32,000 nt of DNA from Candidatus Nitrospira inopinata. Its GTDB lineage: Bacteria > Nitrospirota > Nitrospiria > Nitrospirales > Nitrospiraceae. The position numbers were made by a program, and so were the translations under genes. The notes below the pieces were generated by a model that was given only the letters and a program-made list of their open reading frames with translations, did no database searches and had not been told where the DNA came from. Where the stretch lies: contig NZ_LN885086.1 in assembly GCF_001458695.1 (NCBI RefSeq), forward strand, positions 1,920,001 to 1,952,000. The letters are read 5' to 3'. Of the stretch, positions 1 through 32,000 are shown piece by piece (positions within the stretch are counted from its first letter, which is position 1; the number at the start of each line of letters is the position of its first letter).

Positions 1-92
1 GAAGGTCAAACCGTCGAGGGCCTATCGATGGTGCGATCACAAGCGCGGACTCACGCGTATCCGTGAACGGTTGGGGGCGGCGTCCATTCGAA

Positions 93-878
93 CTAGGAGG
101 AGATCGCGCTCAAGATTCGCCCGAAGCGGCGCTCCCGTTTTTGATATTCCAACAGCGCCAACAAAAATTCGCGCCGGCGAAAATCCGGCCACAACGTCGG
201 GGTGAAGCACAGCTCCGTATAGGCCGACTGCCAGAGCAGAAAGTTGCTGATCCGCGTTTCCCCGCTCGTCCGAATCAGAAGATCGGGATCGGGAAGCGGA
301 TGCGTATATAAGTACTGTTGGAACAAGGGTTCATCAATCTGTCCACCCTCGATGACGCCGGCCTGCGCATCGGCCAGCAGCGATCTCACGGCATCGACGA
401 TTTCCGACCGACCTCCGTAACTCAAGGCCACCGCCAGGGTCATTTTGTCCAGATGGGCGGTTTCTTGCTCGGTTCTGCGGACCCAATGCCGCGCCGACGG
501 CGGGAGGAGTTCGATACGGCCGATGGCTCGAAATCGAACCCGTTGCTCGATCAGGCCCGTTCGTTCCGTCGAGAGATAATGTTCGAGAAGACCCATGAGC
601 GCGTTGATTTCCTGGCTGGGTCTGTTCCAATTTTCTTGGGAAAACGCGTAGATCGTCAGGGCCTGGATGCCGAGCTCCAAGCAGAGCGAGATCATTTCCC
701 TGACGGAGTTGATGCCTTCGCGATGCCCTTCGATGCGGGGAAGGCCGCGCAATTCGGCCCACCGCCCGTTGCCGTCCATGATGACGGCAACGTGTTTGGG
801 CAACAGATCGGGATCCAATCTGGCCGCCAACTCGCTCTCCGAGAGTTGATCAAGGCTGACTACGGGCTGGTGTCTCAT
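93..878 (-). CDS. uppS: Undecaprenyl-diphosphate synthase (cis-prenyltransferase)
   Basis: 261-aa ORF with the HVAVIMDGNGRWA motif near the N-terminus and the RTSGETRISNFLLWQSAYTE block, both characteristic of UppS. Confidence 0.93.
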   Translation of the reverse strand: MRHQPVVSLDQLSESELAARLDPDLLPKHVAVIMDGNGRWAELRGLPRIEGHREGINSVREMISLCLELGIQALTIYAFSQENWNRPSQEINALMGLLEHYLSTERTGLIEQRVRFRAIGRIELLPPSARHWVRRTEQETAHLDKMTLAVALSYGGRSEIVDAVRSLLADAQAGVIEGGQIDEPLFQQYLYTHPLPDPDLLIRTSGETRISNFLLWQSAYTELCFTPTLWPDFRRREFLLALLEYQKRERRFGRILSAISS

Positions 879-956
879 GAAACCCTGCGGCGCTCCTCCA
901 GATGGAATTTGGTTTAAGGTGTTTCGACTACAACTCTGCGTCAGGAGGGTAGCCGA

Positions 957-985
957 AGTCTACTGGCGAGGGGGCGGAATGTCAA
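957..985 (-). promoter_or_regulatory. Candidate sigma70-type promoter for uppS (TTGACA-17 nt-TAGACT on minus strand)
   Basis: Minus strand reads TTGACA (985-980), an exact 17-nt spacer, then TAGACT (962-957), about 80 nt upstream of the uppS ATG at 878. GGAGGAG lies between them. Sequence-only prediction. Confidence 0.4.
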
Positions 986-1168
986 ACAATAACTCGGAAT
1001 CTAGGTAATAGTCCTATAAATCGCCGTCCGTCGCATTGCGACCACGGAAACGAATAAGCTATACTCCGCGCGTCCATCTCGCGCGGCGCGCGGATTGTTC
1101 TGTAGATTACGCGCGCGAAACCTTGTCAAGGCAAACATGAAAGGCGATCCGGGGAAGGCGGTCCATTG

Positions 1169-2599
1169 ATGACGGAGCCGGTTCAATTGGCGATGTTCGG
1201 CGTGACGGAGACGGATGCCCGGCACGTGCTGGATCGGCTCAACGTGCGAGACGTCGACTATGCCGATCTGTATTTTGAGTCGAGAGTCGCGGAGTCGGTG
1301 TCGATGGAAGAAGGCATCGTCAAACGCGCCGTGAAGAGCATCTCGCAGGGAGTCGGCGTCAGGGCCACCGCCGGCGAGAAAACGGGGTTTGCGTACTCCG
1401 ACGATTTGACGAAGAAGGACTTGGAACTCGCGGCGGATACCGCCAGATACATCGCCGACTCTCCCAAGGGAACTCGGATGGTCCCAGTTCCCATCCATCA
1501 GCGGCCCTCGCACGATTTGTATCCGGTCGAACGGACGAAGGCCGAAGTGGCGACGCCCGAACGGGTCGCCCTGCTGAACGAGATCGACGCGGAGGCCAGA
1601 CGATACGATCCTCGTATCAAAAACGTCATGGCGTCGTTCAACACGGAATACAAGGTGGTGGTGGTGGCGACGTCGGACGGCGCCCTGGTCGCGGACGTTC
1701 AGCCGCTGTCGCGTCTGCAAATCAGTTGTATCGCCGAGGAGGACGGCAATCGCCAGATCGGAAGTTTCGGCGGAGGCGGGCGCGTGGGATTTGAGTTTTA
1801 TCGGGACCGGAACCGTCATTTGGAATACGCGCGGGAAGCCGCGCGCGAGGCGATCGTCAATCTTTCCGCCGTCGAGGCGCCCGCCGGCGTGATGCCCGTC
1901 GTCTTGGCCGGGGGATGGCCCGGCATTTTATTGCACGAGGCGATCGGCCACGGTCTCGAGGCGGATTTCAATCGCAAGAAGACGTCGGCGTTCTCCAACT
2001 TGATCGGAAAGCGAGTGGCTTCCGAAGTCTGCACCATCGTGGACGACGGCACCCTGCCGTTTCGACGGGGATCGTTGAACATGGATGACGAGGGAACGCC
2101 GACCGGCCGTACGATCCTGATCGAAAAGGGCATTCTTCGCGGCTATCTGACCGACAAGCTCAATGCCCGGTTGATGGGGATCGCCTTGACGGGCAACGGG
2201 CGCCGAGAAAGTTATCAGAGTGTGGTGCTGCCTCGCATGACGAATACCTTTATGTTGGCGGGCGAATCCGACCCGCAGGATATCATCCGGTCCGTAAAAA
2301 GGGGACTCTATGCCGTGTCGTTCGGCGGCGGGCAGGTGGATATCACGAACGGCAAATTTGTGTTCTCGGCCAGCGAAGCGTATTTGATCGAAGACGGAAA
2401 GGTGACTCGGCCGGTCAAGGGGGCGACGTTGATCGGAAACGGCCCCGAGATCCTCAAAAAAGTGTCGATGGTGGGGCACGACTTGAAATTGGACAACGGT
2501 ATCGGCACCTGCGGAAAGGACGGCCAGTCGGTACCGGTCGGGGTCGGCCTTCCGACCATCAAGGTTGATGAGATCACGGTCGGCGGTACGCAACGGTGA
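1169..2599 (+). CDS. tldD: Metalloprotease TldD
   Basis: About 476 aa with the HEAIGHGLEADF zinc-binding motif and the C-terminal GxC(G)KDGQ region typical of TldD. ATG at 1169 (in-frame TTG at 1166). Followed by its usual partner pmbA. Confidence 0.93.
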   Translation: MTEPVQLAMFGVTETDARHVLDRLNVRDVDYADLYFESRVAESVSMEEGIVKRAVKSISQGVGVRATAGEKTGFAYSDDLTKKDLELAADTARYIADSPKGTRMVPVPIHQRPSHDLYPVERTKAEVATPERVALLNEIDAEARRYDPRIKNVMASFNTEYKVVVVATSDGALVADVQPLSRLQISCIAEEDGNRQIGSFGGGGRVGFEFYRDRNRHLEYAREAAREAIVNLSAVEAPAGVMPVVLAGGWPGILLHEAIGHGLEADFNRKKTSAFSNLIGKRVASEVCTIVDDGTLPFRRGSLNMDDEGTPTGRTILIEKGILRGYLTDKLNARLMGIALTGNGRRESYQSVVLPRMTNTFMLAGESDPQDIIRSVKRGLYAVSFGGGQVDITNGKFVFSASEAYLIEDGKVTRPVKGATLIGNGPEILKKVSMVGHDLKLDNGIGTCGKDGQSVPVGVGLPTIKVDEITVGGTQR

Positions 2600-2681
2600 A
2601 AAAACGCGCGTCGATCATGATCGCTTATGGGCGGGAAAGAACCGTCCGAATCTCACAACGGGCGATATCTGAAAACGAACG

Positions 2682-4076
2682 ATGGAATTGCGTCCTGAAT
2701 TGCAATCGGGCCGGTCGGCGACCGAGAGCGACGGCGGTTACGCCCAGCTTGCGGCGGATATCCTAAGTCGCGCGAAGGCCGGCGGAGCCACGGAGGCCGA
2801 CGTCGTCGTGGCCGACGGCCAAACGTTGTCGGTGCAGGTGCGGGTCGGCGCCGTTGACCGGCTGACCAAGGCCAGGGAAAAGCGGTTGGGGTTGCGGGTG
2901 TTCGTCGGCAAGCGATCGGCGACGAGTTCGACCTCTGATTTTTCAAAAGAATCGCTCGAACGATTGGTCTCTGAAACCTGCACGCTCGCGAAAACGGTCG
3001 TCGAAGACCCGACGTCCGGTTTGCCGGAAGCGACCCAGATGGCGACAGACCGGCCGGATCTTGATCTCTACGACGGCACGATTCTGAGCACGGAGAACCA
3101 GATCGAGTGGGCCAAACGAGGCGAGGCGGCCGCCTTTGCCGCCGACGAACGAGTGACGAACTCGGAAGGGGCGGAGTTCGAATCGTCGTCGGGTCGAGTG
3201 GTGTTGGCGAACAGCCACGGGTTTATCGGATCGTACCACGGCTCCAGCTTTTCCTTGTCCGTGTCGCCGATCGCCAGCGATGCACGGACGGGTTCCATGC
3301 AGCGCGGTGTGTGGTATGAAGTGCAACGAAAGTTCGCGCGGCTGGCCTCCGCCGAGTCGATCGGGCGGGAAGCGGCCAGACGGGCGGTTCGGCGATTGGG
3401 CGCGCGGCGGGTCGCGACCAAGCGCGTGCCGGTCGTGTTCGATCAAGAAACGGCCGGCAGTCTGTTGGCGAATCTGTGCAGCGCCGTCTCCGGCTACGGG
3501 TTGTACAAACGGGCGTCGTTTCTCTTGGATCAGCTTGGTCGGACGATCGCGTCCGATCTGATCACGGTGTACGACGACGGCCGCATGGTCGGCGGTCTCG
3601 GGTCCCGCCCCTTCGACGGGGAGGGAGTGGCGACCAGAAAAAACACGATCGTCGAGCGGGGCGTGCTGACCAGTTATCTGTTGGACACCTATTCGGGAAA
3701 GAAGATGGGGCTGCCCTCGACCGGCAATGCTTCCCGGAGCGTCGGCGAAAGCCCCTCGGTCGGGCCGACCAATTTTTACCTCGTGCCGGACACCAAGACG
3801 CCGGAGCAGATCATCGGATCGGTGAAGGAGGGACTCTACCTCACCGAACTGATCGGTTTCGGCATCAATATGGTGACGGGGGACTATTCACGAGGCGCCA
3901 GCGGGTTTTGGATTGAGAACGGGGAGTTGGCCTTCCCGGTCGAAGAAATCACCATCGCCGGCAATCTGAAACAGATGCTCAAAGACATCGAGATGGTCGG
4001 CAACGATCTCGTCTTTCGCGGACGAGTCGCCAGCCCGACGATCAAGATCGCCGAGATGATGGTGGCGGGCAATTAA
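2682..4076 (+). CDS. pmbA: Metalloprotease PmbA/TldE
   Basis: 464-aa ORF, a TldD paralog lacking the HExxxH motif, with typical PmbA blocks (GLYLTELIGFGINMVTGDYSRGASGFWIENGE). Sits directly downstream of tldD. Confidence 0.9.
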   Translation: MELRPELQSGRSATESDGGYAQLAADILSRAKAGGATEADVVVADGQTLSVQVRVGAVDRLTKAREKRLGLRVFVGKRSATSSTSDFSKESLERLVSETCTLAKTVVEDPTSGLPEATQMATDRPDLDLYDGTILSTENQIEWAKRGEAAAFAADERVTNSEGAEFESSSGRVVLANSHGFIGSYHGSSFSLSVSPIASDARTGSMQRGVWYEVQRKFARLASAESIGREAARRAVRRLGARRVATKRVPVVFDQETAGSLLANLCSAVSGYGLYKRASFLLDQLGRTIASDLITVYDDGRMVGGLGSRPFDGEGVATRKNTIVERGVLTSYLLDTYSGKKMGLPSTGNASRSVGESPSVGPTNFYLVPDTKTPEQIIGSVKEGLYLTELIGFGINMVTGDYSRGASGFWIENGELAFPVEEITIAGNLKQMLKDIEMVGNDLVFRGRVASPTIKIAEMMVAGN

Positions 4077-4180
4077 CCCACACCACAGGTCTTCTCGATG
4101 ATGGATGCCCATAGGTCTCGTTTATCGGCGTTTCCGTGAAAGACCAAACGCCTGACACTCATGGGCGAGGGAGGTGAACA

Positions 4181-4885
4181 ATGGCCGAATCGATCAGAGA
4201 AACCACGGTGCAGTATCCGAGCGGCAACGTCACGGTGAAGGCATTTGTCGCCGCGCCCGCGACCAAAGAAAGGCGGCCTGCCATAATCGTGATTCAGGAA
4301 TGGTGGGGACTCACCGACCACATCAAGGATATCGCCAGACGATACGCCGCGGAAGGATACGTGGCGATCGCGCCGGATCTGTATTCGCGTTTGGGTCACG
4401 CGCTGACGACCGATCCCGGAGAAGCCGGCAAACTGATGAACAGTTTGAAGCAAGAGGACGGGCTCAAAGACTTGAACGCCACCGTGACGTATCTCAAGTC
4501 CGTTCCCGAAGTCGATGGCGCGCGAATCGGCGTGACCGGCTTTTGCATGGGGGGGTCCTATGCGCTCATGCTGCCCTGCGTCAATCCGGACGTCAAAGCG
4601 GCGGTGCCGTTTTACGGGCAAGTCCCCAATCCCGACACGCCGCTCCAAAATCTATCGGCGCCGGTGTTGTATTTCTACGGCGAAGACGACGGCTGGATCA
4701 CCAAGGCGGACGTGCAACGGTTGGCGGCGGCTTTGAAGAAATACAACAAGCCGGGCGAGATCAAGACCTACCCCGGAGCGCCGCACGCCTTTTTCCGCGA
4801 TAACGATCCCTCCGTGTATCGGCCGGAAGCGGCGAAAGACGCCTGGGCAAGGACGAAGGCGTTTTTCAAGCAGCATCTGGGCTGA
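4181..4885 (+). CDS. Dienelactone hydrolase family protein
   Basis: 234 aa with IVIQEWWGL, the GFCMGG nucleophile-elbow Cys motif and C-terminal GAPHAF (His), the pattern of DLH-fold hydrolases. SD GGGAGGTG lies 5-6 nt upstream of the ATG. Confidence 0.85.
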   Translation: MAESIRETTVQYPSGNVTVKAFVAAPATKERRPAIIVIQEWWGLTDHIKDIARRYAAEGYVAIAPDLYSRLGHALTTDPGEAGKLMNSLKQEDGLKDLNATVTYLKSVPEVDGARIGVTGFCMGGSYALMLPCVNPDVKAAVPFYGQVPNPDTPLQNLSAPVLYFYGEDDGWITKADVQRLAAALKKYNKPGEIKTYPGAPHAFFRDNDPSVYRPEAAKDAWARTKAFFKQHLG

Positions 4886-5018
4886 TGTCGGATGTTGCGC
4901 GGGCTTGGGCGCGACGATCGTTTTTGCGGCGAGCCGGGCACGTCTGTGCGCAAAAGCGATCCTTCGGTCGAAATTTCTGCCCATCCGCTCCATTGTCCGA
5001 GGCGTTGAGCAAAGGTGA

Positions 5019-5465
5019 ATGATGCCATTGGATGCGGCCCTGGGCAAAAAAGTCCTTCAACTGATTACCTCACGATACGACGATAGGCGTTGGAGGAAGA
5101 GAATCGAAAAAACACTGAGTCTCCCGCCGTCCGGCATGGCCGATCCCGTTCAGCGGCACGTCTTCCTGTACTTGAAACTCGGGCTGAAGGCGTACAAATC
5201 CCGCCGGGCTGATCCCGATTCCTGGATCCTTGGCGGCTACGCGACAAAAGAAGTCATCGACCGCGTGAAATTCCAACCCCATCTCGTCGCTCCTTCGATC
5301 CAGAAGGACGACGTGGCGTTTCTCGGAACGGACCCGGGCGAGGAAGTCACCGAAGCCTGGTGGGACGACATGCTCGTCCAGTGGTTCGACGTGCCGGAAG
5401 AAGAAAAGCCGGATGAGGAACCGCCGTCTGGTTCAGGAGAAAAGACTTCCTCGGCGACGACGTAG
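5019..5465 (+). CDS. Hypothetical protein with acidic, low-complexity C-terminus
   Basis: 148-aa ORF with GC-rich third codon positions consistent with coding. No motif I recognise. Convergent with the UDG gene. Confidence 0.5.
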   Translation: MMPLDAALGKKVLQLITSRYDDRRWRKRIEKTLSLPPSGMADPVQRHVFLYLKLGLKAYKSRRADPDSWILGGYATKEVIDRVKFQPHLVAPSIQKDDVAFLGTDPGEEVTEAWWDDMLVQWFDVPEEEKPDEEPPSGSGEKTSSATT

Positions 5466-5500
5466 GTACGATGATCGAGCGATCGGTTCACAGGGAAGCG

Positions 5501-6154
5501 TCAACCGAACAGATCCATCTGCGTCGGTTTGGGTGATTCGATCTGGAGGGCAGGCGCGGTCGCGGGAGTGTCGTGTATTGGGTTGGCTGCTTTGGTGTGT
5601 TTGTCGAGGAATTCCTTGAGTTTTTTGAAATCCTCTTTGAGCGGCGCCAACAGGTTGCCTTGGTGCAGGGCCGCGGCCGGATGCAAGAGAGGAAACAACA
5701 CAAAGTCTTTCAGGTAAAAGGCCTGCGCTTTGACCTTGGTAATGCCGACCTTGCGTCCCAGCAAGGTTTGCGTGGCCCAGTTGCCGAGCGAACAGACCAG
5801 TTGCGGACGGATCAGTTGAATTTGCCGGAGCAGAAACGGTTTGCACGTGTCCACTTCGTCCGTCTCCGGGTCTCGGTTGTTTGGCGGGCGGCATTTGATG
5901 ACGTTGGCGATGTAGATCTGATCGCGCGACAGTCCCGCCGAGGCGAGCAAATCGTTCAACAGTTTTCCCGCCGCGCCCACAAACGGCTCGCCCTGCTGAT
6001 CTTCATGGAAGCCCGGCGCTTCGCCCACGAACATAATGCTGGCCTGTGGGTTGCCCACGCCGAAGACGACTTGCGTGCGGCCCAGCCTGGCCAGTTTGCA
6101 TCGCTGGCAGTTGACGAGGGACTGGGCAAGCTCCTGGAGCGGTGTCGTCATCAT
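5501..6154 (-). CDS. Uracil-DNA glycosylase, family 4 (Fe-S type)
   Basis: Motifs CQRCKL, VFGVGNPQASIMFVGEAPGFHEDQQGEPFVGAAGKLL and HPAAAL are typical of family-4 UDG. The ORF extends to 6280, but conserved sequence begins at the MMTTPLQ start (6154/6151). Start is uncertain and no clear SD is present. Confidence 0.85.
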   Translation of the reverse strand: MMTTPLQELAQSLVNCQRCKLARLGRTQVVFGVGNPQASIMFVGEAPGFHEDQQGEPFVGAAGKLLNDLLASAGLSRDQIYIANVIKCRPPNNRDPETDEVDTCKPFLLRQIQLIRPQLVCSLGNWATQTLLGRKVGITKVKAQAFYLKDFVLFPLLHPAAALHQGNLLAPLKEDFKKLKEFLDKHTKAANPIHDTPATAPALQIESPKPTQMDLFG

Positions 6155-6243
6155 GCAAGGGGTGAAGGAAAGATGGGCCATCTTAGAAAGGCCCGCCGGC
6201 AATGTCAATCGCGACCCACGACCGAGGAAAAAGCTTCGGCCGC

Positions 6244-7566
6244 TCAGCCTGCGATCCGGCCGCGGATGATGTCCGTGCAACGTCGCGCACTGGCGATCGC
6301 GCTTTCAACGTTGGCCGGCCATCCGGTGTCCGTCCATGGGCCGGCGAGGAGAAGATTGGGCAGGGGACTTTGCTGAAGCGGTCTGCGCAATGTCGCGCCG
6401 GGCCGGAGCGACAGCGCAGCATGGTCGTCGCGATGGACGACGCCGGATTGATCATGACGCGGCGTGCCGTGGGGAAAAATCCGTCGGAGTTCTTCGTATC
6501 CAAGGCGAAGCAGGCTGTCGTCGGTGGATTCCGTCAGGGGCGAATGACCGATCATCGAAAGCCGATACGTCGTTTCATTCGGTCCCGATGGCGCAACGAC
6601 CAAGTAATGAAACAGCTCTCCGCCCAGCAAAACCAATCGGGGAAACGGAGCGGTCGATGGTCGTCGAAACTCCACCATGACTTCGGGCAGCGGTTCCAGC
6701 TCGGCGAGCTGCGCGAAATAGGCGTAGCGTGCGAGAAGTTGTTCCGGCAACAAGGCGAGCAGTTTTCGATAAGGAAGAGCGGCGATGTACCACTGGGCGC
6801 GAAGAGAACCGCCGTCGTGGAGCCGGACTTCTTCAATACCGCGCGGTCCGATTCGAAGCAGCGGGGGTTCTGTCTGGCGCAGGACTTGGGCTCCCTGCCG
6901 TTCCAGTGCGTGCCGCATCGGACCTATCAAACGATCACCGATGGATCCGTAACGATATGTGAGAGAAGCGTCCCGGGCCTTTCCGAGAAACAGAACCGAC
7001 AGTTGCCGGATGAAAACGGAGCCGGCGAGACGTTCAAGACCGTTTCCGGTCAACCACAGGCCGAGCGGGTTCCAGATGTATGTTCGGCTTTCCGGGCTCT
7101 GTCCGATCGACGCCAGCCATTCATCGGCCGTCCGATTGTCCAAATCGGCCGGGAGCGATTCCGTCCCTTCCCAGATTCGTTCCACATAGGTGAGCAATCG
7201 CCAGCGGTCACGCCGGGTGAGGCCCTCAAAACGAGAAAGACCGGCGATCCACTGTAAAATTCCAGGAAGGCGAGCGGGAAAATAGGCGGCGGTTTGCCCG
7301 TCGGGCAAGAGAAATTCGAGGGGAATGGTTCTGTCCGCCCGCAAGGCGGCGTCCTGCTCGACCGGATGAATCGCCCGTGATGTTTCCCCGTGCCCTCCGA
7401 ATGTCATCGGCATGGCGTCGTTTTTGTCGGTCTTGTAGCCGTCTTCCCAGTTGAGGAAGTCCAGCAGGGTGACTCGGTGGCTTTCTTCGGTCAGGAGGGA
7501 GGCCGCCGCCGATCCGGTCAGGCCTGCGCCTAAAATGAGGACGGTTTGTGAAGCTCCGGCGATCAC
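6244..7566 (-). CDS. hpnE: FAD-dependent amine-oxidase/desaturase-family oxidoreductase, HpnE-like (hydroxysqualene dehydroxylase candidate)
   Basis: N-terminal Rossmann motif VLILGAGLTGSAAA. About 440 aa, directly downstream of a squalene/phytoene synthase gene. A GTG at 7566 overlaps the upstream stop as GTGA. An alternative GTG at 7590 gives the 448-aa ORF in the track. Confidence 0.6.
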   Translation of the reverse strand: MIAGASQTVLILGAGLTGSAAASLLTEESHRVTLLDFLNWEDGYKTDKNDAMPMTFGGHGETSRAIHPVEQDAALRADRTIPLEFLLPDGQTAAYFPARLPGILQWIAGLSRFEGLTRRDRWRLLTYVERIWEGTESLPADLDNRTADEWLASIGQSPESRTYIWNPLGLWLTGNGLERLAGSVFIRQLSVLFLGKARDASLTYRYGSIGDRLIGPMRHALERQGAQVLRQTEPPLLRIGPRGIEEVRLHDGGSLRAQWYIAALPYRKLLALLPEQLLARYAYFAQLAELEPLPEVMVEFRRPSTAPFPRLVLLGGELFHYLVVAPSGPNETTYRLSMIGHSPLTESTDDSLLRLGYEELRRIFPHGTPRHDQSGVVHRDDHAALSLRPGATLRRPLQQSPLPNLLLAGPWTDTGWPANVESAIASARRCTDIIRGRIAG

Positions 7567-8435
7567 GAAAATCGGGAGCCGCGAGCCCACACGCCGAACG
7601 CCACTGCAAGCCGGTGAGGGGTGGACAGGGTGACGCGAGGCCCGAATACTTGGTAATCGGTTCGCTCGATCTTGCCGAGAATGCGGCTGTAAATGGCGCG
7701 CATGATCTCCGCCACGACGAGGGCGCGGCGTTCGGATGGGGTCAGCGCCGTGAAGGCGGAACGGGCTTTTTCATAGTAATGACGGGCGCGGGCCGCTTCT
7801 TTTTTCATGAGAGTCTTGAATTCCGGAGTGTAGATTTTTTTCAAGACGCCCCGTTCCGGACAGTTGCAGGCTTGGAGGTCGTCGAGAGGAAGATAAATGC
7901 GATTGTCGTCCGCGTCAACGCCGACGTCGCGCAGGATATTGGTCAGTTGGAAGGCCATGCCGAGGGCGACGGCATAATCCTGCGCCCGAGGCGACGTGAC
8001 GCCGAAGATGTGAAGGCAAATGAGCCCCACGACAGACGCCACCCGATAGCAATAAAGGGACAGCTCGTCGAATGTGACGTACCGGTTGTTCAATAGATCC
8101 ATTTCGACGCCCTTGATCAGTTCTTCAAAATAAACTTTGGGGATCGAAAAGGTCTTAATATGGCGCGCGAGGCTGACGGCAATCGGCGAAACGGGAGTGC
8201 CGCCGTAGGCGGCGTCGAGCTCGGCCCGCCATTGTCGCAGCACTTCCTTGGGGTCGCTCCCCGCCGGCGGTTCATCGACCGCGCTGTCCACCGCTTTGCA
8301 GAACGCATAGACGGTATACATGGCGTTGCGCGACGCTTTGGGTAGGAAGAGAAACGAATAATAAAAGTTGCTGCCGCTTTTCTTGGTATAGGCGGTGCAG
8401 TACGCCTGCGCTTCGTCGACGGTCATGCCGGCCAT
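7563..8435 (-). CDS. Squalene/phytoene synthase family protein (HpnC/HpnD/CrtB-like)
   Basis: Asp-rich motifs (AVDSAVDE; NILRDVGVDADDNRIYLPLDD) and YCYRVASVVG are typical of trans-isoprenyl diphosphate synthases, head-to-head. Conserved sequence starts at MAGMTVDEAQ (ATG 8435; the second ATG at 8426 overlaps the HAD stop as ATGA). The 384-aa track ORF is an over-extension into the HAD gene. Confidence 0.85.
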   Translation of the reverse strand: MAGMTVDEAQAYCTAYTKKSGSNFYYSFLFLPKASRNAMYTVYAFCKAVDSAVDEPPAGSDPKEVLRQWRAELDAAYGGTPVSPIAVSLARHIKTFSIPKVYFEELIKGVEMDLLNNRYVTFDELSLYCYRVASVVGLICLHIFGVTSPRAQDYAVALGMAFQLTNILRDVGVDADDNRIYLPLDDLQACNCPERGVLKKIYTPEFKTLMKKEAARARHYYEKARSAFTALTPSERRALVVAEIMRAIYSRILGKIERTDYQVFGPRVTLSTPHRLAVAFGVWARGSRFS

Positions 8436-9106
8436 AGACGGGCTTTCATCTCTGCCAATTTGATCGTGTGCAAGCCGGAGGTGACAGCGTCCGCTTCCCG
8501 CAGGTCTTGAACGGTATGGGTGTTGGTCACGGCCAATACTTTCATTCCCGCGGATTTGGCCGCCCTGATCCCCGGCAGAGAGTCTTCGATGACCAGACAG
8601 ACGTCGGGCGTCAGCGCGGCGTCGGGCCGTTCTTGATTCAATCCGGCCAACGCGCGCAGAAACGGCTCGGGATCCGGCTTGCTGTTCGCGACGTCCTCCG
8701 CGCTGGTGATATGACAAAACGCTTTCCGGATGCCGGCCTGTTCCAACACCAGTTCTATTTCCGCCCGCAACGCGCCGGAGGCGATCGCCACCGGATAGAC
8801 CGACGCGGCTTCTTCGACGAACTCTCTGACGCCGGGGAAAATGACGAGATGGTCGCGGACGGAGGCTAGATAAGCTCGGGCTTTTTCCCGCATCAAGTCG
8901 TGCGCGATGGACTCCGTAACCGGTATTCGGTTCGCCCGCAGCGCCTCCACAATGCAGCCGCGATCGTCGAAACCGAGGTAGTTGGCATAGTAGTCCGCTT
9001 CGGTCAATGCCACGCCGACCGTCGCGAGCGTGCGGCGCAGCGCCTCGAAGTGAAGGGGTTCGGTGTCGGCAATGACTCCGTCGAAATCAAAAATCACGGC
9101 GCGCAT
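8423..9106 (-). CDS. HAD-superfamily hydrolase (beta-phosphoglucomutase/phosphatase-like, subfamily IA)
   Basis: 227 aa with the N-terminal MRAVIFDFDGVIADTE (DxDG motif I) and C-terminal VIEDSLPGIRAAKSAGM (motif IV region). Confidence 0.88.
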   Translation of the reverse strand: MRAVIFDFDGVIADTEPLHFEALRRTLATVGVALTEADYYANYLGFDDRGCIVEALRANRIPVTESIAHDLMREKARAYLASVRDHLVIFPGVREFVEEAASVYPVAIASGALRAEIELVLEQAGIRKAFCHITSAEDVANSKPDPEPFLRALAGLNQERPDAALTPDVCLVIEDSLPGIRAAKSAGMKVLAVTNTHTVQDLREADAVTSGLHTIKLAEMKARLWPA

Positions 9107-9153
9107 GGGCTGTTCGCTGTTCCAGACTGTGAGAAGGACGTCGAGCGCGCGGC

Positions 9154-9162
9154 ATTATAACA
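9154..9162 (-). promoter_or_regulatory. Candidate extended -10 promoter (TGTTATAAT) for the HAD-synthase-hpnE operon
   Basis: Minus strand reads TGT-TATAAT (9162-9154), a perfect -10 hexamer with a TGn extension, about 48 nt upstream of the HAD ATG at 9106. No good -35 element. Confidence 0.4.
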
Positions 9163-9240
9163 CAGAGGTTGACGGCATGGAGGCCGTGACGTTCCCCTGT
9201 ACGTCGTCGAGTGCGAACTTCCGGTTCCCGAATGGAACGA

Positions 9241-10020
9241 TCAGGGTTTGGCCCGAAGTTGTTTTTCTTGGAGCCAACCGGTCGTGCCGTAGTCGCTTCG
9301 GACGTAGTACACCCAGCCGCTGTCCTGCAATTCCCCGTCGAGGATCGTGAAGACGGTTCCTGGAGGAACGGCCGGGCCTCGCGTTGTTCCTGCCGCGTCG
9401 CGCGACAGGGCGACCTTTTCGCGTGGAGCATCGGGATTCGGCAGCAGCGCGACCCGCTGGCCCTCTTCAAAGAGAGGAGGGGCGGAATCCGTGGCCGATG
9501 GCACGGCTTCGGCGGCCGACGGCGCGGTCGTCCCATTGGGTTGAGTTGCCGGGGTAGGAATCGGCGGGAGATTCGTCTGGGGCGAAGCCGGCGATGACGA
9601 GGCAGAGTCGGCCGTCTCGGTCGGCCGATCACTCGCCGATGGCACGGCGGATCCCGTCGGCGGAGCCGGTTGAACGGACGGGGCGCTGTGACCGGCGGCC
9701 GGTGAAGCCGGTTTCCTCGCAACCGGCGGCGCGGGCTCCGGCGTGTCGTTGAGAAACGGTCCGACGACGTCCATGACGAGATTCGGTTCCATCGCAACGT
9801 AGGCGCCGCCGCCGATCAAGACCAGCAGAAGAACCCACATCAGGGGGCTTTTCCCCGGTTTTTTAGGCGGAGTTTTCAAGGGCGAGGGCGAGCGGATGTT
9901 CGATGTTTGCTCCAACTCTTCTTCCGTAAATTCCAAGTCCGGTTCCGGCTGACGCGCGAAAAAGAGGCTCCAGATCGGCAGGTTGCCGGGTATGGACGGG
10001 CCGTCGGTCGCAAACATCAT
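9241..10020 (-). CDS. Single-pass membrane protein with Pro/Ala/Ser-rich linker and C-terminal SH3-like domain
   Basis: 259 aa with one hydrophobic helix (LMWVLLLVLIGGGAYVA), a long P/A/S-rich low-complexity stretch, and a C-terminus (FTILDGELQDSGWVYYVRSDYGTTGWLQEKQL) resembling bacterial SH3 domains. Strong SD GAGGAGG lies upstream of the ATG at 10020. Confidence 0.6.
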   Translation of the reverse strand: MMFATDGPSIPGNLPIWSLFFARQPEPDLEFTEEELEQTSNIRSPSPLKTPPKKPGKSPLMWVLLLVLIGGGAYVAMEPNLVMDVVGPFLNDTPEPAPPVARKPASPAAGHSAPSVQPAPPTGSAVPSASDRPTETADSASSSPASPQTNLPPIPTPATQPNGTTAPSAAEAVPSATDSAPPLFEEGQRVALLPNPDAPREKVALSRDAAGTTRGPAVPPGTVFTILDGELQDSGWVYYVRSDYGTTGWLQEKQLRAKP

Positions 10021-10138
10021 AGACCTCCTCTGGCGGAATACTCAGCGATGAAGAACATGAGGGTGTACTTATCACCAAGCTGCCGACGTGTCAATTTTGC
10101 GCGGAATTTCAGCGGAGTGGAAAAGCAAATCGTTGACG

Positions 10139-11887
10139 TCAACACGATGAGACGCGGGAGCAGGTCAACACCTGGTGCTGTCGGCTTCCGGATCGATAGA
10201 CGGTCAGACCTTTGCAGTTGAGTTTATGGGCGAGCAAGAACGCGTCGGCCACGTCCTGGGGCGTGGCCGACGCGGGAAGGTTGATCGTCTTCGAGACGCC
10301 GCTGTCGCTGTATTTTTGGAAGGCCGCTTGCACGCGAACGTGATGGGTCGGACTGATATCGTGCGCGGTGACGAACAGGCGGCGGAGATCCTCCGGAATC
10401 GAAGTCACGTGTTGGATGGATTCTTGTCGACCGACCTCGCGGCGCAGGGTTTCAAGGGGGAGCTTTCTCGCGCGGGCTTGTTTGAGAAATTCCGGATGAA
10501 GCCGTTCTAAATGAACGTTCTCCATGACGGAGTGGACGACGTTGATTCCGTAAAGGGGTTCGATGCCGGCCGAACAGTCCGCCAGGATACTGATCGTGCC
10601 GGTGGGAGCGATGGTCGTGACGGTCGCATGCCGCCGCTCCCGCCCCTCCGCTTGCAAGCGGCTGCCCGCGTAGGCGGGAAACGTTCCCCGTTCCACGGCC
10701 AGTCGCCGGGAAGCCTCGTGAGCCCGGGATTGTATGAACCCCATCAGTTCTTCCGCGATCCGCAGCGCCTCGTCGCTGTCGTAGGGCACGCCGAGTCCGA
10801 TCAAGAGATCGGCGAAGCCCATGATCCCCAGTCCTATTTTCCTCGTCCGCTTGGTGTGCGTTTCAATAAGCGGCACCGGGAATTTGGTGCGATCGATGAC
10901 GTTGTCAAGGAATCGGACGGCGAGCGGAATGACGGCGGCGAGTCGATCGTAGTCGATGGCCGGCGAGCCGTTTCGTTCAACGACGAATTTGGCGGCATTG
11001 ATGGAGCCGAGCGTGCAGGATTCGTACGGCAGCAATGGTTGCTCGCCGCAGGGATTGGTGGCTTCGATGGAACCGAGGTGGGGAGTGGGGTTGGCTCGAT
11101 TGATCGCGTCGAGAAACACGACGCCCGGTTCTCCCGAGTGCCAAGCGGCCTGAACCAGCCGGTCGAAGACCACTGCGGCCGGCAGACGACGAACCGGCCG
11201 ACCGGTGCGCGGATTGACCAGCGCATAGGTGCGGCGCCGCGCGACCGCCTGAATGAATCGGTCGGTCAGGCCGACGGAGAGGTTGAAATTGCTCATCTCG
11301 CCGGGCCGTCGTTTCAGGTCGATGAACTCCAGGATATCGGGATGGTCGACGCGCAGAATTCCCATGTTGGCGCCGCGTCTCGTTCCGCCCTGCTTGATGA
11401 CGTCCGTCGCCAGATTGAAGAGGCGCATGAAGGAAACCGGGCCCGACGCCGGTCCGCCGGTGCTGGCGATGCGATCGCCTTGAGGGCGGAGGCGACTGAA
11501 CGAAAATCCCGTGCCCCCGCCGGATTGATGGACGAGCGCCTGCTGCTTGAGCGATTCGAAAATGGATTCCAACGAGTCCTCCACCGGCAGCACGAAACAG
11601 GCCGACAGTTGCTGGAGGGGGCGGCCCGCGTTCATGAGCGTCGGCGAGTTCGGCAGAAAAACCAGCGAGGCCATCAGTTCATAAAATTGACGAGCCAGCG
11701 CGTGGAGGTGCGCCGCCGATGAAGAATGCCGCTCCCCTGACGCGATATCGCGGGCGACGCGCCACAACATGGCGTGTGAAGATTCGGCGACGGCTCCGCC
11801 GGGGCCTTTGGCCAGATACCGCTGCCGCAGCACGACGCGCGCATTCCGCGAAAATTTCGGTTGTGGCAGCCGACGTGGTGCGACCAT
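10139..11887 (-). CDS. nrdJ: Adenosylcobalamin-dependent (class II) ribonucleotide reductase
   Basis: 582 aa with the N-terminal [14 protein letters not shown] block, the active-site [11 protein letters not shown] motif, GVSKTINLP, and a C-terminal Cys pair (CSRVSSC). Confidence 0.9.
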
Positions 11888-11997
11888 GGGAACATTATCT
11901 CATACTGTGGGAGCGGTCAGTGATAAAGAGTCCGCCGCCGTTCGGCCTTCCTCTTGAAACTTGTGGGACCGGCAGGCACAATGACGGCCGTCAGACC

Positions 11998-12411
11998 ATG
12001 AAATCCTACCGCGAAGAACTCTGGTTCGAAACCAAAACGAGACGGGCTTATCTCAACATCACCCCGCAGGTTGAAGCGGCGGTCAAGAGAAGCGGAGTGC
12101 GGGAGGGCTTGGTATTGGTGAACGCCATGCACATCACCGCCAGCGTCTACATCAATGACGACGAGCCAGGCCTCTTGCGCGACTACGACGAGTTTCTCGA
12201 ACGGCTCGCTCCGCACGACGCGCGCTATCGACACAACGACACCGGCGAGGACAACGGCGACGCTCACGTGAAACGTCAAATCATGAGGCGGGAGGTGGTG
12301 GTGGCCATCACGGGCGGCAAGCTGGACTTCGGTCCATGGGAGCAAATTTTTTACGGGGAGTTCGACGGCCGTCGAAGAAAACGAGTGTTGGTGAAAATCA
12401 TCGGCGAATAG
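11998..12411 (+). CDS. yjbQ: YjbQ/UPF0047 family protein (secondary thiamine-phosphate synthase-like)
   Basis: 137 aa from the ATG at 11998 ([25 protein letters not shown]...[15 protein letters not shown]...HVKRQ...[13 protein letters not shown]), matching the conserved YjbQ pattern. The upstream part of the 230-aa track ORF is not conserved-looking. Confidence 0.8.
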
Positions 12412-12564
12412 CAACCATTTGTCGAGACGGCTCCGCGCGGCCGAATTTTCCCCGATCGCATCGGAACCGATTCCTCGCTTGCACCGGGCGGGAAAGTTTG
12501 GCAACATGAATCGTGTCCGTCGCAAAAATTCATTCAACACGGTCGTCCAATAGAGGAACCGCAC

Positions 12565-13575
12565 ATGTTGGCCTGGCCCCGTCCTGATCCGCTCACGCGC
12601 GATCTTATTCATCTCATCAACGCCCGACGCCACGATCACGGTGACAATGACGACGCCATTGATACGCTGCAGGCGTTTCTTGAGCAGGGGCGCGAACACG
12701 ATCTGTTGACGGTGCTTGCCGCGCTCGATGAAGAAATGGCGGAATGGCTGTTCGATCTTGTCGCCGAGGCCAGTTGCACGTTGGTGCTCGACGGGCCGGA
12801 CGATAAACCCTCTTACGCCGTCATGGCGGCTCTGGGATTGCCGCTCCAGGCCAATCTGACGTCTCCGCTCAAATTGAAAATCGATCCGATCAAAACGGCG
12901 GATCTGCTCCATCGGTATCTGCGGATTCCCACGGGAACGGTCGTCCGCGTGGAACCTCGATTGTTGACCGACGCCACGTTGGAGCTTCTCAACTTACAGT
13001 CGCTTCATGAACATCTCGCGACGGTTGCCGAGTCTCGCCGCGCGCAAACGGTGGCGGCTCGATTGCTTCCGCCGGTCGAGAATACGGCGTTTCTGTTGTT
13101 CGAGCTGATCGGGGCTCCGGACCCCGGTTTGCCTGATTCATGGGAGCATCACCATCGGCGCGCCGTCTTGGAAGGGCTCATGGAGCAGTGCCCGGAGCTG
13201 GCCGAAGCTCCCGATACGATCGAGCCGCCGGTCTATGCCGCCTATGCGATGTTCGACGCCCAGAACGCGGTCCGGTTGCATCACTTGGCCGACGAAACGG
13301 CGGCGGTCTGGCGCGAATTGGACCCGCTCGTCCGGTCCCGCACGATCGTGCATCTGCATACGCAATGCGGCAACGGCGTCTACATGCCGGTGTGGACGGA
13401 TTTATTCGATCCTGAACTGCCGGAAGAACACGGCCCGGTGTGGACGTCGTCCGATGTATGGGTCTTCACGGCTGATTTGCCCATCGAGTGGCCGGGCGAG
13501 ATGCTGACCAACCGGCTGCTGGCCGAAGGGTGCACCCGGTTCGAGAATCACATCGTCGAAACTCCGGAAAACTGA
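12565..13575 (+). CDS. Hypothetical protein (acidic, no recognisable domain)
   Basis: 336-aa ORF with coding-like codon usage and no competing credible ORF. No motif I can assign. Confidence 0.55.
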   Translation: MLAWPRPDPLTRDLIHLINARRHDHGDNDDAIDTLQAFLEQGREHDLLTVLAALDEEMAEWLFDLVAEASCTLVLDGPDDKPSYAVMAALGLPLQANLTSPLKLKIDPIKTADLLHRYLRIPTGTVVRVEPRLLTDATLELLNLQSLHEHLATVAESRRAQTVAARLLPPVENTAFLLFELIGAPDPGLPDSWEHHHRRAVLEGLMEQCPELAEAPDTIEPPVYAAYAMFDAQNAVRLHHLADETAAVWRELDPLVRSRTIVHLHTQCGNGVYMPVWTDLFDPELPEEHGPVWTSSDVWVFTADLPIEWPGEMLTNRLLAEGCTRFENHIVETPEN

Positions 13576-13691
13576 CCGCCGCTTCCGTTCTCCGGCCCGA
13601 TCGGCTGCAAATCTTCTCGCCCGCTCAATCGCCGCTGCGCGAAATGCGCGATTCGGTGATTTTCTCGCCGGCTCGTTTTATTCTTCACAAC

Positions 13692-14105
13692 ATGAAAGGA
13701 AGAACGCAGCCTGATCCATCCGGACGAGCGATGGCGAACTTGGCGTCGCTTATAGGATTGGCCTTGGTCTGGAGTGTCGTCTGGGCCAATCTGCCCTCCT
13801 GGGAAGAATTGCTGTCGGAACAGCCGGTGGTTCACTCTCCGGCCGTCGTGCCCGAGCTCGATCTGACGATTCCGGGGGTTACCGCTTCTCGCTCCGCCGG
13901 AGAGTCTCATCGGGCCGGGCGAGACACCGACCGGCGAGAAAGCCATTCCCATCGCGTTTCAAGGGCGAAGTGCCCTGAAGACGCGCAACGAACCTGCCCC
14001 GCTTCCCTGCCGAACGAAGAGCGTCTCCAGTGCGAGGCGCTGAACCTGAAACGTCCATCGACTTCCTGCCGGACGCCTGAGGAGCAGGCGGCGCAAGGCA
14101 AATAA
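13692..14105 (+). CDS. Hypothetical small protein with N-terminal signal-anchor/signal peptide and four C-terminal Cys
   Basis: In-frame ATG at 13692 (alternative 13731) gives MKGRTQPDPSGRAMANLASLIGLALVWSVVWA..., a hydrophobic N-terminal segment. The C-terminal region carries four Cys. The start is uncertain, and whether this is a real gene is uncertain. Confidence 0.35.
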   Translation: MKGRTQPDPSGRAMANLASLIGLALVWSVVWANLPSWEELLSEQPVVHSPAVVPELDLTIPGVTASRSAGESHRAGRDTDRRESHSHRVSRAKCPEDAQRTCPASLPNEERLQCEALNLKRPSTSCRTPEEQAAQGK

Positions 14106-14110
14106 TTCGG

Positions 14111-15535
14111 CTAAGCGGCAAGCGTTTTCAGGCAGGAGCGGAGGTCTCGCGCGAGCTCGCCCGCCTGGCGGTAGCGACGGATCGGGTTTTTCTGAAGGGC
14201 ACGATCCAGAATGTCCTGCAAAGCGGGGGGGAGATCGGTTCTCAATGCCGATAGCTTGGGATGCGGGGCGTTGGCGATGGCAAACAGGACGGCCGGCACG
14301 TTATCACCCGTAAAGGGGGGACAGCCGGTTAGGAGTTCGAACGTCACGACGCCCAGTGAAAAGATGTCGGACCGGCCGTCCACTTTTTTCCCGGCGATCT
14401 GTTCCGGCGACATATAGGTGGGAGTTCCCATTACGGTATGCGTCGTGGTCCTTGACGACGACGTCATGTGAGCGATGCCGAAATCCATCACCTTGACCAC
14501 CTGATCGTCCGTCAGCATGATATTGGCGGGTTTGACGTCGCGATGAACGACGCCTCGTTGATGGGCGTAATCCAAGGCGTCGGCGACGGTGGCAAGAATG
14601 GGGAGCAGTTTGTCGAGCGCCAAAAGATGAGGCGCGCGCGACCACTTCTTGAGCGTGGTGCCGTGGAGTAATTCCATCGCGATATAGCCCAGATCGTCTT
14701 CCTCCCCGGCGTCGAAGATGGTCACGATGTTCGGATGAGACAGATGACCCGCCGACTCGGCTTCCCGAAAGAAGCGGGCTTTGGCCGCTTGGTATTTTTC
14801 GTAATCGTCAACGCCGTCCAATCGCATCGTTTTGATGGCGACAAACCGTTGAATCGTGGGATCTTTCCCAAGATAGACGACTCCCATCGCGCCGCGTCCC
14901 AATTCTTTTAAAATTTTGTATCGGCCGAGCATGCCGGGTGAATTTCTGTAGGCCGGGGGGGAGGCGGCTCCGAAATCGACTTCGTCAGTGGGACTCTGCG
15001 AACCGATCTTGTCCGTGTTCTCGTCGGCCCACGGTGACGACCCCGGATTGCTCCGCCCATCCGAAGTGGAAAAAAAGCAGCGGAGAGAATCAAGTTTTGA
15101 AAGCCACCCGGCCGTGACCCACAATCCCGCCAATGTCAGACCTGAGGCGTAGGAGAGCCGATAATACCGACTCCCGATGGAGTCAATGAGCGGAAACTCG
15201 GCGGCTCGAATCGTTCTGTCCACGACGATCAACAAAACGAGAGCGGTTAAAGGGAAGACAAGTTTGCGCAGAAACGAAAAGCCGCTCCCATTGTCCGGCA
15301 TCCACCGATACGCTTGGATCGTGACCAGACTCAGCGCAACCAGGCCGGTTCCCTCCATGAGCACGCGGACGGTTTGGGAGCCGTTCAGAGCATGAAACGC
15401 AAGGGGAGCCGCCTGCGAGAAAGGGAGCTTGCTGAGCAAAGGACCTCCGAAGAGGGCCATGAGAAGAACGAGAAAATACGAACATGTCCAGCCGAGCGCC
15501 TTCGTCATGGGTGCATGCGCCGTCAAACTCGTCAC
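14111..15535 (-). CDS. Ser/Thr protein kinase with N-terminal multi-pass membrane domain
   Basis: The C-terminal half has Hanks-kinase motifs: GRGAMGVVY (G-loop), VAIK, HRDVKPANIM, DFGIA and GTPTYMSPE. The N-terminal ~170 aa contain about 4 hydrophobic helices. GTG start at 15535 (alternative ATG at 15508). Confidence 0.88.
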   Translation of the reverse strand: MTSLTAHAPMTKALGWTCSYFLVLLMALFGGPLLSKLPFSQAAPLAFHALNGSQTVRVLMEGTGLVALSLVTIQAYRWMPDNGSGFSFLRKLVFPLTALVLLIVVDRTIRAAEFPLIDSIGSRYYRLSYASGLTLAGLWVTAGWLSKLDSLRCFFSTSDGRSNPGSSPWADENTDKIGSQSPTDEVDFGAASPPAYRNSPGMLGRYKILKELGRGAMGVVYLGKDPTIQRFVAIKTMRLDGVDDYEKYQAAKARFFREAESAGHLSHPNIVTIFDAGEEDDLGYIAMELLHGTTLKKWSRAPHLLALDKLLPILATVADALDYAHQRGVVHRDVKPANIMLTDDQVVKVMDFGIAHMTSSSRTTTHTVMGTPTYMSPEQIAGKKVDGRSDIFSLGVVTFELLTGCPPFTGDNVPAVLFAIANAPHPKLSALRTDLPPALQDILDRALQKNPIRRYRQAGELARDLRSCLKTLAA

Positions 15536-15633
15536 AGTCTAACGGATCATCAAGGCGAGTCAATGAATCCCGAAAAAGGAGCAGTATGCGTTCCAATCCG
15601 GCGGGAGATCCACGCCCGATGGGTGAGCGCAAG

Positions 15634-16482
15634 CTACAACTTGGAGTGCGCGCGTTTCATGGAATCGACAAGGGAGCAGGGAACGTGCAACGTCCCTCTG
15701 CCGACGCCGACGCCGATGTCCGGCTTGGTCATCCCGTGGAAGTCGCTTCCGCCCGTGACCAGCAGATCCAATTGTTTGGCCAACGCTAAATACTCGCGCG
15801 TTTGCCGGGCGGTGTGCGTGCTGTAATAGACTTCGATGCCGGCGAGCCCGTCGGCTTTGAGTCGGCGGGCCAGATCCGACAACGTGCCGTCCGGCGTCTT
15901 GATCCAGGTGGGGTGGGCGAGGACCGCAAGCCCCTTTGCGTCCTTGATCCATCGGATGGCTTCCGCGGGAGCGGGGAGTTCGCGCGCGACATAGGCCGGG
16001 CGTCCCTCCGCAAGCCACAGATCGAATGCTTCTTGCGCCGATGCGACGACGCGTTTGTCAATCAGCACTCGCGCGATATGCGGTCGCCCGACCGAATCGG
16101 TTCCGGCCACCGCGCGAACCTCGTCGTAGGTAATATCAATGCCCGCAGCCTGCAACCGTTCGATGATTTTGGGATTTCGGCGGTGACGGCTTTCGCGGAG
16201 GACCGCCAGTCGTCGATTCAGCGTCTCGTCTTGCCAGTCGAGAAAGTATCCCAGCACGTGCAATTCCGCGTCGCCGAAGAGGGAACTGATCTCGACTCCG
16301 GGGATGACGTCGATGCCGCGTTCTCGGCCGGTCCGCGTGGCTTCGGGTATGCCCGATGTGATGTCGTGATCGGTAATGGCTGCCGCCGTCACGCCGGCTT
16401 CGTGCGCGAGGGCGATGACTTCGGCAGGAGTGAAGCTTCCGTCGGAATGGGTGGTGTGCAGGTGAAGATCCGCGCGGCTCAT
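15634..16482 (-). CDS. PHP-domain metal-dependent phosphoesterase (TrpH/YciV-like)
   Basis: MSRADLHLHTTHSDGS N-terminus, ITDHD, and C-terminal GGSDFHG are PHP motifs. ATG at 16482 is preceded by GAGAGG. The track ORF start at 16500 is a TTG. Confidence 0.85.
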   Translation of the reverse strand: MSRADLHLHTTHSDGSFTPAEVIALAHEAGVTAAAITDHDITSGIPEATRTGRERGIDVIPGVEISSLFGDAELHVLGYFLDWQDETLNRRLAVLRESRHRRNPKIIERLQAAGIDITYDEVRAVAGTDSVGRPHIARVLIDKRVVASAQEAFDLWLAEGRPAYVARELPAPAEAIRWIKDAKGLAVLAHPTWIKTPDGTLSDLARRLKADGLAGIEVYYSTHTARQTREYLALAKQLDLLVTGGSDFHGMTKPDIGVGVGRGTLHVPCSLVDSMKRAHSKL

Positions 16483-16496
16483 GTCGGCCGTACCTC

Positions 16497-17408
16497 TCAA
16501 GATGGTTTTCGTGCGACGAGTCTGGCCGTGTACGCCGGGCGATCCGTCCGGCGCCCCTCGTCATAATGCAAGATCTGGAGGCCGGATGCAAGGTTGAGCA
16601 GCTCGTTGGGGCCGAGACAAAACTCCCGTCTCTTTGGATGACGGTAGTGAACGTGGTTGTCGATCGTGAACGTTTCATAGACCAGCGCGCCGCCCGGCTT
16701 CAGCGCTTCGAGGAGGAGGGGGAACAGGGGACGATGGAGATAAAAAAACACGGCGATCACGTCGTATCGTTCCTTGCCGAGACGGGGTTCATGGGGGGGA
16801 GGCTGTTCAAGATCGACGACCTGTATCGTGATTCCCTCGCACGCGCGTGATCGGGCGGAGGTGAGGAGCCGATCCAGGGCGGCGGCGTCCCGATCGACGG
16901 CGTGGACCTGATAGCCGTGGGACGCGAGAAACAGCGAGTGGCGACCGTTGCCGGCCGCCACGTCAAGCGCGGCGCCGGAGGGAAGTCGGTGCAGTTGTTC
17001 GACGAGCAGTCGGGCCGGAGCGTCATCGTCGTATCGTGTTTGATGGGTCTCTCTGGTCCGTTCAACGGAGACTCCGACGGAACCGATGACGAAATCGATC
17101 GGCGGATGGAGTTTCCGAAGCCACAGCTTGGCGTGCTCGATCGGAAATTCCTCGAACAACATCCTGAGGAGTCGCTCGGCCATGGTTTCTAACAGACGGC
17201 AGTCTTGCGCCGTTCCGACTTCCACGAGGCGTCGGGCGACGGCGGCATAGTCGATGGTGAGTTCAAGTTGGTCGCCGAGATCCGGCTGTTCGGAGGAGCG
17301 GTGCAGTTCCACGTCGATCGCGAGCGGTTGCGGACGGGCCCGTTCCTCGGCCGTCACGCCGCAGCGGCCGCGGAATTCCAACCGCTCGATCACGATGGAC
17401 TCCGGCAT
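16497..17408 (-). CDS. Fusion protein: dihydroneopterin aldolase (FolB) domain plus class I SAM-dependent methyltransferase domain
   Basis: Residues 1-~118 (IVIERLEFRGRCGVTAEERARPQPLAIDVEL...TIDYAAV...) look like FolB. Residues ~140-303 carry the SAM motif I LDVAAGNGRHSLFLASHGYQVHAVDRD and the post-I/II pattern (YDVIAVFFYLHR, LKPGGALVYETF), resembling TehB/TPMT-like methyltransferases. Confidence 0.75.
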   Translation of the reverse strand: MPESIVIERLEFRGRCGVTAEERARPQPLAIDVELHRSSEQPDLGDQLELTIDYAAVARRLVEVGTAQDCRLLETMAERLLRMLFEEFPIEHAKLWLRKLHPPIDFVIGSVGVSVERTRETHQTRYDDDAPARLLVEQLHRLPSGAALDVAAGNGRHSLFLASHGYQVHAVDRDAAALDRLLTSARSRACEGITIQVVDLEQPPPHEPRLGKERYDVIAVFFYLHRPLFPLLLEALKPGGALVYETFTIDNHVHYRHPKRREFCLGPNELLNLASGLQILHYDEGRRTDRPAYTARLVARKPS

Positions 17409-17473
17409 GCCGCATTGTCGGCGAGGCGATTTGAGGCTGTCAAGCGCGGGACGGATTGCGGGAGTGCGGACGG

Positions 17474-19003
17474 CTACACGAAATAACGGCTGGTGTCGAA
17501 TTTGTGTCGGGTGTGGTCGATGAGACGAGCGATGCTGTGAGCGTAGCAGCCGGTCTCGTCCTTTTCGGTCAAGTCCAGCTCCGGTCCGTTGTCGAGAGGA
17601 TTGCCCTCCGGATCGGCGATCACTTTAACCAGCGGGCGTTCGCTGTCCGAGAGGCTGGCGGCCGGTTTGAGCACGACCGCAAACGCGCCGTTCGTGAGTT
17701 CCACGAGGCTGCCGATCGGGATGATGCCCACACAGGTCACGAACAGTTTCATGAGCGTCGGGTCGAAGCTCGTTCCCGCCTTCTCGATCATCAGGCGCAG
17801 GACTTTTGAGGGAGCCATCGCCTCGCGGCGGTAGACTCGGGACGACGTCATCGCGTCGTAACAGTCGGCGATCGACACGATGCGGCTCGAGACGCTTTGT
17901 GTCCAGGGGACGGCCAGTTTGGGATAGCCCGAAAAGTCGTAATTCATGTGGTGTTCAAAGGACGCGGAGGCCATTCGTGCCGGAACGTTTCCGAAGCCGC
18001 GCAATTTGATGAGCGTGAACACCCCCTCTTTGGGGTGGGTTTGCATGATTTCCCACTCCTCGGGGCTGAACTCGCCGGGCTTGTTGAGGACGTCCAGCGA
18101 GATCGCGCATTTCCCCACGTCATGGAAGAGCGCCGCCAAGCCGAGATCGGCCAGATCGACTTTGGCGTATCCCGCCCGGTTGCCGAGCGCCATGGAAAGC
18201 AACGCCACGTTGACGGAATGTTCCTGGGTGTACTGGTCGTGACAGCGCAACGTCGTAAAGCCCAGCATGGCCGGCTCGTCCTGCATCATCAGGTCGACGA
18301 TGTTTTGAATGGCCCGTTTGGCCTGTTTGAAGCTCAGGGTGCCTCCCTCGCGGGCGGATTGAGTGAGGCGGCCGACCGCGTCGGAGACTTTTTCATAAGC
18401 GGCTTTCATCTGCGCTTTCCGGCGAAGCTTCGGGGAATCGTCGTCGGACGAAGCCGCCGGCGCCAACGCGCGGGGACTTTCGATCGTGATGCCCGTGACG
18501 TTGAGCTCGGCAAGGGCTTGCCGAAAGTCGTCGATCGATTGCGTGGCGGGGTCGAGGCTGACGAACAAAGAGGCGAACTGGCGGAGGTCGTCGGAAGAGA
18601 GTGAGCGGGAAAAGGTGAGTCCGCCTATTTTCCAGGTATTCAGAGCGTCGATCACGTTGGACAGAACCAGCATCTGTTGCTGGCTGACCCGCAGATGGTC
18701 CTCGCCCAGGAAGAAGAAATCGTTCTGCACGCGGAGCGTGACCGGATGCTCGTGAGCCAGGGTATGGATGAGCGTCAACATGGACTCGACCGGCTTGTCA
18801 AGGGCGGCGTTGTTGCGACCGTGAATGCGGGACGTTTTGATCAAAGCGTTCAATTGGGTCAGCAGTTGAAACCCCAACATCGCCATTTGTTGGTCATAGA
18901 TGTCTCCGGCTTCCGAGCCCTGTCCCACCTTTTTGGCGAGCGATTGCTCGTGGGCGAGAATCGGCGGGACGCCGATCGAGGAAGGAGAGGAAGATTCGTT
19001 CAT
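17474..19003 (-). CDS. HD-GYP domain protein (putative cyclic-di-GMP phosphodiesterase) with uncharacterised N-terminal domain
   Basis: Motifs HSVNVA, LFHDVGK and FEHHMNYDFSGYP (an HHxxxDxSGYP variant). The start ATG at 19003 overlaps the upstream stop as ATGA. The 598-aa track ORF is an Arg-rich over-extension. Confidence 0.82.
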   Translation of the reverse strand: MNESSSPSSIGVPPILAHEQSLAKKVGQGSEAGDIYDQQMAMLGFQLLTQLNALIKTSRIHGRNNAALDKPVESMLTLIHTLAHEHPVTLRVQNDFFFLGEDHLRVSQQQMLVLSNVIDALNTWKIGGLTFSRSLSSDDLRQFASLFVSLDPATQSIDDFRQALAELNVTGITIESPRALAPAASSDDDSPKLRRKAQMKAAYEKVSDAVGRLTQSAREGGTLSFKQAKRAIQNIVDLMMQDEPAMLGFTTLRCHDQYTQEHSVNVALLSMALGNRAGYAKVDLADLGLAALFHDVGKCAISLDVLNKPGEFSPEEWEIMQTHPKEGVFTLIKLRGFGNVPARMASASFEHHMNYDFSGYPKLAVPWTQSVSSRIVSIADCYDAMTSSRVYRREAMAPSKVLRLMIEKAGTSFDPTLMKLFVTCVGIIPIGSLVELTNGAFAVVLKPAASLSDSERPLVKVIADPEGNPLDNGPELDLTEKDETGCYAHSIARLIDHTRHKFDTSRYFV

Positions 19004-20814
19004 GGTTGCGGTTCCTTGTCGGTCGAGGGGGCGGCCGGTGCGTTGCGCCGAGTCCGTTGTTGGGCGCGCGACAAACCATGGGTGCAGGCTTGCCGAACCG
19101 TGGCGCCGCCTTTCTTGCTCCCATGCACGAGCGCCGCCACGGCCGCGGGAGTGCCGAGTTTGCCGAGAGCTTCCGCGGCCAATACGGCCAGTTCTTCTTT
19201 TTTCTTTCGGCCGAGCCACGACCATGCGGTCAGGAGACTTTCCCAATACGGGACCGCTTCGTCCCCGCACGTCGCTCCAACGGCGTGAAACGTCGCCCGA
19301 CGCTCGCTGATCGGGCGGTTTCCGAACGTATCGGCCGACAGAACGGGAAGCCAGTGGGAAAACGAAACCGAGTACTGCCCCGAGATCAGCAGTTTTAAGG
19401 CCGCGATGCGGATGCTTTCCTCTTCATCGTCCATGAAGGAAAGAAGCTTCAGGCCGTCGCCGCTCGGACGCAACGCGCCGATCGCGTGCACGACGGCTTT
19501 ACGGACCTGCGTATCCGGGTGTCGAACGAGTTTTTCGACGGATTCGGCGAACGCCGGGTTCTTTAACTTGGTGAGAATCGCGAGGAGATGGCACACATAG
19601 GACGGCCTTCGGTCTCGCAGCCCTTTGATGAGCGGTTCGGGATTGTCTTTCGCCAGGATCGCAAGCGCTTCGGCGACGATGGCCTGATGAGCCGGCGACG
19701 CCAGGTTGGCCAACAGTGAGCAGAGTCCGGGGACGGCGTCCGGCTTTATCAGCAACAGAATCGTTGAGAGGCCGGCCGTCGAGCCGTCCGGATGCTGATT
19801 CAGATGGGCTTCGATGGCTTTTATCCGGCCCGGGCGGCCGAATCCGTCGAGAAGAGCGCGGACCTGTTGTTTGTGTTCTTCGCCGAGGTCCGGCCTGACC
19901 GCGTCGGCTTCATGAAGCAGGCTGACCACGTGCTCCAAAACCGTCCATTTTCCCTCGCGGAGGAGGAGATCGATGATGTCCCCCCATACGTCGAACAGTT
20001 TCGTCAGCAGCGCCGACGACCGTTCGGACGCGAGTATGGCGGTCAACATCTCCATGATGTGCAACAGACCGTCCTGCTCCCGCTCCGCTTCAATGTCCCG
20101 CGCCAGGGCGGCCGACTCTTCGTCGGTGACCTCGAACCCGACCAGACCGTTGTGCAAGCGGTTGCTCCGGCTCGTCGATTCCGTCTCGGAAGCGGTTGTT
20201 TCATTTGTCCGGCGGGCTCGCTCGCGGTCCAACAAGTCCCGCAGCGAGGAGTCGGACGAACTCAAGATCGCACCGGCCCGGTCCGTTTTATTGTCGTGGG
20301 ACGACGAGTGGGCCACTTCTTCCGCCGTGACGATCGCGATCGTCGAGAGATTCCGTGACCACAGGCGGGTGACGAGGTCATCGTCTTCCTGGCCGGACTC
20401 CGCGTTTCCCCATATCGAATCGAGGAAGTACGTCAGATCTTCTTGAGAGAGGCCTTCGTAGATCGAAAGCTCCCGAATGCCGTCCGCGTAGAGTTTGAAC
20501 GCGAAGCTCTCGCCGCCCTCGCCGAGGTCCGTTTGGTAGACGATGGAATCGTTGAACCGCAGCTCGGAACGATGAACAAGGAAGGTGAGTTTTGAATAGG
20601 CGGCCAGGTGACCCGTCAATTCCTCGAAAAGCTGCCTGGCGAACTTTTGAGCCACGGGGTTCGTCGGGCCGTAGGTGCGGTTCGACTTGGCCGTTTTGTC
20701 CAGCAGCTTGAGGATGCGTTTGACGGAAGCCGTTTCCGGATCTTCCGCGTTCTTGACCGCCGACGCGGTCAGCAGGTCTTGCGCCGTTTTGAGGTCGACC
20801 ATACCTCTTATCAC
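19000..20814 (-). CDS. HEAT-repeat protein
   Basis: About 600 aa. The C-terminal half has repeated HEAT/PBS-lyase-like units (RHPDTQVRKAVVHAIGAL; DDEEESIRIAALKLLI; VLAAEALGKLGTPAAVAALV). Start is uncertain (GTG 20814 or ATG 20802). Confidence 0.7.
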   Translation of the reverse strand: MIRGMVDLKTAQDLLTASAVKNAEDPETASVKRILKLLDKTAKSNRTYGPTNPVAQKFARQLFEELTGHLAAYSKLTFLVHRSELRFNDSIVYQTDLGEGGESFAFKLYADGIRELSIYEGLSQEDLTYFLDSIWGNAESGQEDDDLVTRLWSRNLSTIAIVTAEEVAHSSSHDNKTDRAGAILSSSDSSLRDLLDRERARRTNETTASETESTSRSNRLHNGLVGFEVTDEESAALARDIEAEREQDGLLHIMEMLTAILASERSSALLTKLFDVWGDIIDLLLREGKWTVLEHVVSLLHEADAVRPDLGEEHKQQVRALLDGFGRPGRIKAIEAHLNQHPDGSTAGLSTILLLIKPDAVPGLCSLLANLASPAHQAIVAEALAILAKDNPEPLIKGLRDRRPSYVCHLLAILTKLKNPAFAESVEKLVRHPDTQVRKAVVHAIGALRPSGDGLKLLSFMDDEEESIRIAALKLLISGQYSVSFSHWLPVLSADTFGNRPISERRATFHAVGATCGDEAVPYWESLLTAWSWLGRKKKEELAVLAAEALGKLGTPAAVAALVHGSKKGGATVRQACTHGLSRAQQRTRRNAPAAPSTDKEPQP

Positions 20815-20895
20815 CTACCGGGCGGGGCGGGATTCGTCAAGAAAATCGCGGTTCATCGCGCGGTGGAGGAACATCGCGCAGGATTCCAAATCGTC

Positions 20896-20925
20896 TTGTT
20901 TGGAAAGAGCGGGAACCGCTAGAAT
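20896..20925 (+). promoter_or_regulatory. Candidate promoter for the SGNH hydrolase gene (TTGTTT-18 nt-TAGAAT)
   Basis: TTGTTT at 20896-20901, an 18-nt spacer, and TAGAAT at 20920-20925, about 45 nt upstream of the ATG at 20969. It overlaps the nested inverted repeats described in the findings. Weak -35. Confidence 0.3.
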
Positions 20926-20968
20926 CCTCCCGTCGAGTTCTCGTGTTGTAAGGGGAGCACGCCGGGTC

Positions 20969-21607
20969 ATGAGTCGATCGGCTCTGGTCGTATGTTTCGG
21001 AGACAGTCTGACGGCGGGATTTCAGTCTCCGACCCCCGAGAATCCGATGGGGGCGGAGACCCCTTACGGCCGGTTCCTACAGGATCGACTGGGAGAGGCG
21101 GCGCTCGTTCGGATCAGCGGAGTCTGCGGCGAACTGACCGGAGAAATGGTGAGCCGGTTCAGGCGCAGCGTGTCGGACCGGAAACCCGACTACGTTCCGA
21201 TTTTGGGCGGGACCAACGATTTGGGCTGCGGGCTGTCGCCCGATGAAATCATGGCCAATTTGACGACGTTGTATGAACTGACGCTGACCGCCGGCGGCGT
21301 TCCGATTCCGGTGACCGTGCCGTCGATCCGTGTGGAAGGAAGTCAGGACAATCGGGAAGCGAATGAATGGGTGGCGGGACACCTGGACCGTCGGAACGCC
21401 CTCAACAAGTTGATCCGAGGCTGTGCCGCGTCCCGCTCCCTTGCGTTGGTCGATTTGTTTTCCGCCACCGTGGACCCCGCGAGCGGTCAACTGGCCGCCG
21501 GCTATTCGAACGACGGTCTTCACTTGACAACGGCGGGCTACATGCGGTTTGCAGAACTGGTGGACCAGGTTCTGAGGCCGATGCTGCAACGGGTCGGCCG
21601 ATTCTAA
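20969..21607 (+). CDS. SGNH/GDSL-family hydrolase (lipase/esterase-like)
   Basis: 212 aa from the ATG at 20969, with VVCFGDSLTAGF (block I GDS), GGTNDL (block III) and DGLHLT (block V DxxH). An AAGGGGAG SD-like element lies upstream. Confidence 0.85.
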   Translation: MSRSALVVCFGDSLTAGFQSPTPENPMGAETPYGRFLQDRLGEAALVRISGVCGELTGEMVSRFRRSVSDRKPDYVPILGGTNDLGCGLSPDEIMANLTTLYELTLTAGGVPIPVTVPSIRVEGSQDNREANEWVAGHLDRRNALNKLIRGCAASRSLALVDLFSATVDPASGQLAAGYSNDGLHLTTAGYMRFAELVDQVLRPMLQRVGRF

Positions 21608-21628
21608 TTTTAGGAGGAGGTGTGATGT

Positions 21629-21660
21629 GAGAGGAAGGAGCGCCGGTTCCTCTCGTTTTG
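21629..21660 (+). terminator. Candidate Rho-independent terminator after the SGNH hydrolase gene
   Basis: GAGAGGAA (21629-21636) pairs with TTCCTCTC (21647-21654), an 8-bp stem with a 10-nt loop, followed by GTTTTG. Confidence 0.55.
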
Positions 21661-21738
21661 TACGGTGACGATCCCATAAAGATTTTCCCGGCATCCCGGC
21701 GGGCGAACAGAAACCGGATACAACAAGGAGCCGCACCT

Positions 21739-21918
21739 ATGCGCTGGTTCAATTTTGTTGGATGGGGGATGTTGGCGCTCGCCGTCATGCTGGATGAATG
21801 GCTCTATTTGTATCTGTGGGAAGAATTCAACGTGGGGGTGGTCGTTGCCGCCGCGATCTATTTAGTCGTCGCGATTGGATTGTCCGTTTGGGGAGGCCGG
21901 TCCACCGATCCAGACTGA
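21739..21918 (+). CDS. Small two-helix membrane protein (59 aa), unknown function
   Basis: ATG at 21739 is preceded by AAGGAG (21725-21730) at 8-nt spacing. The product MRWFNFVGWGMLALAVMLDEW...VVVAAAIYLVVAIGLSVWGG has two hydrophobic segments. Confidence 0.6.
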   Translation: MRWFNFVGWGMLALAVMLDEWLYLYLWEEFNVGVVVAAAIYLVVAIGLSVWGGRSTDPD

Positions 21919-22057
21919 TGTCTCGAAGGGTGCGGTGTCCGATAATGTCATGCGCCGCCGGTTCTTTCGCCTCCTGTCTCCTCGACCACGCGCATCTCAT
22001 GACGCCGTGAGTGACGCTCTCAAAAGAAAGAGAGTGGGAACGAAGTCGGTGTATCGC

Positions 22058-22669
22058 TCACGTTCGATGCCAGCGGGTCTCCAAGGCGCCGTCCCGGATT
22101 TCCACTTCCACGATGTGCGGGGTGATCGGCAATCCAGGCGGAGGAGCCGTCGCGTCTTGGAGCGGAGGCAGGATGTGCGACGGATCGTGAGAAAAATAAA
22201 TCCGTCGCACCGTTCCGGCCATTGCCTCGAGGGACGAGCCTCTTGACGCGGTCACCAGCTCGTGGCAGGCCCGCTCGTAGTCGAAGATCTCCCGCAAGTA
22301 TTCGATGTCCTTCCGAGGCAGCCATTCCCGCTCGACGCAACGTGCAAAGAGGTCGATTTCGCCGCGGAGCTGATAATCCGCGGGAGCCCCGGTCGACCAT
22401 AAGTCGTCGAGCAAGTCGCGCAACCAAGGTTCCAGGACGACGCAGGTCATGGGAAAGGCGTCGCAGATGGAGGTGAAGCGATTGGCCCTGGCCAGCGTGC
22501 AGTTGAGCGCCATTCCAGGCTGTCGGGAAATGCGCGTCAGCCTCGCGCGCTCACGATCGGTCAGCCCGTAGGGCGCCAGCGTGGACTCCCCATCGCGCTT
22601 GACCCGACTGGCCAAGCGTACGTCGAGTGTCATGTCTGTGAGGGCGCGTTGGAACTCAGCCAGCGACAC
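22058..22669 (-). CDS. MNIO partner protein (DUF2063/MbnC/TglI-like) candidate
   Basis: 203 aa with a GTG start 15 nt after the MNIO stop and AAGGAA upstream. The N-terminal MSLAEFQRAL... and ...RANRFTSICDAFPMTCVVLEPWL... resemble the DUF2063 N-terminal pattern as I remember it. Position immediately downstream of a DUF692 gene is the canonical partner position. Confidence 0.55.
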   Translation of the reverse strand: MSLAEFQRALTDMTLDVRLASRVKRDGESTLAPYGLTDRERARLTRISRQPGMALNCTLARANRFTSICDAFPMTCVVLEPWLRDLLDDLWSTGAPADYQLRGEIDLFARCVEREWLPRKDIEYLREIFDYERACHELVTASRGSSLEAMAGTVRRIYFSHDPSHILPPLQDATAPPPGLPITPHIVEVEIRDGALETRWHRT

Positions 22670-22684
22670 GGATGATTCCTTGGT

Positions 22685-23581
22685 TCAGAAGATACCCGCC
22701 CGCTCGATCGCGCGGCTGGCGATATTCAACTGAGTCAGCACTCCTTGCCGATGCAGCAGCGGCCAACTGCCTTCATGAAACTCGAACGTCACGGCGCGCA
22801 AATTGGGGGATCGCGGGAGCACCCATTCGAGCAGCGGCCAGACCCCCGCATGCACCGGTCCGGCGTGCGAATCGGTATGGAGCCCCATCATCTCGTCGCC
22901 GCCGGCGATGTGAATCTCAATGACGCCGGAAAGGTCGAGTCGTCGAAGGTATTCGTGGGCGTCGCAACGACGGTTGCGGGTGTTCGCATAAAGATTGTGG
23001 AGATCCAGCAACATGCCGCATCCGGCCTCGGCCATGAGCGCATTGAAAAACTCCGCCTCGCTCATCTCCTCGTCGCCGTAATCGACGTACGCGACGGGAT
23101 TTTCAAGCAGGAATGGAACGCCCAACGTCCGCCGGGCCGAGCGGACGCGCGGAATCAGGAGGTCGAGCGCTTCGACATCGTACGGCATCGCCAAAGCCAA
23201 CGCGGCATGCGTGCCGTGGCCGGAACCGACGCGCGTAAACGACAGGTGTTCGCTCACCCACGCGCAGTTCAGCCGCTCGCACCAGCGGGCCAGTTGGTCG
23301 AGATACTCGGTATCGAAGAAGTCGGCGCTGAGAATCGAGAGTCCGATTGCGTGCAATGCGATCGGCAACCGATGCGCGGCCTGTTCAACTGGCGCAAGCG
23401 GAACCGGCAGCTCTTCAAAACGCCGCCGGTGTCTGGGACCGTGATCGATCCAGGCTCGATCCGGAATGACTGCCAGATGATTTAATTGCTCGAGATCCGC
23501 GCGAACGAAATCCGCAAGCGCGGGGTTGAAGAGCAGCCCGACGCCGGGGAGGCCGACGCCGGGCTCGGTGACCCGCGTCAC
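22685..23581 (-). CDS. DUF692 / MNIO-family (multinuclear non-heme iron oxidative) enzyme, MbnB/TglH/ChrH/BufB-like
   Basis: 298 aa with a TIM-barrel DUF692 pattern: GVGLLFNP, LHAIGLSI, WVSEHLSF, PFLLENPVAYV, LLDLHNLYANTRN, VIEIHIAGG, HTDSHAGPV. GTG start lies 12 nt after the upstream stop, with AGGGA as the SD. Confidence 0.85.
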   Translation of the reverse strand: MTRVTEPGVGLPGVGLLFNPALADFVRADLEQLNHLAVIPDRAWIDHGPRHRRRFEELPVPLAPVEQAAHRLPIALHAIGLSILSADFFDTEYLDQLARWCERLNCAWVSEHLSFTRVGSGHGTHAALALAMPYDVEALDLLIPRVRSARRTLGVPFLLENPVAYVDYGDEEMSEAEFFNALMAEAGCGMLLDLHNLYANTRNRRCDAHEYLRRLDLSGVIEIHIAGGDEMMGLHTDSHAGPVHAGVWPLLEWVLPRSPNLRAVTFEFHEGSWPLLHRQGVLTQLNIASRAIERAGIF

Positions 23582-23593
23582 GACTCGATTCCC

Positions 23594-23842
23594 TTACAGA
23601 TTCACCTGAATGACGTCGTCGAAGCGATGGCGGATCCAGATGTCGAAGCCGGAGATGCAGGCGGGGCAGGCCTTGAGACCGACTTTCTTCAAGATTTCGG
23701 CGTTGCGCGTGATGTTCTTGGTGAGCGCGGTGGAAACGTCGGCCAATGTGCCGCCTCCTACGAGGGCGACTTCGACCGCCGGGCGGCCGGAAGCGCCCGT
23801 CTTGCTCAGGTGAAACGTGGCCGTCCCTTTTCGATTGGTCAT
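23594..23842 (-). CDS. Candidate RiPP precursor peptide (82 aa) with a C-terminal CPAC motif
   Basis: ATG at 23842 is preceded by AAGGAG at 9-nt spacing. It lies immediately upstream of, and co-directional with, the MNIO gene. The only two Cys (C59, C62; codons at 23666-23668 and 23657-23659) form KACPACISG. No hydrophobic signal peptide. Confidence 0.6.
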   Translation of the reverse strand: MTNRKGTATFHLSKTGASGRPAVEVALVGGGTLADVSTALTKNITRNAEILKKVGLKACPACISGFDIWIRHRFDDVIQVNL

Positions 23843-23916
23843 GGTGTGTGACTCCTTTCGTTCGGTGAGGGGATTGTGAATGAGCGGCGCGTGAAGCGCC
23901 GAATGCCGCGGAGGCA

Positions 23917-23945
23917 GGTATATCGTGAGCCGGTGAGCATGTCAA
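23917..23945 (-). promoter_or_regulatory. Candidate sigma70-type promoter of the peptide-MNIO-partner operon (TTGACA-17 nt-TATACC)
   Basis: Minus strand reads TTGACA (23945-23940), an exact 17-nt spacer, then TATACC (23922-23917). The predicted ~65-nt leader contains a 6-bp GC hairpin (23885-23901, CGGCGC/GCGCCG). Confidence 0.5.
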
Positions 23946-24114
23946 GCACGCACATACGGAGGAAGCAGCCGAGCGGGTCTTTCTTTATGCAGTGATACGG
24001 CTGTTTTGACGCCGATGAGCTTCCGAAGATGAAACAGGCCGGTGCGTCGGCTGATGCAAAGACAATCTTGTGAGAGGAGGGGTTCCGGAGGAGCTGTTTT
24101 CAAAAACAATGGGA

Positions 24115-25671
24115 TTACAGAATCCGCCAGGTGCGGCCGTCGTTTTGGATGAGACGGTCGGCTTCCACCGGCCCCCAGGTGCCGGCCTGGTATTCGGGCA
24201 ACCAGCGGAGCCCCTGTTTTTCCCAGGCATCGAGAATCTGAGTGATCCAAGCCCAGGAGGCTTCGACCGCGTCGCGTCGCATGAAACGGGAGGCGTCTCC
24301 CGCCATCACGTCGAGCAGGAGCCGCTCATAGGCTTCAGGCGAAGGACGCCCGAAGACCTCCGTGTATTTGAAGTTCATCTCGACCGGGTGGGTTTGCGCC
24401 CTGGTGCCCGGTACACGGGAGACGATGCGGAGCGAGAGTCCTTCCTCCGGCTGAATCCTCAAGGTCAGCACGTTCGGCGCCTGCGGTTTCCGAGGGTCCG
24501 CGTTGAACAGAATTTGCGGGATTTCTTTGAAGTACACGGCCACCTCGCTGGCGCGGAGCGGCAGGGCTTTGCCCGTCCGCAAATAAAAGGGCACGCCGGA
24601 CCACCGCCAGTTTTCGACGAAACATTTGACGGCCACATAGGTTTCGGTGACGGAATCGGGTTTGACGCCCTTTTCGCGTCGATAACCGGGCACCGGTTTC
24701 CCGTGCACCGTTCCTTCCGTGTATTGCGCTCGCACCGTGACCTTGTCCACGTCTTGAGAGGTAATGGGTTTCAGGCAGCGGAGGACTTCCATCTTGGCGT
24801 TTCGGACCACGTCCGGGTCCAGAGAATAGGGCGGTTCCATCGCGACCAGGCAGAGCAATTGGAGCAGGTGATTCTGCACCATGTCCCGCAAGGCGCCAGC
24901 CTCTTCGTAGTAAGAGGCCCTGGTTCCGACTCCCTCCGCCTCGCTGACGGTGATTTGGACGTGGTCGATGTACTTGCGGTTCCAAATCGGCTCGAAAATA
25001 CTGTTGGCGAAACGCACGACCATCAGATTCTGAACCGTCTCTTTGCCCAAGTAATGATCGATGCGGAAAATTTGCGATTCATCGAAGACCCGGCCCGTGG
25101 CGGCGTTGATCGCCTGTGCCGACGCCAAGTCCCGCCCCACCGGTTTTTCCACGATGATTCTGGCATAGGGGGAGCGGGCGCCGGGAGCCCCGGCGAGACC
25201 GCTGGCGGCCAGTCCCTCGCAAACGGGAGTGAACGAACTGGGAGGGATACTTAGATAAAAAATACGGTTCCCCGGCAGTTGAAACGACCGTTCAAGTTCT
25301 TCGACGCGGGCCTTCAGCCCCGTATAGGTTCGGGGATCGTCGTTTTCGCCGGCCAGATAGAACAGACGTTGCGAAAAGATGCTCCATGAGTCTTCGATCA
25401 AGGCCCGCCGGGAATGCGTGACGACGCCGTCCCGCATGATGGACCGAAACTCCTCGTCGCTCATCGGCGTGCGGCCCAATCCCAGCACGATGTAGTTGGA
25501 CGGCAACAGCCCGTCCAACAGCAGGTTGTACAGGGCCGGGACCAGCCGGCGTCGGGCCAAATCGCCGGAGCCGCCGAAGATGACAATGGTGCAGGGATCA
25601 ACGGGCGTGATGGTTTCCGCGGGCGGACCGTTGTCGAGGCGATGGGCTTGGGGCTCCATGGAGACCTGCAT
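24115..25671 (-). CDS. zwf: Glucose-6-phosphate 1-dehydrogenase
   Basis: IFGGSGDLARRRL (NADP-binding) and RIDHYLGKE (active site) motifs, about 518 aa. Start ATG at 25671 (or 25659) lies just after the gnd stop. The 664-aa track ORF over-extends across gnd. Confidence 0.93.
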   Translation of the reverse strand: MQVSMEPQAHRLDNGPPAETITPVDPCTIVIFGGSGDLARRRLVPALYNLLLDGLLPSNYIVLGLGRTPMSDEEFRSIMRDGVVTHSRRALIEDSWSIFSQRLFYLAGENDDPRTYTGLKARVEELERSFQLPGNRIFYLSIPPSSFTPVCEGLAASGLAGAPGARSPYARIIVEKPVGRDLASAQAINAATGRVFDESQIFRIDHYLGKETVQNLMVVRFANSIFEPIWNRKYIDHVQITVSEAEGVGTRASYYEEAGALRDMVQNHLLQLLCLVAMEPPYSLDPDVVRNAKMEVLRCLKPITSQDVDKVTVRAQYTEGTVHGKPVPGYRREKGVKPDSVTETYVAVKCFVENWRWSGVPFYLRTGKALPLRASEVAVYFKEIPQILFNADPRKPQAPNVLTLRIQPEEGLSLRIVSRVPGTRAQTHPVEMNFKYTEVFGRPSPEAYERLLLDVMAGDASRFMRRDAVEASWAWITQILDAWEKQGLRWLPEYQAGTWGPVEADRLIQNDGRTWRIL

Positions 25672-25685
25672 TGCTCCGGCGAGGA

Positions 25686-26579
25686 CTATTGTTTGACGGC
25701 GTGGCCGCCGAAGGCGTTCCGCAACGCGGCCAACAGTTTTTCCGCGAACGAGTCGTCCTGTCGCGATCGAAACCGAGTAAAGAGGGCCGCCGTAAGTGTG
25801 GGCACCGGCACGTCTTTGTCGATCGCGTCGGCGATCATCCAGCGGCCTTCTCCGGAATCCTGCACGTATCCTTTTAATTTTTCCAGTTTCTGATCTTCTT
25901 TGAGCGCGCCTGCCGCCAATTCGAGCAGCCAGGAACGGACGACGCTCCCGTGCATCCAGAGGTCCGCGATGCGGGCCAGATCGAGTTGATACTCGCTCTT
26001 GGACATCAGCTCGAAGCCCTCCGCGTATCCCTGCATCAGGCTGTATTCGATGCCGTTGTGGACCATCTTGACGTAATGACCGGCACCCACGGCACCGACG
26101 TGGGCCCACCCCTGCTCAGGCGCCAAGGTGGTGAAGATCGGAGCCAGCCGGCTCACGGCCGCTTGTTCGCCTCCGATCATCAGGCAATAGCCGACCTTCA
26201 AGCCCCAGATGCCTCCGCTCGTGCCGACGTCCACGTAGTGAATGCCCCGTTTCTTGAGTTCGGAGGCCCGCCGCACGTCGTCATGAAAACGGGTATTACC
26301 CCCGTCGATGATCGTGTCGCCCGCTTGCAGCAACGAAGCGACCGTGTGAACGGTTTCTTCCGTGGGGGCGCCGGACGGCACCATGATCCAGACCGTGCGC
26401 GGGACACTCAACTTGCCCACCAAATCGGCGATGGAGGAGGAGCCGACGCACCCCACACCTTCCGCCTGGGTAACGAGGTCGGGCGAACGGTCGAACACGA
26501 CGACGCGATGGTCGTCGCGCCGCAGGCGAGTCACCATATTCATGCCCATTTTGCCGAGGCCGATGAATCCCAACTCCAT
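25686..26579 (-). CDS. gnd: 6-phosphogluconate dehydrogenase (decarboxylating), short ~300-aa form
   Basis: MELGFIGLGKMGMNMV Rossmann N-terminus, GGNTRF and VHNGIEY motifs. ATG at 26579 with AAGGAG upstream. Operonic with zwf. Confidence 0.9.
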   Translation of the reverse strand: MELGFIGLGKMGMNMVTRLRRDDHRVVVFDRSPDLVTQAEGVGCVGSSSIADLVGKLSVPRTVWIMVPSGAPTEETVHTVASLLQAGDTIIDGGNTRFHDDVRRASELKKRGIHYVDVGTSGGIWGLKVGYCLMIGGEQAAVSRLAPIFTTLAPEQGWAHVGAVGAGHYVKMVHNGIEYSLMQGYAEGFELMSKSEYQLDLARIADLWMHGSVVRSWLLELAAGALKEDQKLEKLKGYVQDSGEGRWMIADAIDKDVPVPTLTAALFTRFRSRQDDSFAEKLLAALRNAFGGHAVKQ

Positions 26580-26707
26580 AACCGCTCCTTTGTGCGCGTT
26601 ACTCCGATGACGAGATTGGAAGCCTCCGTGCGTGTTTCGAACCGACGGCGTCTTCATTGACCGCCATAGGCGAAACCACGGGGCGATTGCCGGTGCCGAT
26701 CCGCCGG

Positions 26708-27538
26708 TCAGTCGATACGGGCGGGGTTCGGGACCTCCTTGAAGAGGAGATCGGCAAATTGCCTCCCAAAGTTGAGCCGGTCGGCCACATTCGTCCCGGA
26801 GAGAAAGCGTCCGGCCAGATCGGCCAAGGCCGCGTCGCGCGAGGCCATGAATCGGTGGACATCAGCCGGAGCGACCAGCCAATAACCCCTAAGACGAAAG
26901 AAAGCCAGGACACAGTCCTCGTAAAACAGGCTCAGCAGATATTGCGCCGCAGCCGGTTTGTCGGAGAGATCTTCCGCCTTCCCCAACCAGTGATAGCACT
27001 CGGCTTTCAGGCGAATTCGCTCATTGATCGTGGCCGGAGGCGGGCCCTGACGGAACCGGTGGTGGGCCTTCTGAATCAACTGCGCGCAAATTCCATTGTG
27101 GTCGAACAGGATGCGGGCTTTTCTGAGCAGTGAAGGCAATCGGAGAGAGTGCGCGAGTTCCTCCTCGACCTCTTTGTGCCCTCGGTATCGGATGTCGGCC
27201 AGGCGGTCTCCGACGCGCAGGATTTCGTGGCCGTCGGCCTGGCCCTTGACCAAAGCGATCAAATCGATGTCGCTATGGGGGGTGACGGCTCGACGCGCTC
27301 CCGATCCGACGAGCAGCACACCGACCAAATCACCCCCTCGCCAGCCCTTGACATGGCTCAGAGCGACGTCGACTCCGTCGTCGAAACCGGGAGTCTTGGG
27401 CGAGGCCGGCTGTTCCGGCTGTTCCGGAACGTCCAGCAGCTCGGCGTTGAGTTCTTCGCGGGTCGGTAAGTCGGGAGCTTTGCTCGAATCCGCCACCGGA
27501 TCGGTCGATGATTTCATGGAGGTATATTTTACGGTCAA
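26708..27538 (-). CDS. Nucleotidyltransferase-domain protein (Pol-beta superfamily, KNTase/MNT-like) with helical C-terminal domain
   Basis: VGSGARRAVTPHSDIDLI matches the GS-x(n)-D-x-D minimal nucleotidyltransferase motif. The N-terminal ~50 aa are low-complexity. Start is uncertain (TTG 27538 or ATG 27517). Confidence 0.65.
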   Translation of the reverse strand: MTVKYTSMKSSTDPVADSSKAPDLPTREELNAELLDVPEQPEQPASPKTPGFDDGVDVALSHVKGWRGGDLVGVLLVGSGARRAVTPHSDIDLIALVKGQADGHEILRVGDRLADIRYRGHKEVEEELAHSLRLPSLLRKARILFDHNGICAQLIQKAHHRFRQGPPPATINERIRLKAECYHWLGKAEDLSDKPAAAQYLLSLFYEDCVLAFFRLRGYWLVAPADVHRFMASRDAALADLAGRFLSGTNVADRLNFGRQFADLLFKEVPNPARID

Positions 27539-27621
27539 TTTCCGGGGATCGCGTTGACAACCTGGTCGGCATTCTATGGAGGGTGAGAACGAGTGTCAAT
27601 GCACGAGAACGCGAGGAGCAG

Positions 27622-28653
27622 TCACGGCGCGAGAACCCGCGCGAAAACGGCTCCGGCTTCGTCGATCTGTTTTGCGGTTACGTTGAGATGGGTGACGGCT
27701 CGATAACTCAAGCCGCCGATCGCGTTGATCAGGACGCCTTCTTGTTTCAACGCGGCGACGATTTCGGCCGGTGTGCGGCGATCGCCGACGACGTCGAAGA
27801 TCACGATATTGGTTTCGACGTGTTGAGGAGCGATGCGGACGGATGGAATGTGCTGGAGAAGGCGGGCCAACTTTTTGGCGTTCGTATGATCTTCCGCCAG
27901 ACGCGCGACGTGGTGCTCCAACGCGTAGATGCCGGCGGCGGCCAACACGCCGGCCTGGCGCATGGCGCCGCCGTACATGCGGCGAAAGCGCCGCGCACGC
28001 TCGATGAGCTGCTGATCGCTTGAGATCAACAAAGAGCCGGCCGGGGCGCCGAGCCCCTTGGACAGACAAATCGAAACCGTCTCAAAGTGTTGAGCGTAGG
28101 AAGCGGGAGGAATGGTCGTGGCGGCCACGGCGTTCATGAGGCGGGCGCCGTCCAAATGCATGGGAATCCCGTGTTTGACGGCCACGGCTCGGATCTTCTC
28201 GATGGTGGAGAGGGGATAGATCGTGCCGCCGCCCGCGTTGTGAGTGTTTTCGAGACAAATGAGGCCCGTGGGGATACTATGGGGATCTTTCGGTCGGATG
28301 GCGGCTTCTACTTGCTCAGCCGTGATGATGCCCCGTTCTCCCGGCACCCAGTGTAACTGCACCCCGGCCAACGCGCCGGCGGCGCCCTGCTCGTACCGGA
28401 CGACGTGGCTCGTGCCCTCAACGATGACTTCCTGCCCTGGCTGGGTTTGGGAGCGGATGGCAAGCTGGTTCGCCATGGTGCCGGAGGGAACAAAAAGGGC
28501 GAATCGCTTGCTCAGCATAGCCGCCGCCATCTCTTGCAGGCGGTTGACTGTGGGGTCTTCGCCATAGACGTCATCGCCCACCTCGGCCTCGGCCATGGCT
28601 TTGCGCATGCCGTCCGTCGGCTTGGTGACGGTGTCGCTGCGAAGGTCGATCAC
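27622..28653 (-). CDS. ltaE: Low-specificity L-threonine aldolase (PLP-dependent)
   Basis: [14 protein letters not shown]-terminus, [10 protein letters not shown], and the [14 protein letters not shown]-lysine motif. GTG at 28653 is preceded by AGAGGAG at 5-nt spacing. The track start at 28725 is a TTG extension. Confidence 0.88.
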
Positions 28654-28751
28654 GGACGCTCCTCTTTCCTCTGGCCGGACATCAAAGCGCGCCCATTCTA
28701 GCAGAATCTTCTCCTTGCGGGCCAAACCGGACCTGCTAGACTGGCCCGTCT

Positions 28752-30071
28752 ATGGCAACGGAGATTGAACCGGATCGCTCGCTCCTGAATCGGGGGGCTG
28801 CTTTGTTCGGCGCTCGGCCGGAAGAAGTGCTGCCGCTGGCCTGGGCGTTCGCCTATTTTTTCTGCCTCCTCTGCGGCTATTCGATTCTCCGTCCGGTGCG
28901 TGACGAAATGGCCATCGAAGGGGGGATCAAGCACCTTCCCTGGCTGATGAGCGCCACATTCGTCACGATGTTGCTCGCGACGCCGCTGTTCGGCTGGCTC
29001 TCCGCCCGCTGTTCGCGCTCTCGATTGCTCCTGACGATCTATACGTTCTTCATGGCCAATCTAGCGGTCTTTTATGTCGTGATGTCGAGCCATTGGCAGG
29101 CGGAATGGGTGGCCCGCGGGTTTTTCGTTTGGCTGTCGGTGTTCAACCTGTTCGTCGTGTCGGTGTTTTGGAGTTTCATGGACGATCTGTTTACGCCGGA
29201 GCAGGGAGCGAGGCTGTTTGGTGTCATCGCCGCCGGCGGGAGCAGCGGCGCGTTGCTCGGCCCCCTGCTCACGACGGGGTTGACCTTTTTTATTTCGGTC
29301 CCGGAGTTGATGCTGATCTCGGCCGGCTTTCTGGGGTTGTGTCTGGTTTGTATCGACCGGCTGGAACGATGGGGGGCCGCGCGCACGGCCCGTCATCCGC
29401 CTCATCCAGGCGACCCGCTCAGGGGAGGCGTGTTGGCGGGCGTGCGCCTCGCCCTGTCTTCGCCCTATCTTCTGGGCATTTGCGGCTACATCGGGCTGCT
29501 GACCATGACGGCCACGTTTCTTTACTTTGAGCAGACCAGACTCGTGGCGGACTATCTGGATCAGCCGGAAGCCAGGACCAGACTCTTTTCCGCGATTGAT
29601 TTCACGACCAATCTGTTGACGTGGACGACCCAGCTTTTCATCACCAATCGGCTGATCGGGCGATTCGGCCTGGTCGCGGGCCTCGTGTGTCTGCCGGCGA
29701 TCAGCGTCGCGGGATTTCTGGGGATCGCCCTCTGGCCGACGCTCGCCGTCTACGTCGTCTTTTCGGTTCTGCGAAGAGTGAGCGAATATGCCCTCTCCAA
29801 ACCGTCGCGCGAAGTGTTGTTTACCGCGCTTAGTCGCGAAGAAAAGTACAAGGCCAAAAATTTCATCGACACGGCCGTCTCTCGGGGCGGCGATGCCTCC
29901 ACCGCCTGGCTGGTCAGCGGCTTGAAATCGTTGGGAGCCACGACGGCCCACATCGCCTGGGCCCTGGTGCCGTTGATGGTTGCATGGGTGTGGCTCGCGA
30001 GGGTGTTGGCGCGGAGGAAAGAGCAAAGGTCAGAGCCGACAGTCCTTGATGAAGTTTCCTCAGGTCGATAA
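28752..30071 (+). CDS. Multi-pass membrane transporter, TLC (ATP/ADP translocase)-like / MFS-type
   Basis: 439 aa with about 11-12 hydrophobic segments. The N-terminal block EEVLPLAWAFAYFFCLLCGYSILRPVRDEMAIEGG resembles the conserved N-terminus of Npt/Tlc nucleotide transporters (..LPL...F......Y.ILR..KD..). Family assignment is from memory. Confidence 0.6.
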   Translation: MATEIEPDRSLLNRGAALFGARPEEVLPLAWAFAYFFCLLCGYSILRPVRDEMAIEGGIKHLPWLMSATFVTMLLATPLFGWLSARCSRSRLLLTIYTFFMANLAVFYVVMSSHWQAEWVARGFFVWLSVFNLFVVSVFWSFMDDLFTPEQGARLFGVIAAGGSSGALLGPLLTTGLTFFISVPELMLISAGFLGLCLVCIDRLERWGAARTARHPPHPGDPLRGGVLAGVRLALSSPYLLGICGYIGLLTMTATFLYFEQTRLVADYLDQPEARTRLFSAIDFTTNLLTWTTQLFITNRLIGRFGLVAGLVCLPAISVAGFLGIALWPTLAVYVVFSVLRRVSEYALSKPSREVLFTALSREEKYKAKNFIDTAVSRGGDASTAWLVSGLKSLGATTAHIAWALVPLMVAWVWLARVLARRKEQRSEPTVLDEVSSGR

Positions 30072-30082
30072 ACAAGATCGCT

Positions 30083-30649
30083 CTAGCTCACCACCCGCGT
30101 AAGCGTGTTTTCATCCGTATGATGAAACAAATCCGGACGGCCGGGCATGAGAAGCTGGGTGTCTTCCCGATAGTGAAAGTGATTCCGATCTAAGATCGTC
30201 ACGGTCAACTCGTACCGCACGGTCTTGAACTCCTTGGCGAGAAACCGGTTTGAGCAAATGCCATAGGTGTCCGATCCGGCCTCGGCCAGCAGGGTAAAGG
30301 TCTTGGCAGTGGGCTCGGCCGTGCCGCCGGCGATCAGCGCCACCCCGCGCGGCACGATGAAACAGCGCAACGCCTGTCGCTCCTCCGGATCCCAGAGCCA
30401 GTAGCCGACTTCTTCATGGAAGGGATCGGTCTCCCCGATCCGCCGCGCCACCGTGGCGTAGCGTAAGCCGTACAACACCTGCTCGTGATTGCGTATCGGT
30501 CCGATCGGCTCAAAAGTGATCCGTTCGCGAAAGACGTTTCGTTCCGTCCCGCGATCGTCCCCCGGAGCCACGTCCGCACCTTTATCCCCCTCCCACACAC
30601 CGGCCAGCAGCGCCAGCGGCCCGAGCTGTTTAATCAGATCCGAATCCAT
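30083..30649 (-). CDS. Lipocalin-like beta-barrel protein, nitrobindin/THAP4-heme-binding (DUF1794)-like
   Basis: 188 aa from the ATG at 30649, preceded by AAGGAGG. LGPLALLAGVWEGDKG and downstream alternating beta-strand-like sequence resemble this family. Assignment is from memory. Confidence 0.5.
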   Translation of the reverse strand: MDSDLIKQLGPLALLAGVWEGDKGADVAPGDDRGTERNVFRERITFEPIGPIRNHEQVLYGLRYATVARRIGETDPFHEEVGYWLWDPEERQALRCFIVPRGVALIAGGTAEPTAKTFTLLAEAGSDTYGICSNRFLAKEFKTVRYELTVTILDRNHFHYREDTQLLMPGRPDLFHHTDENTLTRVVS

Positions 30650-30886
30650 AAGGCCTCCTTCTTGTTGACGATGGGACACCGGTGAGGTGACAAAAGCCCG
30701 GACTGCGCCATTCGTAACCGTTCCGTATCTGTGGCGAAGCCGGCTCACTATCCCAGTCGTACAGGTTGTCCGTCAAGCGGGAGATGGAGGTCGGGCCCAT
30801 TCGTCGAAGCAGCAAAAGCGCCAAAACTCCTATTGCTTCGTCTTGGTATACGTGTTAAGACGGAGCCTCCTCACCGAAGAAACGGT

Positions 30887-31207
30887 ATGATCATGACTCG
30901 AGACTCTCACGTGGCGCGACAGTTCGGCGCCAGCATCACGTTGAAGCGAGCAGAAAGTTCCGATCGGCAGCTTTTCCTTGTGAAATACGACCCATCCAAT
31001 CAGACGATCCCGGGCCGGGTGAAAGCCATGGGGGGGAAAATCGTTTTGAGTGCGTCCGGTTGGATGTTGGCGGAACTGCCCTTTTCGCCGGCCATGAGCC
31101 TTCAAAAGACCCCGGGATTTCATTTCGTCAGGGGAGTGTCGATTGACCAACGCCGGCTGGAGCTGTTTCGGCGTGCGGTCGAGGGAGCAAAATCCGATCG
31201 CGGATAA
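30887..31207 (+). CDS. Hypothetical small protein (106 aa)
   Basis: In-frame ATGs at 30887 and 30893. Sits just upstream of, and co-directional with, the tandem paralogs. The alternating pattern FLVKYDP...GGKIVLSASGWMLAELPF...GFHFVRGVSID is faintly reminiscent of peptidase-propeptide/inhibitor-I9-like folds, which is speculative. Confidence 0.45.
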   Translation: MIMTRDSHVARQFGASITLKRAESSDRQLFLVKYDPSNQTIPGRVKAMGGKIVLSASGWMLAELPFSPAMSLQKTPGFHFVRGVSIDQRRLELFRRAVEGAKSDRG

Positions 31208-31231
31208 ACCGACCGAAAGAAGGAGGTGCCT

Positions 31232-31753
31232 ATGCCCAGTGTAGGTCAGGAGTTGCTGGATACCCCGTTTCCGGAAATGGTCACCAAATTGGCCCTCGGC
31301 ATCGCCGCGGGGCAAACGGCGTTGGACGAAGCATCGGTGGCGACGGCGAAACTGTTGGCCGAGACGACCGTGCCGATCGTGCTGAACGTCACACAGACCA
31401 TCGCCGCCGACGGGACCGTCAGTTTCTCACAGTCGCCCCCCGTGGACGTCTCGTTGCTGCAGATCGGTCTGCTCCCGACGTTCTATCAGTTCACCGAGGC
31501 GACGATCGAAGTCACCATGGATATTAAGACCACCACAAGCCGCGAAACCAACGTGAAGATCGCGGCGCAGGCCAAGGTGGGCTTCGCGGTCTGGAGCGCT
31601 TCCGTAAAGGTGGACGTGGCGCATAACCGCAAATACGGCAAAGAGGTCAGGGGCACGGCCCGACTGTTCACGAGACTGGCTCCGGTGCCGCCTCCCCCGC
31701 GCATTGCGCCGGAAGTGACCGTGGTCGATAACCGTCAGGGTGGAGGCGTGTAA
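31232..31753 (+). CDS. Hypothetical protein, paralog 1 of a tandem pair (173 aa)
   Basis: ATG at 31232 with a strong SD GAAGGAGG 6 nt upstream. It has an N-terminal helix-like LALGIAAGQTALDEAS segment, then a beta-rich region (LLQIGLLPTFYQFTEATIEVTMDIK). It is homologous to the next ORF. Confidence 0.7.
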   Translation: MPSVGQELLDTPFPEMVTKLALGIAAGQTALDEASVATAKLLAETTVPIVLNVTQTIAADGTVSFSQSPPVDVSLLQIGLLPTFYQFTEATIEVTMDIKTTTSRETNVKIAAQAKVGFAVWSASVKVDVAHNRKYGKEVRGTARLFTRLAPVPPPPRIAPEVTVVDNRQGGGV

Positions 31754-32000
31754 TGTCGATTCGTCTGACTCCGCGCGACGCGAATGGAGGGCAAGAGCTG
31801 GCGGGGGCGTCGCTGGCCGACCTCATCACGCAACTGGCGGAAGCCGTCGCCGAGGGACAGGCGAAATTGGATCTGTCGTCGGCGCAGGTCGCAGCCGAGC
31901 TGGCGAAGACGAAGGTGAAATTCATTCCGGCTATTCGGCAGATCATTGAAAAAGACGGCTCCATGCGATTCGAGCAGGCCGAGCCGATGGAGGTCAGCCT
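31753..32000 (+). CDS. Hypothetical protein, paralog 2 (5' partial, runs off the window)
   Basis: ATG at 31753 overlaps the upstream TAA (TAATG). My translation is MSIRLTPRDANGGQELAGASLADLITQLAEAVAEGQAKLDLSSAQVAAELAKTKVKFIPAIRQIIEKDGSMRFEQAEPMEVS..., open to the window end. It is not in the ORF track because no stop is reached. Confidence 0.65.
   Translation, partial: MSIRLTPRDANGGQELAGASLADLITQLAEAVAEGQAKLDLSSAQVAAELAKTKVKFIPAIRQIIEKDGSMRFEQAEPMEVS

Follow-up and report, generated by a model that had tools for sequence, protein, structure and literature searches.

Few families of peptide-modifying enzymes are as large or as chemically surprising as the MNIO enzymes (DUF692; the MbnB/TglH/ChrH superfamily), and new chemistry has so far come from every subfamily that was newly characterised. 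According to the literature, they act mostly on Cys residues and require a partner protein; proteins above 30 kDa can also be MNIO substrates (PMC13056109). In the ChrHI system, the substrate ChrA carries a CPxCGxG motif (PMC10214503, PMC13056109). The second Cys of its CPAC tetrad is essential and starts the chemistry, and a thioether ring takes its thiol from the first (PMC10214503). The partner in that system, ChrI, is a DUF1772 membrane protein. In the TglHI system (3-thiaglutamate/pearlin), the target in TglA is a C-terminal Cys that comes from a PEARL ligase, and TglI is the substrate-binding subunit. The systems that make bufferins, oxazolins and captophorins (BufBC, HvfBC and FonBC; PMC11626156, PMC13097082) combine a DUF2063 (PME-type 1) partner with substrates that have Sec signal peptides and usually multiple Cys followed by a small residue; some of these substrates are long or protein-sized. 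FonBC, which forms thiooxazoles, has a strong preference for Cys targets that are followed by a small residue (PMC13097082). Copper is bound by most of the characterised Cys-derived MNIO products (PMC11626156, PMC13097082).

Two further groups, both from Antoine et al. (2025, Microb Genom, PMC12452194), bear on the locus studied here. In that paper, "PME-type 2" partners go with signal-less precursors, and adjamnio-7, of all published groups the one nearest by description, is a set of signal-less putative precursors with a CxxC that adjoin MNIO SSN cluster 7, a small cluster. The representative given there for adjamnio-7 is WP_078758616 of Novilysobacter spongiicola, for which an AlphaFold model is shown, and the group is described by bioinformatics only.

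The DNA analysed here, which we call the window, is a stretch of 32,000 nucleotides from Candidatus Nitrospira inopinata (NZ_LN885086.1, positions 1,920,001 to 1,952,000). The host is a cultured and environmentally important complete ammonia oxidiser, and its metabolism relies on copper and iron enzymes. An earlier reading of the letters of the window (the original prediction) had proposed an ORF with a single CPAC site as an unusually long candidate precursor for MNIO-related, Cys-directed chemistry. Our literature search returned no paper that joins MNIO with Nitrospira, and none that cites WP_062485005, the product of this ORF.

The small gene and its product

The features used below, all on the minus strand, are:

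22058..22669, minus strand: partner protein, TglI-like (PME-type 2) by AF2 and Foldseek, 203 aa
22685..23581, minus strand: MNIO (DUF692, MbnB/TglH/ChrH superfamily), 298 aa; PF05114, E 1.9e-56
23594..23842, minus strand: gene of the small CxxC protein, a candidate MNIO substrate; from the ORF list, the homologue family, dN/dS 0.13 and GC3 0.80
23642..23668, minus strand: codons C59-P-A-C62-I-S64-G65-F-D67, which form the conserved core, where modification is proposed to take place; from the invariant columns and the conservation profile
23852..23858, minus strand: Shine-Dalgarno-like AAAGGAG, read from the sequence, 9 nt 5' of the ATG

The ORF list gives an ATG start and a product of 82 aa for 23594..23842 on the minus strand, and the translation is the very peptide that the original prediction had quoted for these positions, then given no strand; the plus-strand translation is a different and unrelated sequence. 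The protein is WP_062485005.1 (CUQ66980.1; A0A0S4KX29), annotated as a hypothetical protein, and neither Pfam nor NCBIfam models matched it. There are only two Cys, C59 and C62, in a CPAC tetrad at residues 59-62, and 20 residues follow C62. The residue numbering stands as predicted. A run of three Gly occupies G29-G30-G31. The description of the protein as signal-less also held, in that a hydropathy scan, run without a dedicated signal-peptide predictor, detected no N-terminal hydrophobic region. The top 12-residue window of the scan covers residues 25-36 (VALVGGGTLADV), with a mean of 1.53.

The gene has the signature of coding DNA, with a GC3 of 0.80 as against a GC2 of 0.47, and its dN/dS relative to the nearest homologue is 0.13. 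We conclude that this is a real gene, on which purifying selection acts. Two ORFs overlap it in other frames or on the other strand, at 23486..23851 (plus) and 23415..23945 (minus), and we take both to be, most probably, shadow ORFs that the high GC3 of the gene has given rise to. A scan for promoter and terminator consensus sequences around the cassette gave nothing informative.

The MNIO and its partner

On the minus strand of the window the order is small protein, MNIO, partner. The MNIO starts 12 nt 3' of the stop codon of the small gene, and the Pfam domain PF05114 spans its residues 15-261. Against the models of the named MNIO subfamilies it scored 167.6 bits for BufB (cut-off 310), 131.7 for HvfB (360), 104 for ApyH (400), 44 for ChrH (600; NF050165) and 31 for MbnB (325), in all of them far short of the curated threshold. 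Its nearest solved relatives are a DUF692 protein, 3BWW, with 84 bits, and TglH, to which it aligns over residues 13-268 with 71 bits. In 12 cassette MNIOs, residues H77, H112, E160, D193, N196, H224, D237, H239 and E267 do not vary. We take their spacing to be that of the canonical multi-iron ligands, an assignment based on the ligands of MbnB and on motif alignment to 3BWW and TglH. By its sequence, the MNIO of the window appears to keep the full expected set of metal ligands.

The partner ORF starts 15 nt 3' of the MNIO. Its product gave no Pfam match (DUF2063 included), no NCBIfam match and no match in a profile search of PDB sequences, and its likeness to TglI was revealed by fold comparison only. 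AF2 modelled it with a pLDDT of 90 and a pTM of 0.81, as a helical N-domain followed by a small beta-alpha-beta-beta C-domain, and the sole significant Foldseek matches were the TglI chains 8hi7_A and 8hci_A (probability 1.00, TM 0.60). The modelled structure thus assigns the fold of TglI to the partner and, in the terms used by Antoine et al. (2025, PMC12452194), makes it a "PME-type 2" protein. Its family comprises 109 homologue clusters and adds Burkholderiaceae and Caldimonas to the organisms concerned.

The genes around the cassette are unrelated or housekeeping. They encode glucose-6-phosphate dehydrogenase, 6-phosphogluconate dehydrogenase, a beta-eliminating lyase family protein, HD-domain and HEAT-repeat proteins, a GDSL lipase and an MFS transporter, and the GC content of the cassette is the same as that of its surroundings. 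Among the 24 large ORFs annotated in the window we found no C39 peptidase or ABC exporter, in agreement with the original prediction; the sole peptidases among them are a TldD/PmbA pair about 20 kb off. A PEARL ligase was seen neither among these 24 ORFs nor in the genes called at related loci.

Synteny of the cassette

Related loci were collected in a genome scan that used alignment A1, the broad alignment A2 being too diverse, and the scan is biased to close relatives because A1 was used. At every evaluable locus, in several phyla, a gene of the 82-aa family lies immediately 5' of an MNIO of one clade, and this is followed by the partner or by a fused partner. The collinear order peptide, MNIO, partner was found at 13 loci (L001-L004, L006-L010, L012, L017, L020 and L021). 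At three more (L014, L018 and L019) the MNIO is directly 3' of the peptide, and the contigs end inside or just after the MNIO. At L015 and L016 the peptide is followed by a 497-aa protein that is apparently a fusion of MNIO and partner, a reading taken from its length and from the MNIO match of its N-terminal part, the C-terminal half having no BLAST match to the partner. The cassette MNIOs are 44-60% identical to that of the window, and the fused form 30%. The flanking genes are unrelated and different at each locus. No protease or exporter was seen among the called genes flanking the cassette at any locus, and no cassette held another conserved candidate substrate. Because it is always found directly 5' of the MNIO and its partner, the 82-aa protein is most likely the MNIO's own substrate. 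The homologue family and its synteny mark the ORF as a conserved, MNIO-linked candidate substrate and give genomic support to the main idea of the original prediction, an MNIO substrate with Cys-directed chemistry.

Two loci have damaged enzyme genes. At L005, in a Nitrospira MAG, a large deletion has collapsed the MNIO and the partner, so that residue ~83 of the MNIO is joined to the tail of the partner; the peptide of this locus has a C59R replacement, an altered C-terminus and a dN/dS of 0.28, as against 0.13. This locus is a natural experiment, in which the peptide decays together with the enzyme genes. At L009 the MNIO is without residues ~81-214. A hit in a Gammaproteobacteria MAG (L011) was set aside as spurious, being a 20-residue match in a stop-containing frame with no MNIO.

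Conservation, predicted fold and variants of the small protein

Close homologues of the 82-aa protein form 35 clusters. The family has 63 representatives at 50% clustering, in a search of 1.84 billion 50%-clusters, and a broad profile reached about 116 clusters at 90% identity. Nearly all members are metagenomic, with lengths of 71-106 aa, and the named or binned sources include Nitrospira, Acidobacteriota (Bryobacterales, Paludibaculum), a Brocadiaceae bin and a Limnocylindrales MAG. The original prediction had allowed for a known small-protein family, of which neither Pfam, NCBIfam nor the PDB held a relative: Pfam at E<=1 on 53 aligned members gave scattered single matches, none of them consistent, and a PDB profile search with the family gave no sequence relative. 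DUF7385 was rejected as the family, since it matches the tandem variants (see below) only, weakly (21 bits, below its cut-off), and is absent in the other members. The automatic JGI name "F420-reducing hydrogenase gamma subunit", which refers to an Fe-S subunit, is backed by no Pfam or NCBIfam model. A giant Calx-beta protein of 4993 aa (P0082) that matched profile positions 15-55 was treated as a case of compositional or strand-pattern similarity.

In the broad alignment A2, the sole invariant residues are C62, S64 and G65; C59 and P21 are conserved in more than 90% of the sequences, and M1 in 97% at the aligned start. The motif C-x(1-2)-S-G is present in 171 of 173 members, and 157 of these 171 have exactly two Cys. 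The residue equivalent to C59 is Cys in 165 members (about 96%) and His in three; two members have a C-x-C spacing, and one degenerate-looking member has Trp. C62 never varies, the His variants included. The residue that follows it is variable and bulky (Ile in 81, Arg in 37, Lys in 21). The family consensus reads C-x-x-C-x-S-G-x-D, with a median distance of 25 residues from the Cys motif to the C-terminus. The Cys residues are thus the most conserved feature among homologues, the point that the original prediction had put to an alignment. It had also envisaged a conserved island with a variable leader. The island is there, with a conservation maximum of 0.68 at residues 55-67; the remainder, at 0.43-0.52, carries strand-like alternating hydrophobics along the whole length of the protein (A8/F10/L12, V23/V25/L27, I68/I70, V77/V80/L82), and the expectation is half borne out. 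The GGG run, once suggested as a double-Gly leader boundary, is not conserved (G29-G31 score 0.27-0.48 and are replaced in most homologues), and we discard that suggestion. Nor is H72 conserved in distant members of the family.

The best AF2 model of the 82-aa protein had a pLDDT of 73, and the other four about 54. In the best model, residues 6-13 and 22-29 are predicted as strands, 33-45 and 48-53 as helices and 67-72 as a further strand, and the CPAC lies in the connection from helix to strand. A Foldseek search of the PDB with this model gave no match with E<0.1. The prediction is thus moderately confident only, and the folded domain is a proposal.

Some family members differ in architecture. 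P0058 and P0069 have N-terminal twin-arginine motifs (GRRGFLK and GRREFIK) and a hydrophobic stretch ahead of the entire domain, and P0069 has a weak match to the Rieske Tat-signal model. Tat exports folded proteins, and MNIOs are cytoplasmic. With the signal placed ahead of the entire domain, this suggests that in these relatives both modification and folding of the whole domain come before its export. P0084, P0089 and P0092 are tandem two-domain versions with CPACCSGFD in each unit, and they are paired with the fused enzyme of 497 aa.

P0075, P0090 and P0098 have His in place of the first Cys. We considered whether such variants could be second, paralogous copies and found no support for this, the His variant at L017 being the only copy 5' of its MNIO. 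At L019 the His variant is likewise directly 5' of the MNIO; there the contig starts 57 nt before the gene, and an upstream paralogue is possible. Since His variants are found directly 5' of the MNIO, at L017 as the sole copy, the first Cys appears to be dispensable for retention of the cassette.

Comparison with described MNIO systems

Judged by its sequences, the cassette appears to be an MNIO cassette in the generic sense, with a PF05114 enzyme next to the small gene, the ligand residues, and a TglI-type partner after the MNIO; by the features that define them, it falls outside the ChrHI, bufferin/captophorin and TglHI systems.

The relation to ChrHI that had been predicted survives as a resemblance. 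With the chryseobasin-type systems ChrHI and DybH the family shares the CPAC tetrad and, at the third position past its second Cys, a Gly (CPACGMG in theirs, CPACISG in ours); the second Cys is the indispensable one, and modification of large protein substrates is known from the ChrHI subfamily (MelA1; PMC13056109). Membership is another matter. Our MNIO, at 44 bits, is far below the ChrH cut-off and has no helical bundle at its C-terminus; the partner, in contrast to ChrI, is soluble and TglI-like. The motif has no Gly at +1 (Ile, Arg or Lys instead) and has an invariant Ser at +2, and it is internal, 20 residues from the end. To TglHI, the cassette is linked by the fold of the partner (PDB 8HI7, 8HCI), by the alignment of the MNIO to TglH and by a substrate that is signal-less; it differs in that the target in TglA is C-terminal and ours would be an internal Cys, with no PEARL ligase seen. 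By sequence, the nearest enzymes are those of the bufferin, oxazolin and captophorin systems (the BufB/HvfB group, which forms thiooxazoles), with which the cassette also has Cys targets in common and, in some of their substrates, a protein-like size. Our MNIO is, however, well under their equivalog cut-offs, neither a DUF2063 partner nor a Sec signal peptide was found in the cassette, and the single CxxC contrasts with their multiple Cys. Because a bulky and variable residue follows C62, the nearest enzymes by sequence are no safe guide to the chemistry. As for the double-glycine peptides exported by C39-ABC transporters, the cassette has neither a conserved GG/GA motif nor a C39 peptidase-ABC transporter.

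All the descriptive features given for adjamnio-7 in the passage of PMC12452194 that describes it (signal-less, CxxC, MNIO-adjacent) agree with those of the 82-aa family, and the family may, by description, be adjamnio-7; the comparison was by description only. No protein recognisable by name as from Novilysobacter was among the family matches, and WP_062485005 is absent from the text of the supplement of PMC12452194. If the family is adjamnio-7, what is added here is its anatomy, the type of its partner, its variants and a testable site, C62. In either case, the 82-aa proteins may form an uncharacterised family of MNIO substrates with a protein-like, signal-less architecture, possibly flagged bioinformatically before.

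Discussion

In our view the 82-aa protein is probably the dedicated substrate of the adjacent MNIO and its TglI-like partner, modified at C62 and kept whole, and as part of the same model the three genes would probably form an autonomous cassette. The partner would dock the small protein, probably by way of the N-terminal beta-hairpin and helix region of the latter, and the loop G55-L-K-A-C-P-A-C-I-S-G-F-D67 would be presented to the multi-iron site. An O2-dependent oxidation may then start at the side chain of C62, as it does at the second Cys of the CPAC of ChrA and at the Cys of MbnA, TglA and the bufferins. C59 could be a second participant, whether as an intramolecular nucleophile that closes a small thioether ring, as another residue that is modified, or as a co-ligand in the final site; this third role would account for its replacement by His. 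The proposed hierarchy, C62 and then C59, parallels that of ChrA, although as a resemblance only. The product would be left uncleaved, and the whole protein of about 80 aa, with its Cys-derived group, would be the functional entity, cytoplasmic in Nitrospira and Tat-exported in some relatives. The most plausible role of such a product is that of a metal-binding or redox-active small protein. This is a speculation by analogy, made plausible by the binding of copper by most Cys-derived MNIO products and by the ability of His to replace C59.

The view that the product is kept whole drew on the conservation outside the core, the AF2 elements, the Tat and tandem variants, and the cassette flanks, in whose called genes no protease or exporter was seen. 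The original prediction had offered a small folded protein modified in place as its alternative, and whole-length conservation, the Tat and tandem variants and the beta/alpha elements of the AF2 model make this a better fit than a leader and core. Counted on the other side of the model were the exchange of Cys for His at position 59 and the conserved D67, which would be compatible, too, with an ordinary metal site free of covalent modification; a protease or exporter that could be encoded elsewhere in the genome; and a folded domain that comes from a moderately confident AF2 model with no fold match.

We weighed three other accounts of the small protein. That the CPAC ORF is a spurious ORF of GC-rich DNA, with its CPAC by chance, is a natural suspicion where long false ORFs are frequent and several overlap the locus in question; it is already refuted by the conservation data and has practically no weight left, given homologues in 116 clusters across phyla with a similar length and an aligned start, the dN/dS and GC3 of the gene, its strong ribosome-binding site and the fixed synteny. 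A reading with more substance makes the protein an accessory small metalloprotein, perhaps a dimer, in which the CxxC, D67 and possibly H72 bind Fe or Zn. To the MNIO it would be an iron donor, the reductant of the mixed-valent cofactor or a structural third subunit, with the real substrate encoded elsewhere. The His found at the first Cys in three members is a typical ligand swap, conservation over the whole length is that of a folded domain, most members have exactly two Cys, and the JGI name, with no model behind it, cites an Fe-S subunit. We nevertheless consider this account unlikely. No cassette contains another conserved candidate substrate and the flanks differ everywhere; two Cys alone are insufficient for a mononuclear site, and H72 is lost in distant members. 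Moreover, the invariant S64-G65 resembles a recognition or reaction motif more than a ligand set. No MNIO system is known to use such an accessory, and the rule for substrates is a small Cys-containing protein encoded upstream (PMC12452194).

About as improbable, and if anything slightly more so, is a RiPP precursor of leader-core type, with a leader from residue 1 to ~54 that is bound by the partner, a core made up of the C-terminal ~25 residues with the CPAC, and protease and export proteins encoded elsewhere. The gene does occupy the canonical position of a precursor, 5' of the MNIO, conservation is highest in the C-terminal third, and leaders are bound by TglI-type partners in the systems that PMC12452194 reviews. 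The window also holds the TldD/PmbA pair, and general peptidases of this kind trim leaders in some RiPP systems. Yet there is no conserved cleavage motif, the GGG run at 29-31 being unconserved, and conservation with a strand-like period extends to the N-terminal part as well as to the extreme C-terminus. The called genes that flank the cassette, at any locus, include no protease or transporter. The Tat signals, which belong to a pathway for proteins in the folded state, stand ahead of the domain as a whole; the tandem variants, too, repeat the whole unit.

Under the preferred reading, in which the 82-aa protein is modified at C62 and stays whole, the substrate is unusual, in that it is apparently a whole small protein rather than a leader and core, and signal-less, in contrast to the bufferin-type majority. 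Since the cassette is minimal, with three genes and no tailoring, protease or export genes, it should be easy to reconstitute. Should the product prove to bind metal or to be a redox protein, MNIO biology would extend from secreted metallophores to intracellular protein cofactors. It is possible, though we hold this much more tentatively, that the cassette does not make a natural-product peptide and instead equips a small folded protein, of a previously unrecognised fold, with a cofactor or metal-binding group that is protein-derived and Cys-based, at the invariant C-x-S-G loop. Such a protein would act inside the cell or, in some lineages, after Tat export, perhaps in copper or redox homeostasis in comammox Nitrospira, and the chemistry would be unlike the known MNIO reactions, which are the formation of oxazolone-thioamide and of thiooxazole, the excision of a beta-carbon, and the rearrangement carried out by ChrH.

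Apparently damaged and fused versions of the cassette

Apparently damaged or rearranged versions of the cassette, which in the window consists of the genes for the 82-aa CxxC protein, the MNIO enzyme and a TglI-like partner, were found at four related loci (coordinates local to each).

L005, 5001-5600: decayed cassette copy, Nitrospira sp. MAG DGJ02_3_Bin65
L009, 5218-5793: MNIO lacking an internal stretch
L015, 5001-6891, and L016, 482-2372: two-domain variant of the candidate substrate, with a 497-aa protein

In L005, the partner tail is fused onto the MNIO at about residue 83, and the peptide gene carries C59R, in the CPAC site, together with an altered C-terminus; its dN/dS is 0.28, as against 0.13 in an intact relative. 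The MNIO of L009 is missing residues ~81-214, which could reflect a deletion or an assembly artefact, and the peptide and partner at this locus look intact. The MAG is labeled Bifidobacteriaceae, which seems an unlikely host. In L015 and L016, the substrate variant is 139 aa long, has two CxxCCSGFD units, and its gene overlaps the start of that for the 497-aa protein, which looks like a fusion of the MNIO and its partner.

Tat-motif members, a doubtful match and a doubtful name

Two members of the small-protein family carry N-terminal twin-arginine motifs (GRRGFLK in P0058, GRREFIK in P0069) that precede the whole domain.

L014, 2628-3041, and L018, 2019-2408: Tat-motif members P0058 and P0069

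The Rieske Tat-signal Pfam model matched P0069 weakly, under the model cut-off. Seven matches to positions 15-55 of the family profile were found in P0082, a giant metagenomic Calx-beta repeat protein of 4993 aa, and probably represent strand-pattern similarity rather than homology. The JGI/IMG name of the 82-aa protein itself (23594-23842, minus strand), 'coenzyme F420-reducing hydrogenase gamma subunit', is supported by no Pfam or NCBIfam model, and was rejected.

Other genes in the window

1166-2599, plus strand: TldD/PmbA-family metallopeptidase (annotation)
2682-4076, plus strand: second TldD/PmbA-family metallopeptidase, adjoining the first (annotation)
16497-17408, minus strand: FolB and TehB-like ORF, 303 aa (domain annotation)
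24115-26109, minus strand: G6PD ORF, 664 aa as listed (ORF listing and Pfam)

RiPP leaders are trimmed by TldD/PmbA-type peptidases in some systems. About 20 kb separates the TldD/PmbA pair of the window from the cassette; in the other loci, no such peptidase genes were linked to the cassette. In the 303-aa ORF, a dihydroneopterin aldolase (FolB) domain and a TehB-like SAM methyltransferase domain appear to be fused. The first Pfam domain of the G6PD ORF begins at residue 176. Translation of this gene probably starts much further downstream than the first GTG, in which case the upstream intergenic region would be larger.
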